From IMG/VR virus record IMGVR_UViG_3300045988_049076: a DNA stretch of 30,642 nucleotides; one strand, 5' to 3'. Within the stretch, counting starts at the first letter, position 1. The number at the start of each line of letters is the position of its first letter. The notes beneath the pieces were generated by a model. That model saw only the letters and a program-made list of their open reading frames with translations, ran no database searches and was not told where the DNA came from. The position numbers and the translations under genes were made by a program. The stretch is from a virus. Of this stretch, positions 1 through 30,642 are shown in pieces.

Positions 1-40
1 GCTGGTCCCGCTGGCCCGGTTGGTCCCGCTGGTCCCGCTG
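1..40. repeat. Terminal overlap: identical to 30603..30642 (circular contig closure or short direct terminal repeat)
   Basis: The 40 nt gctggtcccgctggcccggttggtcccgctggtcccgctg at 1-40 were compared base by base with 30603-30642 and are identical. The overlap lies inside a GGTCCCGCT-type repeat, so repeat copy number may be collapsed. Confidence 0.85.
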
Positions 41-156
41 GTCCCGCTGGCCCGGCCGCCACGATCACCAAGGCCGATCACGTCGACCCGGCCACCGGTA
101 CCATCTCGGACATCGTGACCGCACTGGTCTCAGCCGGTCTCATGGCCGAAGCCTAA
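1..156 (+). CDS. Collagen-like (Gly-Pro-Ala repeat) protein, C-terminal part; continuation of the ORF starting at 30462
   Basis: Frame 1 reads AGPAGPVGPAGPAGPAGPAATITKADHVDPATGTISDIVTALVSAGLMAEA with stop TAA at 154-156. The frame is continuous with 30462..30642 across the 40-nt overlap. Confidence 0.75.
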   Translation, partial: AGPAGPVGPAGPAGPAGPAATITKADHVDPATGTISDIVTALVSAGLMAEA

Positions 157-174
157 CCCCGATAAAACCCCAAC

Positions 175-218
175 AGGGCCTTATCCACTACAATCGTGGA
201 TAGGGCCCTTACCTTTTG
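175..218 (+). terminator. Intrinsic terminator after the collagen-like gene
   Basis: Stem AGGGCCTTATCCAC (175-188) pairs with GTGGATAGGGCCCT (196-209) with one mismatch, followed by TACCTTTTGG. Confidence 0.6.
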
Positions 219-226
219 GAGGAAAA

Positions 227-877
227 ATGATAATAGACGACACCATCATCACCCAAGTCGGCGAAACAACCTACACGACATGGAAAGACGCCGCACTCGC
301 CGACCTGGCAAACATGCTCTGCATGAACCAATTCGACCAGTCGACCGACACCCTCACATGCCTCGTCAACGATGACGGCCGACACGTACCCCTCCCAGCA
401 TGGTACACGGAAGTAACCGAAGTAAGATCCACATACGGCCACAATCTCGAATACACCATCGACTACACGCAGTCCGACGGGTGGACCCCCGAAACCAAAT
501 ACGCGAAAACACTGACGCTCACCCCCCCATACCTACCTGGCATGCCAGTCACCATCACCGGCACCCACGGATTCAACCGACTGCCGAAACCATTAACCGG
601 CGTCCTAACGGCCATCATCCAAGCCGACCAGTCGATAGCAGACCAAACGGACCGCATCACCAGCAAAAAAATCGAAGACGTAAGCGTCTCCTACGCCACC
701 AGCACGCAAACCACACTCGAACACGCCCTCACCCCATACCTCGCACTACTCAACCAGTGGAACCTCTGCCACGCGACCAACAGTGGAGGCCTCCTAAGCA
801 TGCCAACCCCACACCACGACCTACCCTGGTGGATGAACGAACAAGACCTAGGAAGCAACGATTATGCCATTCTGTGA
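227..877 (+). CDS. Head-tail connector/adaptor candidate (assigned by position)
   Basis: 216-aa ORF with GGAGG 8 nt upstream. It is the first gene after the capsid/decoration genes, and its 3' end overlaps the next gene. Confidence 0.5.
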   Translation: MIIDDTIITQVGETTYTTWKDAALADLANMLCMNQFDQSTDTLTCLVNDDGRHVPLPAWYTEVTEVRSTYGHNLEYTIDYTQSDGWTPETKYAKTLTLTPPYLPGMPVTITGTHGFNRLPKPLTGVLTAIIQADQSIADQTDRITSKKIEDVSVSYATSTQTTLEHALTPYLALLNQWNLCHATNSGGLLSMPTPHHDLPWWMNEQDLGSNDYAIL

Positions 878-1232
878 CCCATTCAAACTCTTCCCCAACC
901 AAACCCAGTCAGCCACCCTTTGGAAATACACAGCACCCGGCCTCGGCAACATCAAACTCGCCAACCTGAACGTCATCATCAAACACTCCACACAAACCAA
1001 CCAACCAACCGAATACGCCAGCCGTATCATCTCCCGCCGTTTCCACATCCAACCGGACACACTCCCCGACAACCTCCAAACCGACATGGAAGCATGGCCA
1101 GACCTCATCATCACCCTCAACAACGGCCGCACCTACCAAGTCGAACAAGCCAGCCGAGGAGACGACATGACCACCGGCACCACCCAATTCATCACCATCA
1201 CAGCCCACCCCTACGGACGGAACAGCCTATGA
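864..1232 (+). CDS. Head closure / head-tail joining protein candidate
   Basis: 122-aa ORF with AGGAAG RBS. It overlaps the previous gene by 14 nt and has an ATGA overlap with the next. Size and position are typical of a gp16/gp7-like head-tail joining protein. Confidence 0.5.
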   Translation: MPFCDPFKLFPNQTQSATLWKYTAPGLGNIKLANLNVIIKHSTQTNQPTEYASRIISRRFHIQPDTLPDNLQTDMEAWPDLIITLNNGRTYQVEQASRGDDMTTGTTQFITITAHPYGRNSL

Positions 1233-1549
1233 GCTACCACATCAAAACAAACGCCTCATGGACCCGTAAACTCTCCACACAACAACTCAACAAAGGCGGA
1301 ACCCGCCTCATGACAGACATACTCCGCATGGCCCGCCAAAACGCGCCAGTCAAAACCGGAGCCCTACGCAACAGCGGCCGCTTCCAACAAACCGGCACAC
1401 TCAACTGGCGCATCACATTCGGCAACAGTCGCGTCCCCTACGCCCGCCTCCGCGAACACAAAAACCGCCTCCACCCCAACACCACCCGCTACCTAGAACG
1501 CGCAGCCACCACCGCAAACAACAAAATCAAAACCTACTTCAGCCTCTAA
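1229..1549 (+). CDS. HK97 gp10-like tail component / neck protein
   Basis: Internal ATG at 1229 of ORF 920..1549 (the upstream part is Pro/His/Arg junk). Product begins MSYHIKTNASW and contains QNAPVKTGALRNSG, which resembles the PVDTGxLRxS motif of the HK97 gp10 family. Confidence 0.65.
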   Translation: MSYHIKTNASWTRKLSTQQLNKGGTRLMTDILRMARQNAPVKTGALRNSGRFQQTGTLNWRITFGNSRVPYARLREHKNRLHPNTTRYLERAATTANNKIKTYFSL

Positions 1550-1558
1550 GGACCCCAC

Positions 1559-1984
1559 ATGATAGACCTAGCAGTATGCATGACCCTCCAAAACGAAGGC
1601 TACGGCACCTACGGACAAAACCTCTTCTTCGGCACAAGCCCCGTCCTCGACACAGGCACCGTCACCAGCCAAGAAGGAATATGGGTCAACGCCAACACCG
1701 TCGACATCAACGGCGACCTCTACACCGACCAAATCACCATCAGCAGCCGATACGACGACGTACTCACCCAAGGCCGACTCATGCTCCAACTACTCCGCTA
1801 CATCAACAACCAACTACCACACTGCTGCCAACTCACATGCCAACCAATCACCAACATCACCTACGAAAGCATCCGCACCCACCCAGCCACAGCCATCGAC
1901 CTAGACGCCATCGACCACGAAGGCCACTGGGTTAAAAGCATCCGCTTCCAAATCGACTACAAGATCAACCCCACCACACTGTAA
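1559..1984 (+). CDS. Tail terminator / tail completion protein candidate
   Basis: 141-aa ORF with AAGGA RBS, lying immediately upstream of the major tail protein gene. Confidence 0.5.
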   Translation: MIDLAVCMTLQNEGYGTYGQNLFFGTSPVLDTGTVTSQEGIWVNANTVDINGDLYTDQITISSRYDDVLTQGRLMLQLLRYINNQLPHCCQLTCQPITNITYESIRTHPATAIDLDAIDHEGHWVKSIRFQIDYKINPTTL

Positions 1985-2023
1985 AATAGATACAGCCGCC
2001 AACTATTCTGAAAGGACACAAAA

Positions 2024-2848
2024 ATGGCATCATACCCACTCATCGGCAAAAAAACCGTCTACATCGACGACATGATCATCCCCCCCGAATACATTCAAGA
2101 CGAAGTAGGCACCATCACCCTAACCCCAAGCACCACCGAAATCGCCTCACAGTCAGGCACCATCAAAGTACCCAACGGCAGCTACGACGAACTCAGCTTC
2201 GAACTCAACATCATCTGCCCCAGCGTCCGATTCCTCGGCATGCTATTCCCCGAACTCTACCACAACGCATCATTCAAACGAATCATCAGCGGCACCATGA
2301 GCGAAACCGGCCAAGTCCGATTCGGTGGCAACGAATGCGTCAGCAACACACCCCGTGACATCATCATCCACAACGTCTGCGACGGCCAATCCAGCGCACA
2401 AGACTTCCGCATCCCACAAGCCCTCATCAGCGCAGGCGGCGAATTCAAAATCAGCCTCAGCGACCCATTCGTCGTAACCCTCAACGGAACCATGACACCC
2501 GGAAACGAAGGCGCAGTCATCATGGGCGAACTCGACCTGACCACGCCAAGCCACTACGACGAAACCACCGGCTCCATCAAACCAGATGAAAGTAAAATCA
2601 CTGAACTAAAGGCCACGCCATCCGCCATCACCGGCAAGGTAAACGACGTAGTGAAGGTCAACCTGACCGCTTTCCCGAACGGCGCAGTCGGCAACATCAC
2701 CGCCACCGTAGACCCCGAAGGACTGGCCGAAGCTTCCGACAATGGTGACGGCACGTGGAACGTCACCTTGAAGAAGACCGGTACCAGTACCGTCACTTTC
2801 AAGTCCGGTACCGTGCAGACTGTCGTCAACGTCAACGTGACAGCCTGA
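2024..2848 (+). CDS. Major tail protein with C-terminal Ig-like (Big_2-type) domain
   Basis: 274 aa with AAAGGA RBS. The C-terminal ~85 aa (ITELKATPSAITGKVNDVVKVNL...TSTVTFKSGTVQTVVNVNVTA) follow the bacterial Ig-like pattern common on phage tail tube proteins. The gene sits upstream of the chaperone and tape measure genes. Confidence 0.7.
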   Translation: MASYPLIGKKTVYIDDMIIPPEYIQDEVGTITLTPSTTEIASQSGTIKVPNGSYDELSFELNIICPSVRFLGMLFPELYHNASFKRIISGTMSETGQVRFGGNECVSNTPRDIIIHNVCDGQSSAQDFRIPQALISAGGEFKISLSDPFVVTLNGTMTPGNEGAVIMGELDLTTPSHYDETTGSIKPDESKITELKATPSAITGKVNDVVKVNLTAFPNGAVGNITATVDPEGLAEASDNGDGTWNVTLKKTGTSTVTFKSGTVQTVVNVNVTA

Positions 2849-2974
2849 CCAAGGATAAAATAATGCGCCCGTCGTGAAAGAAAGGCAAAGAACACGACGG
2901 ACGCCCAATTTGAAATGGTTCCACATAAAGGATCCAATCACTATGATACAACACGATCGAATGGAGTACAAGCA

Positions 2975-3328
2975 ATGGCAACGCCAATCCTTGACATCGA
3001 CACTCGCAAGTCTTTCCGTACCCTCACCGTCAAACTTGACGGTATCGTCTATACCATGCGACCCCTCGGATCGAAAGACCTCCTCACCATCCTTGACAAT
3101 GCCGAAACGCTAGACAAGCTCACCACCGGCAAAATGACCCGGGAAACCCTGGAAGCCGCGGAAACCATCATCTTCCCGCTCGTAGCCAGCCTCATGACAC
3201 CAAGCAACGCTTTCCACGAATGGATGACCCAAACCAAACAACGTAGCGACCTCGCCTACTATCGCGCCATGACAGCCCTCTGCAGGCTCATGAGCCAGAA
3301 CCTCAACATCAGCATCAAAGGCGAATAA
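2975..3328 (+). CDS. Tail assembly chaperone candidate (gpG-like position)
   Basis: ATG at 2975 preceded by GGAG (2963-2966). The 117-aa acidic product lies between the major tail and tape measure genes. Confidence 0.55.
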   Translation: MATPILDIDTRKSFRTLTVKLDGIVYTMRPLGSKDLLTILDNAETLDKLTTGKMTRETLEAAETIIFPLVASLMTPSNAFHEWMTQTKQRSDLAYYRAMTALCRLMSQNLNISIKGE

Positions 3329-3331
3329 TCC

Positions 3332-3658
3332 ATGAAATCATGGGATGAGCTCATCACTCCGGAAGAAAAGGAGCGGATGAGCAAATACAAGATGACGGAA
3401 ACCGTTTACAAGACGGCTCCGTCCTCCCGCATCCTTGCCGAGCTTGGCACATTGTATGGATGGTCGGCTGTCCAGGACACGCTCACCAACCGGATCAGTC
3501 CGAGTCTCATGCTCAGCCTGGTCAAGGAAGGCCGTCACCTCCACAACATTCGACTAGCCGAACAATACCGTCTCACTTTTGAATGTTTGACAAGCGCGTT
3601 CAGCAAACACGGAGACCAACATATCAGCCGCATCATAGACCAGCTCGGAAAGGAATAA
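3332..3658 (+). CDS. Second tail assembly chaperone-like protein (gpT-like position)
   Basis: 108-aa ORF with its own ATG and AAAGG RBS. It is in the same reading frame as 2975..3328, separated only by TAA TCC. No overlapping -1 frame was seen. Confidence 0.5.
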   Translation: MKSWDELITPEEKERMSKYKMTETVYKTAPSSRILAELGTLYGWSAVQDTLTNRISPSLMLSLVKEGRHLHNIRLAEQYRLTFECLTSAFSKHGDQHISRIIDQLGKE

Positions 3659-3661
3659 ACG

Positions 3662-5713
3662 ATGGCGGATAGCACACTCACCCTCGACGCTGAAATCAAC
3701 ACTTCGGATTGGGATGCCGGCGTTAAAACCATTCAAACGGGCAGTCGACAGATCGAACAATCCGCCCGTCAAGCGGGCGAGGGTTTAGAGGAAGTGGACA
3801 AATCATCCAATAAGGCTTCCAGTGGTACCGGTAAATTCGCTGCTATCGCCGGTGCGATGGGTGGCTTGGTCTCTACCGGTGTCAGCATGGCCGTGGACGC
3901 GATCAGCGATCTTAGCGGTGATATCATCGAGGCTTCCGACTCGGCCCAGAAATTCGCGAGTACACTGTCTTTCGCTGGTTTGGACACGAGCACTATCGAC
4001 CAGTTGACCGCTTCAACGCAAAAGTATGCGGATCAGACTGTCTACGACCTGTCCGACATTCGGAATACGACTGCACAGTTAGCTGCGAACGGTGTCGACA
4101 ATTACGCGAATCTGGCTGAAGCGGCAGGTAATTTGAACGCCGTGGCCGGTGGTAACGCGGACACGTTCCGTTCGGTCGGCATGGTGTTGACCCAGACGGC
4201 TGGTGCGGGCAAGCTCACGACCGAAAACTGGAACCAGCTTTCCGACGCCATTCCGGGCGCTTCGGGCAAGCTTCAGGAAGCCATGAAGAAGAACGGCGCG
4301 TACACGGGTGACTTCCGTGATGCGATGGCCAAGGGCGAGATCACCGCCGAGGAATTCAACAAGGCCGTCATGGATTTGGGTATGACGGACGCGGCGAAGG
4401 AGGCAGCTACCAGTACCAGTACCATCGAGGGTGCGATGGGTAACCTGGAAGCGTCCGTCGTGAATGTCGGCGTGCAACTCCTGGACTCGTTCAAAGGCCC
4501 GTTGACCGAAGGTATGAGCGCTCTCGCCGAGGGGATCGGCAGTCTGCCGGCAATGTTCACCGGCTTGGTGCAGTCGACCGGTCCGGCTTTGAGTCAGATG
4601 GGCAAAGTGTTCCAGTCGTCGTTCGCTCCGGTTGGCAAGATCGTGTCCGGTCAACTGTTGCCCGCCTTGCAGCCGTTCATGCAAGCCTGTCAGAATCTGG
4701 GTTCTGCGATCATGCCAGTATTGAATGCCGCTTTCCAAGCGTTCACACCGGTATTAGGATCACTGGTCGCGAAGCTTACCGAGGTTGTGGTGACGATCAT
4801 GACCACTGTCACGCCGGTCATTAACAACATGGCTGCCGTGGTGCAAGCCGCACTGCCAGCCATCCAGGCTGCGTTCACGACGGTCGCGTCAACCATCCAA
4901 GGGGTCATCGACGCTGTATTCCCGTATATTCAGACGGTGATCACGAGTGTCATGAACGTCATCAACGCGATCATCACCACGGTTTTGGCGGCCGTGAAGG
5001 GTGACTGGGATGGCGTGTGGGCTGGTATCGGCAACATCACTACGACGATATGGAACGGTATCAAAGCCGGCGTATCAGCCGGCATCAACGCTGTTGCGGG
5101 CGTGATCAGTTCGGTCATGGGCACCATCAAAGCGTTTTGGAGTGGCGTTTGGGATGCTGTTAAAGGTCTTGTCGGCAGTGCTTGGAACGGCATCACCAGT
5201 GCCGTCAGCAATGGTGTCAACAATGTCATGAACACTGTAAAAGGCATTGGCGGTAAAATCAAGGGCGCGTTCAACGGGGCCGGCAATTGGCTGTTGGACG
5301 CGGGCAAGAACATCATCATGGGTTTGGTTAACGGTATTAAGAATGCGATCGGCGCGGCCGTGAACGCGGCCAAATCCGCGGCTTCCAATGTCGTGAACGC
5401 CGCTAAGAGCGCGTTGGGTATTCATTCCCCGTCTCGAGTGTTCCGTGACGAAGTGGGTAAGATGATCCCCGCCGGTTTAGGCAAGGGCGTTGAAGCTAAT
5501 ATGAGCTTGGCTGTGAACCCGGTGCAACGCATGGTCGCTGACATCTTGCCGAACAGTCTGTTGAATAGTCCGGCGAGTCTGCCTGTCTCGTCCCCGGTCC
5601 TGGCGAACACGGATAATGGGCCTCGAGTATCGGCTCCGATCACGGTTAACGCTTCGGATCCGACGATGGCGGCGCGTGAGACGGTGCGTATGATTAATTT
5701 CGCTTACGTGTAA
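3662..5713 (+). CDS. Tape measure protein
   Basis: 683 aa, the longest tail gene. It is Ala/Gly/Val-rich with helical repeats (e.g. ...AINAVAGVISSVMGTIKAFWSGVWDAVKGLVGSAWNGITSAV...) and lies after the chaperone genes. Confidence 0.85.
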   Translation: MADSTLTLDAEINTSDWDAGVKTIQTGSRQIEQSARQAGEGLEEVDKSSNKASSGTGKFAAIAGAMGGLVSTGVSMAVDAISDLSGDIIEASDSAQKFASTLSFAGLDTSTIDQLTASTQKYADQTVYDLSDIRNTTAQLAANGVDNYANLAEAAGNLNAVAGGNADTFRSVGMVLTQTAGAGKLTTENWNQLSDAIPGASGKLQEAMKKNGAYTGDFRDAMAKGEITAEEFNKAVMDLGMTDAAKEAATSTSTIEGAMGNLEASVVNVGVQLLDSFKGPLTEGMSALAEGIGSLPAMFTGLVQSTGPALSQMGKVFQSSFAPVGKIVSGQLLPALQPFMQACQNLGSAIMPVLNAAFQAFTPVLGSLVAKLTEVVVTIMTTVTPVINNMAAVVQAALPAIQAAFTTVASTIQGVIDAVFPYIQTVITSVMNVINAIITTVLAAVKGDWDGVWAGIGNITTTIWNGIKAGVSAGINAVAGVISSVMGTIKAFWSGVWDAVKGLVGSAWNGITSAVSNGVNNVMNTVKGIGGKIKGAFNGAGNWLLDAGKNIIMGLVNGIKNAIGAAVNAAKSAASNVVNAAKSALGIHSPSRVFRDEVGKMIPAGLGKGVEANMSLAVNPVQRMVADILPNSLLNSPASLPVSSPVLANTDNGPRVSAPITVNASDPTMAARETVRMINFAYV

Positions 5714-5732
5714 AGGAGGCTAGGCTGGTCTT

Positions 5733-6623
5733 ATGAGTATTTTTCTTACGGATCCACGTGATATTCAACTGACGTTGAATGGTTTCCCTCTCTATGGCGT
5801 GGATGATAATGGTTGCGAATGGCATGTGACGTTCCAGGACGTGTCTGGCTTATTCGACGGCGTCTCGTCCACATTGCATACTGAAAGCAAGGCCATGACT
5901 GATGGCTGGTATGGTAATCTGCCCCGATTGCAAGGCCGTACCATCACGATCGAGGGGCATATCATCGGCCGGTGTTCGGAATCGTGTGTCACGTCGTGGA
6001 ATGCGTTCAAAAGCGTGTTGGATACTGATGGAATGCTGTTAACCGTACGATTGGGGGGTATTGGCCGTCAGGTACGGGTATGGCAGTCGGCATCCGCACC
6101 ATTGGTCAAATGGGCTGGGGTGAACATGCTCCGTTTCAGTATTGGGTTGACGTCTTTGAGCCCGTACTTGCATGGATTGGATTCGGTGTCCGATGTTACG
6201 GGATTGCCGAGTTCGTCGGGTGGCATGCAGTTCCCCTACCATTTCGAGGAGACTGGTGTCCCATTGTCGTCTTGGATGTGGAGTGAGAATGTCGTGTCCG
6301 GTCATGTGGCATTGGATAACGTTGGTACGGCTCCCAGTCCGGTGATGATCCGTATTGCCGGTCCTGTCGTCAACCCTCAGGTATCGCATGTTGGGAGCGG
6401 GCATGTCATAGCGTTCAACATGAGTTTAGGTAGAGGCCATTATGTGACTATTAACGGTGTGACGCATGAGATCCTGATTGATGGTACTGATCCCGCGCGT
6501 GGTCGTGTCATTCGTCGTGAGTGGAGTCAGGCGGAACCCGGCATGAATGTTTGGGGTTTCAACGCGAGCGAGTATTCGGCTGAGGCTCGTATGACGGTTT
6601 CGTTCTATCCGGCTTACGTGTAG
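5733..6623 (+). CDS. Distal tail protein (Dit-like) candidate
   Basis: 296 aa, immediately downstream of the tape measure gene. Size and position are typical of siphovirus Dit proteins. Confidence 0.6.
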   Translation: MSIFLTDPRDIQLTLNGFPLYGVDDNGCEWHVTFQDVSGLFDGVSSTLHTESKAMTDGWYGNLPRLQGRTITIEGHIIGRCSESCVTSWNAFKSVLDTDGMLLTVRLGGIGRQVRVWQSASAPLVKWAGVNMLRFSIGLTSLSPYLHGLDSVSDVTGLPSSSGGMQFPYHFEETGVPLSSWMWSENVVSGHVALDNVGTAPSPVMIRIAGPVVNPQVSHVGSGHVIAFNMSLGRGHYVTINGVTHEILIDGTDPARGRVIRREWSQAEPGMNVWGFNASEYSAEARMTVSFYPAYV

Positions 6624-6635
6624 AGGAGGAATGTC

Positions 6636-7742
6636 ATGGGTTCGACTGATGTTTGGAATGGGGTTTCTATTTTCGGTCATGGTCGTGTCGTGTGGGATAC
6701 TGCTGGGTTCCAGTTCCTTGCCGTGTCTTTGACTAGCGGGACCGTGTTGGCTGAGTTTCCGGACTTGCAGGTGTCCAAGCTTTCGTATCGTTTCGAAGAG
6801 GTTACGAGTGAGACGATGATGATTCCGTGGCGGAATATTCCGTCCAATTGGGTTGAGGCCACGATCCCGTATGGGGTGGCGATTCTCCTGGTTCGTGGTT
6901 CGACGGTATTGTGGGGCGGGATCGTCGTCAAACGCGAACGTACCTTGCAGGGGAGCGGGGTGTCTCTCACTGTGGCGACCATCGAACATTATTTGGATAG
7001 CGTGTATGTGAAGGATCATACGTATTCGAATCGTGACCAGTGTGAGATTGTGAAGGATCTTGTGTCGAGTACGCTTAAGGGTCACCGGTTCATGCTTTCG
7101 GTGGAGGCGTCTCCTAGCCACATTCATCGTGATAGGACGTATGAGGAGTCTTCGGATAAGACGTTGTTGAGCGTTCTTCAGGAATTGTCGAACGTGCAGA
7201 ATGGGCCGGAATGGTGTACGTCATGGCGGACCGTTGATGGCGGGTATATGCCGGTTTTGACGGTCGCGGATAGGATAGGTTCCGTCACACCGGTTACGAC
7301 GTTTGACGAGAGCGTGATGACGGCTTTCAAGATCGTGGAAGATTATACGAACGGTTTTGGGGCGAACATGGTGTGGGCGGTCGGGAGTACGACCGATGAA
7401 AACCAGTTGCGTTCCGATACGATGGTGGCTGAACAGTCTTACCGTCCCGTCGTGGAACATGTGGTCCGGCTGTCGTCGAGTATTACGCAGAAGGAAACGT
7501 TGAACGCTCATGCGTCATCCGCGTTATGGCAATTGCGGGATGGTACGAATACCATGAGCATGACGTTGAGCCTGTTGGCCGCTCCGATCGTTTACGAGGA
7601 GTGGCGGCCTGGGGATGTCGTCGCGTGGACTGTCGCCGATGATGATGGTCGTTTCACTGGTTTCGACCATGGCGAGGCGCGTGTCGTCGGTTATGACATT
7701 GATTTCAGTGGCGTGTGGACTATTACGCCCACGTTGCAGTAG
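6636..7742 (+). CDS. Tail-associated / baseplate hub protein (Tal-like) candidate
   Basis: 368 aa with GAGGAGG RBS. It is the second gene after the tape measure gene. Confidence 0.5.
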   Translation: MGSTDVWNGVSIFGHGRVVWDTAGFQFLAVSLTSGTVLAEFPDLQVSKLSYRFEEVTSETMMIPWRNIPSNWVEATIPYGVAILLVRGSTVLWGGIVVKRERTLQGSGVSLTVATIEHYLDSVYVKDHTYSNRDQCEIVKDLVSSTLKGHRFMLSVEASPSHIHRDRTYEESSDKTLLSVLQELSNVQNGPEWCTSWRTVDGGYMPVLTVADRIGSVTPVTTFDESVMTAFKIVEDYTNGFGANMVWAVGSTTDENQLRSDTMVAEQSYRPVVEHVVRLSSSITQKETLNAHASSALWQLRDGTNTMSMTLSLLAAPIVYEEWRPGDVVAWTVADDDGRFTGFDHGEARVVGYDIDFSGVWTITPTLQ

Positions 7743-7751
7743 GAGGTTCTG

Positions 7752-8423
7752 ATGCAAGGTAAGTTCAGGTTTTCGATGGATGGTGTGGATGCTACCGCCC
7801 GTCAGTTCAAGGATGTTCGCCGTCGGTTGGAGGAATTGTTTTCGAGTGTCGGTAAGAGTGTTAGCGGGTTGGGTAGGCGTGTTACCGATGTCGAGAAGGA
7901 TTTTGAATCGTTGGTTACCGAGCAGAGTCAGGCTGACGCCGGTGAGTCGAATGCGGTGGTGGTGCCGGCGCATGGTGGTACCGGCGTGCGGAACGCGTCC
8001 GAGAACACGCTTCCGTCGATGCCTCGGAAGCCGGTTTATTGTCTTCATGATGGCACGTTGGGGGTTGACTGTTCGTCGGTGGATTCGGTGGCGAATGTCG
8101 GTAATGCTGACGAGTTCGTCCCGGTTGATGCTCTCCGTCAGGTGGAATGGCGAGTGTATTGGTTGAAGGATGATCTGAATTTGAATCTTGATGATGCACA
8201 GCCTGTTATCGGCTTGATTGCGGAAGATTTGGACAATGCCGGGCTTGGTTTTTTCTGCGAGTATGATTCCGACGGGAATCCGACGGGTGTTGATTATCCG
8301 AGGTTGAGTGTGGCTGTTTTACGGTTGGCTCAGCAGGCGATGAGTGAGGTGGACGAGCTTAAGGCGGAGGTTTCCAGGCTATCTTCCGTGGTAGGTAAAA
8401 TGGGTGTGTCCACGTCTGAATGA
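7752..8423 (+). CDS. Tail fibre protein with C-terminal intramolecular chaperone (Peptidase S74-like) domain
   Basis: 223 aa. The C-terminal segment ...VIGLIAEDLDNAGLGFFCEYDSDGNPTGVDYPRLSVAVLRLAQQAMSEVDELKAEVSRL matches the iGxiAqev...v.Y..l...l..aiqel..L pattern of endosialidase-type chaperone domains. The N-terminus looks like a coiled coil. Confidence 0.65.
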   Translation: MQGKFRFSMDGVDATARQFKDVRRRLEELFSSVGKSVSGLGRRVTDVEKDFESLVTEQSQADAGESNAVVVPAHGGTGVRNASENTLPSMPRKPVYCLHDGTLGVDCSSVDSVANVGNADEFVPVDALRQVEWRVYWLKDDLNLNLDDAQPVIGLIAEDLDNAGLGFFCEYDSDGNPTGVDYPRLSVAVLRLAQQAMSEVDELKAEVSRLSSVVGKMGVSTSE

Positions 8424-8443
8424 TTGATTGTGAGGAATGACTT

Positions 8444-9349
8444 ATGAGCGATATTGTGTTGCATCCTTTGACCATGTTGAACGGTTCGCCGTCGTATACT
8501 GCTGATGATTATCGGCATGTTGTCAACCCGTTCTTGTTCCCGTCCGATGGTTCCGCTTTCGGTGGCGTTCAGGGTGTCCGGTATGGTAGTCCCAGCCCGT
8601 TGGCGACGATTGATGGGTTGACTGTTACCGTTAAGCCTCATTGCGGTATCGTACGCCCATGGGATGTGACTGGCTCGTACACTTATTCGATTGCGGAGCC
8701 TATGACTGTGGGTGTGCCTGATTCGAAGGGGGATTACAAGATCGTGGTCGCCACCTATGATCCGAGTTTGTCTCATGGTGAGACTCCGGGTGCTTGGCTG
8801 CAGTCGTGGGATGCTAGTATACCCAACGCGCAGATCAATGGTTTGGTCATCGCCAGGGTCACGGCTGGTGTCGTGTCTGATGTGGCTCCGAAGATCCATG
8901 TTGATGGCACGATTGAGGTGAATAATTGGAATGAGTTGATCGCGATTTGGACTGTTGATGGGGTTGAAGCCGTTACTTCGTCTAATGGGCAAAGGTATCG
9001 TCGCATCAATGGTGCTTGGCTGTCGTTGACTGATGTCCAGTTGGGGCGGGGTCAGTGGTATAAGGATTGGAGTGTCTGGTATAAGTGTTCGATGTCCGGT
9101 AATATCGTCAGCCTTGCCGTCAAGGTGACGAGGGGGCCTGAATGGGTGGCGGAGGCGTGGAGTAAGAGTCAGATTCTCACGTTCCCGGACTATGTGAAGC
9201 CTCATTTTGCTGATTTGAACGTTCCGGGGGCCGGTGTTGACTATAGTGGTTTCCAGTTGGATGAGACGGGCTTGTATGTGAGGCCTTTCAGGGATATTAC
9301 GTATAAGACGGGTGCGTGGACCAGTGCTACCATGTCGTGGTCTGTCTGA
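8444..9349 (+). CDS. Minor tail / receptor-binding protein candidate
   Basis: 301 aa with GAGGA RBS. It is the last gene of the tail block and is followed by a strong terminator. Confidence 0.45.
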   Translation: MSDIVLHPLTMLNGSPSYTADDYRHVVNPFLFPSDGSAFGGVQGVRYGSPSPLATIDGLTVTVKPHCGIVRPWDVTGSYTYSIAEPMTVGVPDSKGDYKIVVATYDPSLSHGETPGAWLQSWDASIPNAQINGLVIARVTAGVVSDVAPKIHVDGTIEVNNWNELIAIWTVDGVEAVTSSNGQRYRRINGAWLSLTDVQLGRGQWYKDWSVWYKCSMSGNIVSLAVKVTRGPEWVAEAWSKSQILTFPDYVKPHFADLNVPGAGVDYSGFQLDETGLYVRPFRDITYKTGAWTSATMSWSV

Positions 9350-9355
9350 TATGCG

Positions 9356-9384
9356 AAAGCCCCGGTTGTGTGCCGGGGCTTTTT
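9356..9384. terminator. Bidirectional intrinsic terminator between convergent genes
   Basis: AAAGCCCCGG (9356-9365) pairs with CCGGGGCTTT (9373-9382) around a 7-nt loop. There is an A-run on one side and a T-run on the other. Confidence 0.8.
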
Positions 9385-9399
9385 CGTATCGTTTTTGGG

Positions 9400-9747
9400 T
9401 TAGAGTGGGCAGATGCGGTCGCGGAGTTCGTCGGGGAGGCTTGGTTTTGGGTGGTGTGTGAGGAATTCCTTGTCTTCGATGATTTCGCAGAATTGGGCGA
9501 GCCAGTGGCCTAGGCTGCGGATGTAGCCGGTTTCCATGTCGTTGATGTGTTGGAGTTCGTCGCGGCTTTCGATGAGTTTGTCTATTTTCTGGTCTTGGGC
9601 GTCGATTTGTTTTTTGAGTTCGCCTTGGGCTTCGACGAGGTGTTGGTAGGCGGTGGTGAGGTTGTCGCGTCGTGTGGTGGCGTATGTGATGGCTCCGCCT
9701 AGTGCTATTCCTAGGAGTCCGATGAGCGGGGATATTAGTTCAGTCAT
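9400..9747 (-). CDS. Membrane-anchored coiled-coil protein of unknown function (reverse-oriented insert between tail and lysis genes)
   Basis: 115 aa. The N-terminal hydrophobic helix ELISPLIGLLGIALGGAITYATT is followed by a heptad-like charged region (QGELKKQIDAQDQKIDKLIESRDELQ). Codon style matches the other minus-strand genes. Confidence 0.6.
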   Translation of the reverse strand: MTELISPLIGLLGIALGGAITYATTRRDNLTTAYQHLVEAQGELKKQIDAQDQKIDKLIESRDELQHINDMETGYIRSLGHWLAQFCEIIEDKEFLTHHPKPSLPDELRDRICPL

Positions 9748-9788
9748 AAGACTAAGTCTATCTTATGCGGTTTTGGTATGCTGGTCAT

Positions 9789-9938
9789 ATGAGTCAGGAA
9801 TCTATCGAAAATATTGTGTTGTTCATCTTGTCGGCGTTTCTCGTGGGGATCATGGTGGCGGCGGGTTTCCTGCTTGTTACCGGGATTCCGGCTTTTGCTC
9901 GTTTTCTTTTTACTGTCTGGTATGTTTTGATTGTCTGA
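9789..9938 (+). CDS. Small two-helix membrane protein (holin-like), not in the supplied ORF track (<60 aa)
   Basis: My own translation gives MSQESIENIVLFILSAFLVGIMVAAGFLLVTGIPAFARFLFTVWYVLIV, with stop TGA at 9936-9938, 11 nt before the endolysin ATG. The RBS is weak. Confidence 0.4.
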   Translation: MSQESIENIVLFILSAFLVGIMVAAGFLLVTGIPAFARFLFTVWYVLIV

Positions 9939-9949
9939 AAGGAGACAAA

Positions 9950-10792
9950 ATGTCATATGAATATATTACTAAGTATGATAGTCCGAATTATACGAGCGGA
10001 CGCCCGTATGGGATCAAGGCTATTGTGATTCACTGGTGGGGTGATCCGAATACTCACCCGACGTTCGAGGGTGTGATTAATACCTTGTGTAGCCCGTCTC
10101 GTGGTGCTTCCGCGCATTACGTGGTCGAGGCCGGTCGCGTGGCTTGTATCGTGGATCCGGATGATCGTGCGTGGCATGCCGGTGACGGCGTGGGTGTTCA
10201 CTCCAAGGGTAATGACATGGGTATCGGCATCGAATGCAATCCCCGTCAGTCCGATGGTGATTATCTGACGGTCGCGCAGTTGATTCGTGATTTGCGTGCC
10301 GAGTATGGTGATCTGCCGTTGATTCGGCATCGTGACTGTTATAACACGCAGTGTCCGGGCTCGTATGATTTGGATCGTTTGGATCGTTTGTCTCGTGGTT
10401 TGGTGGCTCCGTCTACTCCGGTGCCTCATCAGCCGGCCACGTCCAATGTGACGAAGCTTGCGGTGGATGGGTCTTGGGGCCCGGCGACGATGCGTAGGGC
10501 TCAGGAGGTTGTCGGCACTACGGTTGATGGTGTCATGTCCGGTCAGATTCGTTGTCTCGAGAATCAGAACATCGCCTGTTTGGAGGAGGGTACTTCGGGT
10601 AGTGACTGGGTTGAGTGGATGTCTCACCGTTTCGGGATTACCGATCGGCCGCGTAATGCTGGTCCGGAGTTCATTCACCGGTTCCTCATGGAGATGAACG
10701 GGTATGCTGGTGATGGGATGATCGGTCCGGTTCCGTCCCCGGCCGTCATGGAGTTCCAGAAGCGGCTGAATGATGGTCGTATCTTTAACTGA
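9950..10792 (+). CDS. Endolysin: N-acetylmuramoyl-L-alanine amidase (Amidase_2/PGRP type) with C-terminal peptidoglycan-binding repeats
   Basis: ATG at 9950 follows AAAGGAG. Motifs present are IVIHWWG, ASAHYVV, DRAWHAGD and HRDCYNTQCPG. The C-terminus has LAVDGSWGPATMRRAQ and GDGMIGP...EFQKRL, which resemble PG_binding_1. The upstream part of ORF 9653..10792 is rejected. Confidence 0.85.
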   Translation: MSYEYITKYDSPNYTSGRPYGIKAIVIHWWGDPNTHPTFEGVINTLCSPSRGASAHYVVEAGRVACIVDPDDRAWHAGDGVGVHSKGNDMGIGIECNPRQSDGDYLTVAQLIRDLRAEYGDLPLIRHRDCYNTQCPGSYDLDRLDRLSRGLVAPSTPVPHQPATSNVTKLAVDGSWGPATMRRAQEVVGTTVDGVMSGQIRCLENQNIACLEEGTSGSDWVEWMSHRFGITDRPRNAGPEFIHRFLMEMNGYAGDGMIGPVPSPAVMEFQKRLNDGRIFN

Positions 10793-10804
10793 TTGAAAGG
10801 ATTG

Positions 10805-11110
10805 ATGTTTATGGTTAAGCATGCAGTGTTGGCTGATGACGTGTTGACTGGTGAGCCTACTTCGGAGACCATGATCACGAATGAGTGTGCCGATGGTTCG
10901 GATAATTACGTGCCGGCTTTCGATGCTGAGACTCGTCGTTGGGCGTATTTGGTATCCGGCCTGGTTGGTATCGCCGGTGCTGTGGCCAGTCTGGTGAGTG
11001 CGGTTCCGGGTGTCCCGTCGTGGGTTGCGGTCGTTGGTGGCGCGTGTGCGCTGGTTGGTTCCGGTGTGGCTGGCTTGTTCGGCGTGCATTATGCTGGTGT
11101 GAGCCGCTGA
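10805..11110 (+). CDS. Holin candidate
   Basis: ATG at 10805 follows AAAGGA. The C-terminal half has two hydrophobic helices (WAYLVSGLVGIAGAVASLVSAV and WVAVVGGACALVGSGVAGLFGV). The gene lies directly after the endolysin gene. Confidence 0.6.
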   Translation: MFMVKHAVLADDVLTGEPTSETMITNECADGSDNYVPAFDAETRRWAYLVSGLVGIAGAVASLVSAVPGVPSWVAVVGGACALVGSGVAGLFGVHYAGVSR

Positions 11111-11126
11111 TCTTCTCTGATATGTA

Positions 11127-11169
11127 AAACGCTCCGCGTTTGGCTTGTTCGGCCGTTTGCGGGGCGTTT
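11127..11169. terminator. Bidirectional terminator between holin and the end of the leftward block
   Basis: AAACGCTCCGC (11127-11137) pairs with GCGGGGCGTTT (11159-11169) with one mismatch, flanked by A- and T-runs. Confidence 0.6.
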
Positions 11170-11185
11170 TCGTATGTTCTGGAGG

Positions 11186-11452
11186 CTATTTCAGGTGGAA
11201 GAAGTGGATGGTGATTGGATTGGTCACGGTGAAATCGTATCCGTCTTCTTCGATGGTGTTGATGGTGGTGGTTTTGACGGTTTCGATGGTGTTGAGGAGG
11301 CCGTAGAGTTTCATGAAGCTGTCGAAGTCGTTGATTCCGATGCATCCGAAGGTGGTTCCGAGGCCTAGGCCGTGCTCGTCGAGTATTTCGGCGGCTTTCG
11401 GCTGGCTGGTGAGGAGTCGGGTGAGGGTGGTGAGGTAGTTGATGGTTTCCAT
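11186..11452 (-). CDS. Hypothetical protein (own promoter, last gene of leftward block)
   Basis: 88-aa ORF with an A-rich leader. It is preceded by the promoter-like module at 11501-11542. No family recognised. Confidence 0.55.
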   Translation of the reverse strand: METINYLTTLTRLLTSQPKAAEILDEHGLGLGTTFGCIGINDFDSFMKLYGLLNTIETVKTTTINTIEEDGYDFTVTNPITIHFFHLK

Positions 11453-11500
11453 TTTTTGGTTCTTTCTTGTGTTGTGTCAATCTTTCTGATTGATGTTTTC

Positions 11501-11542
11501 ATCATATCATGAACGGCGTGCCGTGATGATGCGACACGCCGT
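11501..11542 (-). promoter_or_regulatory. Early promoter module: extended -10 TGATATGAT plus inverted repeat ACGGCGTG-N14-CACGCCGT containing the 10-mer CGACACGCCG
   Basis: The reverse complement of 11501-11509 is TGATATGAT. The inverted repeat arms are at 11513-11520 and 11535-11542, and the 10-mer is at 11532-11541. The geometry is the same as at 15301-15344. Confidence 0.55.
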
Positions 11543-11550
11543 AGGATGGG

Positions 11551-11877
11551 CTACTCGAAGAAGACCTCGCCGCCGAGCACGGCATTGAGTCGCTGCCGGT
11601 ATTCCTTGCGGGGGTGTCTCAGCCCGTTTTCCCACATCATGATGATGGTCGGACTAGATACGTGGATCAGCTTAGCTAGGTCGGCTTGTGTGTATCCGTG
11701 CCGGTTTCTCCAGTATTTGAGTCGCTGCTGGCTGGTCGTCTGCGTCCGGATGAGGCGGTAGCTGACTGGGGTGTGCTTGCCGTCGCTTTTGATTGCGTAG
11801 AAGAGTCCCGTGTACGCGTTCTGGATGACCTCGACGGTTCCGCCTTTGATGGTGGCGGTGAATGGTTTCGTTGCCAT
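11551..11877 (-). CDS. XRE-family helix-turn-helix DNA-binding protein (repressor-like)
   Basis: 108 aa. The C-terminal half, QQRLKYWRNRHGYTQADLAKLIHVSSPTIIMMWENGLRHP, is a classic HTH_3 pattern. AAGGAAACC lies before the ATG. Confidence 0.7.
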   Translation of the reverse strand: MATKPFTATIKGGTVEVIQNAYTGLFYAIKSDGKHTPVSYRLIRTQTTSQQRLKYWRNRHGYTQADLAKLIHVSSPTIIMMWENGLRHPRKEYRQRLNAVLGGEVFFE

Positions 11878-11884
11878 GGTTTCC

Positions 11885-12169
11885 TTACTTTCTTTCGTCT
11901 GGTGTTGTGGCGTCGAAGAGTTCTTGCATGAGTTCGTCGCCTTTCTTGGTGAGTTGCCATCTCCAGCATGGGCGGTTGTGTCTGCTGGTGCCGTTTCTGT
12001 CGATGCGGTGGGCGTATCCGGCTCGTTCGAGTTCGACTAGGCGGCTTCTCAGGCTTTGAGGCGTGTCGTGGTAGCGTATCGTTTCGGCCATGTCGGTCAG
12101 CCGTTCCTGGGTGATTGGTTTTCCCGCGAGGCGGAGGAGCGTGAGTACGTGGAGTTTCGGAGTGTCCAT
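11885..12169 (-). CDS. Winged-helix DNA-binding protein
   Basis: Internal ATG at 12169 of ORF 11885..12319. The product begins MDTPKLHVLTLLRLAGKPITQERL and contains RSRLVELERAGYAHRIDR, a MarR/ArsR-like recognition helix plus wing. It has a TAATG overlap with the upstream gene. Confidence 0.6.
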   Translation of the reverse strand: MDTPKLHVLTLLRLAGKPITQERLTDMAETIRYHDTPQSLRSRLVELERAGYAHRIDRNGTSRHNRPCWRWQLTKKGDELMQELFDATTPDERK

Positions 12170-12504
12170 TAGAGTCTGCTTTCTGCTTGGTGTCGGTAGT
12201 ATGCGGCGATGCTTGTGGCTACGGCCCATCCGGTGAGCCATTTGATGCCGAAGCGGATGTGGTGGATCTTCGCTGTCGCAGCCCATGCGGGGAGTGCCGT
12301 GTAGGGGCTGAGGCACCATCCGCAGTAGGCGAGCGTGCCGAGGCTGCGGATGGTGTTGTTGTCTGCGTTTTCGGTTTTAGTGGTGAGTTGTTTTCGGAGT
12401 TTGGCGAAGATGTCTCCGGGGCCGGGGGAGAGTTGACTGACCGTGGTTGCGTATCCTGCTGTGAGGCCGGCTGTGATTACGGCTGTCCACCATTCGGTTT
12501 TCAT
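12169..12504 (-). CDS. Small integral membrane protein with CxxC motif (possibly DUF1360-like)
   Basis: Internal ATG at 12504 of ORF 12169..12924. The product begins MKTEWWTAVITAGLTAGYATTV and contains GTLAYCGWCLSPYTALPAWAA. It has an ATGA overlap with the upstream gene. Confidence 0.55.
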   Translation of the reverse strand: MKTEWWTAVITAGLTAGYATTVSQLSPGPGDIFAKLRKQLTTKTENADNNTIRSLGTLAYCGWCLSPYTALPAWAATAKIHHIRFGIKWLTGWAVATSIAAYYRHQAESRL

Positions 12505-12788
12505 TTTGTGGTCCTTTCGTTGTTCGTGATGATTTCTGCTGGAGTGTAGTGGATTGTCCCGCCGGACAGTATCAGGGGGTATTTGATTGGTTTGTTTTGG
12601 TTTTTGGCGATGGTACGGATGAGGGTTGCTGTCGGGCTGCCGGAGGTGACGATGTGTAGTTGTTTCCACATCCATTGTGCTGTCGTGCGGCATGAGTCCA
12701 GGAACTTCGCGGTTTCGGGCCGGCATGTGGGGCAGCCGTCGAATAGGACGTAGATGTCCGGGCTGTTGAGGAGAGTGTCGATGGTCAT
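12501..12788 (-). CDS. Glutaredoxin/NrdH-like small redoxin
   Basis: 95 aa. YVLFDGCPTCRPETAKFL (CxxC after a beta strand) and KYPLILSGGTIHYTPAEI fit the thioredoxin-fold glutaredoxin pattern. Confidence 0.6.
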   Translation of the reverse strand: MTIDTLLNSPDIYVLFDGCPTCRPETAKFLDSCRTTAQWMWKQLHIVTSGSPTATLIRTIAKNQNKPIKYPLILSGGTIHYTPAEIITNNERTTK

Positions 12789-13690
12789 TAGAATGATGCT
12801 CCTGTTGCTTCCGTAATGGTGTCGATGATGTGCAATGTGTTGAGTTGTTTGCGTTTGTGGCTGGTGATGAGTGGTTTGATACTTCTCCTGTTGATTGGGA
12901 TAACTTGGTGTCGTGCGTTTCCATAGACTCGTGGATCGTACATTGAGAAGTAGAGGGTTTCGAGCGTGTCGCAGACGACGAAGTATTGGAGCACTTGCGC
13001 GCGGTACGCGTCCGGGATGAAGTCCATGTTGGTGGCTTTAAGGCTTGTTGCTGTTGGGGGTAGGACTTGTGCGGCTGCGTCGGCGAGGTTCCCTGGTATT
13101 TCTCGTTGGCGGATGCGCTGTGAGTGGATCATCCATGGGATGACGGCTTGGAGGTGGTAGGCGCTTCCGAGGCTTTTGCATTCGATGGCCCATGTCGGGG
13201 TTGCAGAATTCTGGTAGGCGTCTGGGCTGCATGCGATTCGGTCGTCTTCGTCGCTTTCCCAGATGCCGCAGTCGGTTATGCAGTCTTCTTGCTTGTATCC
13301 GAGTTGTTGGAGGGTGAGTTGGATGTTTTCTGGTTCGAGCCTGTGGCCGCGTTCCATGGGGTTTTCTCCGTCTGGTTGTTCGGCCATGGTTTCGGCGAGG
13401 AATTTCCAGAAGTCGATGCCTACTTTGAGGCGTTTGTTTTTTGCTTCGGTTTCGGTGAGTAGTTCGTCGTATTTTAGTGCCGTCCGGAAGTGTTCTTCGG
13501 TCTCATCTTTTGATGTTGCTTTTTTTGCTTGTTCGAGTGCCTTGTCCCGGTATTTGATGATTTTTTTGGTGTCGGTTTGCTGGTAGTGGTCTAGGGCTAG
13601 GCTGCCGCTTTTGGTGCCGGTGATGCGTCCGGTGCGTTCTTGGAGCCATGCGTCGGTGTTGTTGGGTTGGGATAGGTTGATGATTTTCAT
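12788..13690 (-). CDS. YqaJ-like / lambda Exo-type recombination exonuclease (PD-(D/E)XK)
   Basis: 300 aa. It has the N-terminal DAWLQERTGRITGTKSGSL motif typical of YqaJ, plus IACSPDAY...WAIECKS (D...E.K). An ERF annealase gene lies nearby. Confidence 0.75.
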   Translation of the reverse strand: MKIINLSQPNNTDAWLQERTGRITGTKSGSLALDHYQQTDTKKIIKYRDKALEQAKKATSKDETEEHFRTALKYDELLTETEAKNKRLKVGIDFWKFLAETMAEQPDGENPMERGHRLEPENIQLTLQQLGYKQEDCITDCGIWESDEDDRIACSPDAYQNSATPTWAIECKSLGSAYHLQAVIPWMIHSQRIRQREIPGNLADAAAQVLPPTATSLKATNMDFIPDAYRAQVLQYFVVCDTLETLYFSMYDPRVYGNARHQVIPINRRSIKPLITSHKRKQLNTLHIIDTITEATGASF

Positions 13691-13719
13691 TGTCGGTCCT
13701 TTCTTGAGGTGATATTCTT

Positions 13720-13761
13720 ACTATATCACATGCGGAAGTGAGGTGATATGTCGGCGTGTCG
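13720..13761 (-). promoter_or_regulatory. Promoter-like element for the exonuclease operon segment
   Basis: The reverse complement of 13720-13730 is TGTGATATAGT (extended -10). The 10-mer (CGGCGTGTCG on the + strand) is at 13752-13761. GAGGTGATAT direct repeats are at 13706-13715 and 13740-13749. Confidence 0.5.
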
Positions 13762-13812
13762 TGTTCCTTTTGTTACCGTATCGGCGTGCCGCGTTATCCT
13801 AAATGATATTAT
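13752..13812 (+). promoter_or_regulatory. Promoter-like element for the opposite-strand acidic-protein gene
   Basis: CGGCGTGTCG at 13752-13761, CGGCGTGCC at 13782-13790, and extended -10 TGATATTAT at 13804-13812. AAAGGAAAGGAA RBS precedes the ATG at 13845. Confidence 0.5.
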
Positions 13813-13844
13813 GGGTATGTAAACCGCAAAGGAAAGGAATTGAA

Positions 13845-14171
13845 ATGAACACCACGGAAATCACCGTAAAGGACTACGACACCTACAAGGAAGTCACTGT
13901 CACTCCGATGGCGGTGTTTGGGTACGGCGACTTCAGCACCATCTTCATCACCGACGCCAACTACCGCGGCCTGTGGCTCAATGGAGACCTCGACTGGCTC
14001 ATCGACGTCAAGGAAGGCGATATCTACGACGCCGAACGTATCGAGGGTATCTTCGGTGCCGATGAAGATGAATGGGAAGCCTCCGCGAACGAGAAGCTCG
14101 CCGACTACGGGTTCCGTCTCGGAGATCTCGATAAGGAGCATGGTGATCGGTATTTTCTGGTCGCCTTGTAG
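13845..14171 (+). CDS. Highly acidic small protein of unknown function (opposite-strand insert)
   Basis: ATG at 13845 within ORF 13803..14171. The 108-aa product has 25 Asp/Glu against 9 Lys/Arg by my count. It has its own promoter-like element and a terminator at 14187-14218. Confidence 0.65.
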   Translation: MNTTEITVKDYDTYKEVTVTPMAVFGYGDFSTIFITDANYRGLWLNGDLDWLIDVKEGDIYDAERIEGIFGADEDEWEASANEKLADYGFRLGDLDKEHGDRYFLVAL

Positions 14172-14186
14172 TCGGCATTGACATTG

Positions 14187-14218
14187 AAAGCCTCCAAGCT
14201 TTATCACTTGGAGGCTTT
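14187..14218. terminator. Bidirectional intrinsic terminator
   Basis: AAAGCCTCCAAG (14187-14198) pairs perfectly with CTTGGAGGCTTT (14207-14218), followed by TTTTA. On the other strand it is preceded by A-rich and followed by T-containing sequence. Confidence 0.75.
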
Positions 14219-14240
14219 TATTATGCCTTTAGGTACGAGA

Positions 14241-14265
14241 AAGCCCCGACGTTGGGCCGGGGCTT
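14241..14265 (-). terminator. GC-rich hairpin directly downstream of the ERF gene (no clear U-tract)
   Basis: AAGCCCCG (14241-14248) pairs with CGGGGCTT (14258-14265), 8 nt after the ERF stop codon. Confidence 0.4.
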
Positions 14266-14272
14266 GTCTGTG

Positions 14273-14866
14273 TCACATCCTGTTGACGGCGTCCATGAGC
14301 TTGGCTAGGTCGGCTTGTGTGATTCCTCGCCATCCTTTGACCTGGCGGTTCAAAGTGCCGCTGATGAATTCTCCTCGTGCTTCCGGCGGGAGCTGGTGCG
14401 CGTCCATTGCCTTGACGAGCGTAGCGTACTGGTCCGCACCTATCGGCCGGTCGGCGGTGTCGAACTTCTGCTTGGCGTAGCCTCCGTCGTCGTCCTTGTC
14501 AGGGAAGATGCCAAGTACGGTGGTAAGGCTGTAGCGGCGGGCGTAGGTGATGGCGCTGCCTACCTGTTGTGGGTCTCCGGTCACGAAGAAGGGGTATTTG
14601 CAGACCACTTGCTGTTCGTTTTCGTCGAAGATGATGGTTTCGATGGTGCCGAGGGTCTGTCGTCCGTCTCCCGTGCCGTCGAAGGTGACTCTCTGGGAGA
14701 ATGCGATGTCGTACTTCTCGAAGATGGGTTTGATGTTCTTGAGGAGGGTGGCTAGGTTGAGGTATTTGTAGGTGCGGCTGCCGGCGTTGGCGGTCTCGTC
14801 CGTGCTGAAGTTCGGGACTTCGTTGAGCACTTGCATGAATTTCTTGTTTAGGTTGTTGTTTTCCAT
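14273..14866 (-). CDS. ERF-family single-strand annealing protein
   Basis: 197 aa. YKYLNLATLLKNIKPIFEKYDIAFSQ and GSAITYARRYSLTTVLGI match the conserved ERF superfamily blocks. Confidence 0.75.
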   Translation of the reverse strand: MENNNLNKKFMQVLNEVPNFSTDETANAGSRTYKYLNLATLLKNIKPIFEKYDIAFSQRVTFDGTGDGRQTLGTIETIIFDENEQQVVCKYPFFVTGDPQQVGSAITYARRYSLTTVLGIFPDKDDDGGYAKQKFDTADRPIGADQYATLVKAMDAHQLPPEARGEFISGTLNRQVKGWRGITQADLAKLMDAVNRM

Positions 14867-14894
14867 TGGATGTTCCTTTGTGGAGTGATGGTGG

Positions 14895-15251
14895 TCAGTG
14901 TTTGCGGATGAGGTAGACTTCGGTCTGCGGGCCGTCGTAGTCCTGCTTGTCTATAATGACTCTTAATGCTTCCATTCCGGCGAAGTTGTAGGCCTCGGTG
15001 AAGAAGTCAAGGAGTTTCGGCTGGTTCTTGGCGAGAATGTAGAGGTAGCATGCCCAATCCGCGCCTTTGTTGTCGGTTTCGTATTCCTCGAAGGTGCGGG
15101 AGAAGTCTTCGAAGGTGACGAATTTGTGGGTTCCGACGCGGTAGGCGAGTCCGATATGGCCGAAGTGGATGTTGTAATGGCTTTTCTGGTCGAGGCGTAC
15201 GTCGATGTCGTGCATCATGGTCTTGACTGTGGTTGTGGTGATGTGGTTCAT
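14895..15251 (-). CDS. Hypothetical protein
   Basis: Internal ATG at 15251 of ORF 14895..15380, preceded by AAGGAAACC. The 118-aa product begins MNHITTTTVKTMMHDIDV. Confidence 0.55.
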   Translation of the reverse strand: MNHITTTTVKTMMHDIDVRLDQKSHYNIHFGHIGLAYRVGTHKFVTFEDFSRTFEEYETDNKGADWACYLYILAKNQPKLLDFFTEAYNFAGMEALRVIIDKQDYDGPQTEVYLIRKH

Positions 15252-15300
15252 TTTGGTTTCCTTTTCTTTGTGTTTGCCAAGCGTATTGCTTGATATCTCC

Positions 15301-15344
15301 AATATAACATAATGCGGCGTGAGGCACAATTGCGACACGCCGCA
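15301..15344 (-). promoter_or_regulatory. Early promoter module: extended -10 TGTTATATT plus inverted repeat TGCGGCGTG-N14-CACGCCGCA containing CGACACGCCG
   Basis: The reverse complement of 15301-15309 is TGTTATATT. The inverted repeat arms are at 15313-15321 and 15336-15344, and the 10-mer is at 15333-15342. Confidence 0.55.
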
Positions 15345-15364
15345 GATTTGAGGTGGACTCCGCC

Positions 15365-15439
15365 TTACCGGTTCTTCCATGCGATAAGCATGGCGAGAGC
15401 AAGGATCAATGCCGTGCAGATGTCACTAATCGTTCCCAT
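15365..15439 (-). CDS. 24-aa hydrophobic micro-ORF (speculative)
   Basis: My own translation gives MGTISDICTALILALAMLIAWKNR. GGGAGGAG lies 5 nt upstream of the ATG. It overlaps the 3' end of 15406..15576. Confidence 0.3.
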   Translation of the reverse strand: MGTISDICTALILALAMLIAWKNR

Positions 15440-15576
15440 TCTGTCTCCTCCCTGTATTTCTTGATGACCGCTTCGATTTCCGGCTTGCAGTATTGGGGGA
15501 TGAGCGGCGCGAATTCGTCTACCGTCAGGCCGGCCTTATACCATTTGATGATCTGGTCTTCCGAGGCTTTCTTCAT
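15406..15576 (-). CDS. 56-aa small protein (not in ORF track)
   Basis: My own translation gives MKKASEDQIIKWYKAGLTVDEFAPLIPQYCKPEIEAVIKKYREETEWERLVTSARH. It has an AAGGAG RBS and an ATGA overlap with the upstream ORF. Confidence 0.45.
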   Translation of the reverse strand: MKKASEDQIIKWYKAGLTVDEFAPLIPQYCKPEIEAVIKKYREETEWERLVTSARH

Positions 15577-15749
15577 AGTGCTCTCCTTGTCGGCGTGGTG
15601 TATCTGATTCGTGCTTCGTAGATTTCTTCGATTGTTTCCTTGTCCATGCCGGCTATTTCGCTGACCTTTTCGACTGGATATCCGAGATCGAAGAGGTAAT
15701 GTTCCACGAGCGCTGTCGTGAGTGGTATGTCAGAGAGTTTGTGTGTCAT
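15573..15749 (-). CDS. 58-aa small protein, possibly HTH-like
   Basis: Internal ATG at 15749 of ORF 15573..16049. The product begins MTHKLSDIPLTTALVEHYLFDLGYPVEKVSEIAGMDKETIEEI. It has an ATGA overlap with the DUF3310-like gene. Confidence 0.5.
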   Translation of the reverse strand: MTHKLSDIPLTTALVEHYLFDLGYPVEKVSEIAGMDKETIEEIYEARIRYTTPTRRAL

Positions 15750-16099
15750 TGTTCTGCCTTTCCTGTCATTCGTTCCAGGGCTTCGATGGTCAGGTTCCAG
15801 TCGGATTGTCTGAGACCGGTCCATGCGGTGCATTCGTCGCCTGTGGTTGAGAGGAGGAGCCGGTAAAGGATTACGTCGCATGGGCAGGTCTTGACCACTT
15901 TTTCTCCGGTCTCCGACGCGAGCCGGGCGTACCATAGGGCTTTCTTCAGGTCTTCCGCCTCGTGGCCTTTGAATGGGGCACGCCATAGGTATTTGATGAC
16001 GTTGCCTGTGCAGAAGGCTTGCCGTCGTGCGAGCGCGATGCATTCGCACCCGATGTTGCGGCTGGCGTAATGCGCTGGGTGGTCGATGTTGTCTGTCAT
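15746..16099 (-). CDS. DUF3310-like phage protein
   Basis: Internal ATG at 16099 of ORF 15746..16246. The product contains IDHPAHYASRNIGCECIALAR...GNVIKYLWRAPFKGHEAEDLKKALWYARL, which fits the HPxHY ... KY.wR...K....DL.KA.wY signature. Confidence 0.65.
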   Translation of the reverse strand: MTDNIDHPAHYASRNIGCECIALARRQAFCTGNVIKYLWRAPFKGHEAEDLKKALWYARLASETGEKVVKTCPCDVILYRLLLSTTGDECTAWTGLRQSDWNLTIEALERMTGKAEQ

Positions 16100-16536
16100 T
16101 TGTTTTCCTTTGCTTCTTTTTCGGCTTTGGCTTTGGCTCGTCGGATTCGGGCTCGTTCGGACTGTTTCCGGGTGTATTCGGCTTTTTGTTCCGGGGTCAT
16201 CGCGTGGTATCTGGCTTTCTGTCTGGCGAGCATTTCCTCCCGCCATTCATTGTCGGTGTGGTAGCGTTCCCTGGCTGCCTCTCTTTTTTTCTTGAGGGTT
16301 TTTGGTTTGCTATGGTATTCCTTTTGTTTTGCCGCGTATTGTTCGGCGTGTTCTTCCCTCCATTTCCTGTTGGCTTCGGCGCGTTCCTCCTTGTGACGGT
16401 AATAGTATCGGTAGTCGCTGATCTTGCGCCGTTCCTCGGCTGATGGTTGACTGTTGCGCATCTCGTTGATCCAGTCCATCATGTGTTGGTCGTTGAAGTC
16501 GATTTCGACCGGTTCCTGTGTTTTCTTTCTTCCCAT
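16096..16536 (-). CDS. Highly charged Arg/Lys/Glu-rich helical repeat protein
   Basis: 146 aa. It shows recurring R/K-x-x-Y/W-R/H-type segments (RKISDYRYYYRHKEE, ANRKWREEHAEQ, KQKEYHSK, ARERYHTDNEW, QKARYHAM, KAEYTRKQ). No family assigned. Confidence 0.5.
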   Translation of the reverse strand: MGRKKTQEPVEIDFNDQHMMDWINEMRNSQPSAEERRKISDYRYYYRHKEERAEANRKWREEHAEQYAAKQKEYHSKPKTLKKKREAARERYHTDNEWREEMLARQKARYHAMTPEQKAEYTRKQSERARIRRAKAKAEKEAKENK

Positions 16537-16550
16537 GGTCGGAGCCTTTC

Positions 16551-16850
16551 CTAGAAGAGTTTTCTGATGTCGTCCGCAATGTTTTCTGCGGCGAGATTGT
16601 TGAGTGTGCCATTGTAGAGGAAGCGTTGATCGATTAGGTCGTCGTGTTCGTCGTACAGTCTCATTTCGGTATCGTCCGGTTCACTGTAGGCGATGACGTA
16701 TAAGGTCTTTTCGCTGTTCCGTTTTATGATGCGCACTGCTGAGTCGCCGGGGTCGCATTCGGTGCTTGCTAGCGTGTAGTCGTCGCCGAGGTACGTCAGT
16801 GTGCCTGCCAGTTCGTGGATGATGTCCCTGGTGTTGTCGTTGTTGGCCAT
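16551..16850 (-). CDS. Hypothetical acidic protein (99 aa), paralog-like to 16882..17181
   Basis: Full-length ORF. It shares the pattern IIxKxxSE(K/R)(T/S)(L/I)Y(V/I)xA ... LYD(E/D)xxDD with its neighbour. Confidence 0.55.
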   Translation of the reverse strand: MANNDNTRDIIHELAGTLTYLGDDYTLASTECDPGDSAVRIIKRNSEKTLYVIAYSEPDDTEMRLYDEHDDLIDQRFLYNGTLNNLAAENIADDIRKLF

Positions 16851-16881
16851 TTTTGTTTCCTTTTTCTTGTGTTGGTGTCGG

Positions 16882-17181
16882 TTAGAGGCTTTTTTCGATG
16901 TAGGCGATGAGGTCTAGGAGGGTGAGGTCCTGGTCGTCGGCGTCCCATTGGCTGATTTCGATTGGGTCGTCGTCGTAGGTGTCGTCATATAGGGTCAGGT
17001 CGAAGATGTTGTTGTCGTAGGGCATGTTTGCGGTGATGTATATGCTGCGTTCTGAGTCTGTTTTGGTGATTATGATGGCGTCTTCCAGTCCTGCGCCGTT
17101 GAAGTATTTCTCGCCGTATTCGTATGGGAGGCTGCCGTGGAGCGCGGTGAATAGGGTTTTCAGGGCTATGTATTTGCTCAT
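16882..17181 (-). CDS. Hypothetical acidic protein (99 aa), paralog-like to 16551..16850
   Basis: Internal ATG at 17181 of ORF 16882..17289, preceded by AAAAGGAACC. The product begins MSKYIALKTLFTALHG. Confidence 0.55.
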   Translation of the reverse strand: MSKYIALKTLFTALHGSLPYEYGEKYFNGAGLEDAIIITKTDSERSIYITANMPYDNNIFDLTLYDDTYDDDPIEISQWDADDQDLTLLDLIAYIEKSL

Positions 17182-17235
17182 TTTCTGGTTCCTTTTCTTT
17201 TCTGTGGCTTGGTGTTTCCTCGCCTGATATGTATC

Positions 17236-17266
17236 ACTATACCCGGTTACGAGATGTGACACGCCG
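17236..17266 (-). promoter_or_regulatory. Early promoter-like element with 9/10 copy of the 10-mer
   Basis: The reverse complement of 17236-17241 is TATAGT. TGACACGCCG lies at 17257-17266, 15 nt upstream of the -10 in the direction of transcription. Confidence 0.45.
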
Positions 17267-17271
17267 GTGGG

Positions 17272-17308
17272 CAAGAAAAAAGGCGGCACGTTTTACGCGT
17301 GTCGCCTT
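17272..17308 (-). terminator. Intrinsic terminator after the DnaC-like gene
   Basis: An 11-bp stem pairs 17280-17290 with 17298-17308 (one G-T pair), followed on the minus strand by TTTTTCTT. Confidence 0.7.
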
Positions 17309-17315
17309 GATCCGG

Positions 17316-18161
17316 TCAGAGGCCGAGGAGTCTTTTCATGTCGGCCGAGTCGTCGCGGAGTTTCCTTTCCCTCCTGTCCGCGCCTTTCACTTCGACTGGG
17401 ACGCACATTTCGAGCAGTCGCGAATAGATGCGCTCCTTGTCGACGGATCCCGGGGCTGTTAGTTCGGTTTGTGTGAGGTTGGAGGTTACGATGAGCGGTT
17501 TGCCGCTCCGGTACCTCGAGTCGATGATGTTGAAGATCATTTCGTTCATGTAGGACGTGTCGCGTTCCGCGGCTAGGTCGTCGATGACAAGCAGGTCCAG
17601 TCGGTTGAAGTCGTCGAGGTAGCGTTGCTTACCTTCGAACATTCCTTGGAGGGTGTTCGTGATTCGTGCGAAGTTGGTTACGAGGCAGGGGCGGCCTTGG
17701 TTGATGAGTTCGTTGGCGATGCATGCTGCCGCGTGCGTCTTGCCGGTGCCGACGGGGCCGTATAGGAGCAGGCCTTTGCCGCGTTTCTTCATTTCGGGGA
17801 AGTTGTCGACGTATTTGTGGGCGATGCTCGTGGTCTTGGGGTCGGTTCCGTCGTCGTGGGCGAATGTCCAGTCGGCCATTTCGCTGTCGGGGAAGCCGAG
17901 TTTGCGGAGTCGGTTTACTTCGGTGCGGAGGTTTTGAGCCTGTCGTGCCTGTTCTTCGGCGTCTCGGCGTGCGCGTGCGCAGTCACAGAGCGTGTATGGT
18001 TTCTTCTCTTTCCCGTCCCATGTGGCGATGAAGCGGCATTGTTTTGGGGTGTGGCATTTGCCGCACATGAGGAGGCCGTCTTCGTTGGTGTAGTCGCCTT
18101 CTTCGTAGTGGCTGTCTTGGCTTGCCTTGCGGGTCATGGTTTCGATGAGGTTGGTTTCCAT
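17316..18161 (-). CDS. DnaC/IstB-like AAA+ helicase loader
   Basis: 281 aa. It has Walker A LLLYGPVGTGKTHAA, Walker B LDLLVIDDLAAE, and IVTSNL. The N-terminus carries a Cys cluster (CGKCHTPKQC...CDC). Confidence 0.8.
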   Translation of the reverse strand: METNLIETMTRKASQDSHYEEGDYTNEDGLLMCGKCHTPKQCRFIATWDGKEKKPYTLCDCARARRDAEEQARQAQNLRTEVNRLRKLGFPDSEMADWTFAHDDGTDPKTTSIAHKYVDNFPEMKKRGKGLLLYGPVGTGKTHAAACIANELINQGRPCLVTNFARITNTLQGMFEGKQRYLDDFNRLDLLVIDDLAAERDTSYMNEMIFNIIDSRYRSGKPLIVTSNLTQTELTAPGSVDKERIYSRLLEMCVPVEVKGADRRERKLRDDSADMKRLLGL

Positions 18162-18189
18162 TGTGGTTCCTTTTTGTTGTTGTATGGCA

Positions 18190-18232
18190 ATATTACCTCA
18201 CGTGTTATCGGCATTGTGTTGCCGGCGTGTCG
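18190..18232 (-). promoter_or_regulatory. Promoter-like element with inverted-orientation copy of the 10-mer
   Basis: The reverse complement of 18190-18195 is TAATAT. CGGCGTGTCG lies on the + strand at 18223-18232, between the replisome organizer stop and the DnaC-like start. Confidence 0.4.
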
Positions 18233-18236
18233 TGAG

Positions 18237-19025
18237 TTAGAACCATCCGTTTTCTTGGGTGCATTGGGCCATGTGGCCTTCGGCGTCGATGGGTTGGGCT
18301 GCGGTGTAGGCGTTGGTGTAGGCGTTGGTGTAGGCGTTGTGATTGGACTGCGGCCTCGACTTGGCGTTGAGGTAGCCTTCGAACTTCGGGCCGAAGAGGG
18401 TTTCAGGGCGCAAGTATTCCACCATTGCCGGGTTGTTGAGCCAGTCGGCGCATTTCTTGTCGATGACCAGCTTGAGTTCGTCGACGGTGAAGCCTTCCTT
18501 AAGTCTTGCCTTGATGAGTTTGCGAGTGTTTGCTGTGGTGGCCTTGTAGTGGGTGCCGGCACGCTGGTTGAGGTGGTCCACGACTTCTACGGCGGGGTCG
18601 GGTTCCTTCGGCTGTGCGGGTGCTTGCGGTTCTTCGAGGAGCGGCTGGGGTTCGGTTGCGTTGTGTTCCGTCGTGGTCTTGGCATTGGTTTGCGTGTCGA
18701 CTGGGGCTTGTGTGGCGTTCTGCCGTGCCGCGAGTTCCGTCTGGGCGGCCGTGTAGTCGCATGAGCGGACCCCGTTTACGTATTTTTCGTGCTTGATGAT
18801 GAGTTGCTTGCCGAGCAGGGACGCGAGGGTGTTGTCAACGGTCCGCATGGAGCATCCGCACCATTCCGCGATGTACCGTCTGGTGCCGGAGAACTTGGAT
18901 TCCCCGTCCTGTGAGAAGCCGTAGATGAGCGCGTAGACGATAAGCTCGTAGCCTTTGAGGTTGAGCTTGGTGCGCATCCATCCTTGGATTGCGATGAAAT
19001 TGTTGTCGTTGATGGCGATGTTCAT
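18237..19025 (-). CDS. Replisome organizer / DnaD-like replication protein with phage conserved C-terminal domain (Phg_2220_C-like)
   Basis: 262 aa. The N-terminus has a wHTH (YELIVYALIYGFSQDGESKFSGTRRYIAEWCGCSMRTVDNTLASLLGKQLI). The C-terminus, VVDHLNQRAGTHYKATTANTRKLIKARLKEGFTVDELKLVIDKKCADWLNNPAMVEYLRPETLFGPKFEGYLN, matches the phage conserved C-terminus pattern. Confidence 0.75.
   Translation of the reverse strand: MNIAINDNNFIAIQGWMRTKLNLKGYELIVYALIYGFSQDGESKFSGTRRYIAEWCGCSMRTVDNTLASLLGKQLIIKHEKYVNGVRSCDYTAAQTELAARQNATQAPVDTQTNAKTTTEHNATEPQPLLEEPQAPAQPKEPDPAVEVVDHLNQRAGTHYKATTANTRKLIKARLKEGFTVDELKLVIDKKCADWLNNPAMVEYLRPETLFGPKFEGYLNAKSRPQSNHNAYTNAYTNAYTAAQPIDAEGHMAQCTQENGWF
18303..18338. 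repeat. Perfect 12-bp tandem repeat x3 (GGTGTAGGCGTT) inside the replisome organizer gene
   Basis: Read directly from the sequence. It encodes NAYTNAYTNAYT near the C-terminus. Confidence 0.9.
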
Positions 19026-19069
19026 GGTGTGGTCCTTTTGTCGTGTGGTGCTTTGTGTCTCGGGTGTGG

Positions 19070-19417
19070 TTAGTCGGCTAGCAGTCGGCGGTATTTCTCG
19101 CCGGGAATGTAAAAGGATTCCGACCGTCTGGGGTCTCCTTCTGTCTTTATCAAGAGTCCGAGCTTGACCATTTTCTTGAGCTTTGAATAGAACGTGCTGT
19201 TGGTGATGTCGATTGCTGGCATTTCGCGTCGCAGTGCACCGTATGATGCCGGGACTCCAAATTCCGTTGAATTCATGGGGGACCTCCAGACAATCCAGCT
19301 GAGAATTTCTAGATCAGTGCAGTCAGGCTTGATGGTCTTGATGCGGCCGTCTTCATTGACGACTTTGCGGAGGGCTAGGACGGCGTCTTGGTCGAATCCG
19401 CAGATTGTGAGCTTCAT
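19070..19417 (-). CDS. Winged-helix DNA-binding protein
   Basis: Internal ATG at 19417 of ORF 19070..19477. The product begins MKLTICGFDQDAVLALRK and contains TNSTFYSKLKKMVKLGLLIKTEG. Confidence 0.55.
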   Translation of the reverse strand: MKLTICGFDQDAVLALRKVVNEDGRIKTIKPDCTDLEILSWIVWRSPMNSTEFGVPASYGALRREMPAIDITNSTFYSKLKKMVKLGLLIKTEGDPRRSESFYIPGEKYRRLLAD

Positions 19418-19440
19418 GATGTTTCCCTTCGGTAAAAGTA

Positions 19441-19540
19441 AATCCCACCGATTGCTACCGTCTCCACCCGGTGGCAATCAATGGGATTCGTACCATTTCA
19501 AGTTATATGCTCCACTCAAGCGGTGGAGCACTTGAAATGG
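19441..19540 (-). other. Two long adjacent hairpins in the 130-nt leader of gene 19070..19417
   Basis: Hairpin B pairs 19493-19503 with 19530-19540 (11 bp) and 19509-19515 with 19523-19529 (7 bp). Hairpin A pairs 19441-19447 with 19482-19488 and 19450-19455 with 19474-19479, around CCACCCGGTGG. Confidence 0.6.
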
Positions 19541-19547
19541 CGTATGT

Positions 19548-19868
19548 CTATAGTATATCACGTTTTCTTGACGACACGCCGATACGTTTTCGGGATATCA
19601 CATACCAGCTGAGACTGCCGTAATGGACCATTCTAAGCAGACCCTCAGCCTCAAGCTTTCCGAGAGCCTCGGAAACGGTCTCTGCAGGCAGACCCAAGAA
19701 CATCCGGGGAAAATCATCGTAGGGCATCCGAACCCAATAACGGCCATCATGAAAGTGTTTCTGACGCCGCCTCTGTTTCCGGTAAAGATCGTAAAGCTGA
19801 ACATACACGACAGCAGTGGGAAAACCAAACCTCTTGACCAGTTTAGGCGTGGACGGAAGATCCTTCAA
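19548..19868 (-). CDS. Winged-helix DNA-binding protein
   Basis: 106 aa containing PAETVSEALGKLEAEGLLRMVHYGS. The 3' end overlaps the promoter-like element at 19553-19582. Confidence 0.55.
   Translation of the reverse strand: MKDLPSTPKLVKRFGFPTAVVYVQLYDLYRKQRRRQKHFHDGRYWVRMPYDDFPRMFLGLPAETVSEALGKLEAEGLLRMVHYGSLSWYVISRKRIGVSSRKRDIL
19553..19582 (-). promoter_or_regulatory. Early promoter-like element with exact 10-mer
   Basis: The reverse complement of 19553-19561 is TGATATACT. CGACACGCCG lies at 19573-19582, 14 nt upstream of the -10 hexamer. Confidence 0.5.
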
Positions 19869-19870
19869 AA

Positions 19871-20116
19871 TCAGGCCTCCTCGATGAACGAGCTGAAGAG
19901 ACTACGATTGTAGAGAATGCCTCCGAGCTTCGAAAGAGCGGTCACCGGATTATCGTAATGCTTGCATGCGGTATCCCACGCTTCGAGTACTTCCTCGTCG
20001 CCGAACTTTGCGCACAGGCCGGAGAAGAACTTCCTCGACTTCTGCTCGCCTTCCCCACTGAAGCGGACGCCGTACCGTTCGACGAGGGTATCGTTGATTC
20101 GATCGTAAACGCTCAT
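19871..20116 (-). CDS. Hypothetical protein, first gene of the leftward early block
   Basis: 81-aa ORF. AAAGGAAC RBS precedes the ATG at 20116. Confidence 0.6.
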   Translation of the reverse strand: MSVYDRINDTLVERYGVRFSGEGEQKSRKFFSGLCAKFGDEEVLEAWDTACKHYDNPVTALSKLGGILYNRSLFSSFIEEA

Positions 20117-20150
20117 TGCTGTGTTCCTTTCTTACTGTTGCGTTACCTCA

Positions 20151-20159
20151 ATCATACCA
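20151..20159 (-). promoter_or_regulatory. Extended -10 (TGGTATGAT) of the leftward early promoter
   Basis: The reverse complement of 20151-20159 is TGGTATGAT, about 35 nt upstream of the ATG at 20116. Confidence 0.45.
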
Positions 20160-20201
20160 CGCAACATCAAAAACCACCAGAGACAACACTCATCAACCAC
20201 A

Positions 20202-20237
20202 CCCCGTACGTCGCATCCCGTATCCCGCGTCCCGTAT
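20202..20237. repeat. Three direct repeats (C/T)CCCGTA(C/T) phased at 14 bp
   Basis: CCCCGTAC at 20202-20209, TCCCGTAT at 20216-20223 and TCCCGTAT at 20230-20237. The third copy overlaps a TATACT -10-like hexamer (20235-20240, + strand). Confidence 0.7.
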
Positions 20238-20246
20238 ACTGTCCCT

Positions 20247-20706
20247 TCACCTCTCACCCTCACCCAACCCCGCCATGGAGTGTTTCTTGAGGGAGTGAGC
20301 GAGCTCTGGTAGAGAGAGTAAGCCTTAAGAGCTGAAGTTTTAAGTGCTTCAGATTAAGGCTTCATGACGGTTTCCGTCGGTCGTTCGGTCGCACGGCGTC
20401 GGTCATAAGAGTGATGCATTACTACCACTGATGCGGCATACCCCAGCAGATCGCGCTACATCTTTGATGTGATGGTGTCGGCACCCCGGTTATTCCACCA
20501 TCGTCTGTTGGGTCGGTTGAACTTCGCACCTCTAACGTGAGTATCAACGAACTGTTAGTCGTCGTCCCATTGACCCAGAGCAAGGGCTGTAGCCGGGGAG
20601 TTGTCGTGCCTCCGCACCCAAGCATGTCCTTTCTGTGGTAGGCTTGGATTTGGACTTTACTCGCCCCATTATAGCACATCGTGCCGTGATGGGGCTTTTC
20701 TTTTAC
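20247..20706 (+). ncRNA. Candidate ~460-nt structured non-coding RNA (family unknown; 5' end and strand inferred)
   Basis: There is no credible ORF. Several nested helices can be drawn by hand and the locus ends in a + strand intrinsic terminator (20663-20706). See findings. Confidence 0.35.
20663..20706 (+). terminator. Strand-specific intrinsic terminator with no upstream protein gene
   Basis: GCCCCAT (20663-20669) pairs with ATGGGGC (20689-20695), with an inner GCAC/GTGC pairing, followed by CTTTTCTTTT. The opposite strand has no T-run. Confidence 0.65.
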
Positions 20707-20893
20707 GTCATCAACTCATCCACCGCATTCCTCCCCCACGCTTTTCACCGCACATACCTCCAGAACGCACGTAAAGGCCCCTCAGACCGATTTTCCCGTC
20801 AAACACAATAACTCGTCAGGACCAACTCACGATAGCCCGTCAGAAAGGCCTTACGCACGAAAACGACGTTCCAGCCCAAAACAGCACCTAAAA

Positions 20894-21113
20894 AGCATCG
20901 AAACCACCAAGCCGTGAGAGAACCACCCAAGCCAGACACGGATCGACTCCTCTCCTTGCCCATTCAGGCCGAGCATCGAGACCAAGATCCGAAGGGCAGC
21001 ATCGAGACCAGGACGGCATCCACCTCGATGCCCAGAGCCATGGAGAGAGCACGGAAAGCATCGAGAAGGCCCCATGGCTCCATGCCACAGACATCGAAGC
21101 ATCCAAGGCTTGG
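20894..21113. repeat. Iteron-like cluster of (A)GCATCGA(G/A)A(C/A)CA repeats with interleaved inverted repeats; candidate origin or protein-binding array
   Basis: Direct copies lie at 20894-20906, 20972-20984, 20998-21010 (the latter two identical 13-mers) and 21057-21067. An inverted copy CTCGATGC is at 21024-21031 and a partial copy at 21092-21099. The inverted repeats are GGCATC/GATGCC (21015-21020/21027-21032), GAGCCATGG/CCATGGCTC (21035-21043/21072-21080) and CCAAG-G-CTTGG (21103-21113). Confidence 0.6.
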
Positions 21114-21120
21114 TTTGGAA

Positions 21121-21240
21121 GACTGGTTTCGTTTCTCTCTCTTTGGAAAGAAAGATTTATCTTTCTTTCTCTCTCTTTAGATTATCTACTAGAGTATCCA
21201 TCTATCTTATAGGGATCTATATTATAGAGTTGCAAATTCT
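21121..21240. other. AT-rich island (about 32% GC) with polypyrimidine direct repeats, a perfect 11-2-11 palindrome and two 13-mer repeats
   Basis: TTTCTCTCTCTTT occurs at 21132-21144 and 21166-21178. GAAAGAAAGAT-TT-ATCTTTCTTTC spans 21146-21169. ATCTAT(C/A)TTATAG occurs at 21200-21212 and 21215-21227. I counted 38 G+C in 120 nt. Confidence 0.7.
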
Positions 21241-21291
21241 GCAGCTTAGCTTGCTGCAGATTCTGCAGCTACCCACTGCACATTCTGCAGC
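21236..21291. repeat. Three exact ATTCTGCAGC repeats (spacing 24 and 22 bp) with extra CTGCAG palindromes
   Basis: Copies lie at 21236-21245, 21260-21269 and 21282-21291. CTGCAGC/GCTGCAG form an inverted pair at 21239-21245/21253-21259. TTGCAA lies at 21230-21235 just upstream. Confidence 0.8.
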
Positions 21292-21394
21292 GGGCGCTGC
21301 AATGGTTGCGGGAGGTGAGAACTCGTACGGGGGGATTGTTCGGGGCTCACATGGGGGGTATATGCCACTCGTTGAACACGAACCATCGGCAATA

Positions 21395-21443
21395 CCAAAA
21401 GGCCCCGGCCAGTCCGGGATTCCTCCCAAGACCGACCGGGGCC
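21395..21443 (-). terminator. Probable terminator after the DUF1064 gene
   Basis: GGCCCCGG (21401-21408) pairs with CCGGGGCC (21436-21443) across a structured 27-nt interior. On the minus strand it is followed by TTTTGG. Confidence 0.5.
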
Positions 21444-21461
21444 ATGCCCGCTCCCAAGTCG

Positions 21462-21797
21462 TCACGTCTCCTTGATGACCTTGCCGTACCGTCGTGCGAA
21501 GAGCTTGCTCTTGAGCCGGTACACGTCAGTCATCATGCCCTTGACATCTTCGACGACCTCCCGGCCATTCTCTACGTAGACGAAGTCGGCCACGTAGAAG
21601 ACAGGCCGGTAATGCCTGCCATCCACGTCGAAGGCCGGTACGAGCTCGTAACGCACCTGGCGTCGAAGATCTTCGATGATTCCGTCTTCCTCCATGCTCT
21701 TCAGGACGAGATACCGGTCAGCCTCACGCCTCGAATCGAAGGTGATGCCATCTACCGTTGTCTTTTTCGCATGGTATTTGCTCCGTCCGCTCCACAT
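21462..21797 (-). CDS. DUF1064-family protein (putative nuclease / Holliday junction resolvase-like)
   Basis: 111 aa. SKYHAKKTTVDGITFDSRREADRYLVL...YVADFVYVENGREVVEDVKG fits the KY.akk..vdG..FdSk.Ea ... aDF.y ... veDvKG pattern. Confidence 0.7.
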   Translation of the reverse strand: MWSGRSKYHAKKTTVDGITFDSRREADRYLVLKSMEEDGIIEDLRRQVRYELVPAFDVDGRHYRPVFYVADFVYVENGREVVEDVKGMMTDVYRLKSKLFARRYGKVIKET

Positions 21798-21800
21798 GGC

Positions 21801-22211
21801 TTACCTCCCGGTGCTTCCGAAGCCGTTGTCGCCACGCTCGGACGGGTTGAACGCAGACACCTGCTCCAATGGTTCGCAGACCACCGGAATCACAACCAGC
21901 TGCGTGACTTTGTCCCCGGCCTCGAACTCATGGTCTTCGCCGCCATGGTTGTAGAGCTTGACCACGATGCTTCCGGTATAACCCTCATCGATGAGCCCGG
22001 CGCTCGTGATGTCGTGCTTGACGTTGAGTCCGCTCTTGCTGACGAGCAGTCCGGCGCATCCACACGGCAATGCCACGTGCACGCCAGTATCGACTATCGC
22101 GTTCCCGTACGCCGGCACCGTCACGGCCTTTGGTGTACGCAGATCAAGTCCCGCGTCGGTCTCGTGGCCTCGTGACGGCATGTACGCTCCGTTGTCCAGC
22201 ATGATTTCCAT
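21801..22211 (-). CDS. dut: dUTP diphosphatase
   Basis: 136 aa with the dUTPase motifs DAGLDL, SKSGL, GLIDEGYTGSI and RGDNGFGSTGR. AAAGGAGG RBS. Confidence 0.9.
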   Translation of the reverse strand: MEIMLDNGAYMPSRGHETDAGLDLRTPKAVTVPAYGNAIVDTGVHVALPCGCAGLLVSKSGLNVKHDITSAGLIDEGYTGSIVVKLYNHGGEDHEFEAGDKVTQLVVIPVVCEPLEQVSAFNPSERGDNGFGSTGR

Positions 22212-22297
22212 TTAGCGCCTCCTTTTGTGGTAGTATTATGAGCGTCGGGGCGTTTTATTGGTTTCCCCGCCCCGGCTACTTTCCTTTGAGTAATAAT

Positions 22298-22335
22298 AAT
22301 CCCCGCCTCCGGTCGAAAGACCAGGGGCGGGGATT
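22298..22335. terminator. Strong hairpin terminator with GAAA tetraloop between the poly-Asn gene and dut
   Basis: AATCCCCGCC (22298-22307) pairs with GGCGGGGATT (22326-22335), with an inner GGTC-GAAA-GACC. T-rich sequence follows on both strands. Confidence 0.75.
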
Positions 22336-22354
22336 GTCTTATCTTGAGTCAGTG

Positions 22355-22591
<237 letters not shown>

Positions 22592-22647
22592 TTTTATTTC
22601 CTTTCTAGGTTGTAGGATTTGCATGTCCTACGTTGTTTGATACACAC

Positions 22648-22678
22648 ACAATATCACGATCACTCTCACGACACGCCG
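22648..22678 (-). promoter_or_regulatory. Promoter-like element with exact 10-mer for the poly-Asn gene
   Basis: The reverse complement of 22648-22656 is TGATATTGT. CGACACGCCG lies at 22669-22678, 15 nt upstream. A half-site GCACGCCGA lies at 22698-22706. Confidence 0.5.
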
Positions 22679-22706
22679 AACGGACAACAGCCCATCCGCA
22701 CGCCGA

Positions 22707-22735
22707 TTGCAATACAGCGAAGACGGCGCTATAGT
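22707..22735 (+). promoter_or_regulatory. Near-consensus sigma-70-type promoter P1 (TTGCAA-N17-TATAGT)
   Basis: -35 TTGCAA at 22707-22712, an exactly 17-nt spacer, and -10 TATAGT at 22730-22735. Confidence 0.65.
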
Positions 22736-22741
22736 GAGTCT

Positions 22742-22820
22742 TGCACTTCATTGTGTACTCTTGACAGCTGACTGCTCAACCGGGTTCTTCTCCCCCTCTC
22801 CCCCGGTTGAGCATTTTTTT
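22742..22820 (+). ncRNA. Candidate ~80-nt small RNA or terminated leader transcript from P1
   Basis: The inferred start is ~7 nt after the -10. There is no start codon. The terminator hairpin 22773-22813 has a 17-nt all-pyrimidine loop TTCTTCTCCCCCTCTCC and is followed by T7. Confidence 0.5.
22773..22820 (+). terminator. Strong intrinsic terminator
   Basis: TGCTCAACCGGG (22773-22784) pairs with CCCGGTTGAGCA (22802-22813), a 12-bp perfect stem, followed by TTTTTTT (22814-22820). Confidence 0.85.
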
Positions 22821-22877
22821 ATATCTGAAACACCGCCTTATGTCATCGTTACCAGCAACACACCGACGCGAAACAGG

Positions 22878-22906
22878 TTGCAAGAATACTCGACGCGTTA
22901 TATCAT
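22878..22906 (+). promoter_or_regulatory. Promoter P2 (TTGCAA-N17-TATCAT) positioned for a leaderless transcript
   Basis: -35 at 22878-22883, a 17-nt spacer, and -10 at 22901-22906. The ATG at 22914 begins 8 nt after the -10. Confidence 0.55.
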
Positions 22907-22913
22907 AAGACCT

Positions 22914-23093
22914 ATGAACGCTAAAAATTACACCGCAACAGTCCCCGAATACGCCCACCGCTGGAAGCTCAACATTCAAACAGTCCGCCGCTTCATCCGC
23001 GAAGGACGACTCCACGCAGTCAAGGTCGGCCGCTGCTACTTCCTCGACCCGGACGTAATCCCAACCAAGGACAACACCGAAGCCGACAACTAA
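22914..23093 (+). CDS. HTH_17 / excisionase-AlpA-like small DNA-binding protein
   Basis: 59 aa. VPEYAHRWKLNIQTVRRFIREGRLHAVKVGRCYFLDPD is the typical MerR-superfamily excisionase-type HTH. The upstream part of ORF 22707..23093 covers the promoter and terminator and is rejected. Confidence 0.65.
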   Translation: MNAKNYTATVPEYAHRWKLNIQTVRRFIREGRLHAVKVGRCYFLDPDVIPTKDNTEADN

Positions 23094-23110
23094 AACACAA
23101 TCCACCACAC

Positions 23111-23139
23111 GAGGGGTAGGCAGTTCCCGCCTACCCCTC
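23111..23139 (+). other. Perfect 11-bp hairpin between the HTH_17 gene and the antirepressor gene (no U-tract)
   Basis: GAGGGGTAGGC (23111-23121) pairs with GCCTACCCCTC (23129-23139). Confidence 0.6.
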
Positions 23140-23178
23140 TACGAATAAGCCATAACCGACAAAAGAAAAGGCAATCAA

Positions 23179-23961
23179 ATGAATACCGAAATCCAAACAT
23201 TCAACTTCAACACCGCACCATTGCGCACCCTGACCGACAAGGCCGGTAACCCGTGGTTCGTACTCAAGGATTGCATGAGCATCCTTAGCCTCGGTAATCC
23301 AACTGAGACTGTCAAAATGTTTGATGATGATGAGTTCAGTACTACTGAAGTCATCGACTCGATTGGTCGTCGGCAGCAGGCGTACATCATATCCGAGTCC
23401 GGCTTCTACCGTCTCGTGATGAAGTCTCGTAAGCCAGAAGCCAAGGAATTCCAGCGCTGGGTGACCCACGAAGTGCTCCCAACCATTCGCAAGCATGGCG
23501 CGTACATGACCCAGCAGACCCTCGACAAAGCCCTCACCAGCCCCGACTTCCTCATCCAACTCGCAACCAAGCTGAAGGAAGAACAGGAAAAAGTCAAGGC
23601 ATTGGAACCGAAAGCCAAAGCCCTCGACGCTTTCACCGACGTGGAAGACCGACTGCTCGTCCGCGACGCCGCCAAGATCCTATCCAACTCCGGCACCATC
23701 ATCAACGAAAAACAACTGCGCGAATGGATGGCAGCCAACGACTGGATCTACAAGCACAATGGATCATGGCACGCCACCGCAAAACACTGCACAGCCGGAC
23801 ACCTCGTAATGGTCATGTCCACAAAGCACGGCACCAAAGCGGACGGCACGAAATTCGCTTTCCCACCCACCGTACGAATCACGAGAAAAGGCTTGGTGCT
23901 GCTCCACACGCGTCTCGGCGAAACCCGTCTGGCCAACGCCCTCGAAACAACCACCCACTGA
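23179..23961 (+). CDS. Antirepressor: Bro-N domain plus KilAC/ANT C-terminal domain
   Basis: 260 aa. The N-terminal FNFNTAPLRTLTDKAGNPWFVLKDCMSILSL...ISESGFYRLVMKSRKPEAKEFQRWVTHEVLPTIRKHGAY is the Bro-N pattern. The C-terminal LLVRDAAKIL...EKQLREWM...GWI is like phage antirepressor KilAC. Confidence 0.8.
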   Translation: MNTEIQTFNFNTAPLRTLTDKAGNPWFVLKDCMSILSLGNPTETVKMFDDDEFSTTEVIDSIGRRQQAYIISESGFYRLVMKSRKPEAKEFQRWVTHEVLPTIRKHGAYMTQQTLDKALTSPDFLIQLATKLKEEQEKVKALEPKAKALDAFTDVEDRLLVRDAAKILSNSGTIINEKQLREWMAANDWIYKHNGSWHATAKHCTAGHLVMVMSTKHGTKADGTKFAFPPTVRITRKGLVLLHTRLGETRLANALETTTH

Positions 23962-23982
23962 CCAAAAGAAAGGACTAACACC

Positions 23983-24435
23983 ATGAACGATCCGCACATC
24001 ATTCTCCCCTCCGCCCGCCTCGTCGCAGACCCGGAACCCAAACAAACCAAGAACGGCACGCCATACCTCCTCCTCAAAGTAGCCGCCAACGGAGGCCACA
24101 AGGACAAGCAGACCGGACAGTGGATCGACCACGACACGATGTTCGCCACGATCTTCGAATACGACCAGCGTCTCGCCGCCACCTACATCCAGAACCTCCA
24201 CAAGGGCACCCCGGTCCGTGTCGAAGGCGACCTGAAATGGCAAACCGGAACAGACCGGAACGGACAACCGCGCACCGACTTCATCATCGACTATGCGACC
24301 ATCGGCCTAGTCCTGAAGAAAGCCAAAACACAGCAGTCCACACCACAACAGCCGACACCGCAGCAACAGGCCGCAAACTGGGGCAACACCCCACAGTCTG
24401 ACCCGTACGCGCAATCCTACAACGACGAATGGTGA
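23983..24435 (+). CDS. ssb: Single-stranded DNA-binding protein
   Basis: 150 aa. It has an OB-fold-like N-terminus (ARLVADPEPKQTKNGTPYLLLKVAAN...VRVEGDLKWQT), a Gln/Pro-rich linker and an acidic aromatic tail NDEW. Confidence 0.7.
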   Translation: MNDPHIILPSARLVADPEPKQTKNGTPYLLLKVAANGGHKDKQTGQWIDHDTMFATIFEYDQRLAATYIQNLHKGTPVRVEGDLKWQTGTDRNGQPRTDFIIDYATIGLVLKKAKTQQSTPQQPTPQQQAANWGNTPQSDPYAQSYNDEW

Positions 24436-24449
24436 CAGAAAGGAACACA

Positions 24450-24587
24450 ATGAACCCCAAAAAACATCCGATCAGCTACAAGCTAGGTACCTTTGCGGCC
24501 TACCTACTCCTCACGGCCGTGACAATTCTCGGCGTGACAGGTACGATAGCCCTCATGAAGCTCCTTATCGACTTCATACTCAGCTAA
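24450..24587 (+). CDS. 45-aa membrane micro-protein (not in ORF track)
   Basis: My own translation gives MNPKKHPISYKLGTFAAYLLLTAVTILGVTGTIALMKLLIDFILS. AAAGGAAC RBS. It is followed by a terminator. Confidence 0.5.
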   Translation: MNPKKHPISYKLGTFAAYLLLTAVTILGVTGTIALMKLLIDFILS

Positions 24588-24593
24588 AAACAC

Positions 24594-24618
24594 AGCCCCA
24601 CAACAACGTGGGGCTTTT
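24594..24618 (+). terminator. Intrinsic terminator upstream of the terminase genes
   Basis: AGCCCCAC (24594-24601) pairs with GTGGGGCT (24608-24615), followed by TTTT. Confidence 0.7.
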
Positions 24619-24630
24619 CCCATATTTGGA

Positions 24631-24636
24631 TATAAT
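24631..24636 (+). promoter_or_regulatory. Consensus -10 TATAAT placed 7 nt before the terS ATG (leaderless late transcript?)
   Basis: TATAAT at 24631-24636 and ATG at 24644. No SD sequence lies in between. Confidence 0.45.
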
Positions 24637-24643
24637 CGGCAAT

Positions 24644-25033
24644 ATGACAGAAGTAGTAAGAGACCAGCACGGCAGAATCGTCAGCGGAGCATGTAACCCG
24701 ACCGGCAAAGGCGGATTCCAAGACCGCCCTCAGGATCGAGGCTCATGGACCAAGGACACCAGCCCAACCCGGTGGATCCGCGAATTCAGCAAGCTCACCG
24801 CCGAGGAATTCAACGAAAGAATAAAAGACCCGAACCTCACCATGGTCCAGAAAATCGCCATCAGACACATCCTTAACGCCTCCAAAGACCCGAAAGTCGC
24901 AGCCGACTACATCGACCGGCTCGACGGCAAGGCCCGTCAATCCACAGACGTGTCGGTCACCGGCTACGAGCCGCCCCGCATCATCATCGAAGGCTTCGAC
25001 GACAATCCCAAAAACACGAAAGACCACGAATAA
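24644..25033 (+). CDS. terS: Small terminase subunit candidate
   Basis: ATG at 24644. The alternative GTG at 24608 lies inside the terminator stem. The 129-aa product has an N-terminal NPTGKGGFQDRPQDRG motif, as seen in small-terminase-like proteins, and lies directly upstream of terL. Confidence 0.55.
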   Translation: MTEVVRDQHGRIVSGACNPTGKGGFQDRPQDRGSWTKDTSPTRWIREFSKLTAEEFNERIKDPNLTMVQKIAIRHILNASKDPKVAADYIDRLDGKARQSTDVSVTGYEPPRIIIEGFDDNPKNTKDHE

Positions 25034-25039
25034 CACGAC

Positions 25040-26299
25040 ATGCAGATAGCGAAACCCTACAAGGACCTATGGTGGTGGCTCCACACGGAGACGCCACCAT
25101 ATCGCTATTTCTGCTATTCCGGCGGTCGAGCATCCGGCAAGAGCACCGCAGTCGCGCAAAGCCTCATACTCCGTGCCGCCAGCCAGCCGATCACCGTCCT
25201 ATGCGCGCGAGAATTCCAAAACAGCATCGCAGACTCCGTGCATAAGCTCCTTGTGGGCACCATCCGAAAATTCGGCCTGCAAGGCTTCGAGATCACCCGC
25301 GACAGCATCAGCCACATCAACGGCAGCACTTTCATCTTCCGCGGATTACATAACAATTTTGAAAGCATCAAGAGCATCGAGGGCATCGACGTGTGCTGGG
25401 TCGAGGAAGCCCAAACAGTCGGCAAGGAAAGCCTGACCACGCTCATCCCGACCATCCGCAAAACCAATTCCACGCTGATCTTCACATGGAACCCACGTAC
25501 GAGCCATGACCCCGTCTGGACCTACTTCATCTCCTCGGATTCGGTGGAACGCCACAAACAGACCTGCCATTGGCACACCACATTTGAAGACGTGAAAAGG
25601 CTCCTCAGTCCAGACGTGCTCTCCATGATCGAAGCCGACCGGGAATCAGCCGACTTCGGCCACATCTGGCTAGGCCTACCATACTCGGACACGGACAATC
25701 AACTCATCAGTGACGATATGCTCAACGAGGCCATCCGCCGTACGCCATTGGACGGACCGGTCACATTCGGCGTCGACGTGGCACGATACGGCAACGACCG
25801 CACCGCACTCACCATCAAAAAAGGCAACCATATCGAAACGCTTGAATCATGGACGCACGCAAGCATCGTGGACACCGGCGAAAGAATCAGGCTCCGCGCA
25901 TCGCAATACCATCCGATCGATATCCGCATCGACGACACCGGCATAGGAGGAGGGCTTACAGACCTCCTCAAATCATGGGGACTGCCAGTCACTGGCATTA
26001 ACTACGCCGGAAAACCGAAAGACCCCCAATACCCAAACGCTGCCTCGGAGCTATGGTTTGATTTTGCCGCCATGCTCCCCCATCTCAGCATCAACCCCCA
26101 GCTCTCCGACCTAGCCAAGCTCACGACCGAGCTCACCACCCGCAAATGGCAGATAACCAGCCGTAACCAAAGGCAAATAGAAAGCAAGCAAGACTACAAG
26201 GACGCCGTGAACCTCGGCAGCCCGGATCTCGCCGATAGCGTGCTCCTCGCATGCTACGAACCACCACAACTCCCCTCGTGGGATGTCATGGTCTGCTGA
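25040..26299 (+). CDS. terL: Large terminase subunit
   Basis: 419 aa. It has Walker A YSGGRASGKS, a CWVEEAQ Walker B-like motif, and a C-terminal RNase H-like nuclease region (GVDVARYGNDRTAL...IDDTGIGGG). Confidence 0.9.
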   Translation: MQIAKPYKDLWWWLHTETPPYRYFCYSGGRASGKSTAVAQSLILRAASQPITVLCAREFQNSIADSVHKLLVGTIRKFGLQGFEITRDSISHINGSTFIFRGLHNNFESIKSIEGIDVCWVEEAQTVGKESLTTLIPTIRKTNSTLIFTWNPRTSHDPVWTYFISSDSVERHKQTCHWHTTFEDVKRLLSPDVLSMIEADRESADFGHIWLGLPYSDTDNQLISDDMLNEAIRRTPLDGPVTFGVDVARYGNDRTALTIKKGNHIETLESWTHASIVDTGERIRLRASQYHPIDIRIDDTGIGGGLTDLLKSWGLPVTGINYAGKPKDPQYPNAASELWFDFAAMLPHLSINPQLSDLAKLTTELTTRKWQITSRNQRQIESKQDYKDAVNLGSPDLADSVLLACYEPPQLPSWDVMVC

Positions 26300-26331
26300 T
26301 CATCCCAGTAGCCTACTGTCGGTAGAATAGT

Positions 26332-28455
26332 GTGATAGAACATTTCAAACCGAAACGAGGCAAATTGACCATTCTCAGCAACCTACGCTCAGGCTTCGCG
26401 AGCGCTTTCGGCCGCTCAAACGCCCCACACACGTCCCCAACGCCGGCAGGCGGCAACACATGGCAGCAAATGGGCGGTAACACCATCCCTTTCCACGACA
26501 CGTACGACAACGTTTTTCCCTACGTGAACGCCATCGCCCAGCGTTTCAGCACCGTCATCCCCTACGCCGTCGCCTCGGACGGCCGTCGTCTCGACCCAGC
26601 ACCGCCCGCACTAAGCGCCCTATACGCCCCTAACGACACGTACAGTTGCCTTGAATTCCTTAAACTCATCGCGTCAGGCATACTCACCCAGTCACACGTG
26701 GACATCCTTATATGGACCACCAACGGCCCCGGCGGCAACATCACCCCAGACAACATCACCGGATACACCCTCCTACCGTCGAACAGCCGCGTCTACAACG
26801 ACACCCGCTCCGACTGGTACCACCGCGTAACCATGGACCTCGGCGACGGAACCCGCCAATACGAATTCACCCGCAACGAAACCATCTCGCTTTCGTACAG
26901 CCGCCACCCCGACGACCCCACGCGAGGCATCAGCCCCGCCATGACCATCAAGAAATGGGCCAACGTCGACGACATGATCGCCGACTACGAACGCGGCTTC
27001 TTCGGTAACAACGCAGTACCCGCCGGCATGCTCGGCATCGTCTCCGAAAACGCCGAAGACTTCCAACGCAACAGAGCACGCCTCGAAGAAACTTTCCGCG
27101 GAGCCGGCAACAACAACGGCATCGCCTACAACATGATCCCCGTCGACCCACTGACCCACAAGCCCAGCCAGACCAGCAAACTAGTATGGGTCCCATTCCA
27201 GAACTCCAACGACTCACTGGACCTACAGACGGTCAACGGCGTCGTCAACAACCGTCTGGCCAACGCGCTCGCCGTCCCCGACATCATCCGAGGCATCGAC
27301 AACGGCCAAACCTACTCCAACGCCGAAATGGCCGAACGCGCATTCATCGAAAACACCCTCAAACCACTCTGCATGACAGTATGGGACAAATGGCAATTCG
27401 AACTCGACCGCATCACCGGCGGCCTCGGCTACGGCATCACTTTCACACTCGACCTCCCCGCCCAGACCGAAGTCGAAAAAATACAAGCGGAAACCCAACA
27501 AATCCGCATCAATAACCTCATCCAACTCGTCAACATGGGAGCATCGGTCGAAACCGCAGCCGAAGCACTCGGCCTCCCCGACGCATACCGGCGGCTCGAC
27601 CTCCACCCATCCACCCACGACACACCACTCCTCCCCTCCGGAAGAAACACCACAAAAGCCTCCAAAACCATCCACGACACGCCAACCGAACCACACCTCC
27701 TGACCTCCACCCGCGCCTATGTAAACCGCATCATCCAACTCACCAGACGCTCGCAGTCAGGACTCCGAGACGACCTCAAAACCATCGGCCAACAGTGGGT
27801 CAACGACGTGGAAAACGACCTCATCACCCACCTCACCAACTACGCCCGCAAAACCGGCCTCAAACTCGAACAAGTCATCACCGCATGGGCCGAAACCCAC
27901 CCAAACAACCCAATCGCAGTCGAAGTGCAAGGCTACACGCAACCAGACTGGAAAAACCTCTACGACTGGGCCAAACTCCCACCAAACGTGAAGACGGCAT
28001 ACATCGACCACTTGGAATCCATCGCCGACACGACCTCCAAGACCGTCACCGCGAAAACCCTCGACATCCTTACCAAGGCAGACAGTGAACAATGGGACGC
28101 AAGACGTTTGCACGACGAGCTCGCACGCCTCGGCAACGAGCACGCCGAACTCATCGCCCGCTGCGAAACCGTCCAAGCCCAAAGACTCGGCAGCTTGTAC
28201 AGCGCACGCAACCTCAGCGAAACACTAGGAGTCCGACTGCAAAAGGTATGGCGTACCAGCGGAGACGCGACCACATGCGACTTCTGCAAACACATGGAAG
28301 GCACCACCATCGGCCTCGACAGCTCCTACCTGGACACCGGAGCAAACATCGAAATCGGTGACCACACCTACGTCAACAACTTCGAAAACATGACCACGCC
28401 AAACGGGCATCCGAACTGCCGATGCTACGAAGACTACGAAGTAGTGGAGAATTAA
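26332..28455 (+). CDS. Portal protein fused to a MuF / SPP1 gp7-like head morphogenesis domain
   Basis: 707 aa with a GTG start (uncertain). The N-terminal ~430 aa are portal-like by position and size. The C-terminal ...VWRTSGDATTCDFCKHMEGT...NGHPNCRCYEDYEVV carries the MuF-family HPNCRC signature. Confidence 0.7.
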   Translation: MIEHFKPKRGKLTILSNLRSGFASAFGRSNAPHTSPTPAGGNTWQQMGGNTIPFHDTYDNVFPYVNAIAQRFSTVIPYAVASDGRRLDPAPPALSALYAPNDTYSCLEFLKLIASGILTQSHVDILIWTTNGPGGNITPDNITGYTLLPSNSRVYNDTRSDWYHRVTMDLGDGTRQYEFTRNETISLSYSRHPDDPTRGISPAMTIKKWANVDDMIADYERGFFGNNAVPAGMLGIVSENAEDFQRNRARLEETFRGAGNNNGIAYNMIPVDPLTHKPSQTSKLVWVPFQNSNDSLDLQTVNGVVNNRLANALAVPDIIRGIDNGQTYSNAEMAERAFIENTLKPLCMTVWDKWQFELDRITGGLGYGITFTLDLPAQTEVEKIQAETQQIRINNLIQLVNMGASVETAAEALGLPDAYRRLDLHPSTHDTPLLPSGRNTTKASKTIHDTPTEPHLLTSTRAYVNRIIQLTRRSQSGLRDDLKTIGQQWVNDVENDLITHLTNYARKTGLKLEQVITAWAETHPNNPIAVEVQGYTQPDWKNLYDWAKLPPNVKTAYIDHLESIADTTSKTVTAKTLDILTKADSEQWDARRLHDELARLGNEHAELIARCETVQAQRLGSLYSARNLSETLGVRLQKVWRTSGDATTCDFCKHMEGTTIGLDSSYLDTGANIEIGDHTYVNNFENMTTPNGHPNCRCYEDYEVVEN

Positions 28456-28458
28456 CCC

Positions 28459-28641
28459 ATGACATACGACATCCACTGCAAGAAATGCGGACGGTACCTC
28501 GGCTCATGCGAGCACGATACCGACGTGACACTCAAATGTCCGAACTGCAGAAGCCTATTGGAATATCACATCATGCTATTATGGGGACTTGAACACAAGC
28601 CCCCAAAGGACGTTCACGACAACATCACTACCACCGAATGA
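28459..28641 (+). CDS. Com-like zinc-ribbon protein
   Basis: 60 aa. IHCKKCGRYLGSCEHDTDVTLKCPNCRSLLEYHI has two CxxC pairs spaced as in phage Mu Com. Confidence 0.55.
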   Translation: MTYDIHCKKCGRYLGSCEHDTDVTLKCPNCRSLLEYHIMLLWGLEHKPPKDVHDNITTTE

Positions 28642-28650
28642 AAGGGTGAC

Positions 28651-30459
28651 ATGACCACTCGAAAGAGTTTCACCCACACCGGCGGTACCACTGAAACCGA
28701 AGGCCGAACCCTCACATTCCTCGCCAACTCAGGCGAAGTAATGTGCGGCGGACTCACCGTAGACCTCGACACGCTCAAAGCCCCACTCACAGACGGGACA
28801 CTGAAACTCGTGTCAGACCTCGATGATTCCGACAGGCTCTCACTCCCCCTCCTCATCGACCACGTGCCATCAGTCGAGGCCCAAGCCGGCACAATCACCC
28901 GCCTCTGGATGACCGACGCCGGACTCATGGCCGAAGCAAGACTCAGCGAAGTCGACAACGGGGAACGCGTCCGCCAGCTCGCAGCCGACGGGTGCCTCAC
29001 CAACAGTTTCAGCATCACCGTCGAATTCAACAGACAGCCCGGCAAGGACGGCATCATCCACGACAGCGAACTGGTAGAAATCAGCGTCGTCTACCGTGGA
29101 GCCGACCCCCGAGCCTCATTCACCTCAATCAACAACCGAAAAGGAGACACCATGGACAACGAACTCATGACCAAGCTGGCCCGCACCGTCGCCCAGTTCA
29201 AGCTCGACCCGGACGAGGCCGCAAACCTCACCTCGTCCGTAACCGACATCATGACCGACGCGGTAGCCGACATCAAGGACGCCATCAACGACCAGACCAA
29301 CACTCAGAACGCTCAGGAACAGGCCGCACCGGAAGAACCCACCCAGTCCGCCAACAAGCGTCCACTCGTCATCATCAACAAGAGCAACCGAGCAGCCAAG
29401 CAGTCCAGCGTCGCCTCTTTCTCCCACACTCGTGAGACGTGGCTCGACTCCCCGGACGCCATGGCCGCTTTCGAACGCACCCTCATCGACAACGACAACA
29501 AGGGCGTCGAAGCATTCCACAAGGAGTGGGCCGACACCGTGTCCCGCAACATGGCCGACACCGCCTCCTTTGGCGTAGACAAGGCCAACGTGGACAAGTT
29601 CATCCCGACCGAAGCCATCACCACCATCAGCGACGCGCTCAACACTCGCGGTTCCGGCTTGTGGAACCTCTTCCGCAAGACCGGCATGGACCGCCTCACC
29701 ATCGGTGGCAACATTCTCGGCCTGACCGAAGAGACCCGCGCCCACGGCTATCCGGTCGCCTCCTACGGCACCAAGAAGAAGGAACAGACCCCGAGCTTCG
29801 TGAAGCGTGAACTGACCGCGGACTACACGTACAAGTACATCACCCTCAACAAGGGTGACATCCGTCGTACGCAGAGGCCGGGCGCACTGCTCCGTTACAT
29901 TCTCTCCGAACTGCCGAACTACATCGTCCAGACCATCGAACGTCAGGTCGTGCTCGGCGGCTACGAAGACATGGCTCACTTCCGCTCCATCACCACCGAC
30001 GCGGCCGACTCCAAGTCGGAGTGGGCCGGAAACAAGTTCGCCCGCTCCTACACGCTCGGCGAGGAAACCCCGCTCATGGGCTTCGTGAAAGCCTCCCACA
30101 TGGTCCGCGCACAGGGCAACAAGGTCCTCGTCTGCAATGCCGACACGGTAGCCGACCTGCTCATGAGCGCCGACGCGAACGGCAACAGCTTTATCGCCCT
30201 CGGCGGTGACGACACGCTCGCCCGCGCTCTCGGCGTCTCCCAGATCATCACCCCGGAATGGTGGACCGCGGAAGACGACAAGACGGTGGCCGGCGTGGTC
30301 ATGTCCGCTTCCCACTACGCGCTCGTCGGCGACACTTCCGTCGAATCGTTCACGAACTTCGCCCTCCAGACCAACACCAACGAATACCTCCAGGAGATTT
30401 ACGCGGGTGGCGGTCTGGACGCGGAGAAGTCCGCAGTGGTCATCAAGCCGAAGGCCTGA
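28651..30459 (+). CDS. Prohead protease (HK97/S78-like) - scaffold-like linker - major capsid protein fusion
   Basis: 602 aa. The N-terminal ~165 aa (LPLLIDH...GTITRLWMTDAGLMAEARL...NSFSITVEF...LVEISVVYRGADPRA) fit the prohead protease pattern. A coiled-coil acidic linker follows, and the C-terminal ~300 aa have the size and position of a capsid protein. Confidence 0.7.
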   Translation: MTTRKSFTHTGGTTETEGRTLTFLANSGEVMCGGLTVDLDTLKAPLTDGTLKLVSDLDDSDRLSLPLLIDHVPSVEAQAGTITRLWMTDAGLMAEARLSEVDNGERVRQLAADGCLTNSFSITVEFNRQPGKDGIIHDSELVEISVVYRGADPRASFTSINNRKGDTMDNELMTKLARTVAQFKLDPDEAANLTSSVTDIMTDAVADIKDAINDQTNTQNAQEQAAPEEPTQSANKRPLVIINKSNRAAKQSSVASFSHTRETWLDSPDAMAAFERTLIDNDNKGVEAFHKEWADTVSRNMADTASFGVDKANVDKFIPTEAITTISDALNTRGSGLWNLFRKTGMDRLTIGGNILGLTEETRAHGYPVASYGTKKKEQTPSFVKRELTADYTYKYITLNKGDIRRTQRPGALLRYILSELPNYIVQTIERQVVLGGYEDMAHFRSITTDAADSKSEWAGNKFARSYTLGEETPLMGFVKASHMVRAQGNKVLVCNADTVADLLMSADANGNSFIALGGDDTLARALGVSQIITPEWWTAEDDKTVAGVVMSASHYALVGDTSVESFTNFALQTNTNEYLQEIYAGGGLDAEKSAVVIKPKA

Positions 30460-30461
30460 TA

Positions 30462-30642
30462 ATGAACGCTGAAATGTACTCACGAATCGGCGGCAAAGCA
30501 CTGCCGGAAGACAATATGAACACGGTAAAGGTCATCAACTTCGTGGATGAAGAAGGTCAGCCGGTGGCTTTCGGTCAGGGTGCACAGGGTCCCGCTGGTC
30601 CCGCTGGTCCCGCTGGCCCGGTTGGTCCCGCTGGTCCCGCTG
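30462..30642 (+). CDS. Collagen-like protein, N-terminal part (continues at 1..156)
   Basis: The ATG at 30462 begins 2 nt after the capsid stop (TGATAATG). The product reads MNAEMYSRIGGKALPEDNMNTVKVINFVDEEGQPVAFGQGAQGPAGPAGP... The joined product is about 98 aa with about 9 G-X-Y triplets. Confidence 0.7.
   Translation, partial: MNAEMYSRIGGKALPEDNMNTVKVINFVDEEGQPVAFGQGAQGPAGPAGPAGPVGPAGPA
30603..30642. repeat. Terminal overlap: identical to 1..40
   Basis: See feature 1..40. Confidence 0.85.

Follow-up and report, generated by a model that had tools for sequence, protein, structure and literature searches.

The window, that is, the whole 30,642-nt stretch of DNA analysed here (IMG/VR virus record IMGVR_UViG_3300045988_049076), carries at positions 20283 to 20706 of its plus strand a non-coding, strongly structured and conserved RNA gene that ends in an intrinsic terminator. 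Genes for DnaD-like, DnaC-like and initiator-like replication proteins lie nearby. The features of the locus are as follows.

20151–20159, minus strand: extended -10-like sequence TGGTATGAT, 35 nt before an 81-aa gene
20170–20282, plus strand: hypervariable region ahead of the core, rich in C and poor in G (51 C and 15 G in 113 nt), with ACCCAACCCTC-like repeats
20283–20706, plus strand: conserved core of the RNA gene, about 422 nt, from UUUCUUGAGGGAG through the terminator U-tract
20663–20704, plus strand: intrinsic terminator, stem 20663–75/20683–95 followed by UUUUCUUUU at 20696–20704
20722–21114, minus strand: neighbouring element outside the RNA cassette, ORF-free and 85–95% conserved in nearly all ~30-kb relatives

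A first-pass annotation of this DNA had found no credible gene in 20117–21461 and had proposed a large structured phage RNA there, transcribed from the plus strand and ended by a terminator. Both observations hold, as the ORFs of the interval are short and non-conserved only, and the RNA is conserved in related phages with strong covariation. The 5′ end, earlier placed at 20247, needs correction. Our set of 24 distinct homologues comes entirely from human-gut phage contigs, and among these sequences homology starts at ~20281–20283 and ends just past the U-tract. Base composition shows no contrast (52% GC for the cassette versus 55% for the window).

Coding potential can be rejected, because no reading frame is conserved and 1-nt indels fall inside conserved blocks of the homologues. 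The longest stop-free stretches of 22 homologues agree in neither frame nor position, and in some homologues they shrink to 35–42 amino acids. An 85-aa minus-strand ORF (20422–20679) has no PHROG match. The earlier suggestion that homologues might reveal an intact ORF, and hence a decayed gene, is answered by the finding of a conserved intact ORF in none of them.

The strand of the RNA can be read from its base pairs. Over the alignment, paired positions contain 225 G-U cells versus 19 A-C cells, with seven near-invariant G-U pairs, and 98.2% of cells can pair on the plus strand versus 87.3% on the minus strand. The excess of G-U over A-C identifies the plus strand as the RNA strand, in agreement with the first assignment. 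Folding energy, for which a comparison with shuffled controls had been proposed, is modestly better than that of shuffles (z = -2.5 for the plus strand and -2.0 for the minus strand).

The terminator is likewise strand-specific, as had been claimed. Its stem (G20663–U20672 with G20686–C20695, plus a GC/GC step at 20674–75/20683–84; ΔG -22.7 kcal/mol) is kept in the homologues, nearly all of which also have a U-tract; three of its pairs show changes on both sides, and the reverse strand retains the hairpin without a U run. A bulge and interior mismatches in the stem caused a simple terminator scanner to miss this element.

To assess the fold, we counted compensatory changes. The model comprises 86 pairs in 16 helices, with 98.2% of cells paired, and at least 12 helices are supported. 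Twenty-six pairs changed on both sides, compared to 13.2 ± 1.6 in shuffled alignments (none of 500 reached 26) and 4–6 in slid controls. In the 24-sequence alignment the figure was 33 of 98 pairs, several of these compensatory changes being lineage-inherited rather than independent events because the family is narrow (about 25 contigs, 77–98% identity). In a divergent copy (L240), the stems of P4, P5, P6 and P7 are swapped for complementary sequence. Compensatory changes beyond controls, the lack of a conserved frame and the strand asymmetry together mark a structured non-coding RNA. The elements of the fold, all on the plus strand, are these.

20319–20363, P2/P2a: 10-bp invariant stem 20319–28/20354–63, topped by a variable-length hairpin 20334–37/20347–50
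20365–20405, P3/P3a: stem 20365–70/20400–05 enclosing 20374–80/20389–96, rich in GUCGG repeats
20410–20429, P4: hairpin AGUGRUG-CAUURC-YAYCACU
20434–20519, P5-P6-P7: three-way domain with the strongest covariation of the RNA
20434–37/20516–19 plus 20442–51/20503–12, P5: 3–6 compensatory pairs, the 20434–37/20516–19 arm invariant
20458–62/20466–70, P6: 4 compensatory pairs
20471–81/20486–502, P7: 4–5 compensatory pairs
20520–20546, joiner AAC..GCACCUCUAACGUG.GUAUC: mostly unpaired and near-invariant
20547–20586, P9 and P10: P9 20547–50/20559–62, P10 20565–67/20584–86
20606–20647, P11 and P12: P11 GUGC-CUCC-GCAC at 20606–17, P12 20618–23/20642–47

Invariant and covarying helices stand side by side in this structure. 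In P2, 8 of the 10 pairs never vary, while three of the four P2a pairs changed on both sides. P4 shows such changes at five of its seven pairs once L240 and L115 are included, and P9 at three of four (in 8–11 sequences); P10 has one such pair. P7 contains an invariant internal loop, UUAUUC, and an apical UCGG-CAYC-CCGG. Two pairs of P11 change from G-C to A-U, in one and three sequences respectively. P12 is rebuilt with different sequence in nearly every homologue (CCAAGC/GCUUGG, CCAAGUAU/AUACUUGG, CCAAAUAU/AUAUUUGG, CCAGUCU/AGACUGG); it varies in length, and in five homologues a hairpin is inserted. The linker between P12 and the terminator is also variable. The least certain part of the RNA is the P3/P3a domain, which has one compensatory pair (C-G to U-A, in three sequences) and part of which RNAalifold, run on the 24 sequences, pairs with the 5′ purine-rich segment. 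For that segment, three mutually exclusive closing-helix pairings are each 96–98% compatible with the alignment, none with significant covariation. The CUCU at 20530–33 may pair with AGAG at 20311–14, a pairing that is 99% compatible and shows a single compensatory event.

Four elements of the map drawn by hand in the first-pass annotation stand, two of its helices are wrong, and two further pairings are unsupported. Covariation supports the stack of 20321–28/20354–61 on 20332–37/20347–52 (P2/P2a), as well as 20472–77/20496–501 (P7) and 20618–23/20642–47 (P12). The proposed long-range helix 20505–14/20572–80 is displaced by P5, in which compensatory changes pair 20503–12 with 20442–51. Its nested helix 20516–20/20544–48 loses one side to the invariant arm (20516–19 with 20434–37) and its 3′ side to P9, whose pairing 20547–50/20559–62 likewise carries compensatory changes. 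A loop-loop contact between CCCCGG and CCGGGG is not conserved, as most homologues have CUAGGG, and the leader helix 20253–62/20288–99 falls in the hypervariable region. Overall, the alignment establishes the existence and anatomy of an RNA gene at 20283–20706.

The region upstream of the core (20170–20282) differs in length and sequence in every relative, and in one contig (145351, L022) a region of this type occurs without the RNA core. It may be the promoter or the 5′ leader of the RNA in the ~30-kb phage group. A TATACT at 20235–20240, earlier offered as a -10-like hexamer, fits only a loosely conserved TAnnCT motif, part of a longer and semi-conserved CACGT(C)CCGTAnnCT. A sigma-70 scan upstream of the RNA reported no promoter, and we saw no convincing one in the ~30-kb group. 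In a second phage group, described below, a CATAAT/TATCAT -10-like box is conserved 3–6 nt before the core in five copies (four distinct contigs). On the minus strand, every relative keeps the extended -10-like box at 20151–20159 as TGGTATACT, whether or not it has the cassette, and this box is likely the promoter of the replication operon, divergent from the RNA.

On the other side of the RNA, the conserved block 20722–21114 contains GCATCGAG iteron-like repeats and is deleted in two ~30-kb relatives. Its consensus folding energy is -88 kcal/mol on the minus strand versus -36 on the plus strand. Eight pairs changed on both sides, compared to 3.2 ± 1.4 in shuffles, and there are many one-sided G-U changes. 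This block may serve as an origin, as a structured minus-strand leader for the replication operon, or as both.

Comparison of related genomes showed that the RNA is an accessory cassette: among collinear ~30-kb gut phages of the Bifidobacterium type, some carry it and others lack precisely this segment. In about 10 relatives, ~53 nt stand in place of the ~558 nt of 20161–20718. Among otherwise syntenic ~30-kb genomes (assemblies of 22 kb or more), 15 have the RNA and 13 lack it. We compared these two sets, using the window genes and all ORF clusters, for a partner or substitute protein, and no gene was correlated or anti-correlated with the RNA; the only associations were ORFs inside the cassette and a physically linked 106-aa allele. 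The RNA is weakly correlated with the neighbouring initiator-like allele (11 of 15 genomes with the RNA versus 4 of 13 without), and the physical linkage of the two accounts for this. The ORFs scanned include no integrase, and the phages may thus be virulent.

The second group consists of 35–37-kb phages, in which the RNA occupies another locus. There it is flanked by a holin-like gene and an HNH endonuclease gene and is antisense to both neighbours. In L089, L087/L055, L115 and L240 it lies just upstream of, and divergent from, the HNH-type gene, which was typed with Pfam in L089 and assigned in the other contigs by a matching gene start. In L089, L087 and L240 the holin-like gene is found at the 3′ end of the RNA. 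This locus is kilobases from the replication genes. Between the two groups the RNA is 77–86% identical, compared to 57–74% amino acid identity for shared proteins. In both settings the RNA is intergenic and oriented against the flanking operons. Such orientation would be expected if a strong one-way terminator is tolerated only when pointing against an operon. Presence or absence among collinear genomes and residence at different loci in different phages are features of a moron; of the autonomous transcription signals, the terminator is present, and a -10-like box is seen in the second group, with none convincing in the ~30-kb group.

Wider motif scans covered viral contigs (five scans), metagenomes (one) and bacterial genomes (two). 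The true matches were confined to human-gut phage contigs. No match was found in 185,579 bacterial genomes with two motifs, or in phage isolate and plasmid collections. The closest TerL (49.6%) is that of the bee Bifidobacterium phage BlindBasel1, but this phage has no copy of the RNA. Matches in high-GC soil contigs (L093, L094, L098, L101–103, L105, L108, L113, L118–121) and in L238–242 other than L240 were set aside as chance, most of them lying within apparent coding sequence.

The first-pass annotation had suggested that the RNA might be new and had recommended a check against Rfam, including ROOL, GOLLD, raiA, group I/II intron and tmRNA models. With Rfam 15, cmscan of the whole window gave no match at the gathering score. 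At E ≤ 10, the locus and eight homologous loci returned unrelated noise only, the best sub-threshold scores being those of tfoR (13.8–16.2 bits versus a gathering score of 70) and of microRNAs. ARAGORN found no tRNA or tmRNA anywhere in the window. These results indicate that the RNA is not ROOL, GOLLD, raiA, an intron, tmRNA or any other curated family, and the Rfam 15 models for OLE, HEARO, RNase P, 6S, riboswitches and C4 do not fit it either. A group I or II intron is further contradicted by the intergenic position in both contexts. In the literature we found no description of this RNA, although PMC10690425, with its >10,000 unnamed candidates, may include it. This ~420-nt structured RNA is best read as a self-contained gene of a family not described so far.

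What might such an RNA do? We favour, with a probability of roughly 0.45, a trans-acting structured RNA "moron" with its own promoter, exchanged horizontally and recognised by, or recognising, a host or core phage factor. The RNA would be transcribed from the CATAAT/TATCAT box in the 35–37-kb phages and from the poorly defined, C-rich upstream region in the ~30-kb phages, and would pass between phages by recombination. It would act in trans as a folded molecule, not by pairing with a neighbouring gene. A defined tertiary fold, which may be recognised by, or recognise, such a factor as a decoy, sponge or scaffold, is suggested by the long invariant stretches left unpaired, by invariant stems beside covarying ones and by the lack of a co-varying protein gene. 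On analogy, and with the alternatives below set aside, a factor-binding decoy may be the closest description. Given that the RNA is an accessory gene of patchy distribution, its benefit most plausibly lies in host takeover or anti-defence. A search for antisense targets gave no significant complementarity elsewhere in the genome. The best candidate, a 13-nt complement to two in-frame ATGACCGACGC sites in a head gene, was dropped because neither site has a ribosome-binding site and the other genomes that carry the RNA do not keep them.

Several other explanations account for part of these data. One is that the RNA, like ROOL and GOLLD, assembles into a homo-oligomeric, RNA-only particle whose function comes from its quaternary structure. 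Large size, multiple branches, phage accessory status, long invariant unpaired segments and the lack of a partner protein gene are all as this analogy would predict. We nevertheless think it unlikely, given the silence of the covariance models even at E ≤ 10, a length of only ~420 nt, the lack of nearby tRNA genes and the failure to find a conserved self-complementary loop (the CGCG of the P5/P6 joiner becomes CGCA in L089, L090 and L115). The size, invariant joining regions and invariant stems also resemble those of large ribozymes, and 5′ processing would be consistent with a 5′ leader that varies in one group and a core start that is fixed in the other. However, a new ribozyme, or a very large riboswitch-like sensor read out through the terminator, is quite improbable, as no known ribozyme or riboswitch model matches, the P12-terminator linker is variable and a conserved anti-terminator was not found in the RNA. 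Nor does a same-strand gene follow that a riboswitch or cis-regulatory leader could control: the next plus-strand gene lies ~2 kb away at ~22707, beyond minus-strand genes, and in the second group the next gene is convergent.

Position suggests two further readings. The cassette lies within an origin-like region of the window, so a local role in cis may exist. As a regulator acting by convergent transcription or antisense, the RNA would tune its flanking genes (replication here, holin and HNH-terminase in the other group); it is antisense to both neighbours in both contexts, and in the window it is placed between the conserved minus-strand element and the replication operon. Yet the mature RNA overlaps no gene, interference needs neither an elaborate covarying structure nor invariant loops, the same RNA occurs at two unrelated loci, and its antisense orientation has the simpler explanation given above. 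These points make regulation in cis unlikely. An origin-associated primer or activating transcript, similar to ColE1 RNA II or that of phage c2, would explain why transcription runs towards the iteron-rich block beside the DnaD-like, DnaC-like and initiator-like genes, and the weak allele correlation might be taken the same way. We consider it very unlikely: the strong terminator halts the RNA ahead of the iteron block, about half of the relatives dispense with the cassette, the copy in the 35–37-kb phages is far from replication genes, and linkage accounts for the correlation. Finally, the surrounding DNA is repeat-rich and origin-like, and single-stranded DNA can also form G-T pairs, so one might ask whether the locus is a DNA element (a single-strand origin or protein-binding array) or a decayed protein gene. 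The unconserved frames and 1-nt indels argue against the latter. Compensatory changes and a conserved hairpin-plus-U-tract are signatures of a transcript, and the unit moves as a putative promoter-to-terminator block, making it barely credible that this is not an RNA gene.

A bolder reading is possible but doubtful, namely that this RNA founds its own class of large functional RNAs, whether as a ribozyme, as an assembly made of RNA alone or as an anti-defence decoy; it would be an RNA-only mobile unit among gut Bifidobacterium phages that would have a host target and require no dedicated protein. To our knowledge, few bacterial or phage non-coding RNAs exceed about 400 nt and have this much conserved structure, and nearly every such class studied that we know of has proved to be a ribozyme, the core of a ribonucleoprotein or, in recent work, an RNA particle that assembles itself. 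The apparent transfer of the RNA from one phage lineage to another as a unit speaks for a function that earns its keep in infection. Its size is small enough for its structure to be determined, near-isogenic phages with and without it constitute a natural presence/absence experiment, and the host genus concerned is an important gut commensal. The RNA would give a concrete handle on the purpose of large phage RNAs.

Among known systems, ROOL (~580 nt) and GOLLD (~800 nt) are the obvious relatives in kind, being large multi-helix non-coding RNAs encoded by phage accessory genes, with long conserved unpaired segments and no associated protein; their carriers are phages of Gram-positive bacteria and prophages. 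Together with OLE, they form homo-oligomers, as seen by cryo-EM (PMC12286853). The RNA described here differs from ROOL and GOLLD in its shorter length, in having no covariance-model match or adjacent tRNA genes, and in its restriction to about 25 Bifidobacterium-type gut phage contigs. For the protein-sequestering regulatory RNAs 6S and CsrB/RsmZ the analogy is functional only: our RNA would be a trans-acting folded molecule that works through conserved motifs left unpaired and not through long antisense stretches. It repeats short motifs such as GUCGG and UAAG, but it matches neither 6S nor Csr-type models and is larger and more branched. Resemblances to CRISPR repeats, anti-Shine-Dalgarno sequences and tetraloop-receptor motifs were too weak to support a claim. 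Origin-proximal untranslated transcripts include ColE1 RNA II, the early non-coding transcript of lactococcal phage c2 and lambda oop. In this window the RNA is similarly structured and non-coding, sits beside an iteron-rich region and replication genes, and points towards the putative origin; unlike those transcripts, it is terminated before the origin-like DNA, is optional, and resides elsewhere in other phages. The morons of lambdoid and HK97-like phages are autonomous promoter-gene-terminator units between conserved phage genes. The RNA unit resembles them in that it ends in a terminator of its own and, in one of the two groups, is preceded by a -10-like box, in its insertion between conserved genes, and in its varying presence and loci. 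It differs in that the cargo is a structured RNA rather than a protein, and the moron idea would extend from protein genes to large structured RNA.

The candidate RNA gene (20283–20706, plus strand) lies in a 1.35-kb gap without genes (20117–21461), within the long minus-strand early operon of a tailed-phage genome that, at ~30.6 kb, is complete or nearly so. The nearest features are as follows.

Genes flanking the gap, with their place in transcription order
21801–22211 (−): dUTPase gene, upstream of the gap
21462–21797 (−): DUF1064/resolvase-like gene, upstream of the gap
19871–20116 (−): 81-aa gene, downstream of the gap

Farther downstream are genes for a 106-aa initiator-like winged-helix protein, DnaD-like and DnaC-like proteins, Erf and others. 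Directly after the DUF1064-like gene, a terminator-like hairpin and T run (21403–21419, minus strand) is kept in relatives, so the early minus-strand genes may be split by the gap into two transcription units. A minus-strand ORF of 89 aa (22355–22624), kept in most relatives and without a family match, contains an AAC repeat that encodes 13 consecutive asparagines (14 in relatives).

About 40 related ~30-kb contigs were found in IMG/VR and human-gut metagenomes. When overlapping fetched stretches were merged, several merges exceeded the listed size of the contig, as would be expected if the genome is circular or terminally redundant and the copies are permuted. The one stretch with nucleotide similarity to isolates spans ~300 bp (13855–14173) and is common to Bifidobacterium dentium phages; it is 87% identical to the ends of the 17.6-kb BD811P1 and P3 genomes and 78% identical to P2. 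The underlying gene (13809–14207) was found in only 5 of 28 related genomes. The large terminase is nearest to those of Bifidobacterium asteroides phages (49.6%), and no integrase turned up in the ORFs scanned.

The first-pass annotation had described the locus as lacking a credible gene, and indeed the gap carries short ORFs only. No reading frame is conserved across homologues: stop-free stretches vary in frame and location and shrink in some copies to 35–42 codons, and 1-nt indels occur inside conserved blocks. The predicted plus-strand terminator is exactly where it had been placed, as a bulged stem closed by G20663–C20695 (–22.7 kcal/mol) and followed by UUUUCUUUU; the interior bulge is why a simple scanner for terminators did not report it. 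On the reverse strand, the hairpin forms and the U run is absent. The minimum free energy of 20247–20706 is better than that of dinucleotide shuffles (z = –2.5 for the plus strand, –2.0 for the minus), in itself weak evidence.

Within the ~30-kb group, 20283–20706 is 79–98% identical (blastn and nhmmer against fetched relatives). We collected 24 distinct homologues, comprising these relatives and motif-scan copies from gut metagenome assemblies and a second group of phages (35–37 kb), and evaluated helices with RNAalifold and explicit pair counting. The following were supported.

Supported helices of the RNA (plus strand)
20319–20363 (+): P2/P2a
20365–20405 (+): P3/P3a
20410–20429 (+): P4
20434–20519 (+): P5-P6-P7 three-way domain
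20547–20562 (+): P9
20565–20586 (+): P10
20606–20617 (+): P11
20618–20647 (+): P12
20663–20695 (+): terminator

Standard pairs account for 98.2% of cells over 86 pairs. Two-sided changes were seen at 26 pairs, compared to 13.2 ± 1.6 in shuffles (0 of 500 reached 26) and 4–6 when the structure was slid by 1–3 columns; the cells are not independent events, as several changes are common to lineages, but pair changes nonetheless recur across different helices and different lineages. Once the more divergent second-group copies L115 and L240 were added, 33 of 98 predicted pairs were compensatory, and in L240 complementary sequence substitutes whole stems of P4, P5, P6 and P7. The excess of G-U over A-C cells (225 versus 19), together with seven near-invariant G-U pairs, identifies the plus strand as the RNA strand. 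The 5′ purine-rich segment UUGAGGGAGKGAGCGAGCUC can adopt three exclusive pairings, each 96–98% compatible, without significant covariation. Several helices drawn by hand in the first-pass annotation covary and are correct, namely the stacked helices at 20321–20361, the hairpins at 20472–20501 and 20618–20647, and the terminator. The long-range helix 20505–20514/20572–20580 and the helix 20516–20520/20544–20548 were drawn wrongly, their nucleotides belonging to P5 and P9, and support is lacking both for the loop-loop pairing proposed between CCCCGG (20484–20489) and CCGGGG (20593–20598) and for the leader helix 20253–20262/20288–20299, which falls in hypervariable sequence.

Homology in the second group starts at UUUCUUGAGGG, give or take a few nucleotides, and stops right after the U-tract. 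All five second-group copies, from four distinct contigs, have a CATAAT/TATCAT box 3–6 nt upstream of the core, which makes its first bases the likely start. The equivalent box in the ~30-kb group has decayed to CATGCC. TATACT, earlier suggested as a –10-like hexamer that could start the transcript, does match the sole candidate in that group, TAnnCT at 45–110 nt upstream; the motif is loose, however, and with the box decayed the 5′ end in the window is putative. Hypervariable sequence rich in C (51 C, 15 G over 113 nt) occupies 20170–20282, and its ACCCAACCCTC-like repeats form G runs on the minus strand. Its length and sequence differ in every relative.

Directly downstream of the RNA lies an ORF-free block (20722–21114, minus strand) whose conservation across nearly all ~30-kb relatives (85–95%) exceeds that of the surrounding genes (78–89% nucleotide identity); two deletion variants lack it. 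It contains iteron-like GCATCGAG repeats at 20894, 20972, 20998, 21055 and 21092, with an inverted copy at 21022, as well as a long inverted repeat centred on CCATGG, GAGCCATGG...CCATGGCTC (21035–21080). Predicted folding is –88 kcal/mol on the minus strand versus –36 on the plus strand, with 8 compensatory pairs versus 3.2 ± 1.4 in shuffles and many one-sided G-U changes. The block may serve as an origin, as a structured minus-strand leader RNA for the replication operon, or as both. Beyond it, 21120–21300 is AT-rich and variable between relatives, with TTTCTCTCTCTTTGGA twice around a perfect 11-bp palindrome (21146–21169) and TGCAnATTCTGCAGC three times at 22–24-nt spacing (21231–21292); it resembles operator, promoter or origin-unwinding DNA.

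Of the assemblies of at least 22 kb, the RNA is present in 15 and missing from 13. Alignments to about ten close relatives skip from ~20160 to ~20718, with ~53 nt replacing ~558 nt, so that RNA, C-rich upstream region and terminator are all absent while the flanks remain collinear. Contig 145351 (L022) keeps the C-rich region without the core, and contig 070004 (L026) retains only the opening ~50 nt of the RNA, everything beyond them up to 21096 being deleted, the conserved downstream block included. The ~53 nt at cassette-less sites (contig stretches L002, L003, L005, L016, L019–L021, L030, L036 and L037) could form a small hairpin, whose arms vary between phages yet remain complementary (GACGG..CCGTC, GGAG..CTCC).

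For the 35–37-kb group, shared proteins are only 57–74% identical and the RNA is 77–86% identical (nucleotide), at a locus kilobases distant from the replication genes (L089, 8529–9585; L087, 4445–5494; also L115 and L240). There it is flanked by a Dp-1-type holin-like gene on one side and an HNH endonuclease/ParB-like/small-terminase block on the other, and is antisense to both neighbours, as in the window. The holin-like gene is convergent, starting a few nucleotides from the RNA terminator; the ribosome-binding site of the HNH gene is only ~25 nt from the –10-like box of the RNA; and ~1 kb away is a free-standing HNH_3/AP2 homing endonuclease gene. The RNA is very probably an accessory mobile cassette.

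Any operon-inserted unit whose terminator is strong and one-way would be expected to lie antisense, as the RNA does in both contexts, and hence placement alone is no argument for antisense regulation. No meaningful antisense target was found in the phage genome, and no same-strand gene follows the RNA, whose terminator comes before the origin-like DNA. Among window genes and ORF clusters of 28 genomes, none is tied to its presence or absence, except ORFs inside the cassette and a physically linked 106-aa allele. The RNA is self-contained. It has invariant unpaired stretches (GAGAGAGUA, CAUAAGAGUG, GCGGCAUACCCC, GGCAYCCCGGUUAUUCCAC, GGGUCGGUUGRAC and GCACCUCUAACGUG), and invariant stems adjoin freely covarying ones, as is typical when an RNA has both a specific tertiary fold and a specific partner. 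The favoured reading, tentative and at slightly less than even odds, is therefore a folded RNA acting in trans, carried as an "RNA moron", that would bind or mimic a host or core phage component.

A search of the whole window against Rfam 15, as the first-pass annotation had advised, gave 0 matches at the gathering score, and the RNA locus and eight homologous loci gave noise only at E ≤ 10. ARAGORN detected no tRNA or tmRNA, the phage isolate and plasmid collections contained no match to the RNA, and two conserved motifs had 0 matches in 185,579 bacterial and archaeal species (one genome each). Membership in every curated RNA family was rejected. Literature searches returned no published description, and the RNA could be among the unnamed candidates of PMC10690425. 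We estimate a probability above 0.9 that this structured RNA gene is both real and new. We regard it as a new family of large accessory phage RNA. It is most alike in life-style to the orphan large phage RNAs ROOL and GOLLD, is organised like a phage moron (an autonomous promoter-gene-terminator unit inserted between conserved genes), and provides direct evidence for cassette-like mobility of a large accessory phage RNA.

Follow-up and report, generated by a model that had tools for sequence, protein, structure and literature searches.

A conserved promoter–hairpin–terminator unit with a pyrimidine-rich loop in a phage family, best read as a small RNA gene

What is served by a near-consensus phage promoter whose transcripts are predicted to end only about 79 nt on, at a strong intrinsic terminator? 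Such a unit, at 22707-22820 of a 30,642-nt stretch of viral DNA (IMG/VR record IMGVR_UViG_3300045988_049076; hereafter the window), may encode a small RNA (sRNA) that acts in its own right, may be a leader that halts transcription until antitermination, or may simply separate two promoters. A previous interpretation made from the letters alone, here called the sequence-only reading, had proposed an sRNA, possibly controlling antirepressor synthesis, or an antitermination leader of the lambda Q type.

At ~30 kb, the window has the character of a complete phage genome. Its + strand genes extend from 22914 to the window end and on from position 1 to ~11100; its minus-strand genes extend from 22591 back to ~11190 and encode a small Asn-rich membrane protein, dUTPase, DUF1064, a replication initiator, a DnaC-like loader, Erf, an exonuclease, and an XRE-type regulator. 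What had been labelled the antirepressor operon downstream of the unit is the whole rightward operon, comprising an HTH_17/excisionase-like protein, the Bro-N/KilAC antirepressor, SSB, the small and large terminase subunits, portal, head and tail proteins, and an Amidase_2 lysin. Because the two gene blocks diverge there, 22592-22913 is the phage's single divergent control region, and the RNA unit sits within it, between the leftward promoter PL and a second rightward promoter, P2.

Identities of 32-52% link the terminase, portal, capsid, tape-measure, other tail, Erf, and exonuclease proteins to their counterparts in Bifidobacterium asteroides phage BlindBasel1, a likeness that points to a Bifidobacterium-like host within the Actinomycetota and fits the Gram-positive setting assumed earlier. 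No integrase was found among the scanned ORFs, and a one-genome-per-species scan of 185,579 bacterial and archaeal species returned no close relative (the best match, found in unrelated MAGs, shares 53% identity with part of the HTH protein). The phage is therefore probably virulent.

The unit and the motif directly before it lie on the + strand and comprise the following features:

22698-22706, + strand: GCACGCCGA, a copy of the ACACGCCGA-type motif that abuts the P1 -35; candidate operator
22707-22735, + strand: promoter P1 (-35 TTGCAA at 22707-22712, 17-nt spacer, -10 TATAGT at 22730-22735), from promoter scan and conservation
22742-22820, + strand: predicted non-coding RNA of ~79 nt, its 5' end placed from the position of the -10 and its 3' end in the U-tract
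22746-22759, + strand: conserved 5' RNA segment CTTCATTGTGTACT (family consensus YTCATYGYGTAY), majority-base fraction 0.81
22773-22784, + strand: hairpin 5' arm TGCTCAACCGGG, half of a 12-bp perfect stem that covaries
22785-22801, + strand: loop TTCTTCTCCCCCTCTCC, 17 nt, all-pyrimidine, from sequence reading and family composition
22802-22813, + strand: hairpin 3' arm CCCGGTTGAGCA, the perfect partner of TGCTCAACCGGG
22814-22820, + strand: T7 tract of the intrinsic terminator, from sequence reading; fraction 0.95 in relatives

A check of the sequence bore out all coordinates that the sequence-only reading had given for P1, the hairpin, the loop, and T7, as well as its account of a near-consensus promoter (TTGCAA-17-TATAGT), a perfect hairpin at 22773-22813 followed by T7, and a 17-nt loop devoid of purines. 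The promoter is backed by conservation rather than by scan statistics: the promoter scan returned 3 matches in 6 kb against 3.1 expected, so the P1 match alone is not above chance, and we accept P1 as real because it is conserved across relatives. The stretch behind it had also been called start-codon-free, which holds for ATG, absent from the predicted RNA, but not for GTG and TTG, which occur, none of them with a Shine-Dalgarno sequence.

The hairpin starts 37 bases past the P1 -10. Its 12-bp stem contains 8 G-C pairs, with T7 directly after it, a canonical feature of intrinsic terminators. RNA folding of the 81-nt stretch gives this hairpin as the minimum free energy structure, at -26.2 kcal/mol; shuffled controls fold at -12.6 +/- 2.5 kcal/mol (z = -5.5), and none of 200 shuffles folds as well. 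With 17 nt, the loop (13-20 nt in the family) exceeds the 3-8 nt that the canonical-terminator scan allows, and this is why that scan missed the hairpin. When loops of up to 25 nt are admitted, the hairpin is one of only three + strand sites in the window at which a hairpin is followed by a T-run; the other two carry loops of 5 nt (9359-9379) and 13 nt (20663-20695), neither pyrimidine-rich. Read on the minus strand, the hairpin has no T-run behind it, so the terminator is expected to work on the + strand only.

Relatives were gathered from IMG/VR with the small HTH protein, giving 34 loci, nearly all on contigs of ~30 kb, and the upstream sequence was readable in 33 of them. The sRNA proposed by the sequence-only reading gains support from this comparison: promoter, covarying stem, and T-run are kept together in 31 of the 33 loci, the loop is held to pyrimidines, and the remaining two lineages have lost the module as a unit. 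P1 is near consensus strength in all 31 carriers. Across 32 phages, its -35 TTGCAA is invariant (majority-base fraction 0.97) and its -10 (TATAnT) nearly so (0.86), while its spacer varies (0.76). Conservation peaks at the promoter hexamers, the stem arms (0.90), and the T-run (0.95), and dips in the loop (0.54) and the spacers; the 5' segment at 22746-22759 lies between (0.81).

The stem is conserved as a structure. In 32 sequences, 94% of cells are paired, and compensatory changes occur in 5 of the 12 pairs, including a U-A to C-G exchange in 10 sequences, whereas controls with the partner slid by 1-3 columns leave only 21-46% of cells paired. Within IMG/VR the hairpin pattern is restricted to this phage family, all 18 matches being contigs already found via the HTH gene. 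A mobile or repeated element was considered and rejected, the pattern being single in each genome and confined to that family. Judged by these sequence comparisons, the feature is real and conserved.

Searches for a known identity gave no credible Rfam match, and no match to the 6C covariance model, for the whole window at gathering thresholds, for 20000-23300 at E <= 5, for the 131-nt element alone at E <= 10, or for 10 diverse relatives at E <= 1. A match to NsiR1 (E = 0.8) reflects only the resemblance of terminator hairpins. A coding reading was discarded: the minus-strand ORF 22605-22751 and the in-frame ORF 22707-23093 are both broken in relatives by 1-nt indels and by loops whose length is no multiple of three. 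Neither a tRNA nor a tmRNA was found. Judged by eye, the loop is far too long for a CRISPR-repeat mimic, and no conserved alternative pairing with a terminator arm, as in a riboswitch-type attenuator, is visible.

The most distinctive part of the RNA is its loop, which is the least conserved part by sequence while its composition is tightly held. The 29 distinct family loops, of 13-20 nt, are 92% pyrimidine (A 4.8%, G 3.1%), compared with 65% in the 5' part of the RNA and 56% in the spacer behind the terminator (Fisher p = 8e-32 and 2e-53, respectively). A is the second commonest base on the + strand, yet it is rare in the loops; because A, which is also structure-free in loops, is excluded, selection appears to act for pyrimidines as such. 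Each genome holds a single terminator hairpin with a pyrimidine loop, and its other terminators carry ordinary loops. The window RNA has one stable hairpin, with 10 C in the loop, five of them consecutive. In 19 of 32 members a second stretch of 6 or more pyrimidines precedes the hairpin by 8-15 nt (for example, CTTCTCCCCCT and CCTCTCTCTC), sometimes in a hairpin loop; the window copy lacks it.

Our preferred reading, held tentatively and at somewhat under an even chance, is that the module is a stand-alone phage sRNA gene whose exposed C/U loop pairs with purine-rich, probably host, RNA. The comparisons show the anatomy, its conservation, the covariation of the stem, the constraint on loop composition, and the dispensability of the module; from these we infer production of the RNA, action in trans, pairing with RNA, and targets in the host. 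Host RNA polymerase would start at P1 and stop ~79 nt on at the strong intrinsic terminator, the hairpin of which would double as the likely effector carrier through its 13-20-nt loop. Because it contains almost no purines, the loop cannot fold on itself and should stay exposed, and its C/U tracts could base-pair directly with G-rich or purine-rich single-stranded RNA, for example ribosome-binding regions. Such pairing would need no chaperone, as for 6C and the C-rich sRNAs of Firmicutes, and the targets would probably be host transcripts. The terminator would also shield P2 from P1 transcription.

The same loop can be read in another way. A protein that binds pyrimidine tracts would explain the composition constraint equally well, and for a pairing seed with one fixed target it is unusual to be the least conserved part of an RNA. 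The loop would then be a site or decoy for a C/U-preferring protein and would act by titration or recruitment, not pairing; candidates are Rho (through YC-rich primary sites), a cold-shock protein, ribosomal protein S1, a KH-domain protein, or a phage protein. This would agree with a constraint on composition and length instead of sequence (0.54 majority-base, 92% pyrimidine), with the lack of a co-varying RNA target in the phage, and with the exclusion of A as strongly as G, which mere avoidance of structure would not require. However, no candidate binding protein was found, the loop is short for a Rho site, and the known Gram-positive sRNAs with C-rich loops act by base-pairing (PMC6486639). 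We consider a protein-binding RNA unlikely on balance.

A further feature lies behind the terminator:

22878-22906, + strand: promoter P2 (TTGCAA-17-TATCAT; TATAAT in most relatives), from promoter scan; -10 fraction 0.97

P2 begins 58 bases behind the T-run and is kept in every relative; only 7 nt separate its -10 from the ATG at 22914. A start-region check revealed no Shine-Dalgarno sequence before this ATG; given this and the 7-nt distance from the -10, the mRNA of the HTH_17 gene is predicted to be leaderless. As read from the sequence, the actual promoter of the rightward operon is P2. P1 and P2 have in common the TTGCAA box, a 17-nt spacer, a spacer end of the form GACG.CG.TATA, and an upstream ACACRCCGA-type motif, and are probably duplicates of each other.

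In the two lineages without the module (L034/L072 and L038/L076), the whole stretch from the P1 -10 through the P2 -35 is missing, and one promoter remains in front of the HTH gene. At the L038 junction, the sequence on the upstream side agrees with the P1 flank of L031, a close relative, and that on the downstream side, including the -10, is P2-like. This arrangement is the product expected from recombination between two GGTTGCAA(CC) boxes; with P1 and P2 as duplicates, recombination between their -35 boxes would remove the module cleanly. The P1-RNA-terminator module is thus dispensable and best read as a stand-alone RNA gene.

Promoter duplication also suggests a simpler role, in which the hairpin only keeps P1 transcription from occluding P2, and the RNA is a by-product without function in trans. 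The common features of P1 and P2, including the upstream ACACRCCGA-type motif, the absence of the module in two lineages, and the lack of a target in the phage would all be consistent with such an insulator. A pure terminator should, however, drift to a short loop, and the 29 loops stay long and pyrimidine-rich; the 5' segment and the second pyrimidine tract are conserved as well, and P1 has stayed near consensus in every carrier. We regard a leftover insulator as rather improbable, and even if the hairpin were nothing else, the strict exclusion of purines from a long terminator loop would still need explaining.

The position of P2 and the natural deletions bear most directly on the Q-type leader of the sequence-only reading, in which, as in lambda PR'-6S-tR', P1 transcripts would be halted until a phage antiterminator permits read-through to the late operon. 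The likeness lies in a short RNA from a strong phage promoter with an intrinsic terminator at short range, upstream of the packaging and structural genes. Moreover, such leaders can be regulators in their own right: the Stx-phage leader StxS, a terminated leader derived from the lambda 6S type, is itself a regulatory sRNA (PMC7547250). BlindBasel1, too, combines a promoter, a non-coding stretch, and a terminator in the corresponding place.

Here, however, a conserved promoter stands between the terminator and the first gene, and two natural genomes do without P1 and the terminator. Because the module is cleanly lost in these variants and the operon has its own promoter downstream, we conclude that the unit is not a Q-type gate. 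Further points argue in the same direction: the first gene has no Shine-Dalgarno sequence, so P1 read-through would be poorly translated; no antiterminator family was found in Pfam and PHROG scans of ~40 ORFs; and, by eye, the family folds show no conserved antiterminator pairing. The gene upstream of P1 belongs to the divergent leftward operon (small membrane protein, dUTPase, DUF1064) and is not a Q gene, nor is there a Q-binding site, and the present phage, in contrast to the lambda-type systems, shows no integrase and no prophage relatives. The antitermination reading is unlikely, and we give it little weight.

The control region of BlindBasel1 (MT006235.1, 28290-29100) is laid out alike in the corresponding place: a divergent promoter region is followed by a promoter (TTGCAT-17-TATCAT), non-coding sequence, a 12-bp terminator ending in T7, another promoter, and then an unannotated HTH_17 ORF. 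Its non-coding unit, however, spans ~490 nt without a credible ORF, compared with 80 nt here, has no detectable sequence similarity to the present one, and ends in a terminator with a loop of 7 nt that is not pyrimidine-only. Given the common layout, the position seems to serve as a conserved site for non-coding transcription units whose cargo varies by phage.

If the preferred reading of a pairing sRNA holds, where would its partners be? The loop of each phage was scanned for duplexes against that phage's own sense strands, covering as much as 10 kb to either side of the HTH gene where the contig allowed, and matches were mapped to window coordinates. The recurrent matches are the G-richest sense sites and include:

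21797: start region of the DUF1064 gene, recurrent duplex match
22297: hairpin, recurrent duplex match
20250 and 20730: G-rich tracts near the putative origin, recurrent duplex matches
23114 and 24605: hairpins, recurrent duplex matches
16237 and 16353: further sites, recurrent duplex matches

At 12 recurrent sites, the pairing energies of own and swapped loops were compared by a permutation test, and the two were alike at all 12 (p 0.14-0.86). Target prediction against the phage sequence, proposed as a check in the sequence-only reading, thus produced no co-varying site at the tested positions. Similarly, the window loop pairs with the phage's own start regions no better than with random sense sequence (mean -5.9 vs -4.9 kcal/mol). 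These 12 sites and the start regions, which gave no target, count against a pairing sRNA insofar as its partners are sought in the phage; because no co-evolving site occurs in the phage sequence examined, RNA partners, if any, are probably host transcripts. One 13-bp match, of the L078 loop to GGAGGCAUGGAAA (~14975), was set aside, since it lies within a coding region and is identical in phages with unrelated loops.

The search included the antirepressor control envisaged in the sequence-only reading. In P22, sar is cis-antisense to the antirepressor start region, and the c4 RNA of phage P1 has defined complementary sites in its own operon. A c4/sar-type RNA would here pair through its loop with GAGGGG in the 23111-23139 hairpin, or with the antirepressor start, and lower antirepressor synthesis. 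The present RNA resembles these systems as a small phage RNA encoded near an antirepressor gene, and GAGGGG is present as described, at 23111-23116 in the 5' arm of that hairpin, where it is complementary to CCCCUC of the loop; the hairpin itself is conserved and GC-rich, with a 5' arm starting (A/G)AGGGG, and is among the top 8 predicted sites in 6 relatives. However, the complementarity amounts to only 6 contiguous pairs, buried in a strong 11-bp stem, and it does not covary: own loops pair no better than swapped ones (-11.5 vs -11.3 kcal/mol, p = 0.34, n = 23). The best duplex of the loop with the antirepressor start region reaches only -2.7 kcal/mol, and the RNA lies on the same strand as the antirepressor gene, ~360 nt upstream of it, so it cannot be cis-antisense in the manner of sar. 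The antirepressor-specific reading is unlikely as well, indeed very much so.

The 5' segment at 22746-22759, better conserved than the loop, may be the true or a second functional site. Its complement has 5 matches in the phage with <=3 mismatches, where 1.9 are expected and 4 of 100 shuffles give as many as 5; we did not accept any of the five as a target, as all are generic NNN-ATG-AAG start contexts and their count is only marginally above chance.

For the preferred reading, that of a pairing sRNA, the closest functional analogues are sRNAs with C-rich loops such as 6C, judged by anatomy, and the present RNA is not a member of the 6C family. The 6C sRNA of Actinobacteria (B11 / ncRv13660c) is named for six conserved loop cytosines (Mai et al. 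2019, PMC6486639), and its C-rich loops bind, with no need of a chaperone, to G-rich ribosome-binding regions in many mRNAs, dnaB among them (PMC6486639). Both are small RNAs in a high-GC Gram-positive setting, which for the present phage follows from the probable host. The working parts of 6C are C-rich hairpin loops that act without Hfq or ProQ, to which the loop described here would be the analogue by its anatomy, and most members of the present family likewise carry two C/U-rich tracts. The two differ in several respects: 6C has two stem-loops with conserved cytosines, whereas the window RNA has one loop of mixed C and U that is part of the terminator hairpin, and 6C is chromosomal, whereas the present RNA is phage-encoded and its loop sequence is not conserved.

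A second comparison is offered by RsaE/RoxS and the hairpins of S. aureus RNAIII, including its terminator hairpin H14, in which unpaired UCCC loop motifs imitate the anti-Shine-Dalgarno sequence and occlude ribosome-binding sites. One of the pairing sites of RNAIII is the loop of its terminator hairpin. The likeness to these Firmicute sRNAs thus extends from the C-rich hairpin loop to the proposed use of a terminator-hairpin loop for pairing; there is, however, no sequence or covariance-model similarity, and the present loop is longer (13-20 nt) and U-rich.

The best reading of the unit is that of a new family of phage sRNAs, of a known type, with a mechanism that we infer from its anatomy and conservation. 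Phage-encoded regulatory RNAs are known mostly from temperate coliphages, and to our knowledge almost nothing has been described on regulatory RNAs of Actinomycetota phages or of uncultivated phages. The present candidate is well bounded, with a promoter, a body, and a terminator, and comes with ~30 natural sequence variants and two natural deletion variants. If the reading is correct, it would extend the chaperone-independent C-rich-loop mechanism of high-GC Gram-positives to a phage and open an approach to the host functions that such phages reprogram. One could go further and speculate that a probably virulent family mimics host 6C-type sRNAs and thereby rewires the translation of host genes with G-rich ribosome-binding sites (dnaB in the case of 6C), its loops diversifying to follow host targets or to escape countermeasures; to this extended scenario we assign a low probability.

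Lastly, we note two side observations: a putative RNA of ~400 nt at 20290-20700, and the recurrence of the motif abutting P1. Copies of the ACACGCCGA-type motif are also found at 22671 (+) and 22858 (+, 11 nt before the P2 -35), and it adjoins other promoter-like sites at 19574 (+), 13759 (-), 13789 (-), and 16351 (-). With one mismatch allowed, there are 35 matches against 20.3 +/- 4.6 expected, and we propose the motif as a candidate operator for a phage regulator.

Besides the RNA module with its pyrimidine-rich terminator loop, the window carries a second candidate non-coding RNA with strong structural conservation, followed by a further conserved non-coding stretch.

20290-20700, + strand: non-coding structured RNA candidate of ~400 nt, conserved and carrying a terminator of its own
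20663-20695 plus TTTTCTTTT, + strand: terminator of this candidate, a hairpin followed by a T-run
20720-21110: non-coding stretch, candidate replication origin

The ~400-nt RNA candidate runs antisense to the leftward early operon and is carried by about half of the relatives, the ~30-kb phage contigs recovered via the HTH protein. Across 14 phages, its consensus fold contains 109 pairs; 97.7% of the cells can pair, compared with just 33-51% in slid controls. In the same 14 phages, compensatory changes occur at 15 of the pairs, amounting to 58 cells versus 19.3 ± 4.6 in shuffles. Rfam scans of the candidate returned no family match, and its novelty may exceed that of the pyrimidine-loop RNA module. 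The adjacent non-coding stretch is kept in ~25 relatives and holds four or five copies of the repeat GCATCGAGA(CCA) within ~20960-21100. Because these copies look like iterons, we consider 20720-21110, which adjoins the initiator genes, a candidate replication origin.

Analysis of the leftward operon reveals a conserved leader hairpin and a strong conserved terminator.

22661-22653, leftward: predicted promoter PL, extended -10, TGATATTGT
22612-22631, read on the - strand: conserved hairpin within the 5' leader predicted for the operon
22355-22591, - strand: first leftward gene, an ORF encoding a 78-aa protein
21403-21445, - strand: strong conserved terminator directly 3' of the DUF1064 gene

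The leader hairpin sits just upstream of the operon's ribosome-binding site and shows compensatory variants among the relatives (GTAGGA/TCCTAC, GCAGGA/TCCTGC and GTAGGT/CCCTAC). The 78-aa protein combines a run of 13 asparagines, encoded by an (AAC)n repeat, with a C-terminal hydrophobic segment, and weakly matches DUF4234. In the relatives, the terminator after the DUF1064 gene has a stem of 13-18 bp followed by a T-run; consequently, leftward genes one to three seem to make up a short immediate-early unit, which stops ahead of the non-coding block.

PL also belongs, together with P1 (promoter of the RNA module) and P2 (promoter of the HTH_17 gene and the rightward operon), to a set of promoter-like sites adjoined by a recurring motif.

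22671, 22698, 22858 and 19574, + strand: motif ACACGCCGA(AC)
13759, 13789 and 16351, - strand: the same motif

With one mismatch allowed, ACACGCCGA(AC) has 35 matches, versus 20.3 ± 4.6 expected, and we regard it as a candidate operator of a phage regulator.

At P2 (window 22878-22916), 7 nt separate the end of the -10 hexamer from the HTH_17 start codon, an ATG that no Shine-Dalgarno sequence precedes; from this, a leaderless mRNA is predicted. This arrangement of the first rightward gene is kept in all relatives.

23111-23139: 11-bp GC-rich hairpin flanked by the HTH and antirepressor genes
9653-10792, + strand: Amidase_2 lysin gene

The hairpin has no U-tract, and in the relatives it keeps both its position and a G-rich 5' arm, (A/G)AGGGG. 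Since the lysin is encoded on the + strand, the rightward operon continues beyond the terminator-like hairpin at 9359-9379. A 378-aa minus-strand ORF (9953-11089) was rejected as spurious.

The layout of the control region recurs in Bifidobacterium phage BlindBasel1 (MT006235.1, 28286-29100, - strand), where an HTH_17 ORF is preceded by a ~490-nt non-coding unit with its own promoter and terminator.

28441-28286 of BlindBasel1, - strand: unannotated 51-aa HTH_17 ORF

Two natural variants, represented by the relatives L034/L072 and L038/L076, are devoid of the RNA module ahead of their HTH gene; the junction sequence in L038 fits a recombination event between the -35 boxes duplicated in P1 and P2. 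Several terminator loops of the module, in relatives L062, L064 and L070, are perfect mirror repeats (e.g., TTTCCCCGCCCCTTT and TTTCCCCACCCCTTT); this symmetry may be a side effect of the pattern of T-rich ends and a C-rich centre, or else a hint that a purine strand is clamped in a triplex-type manner.
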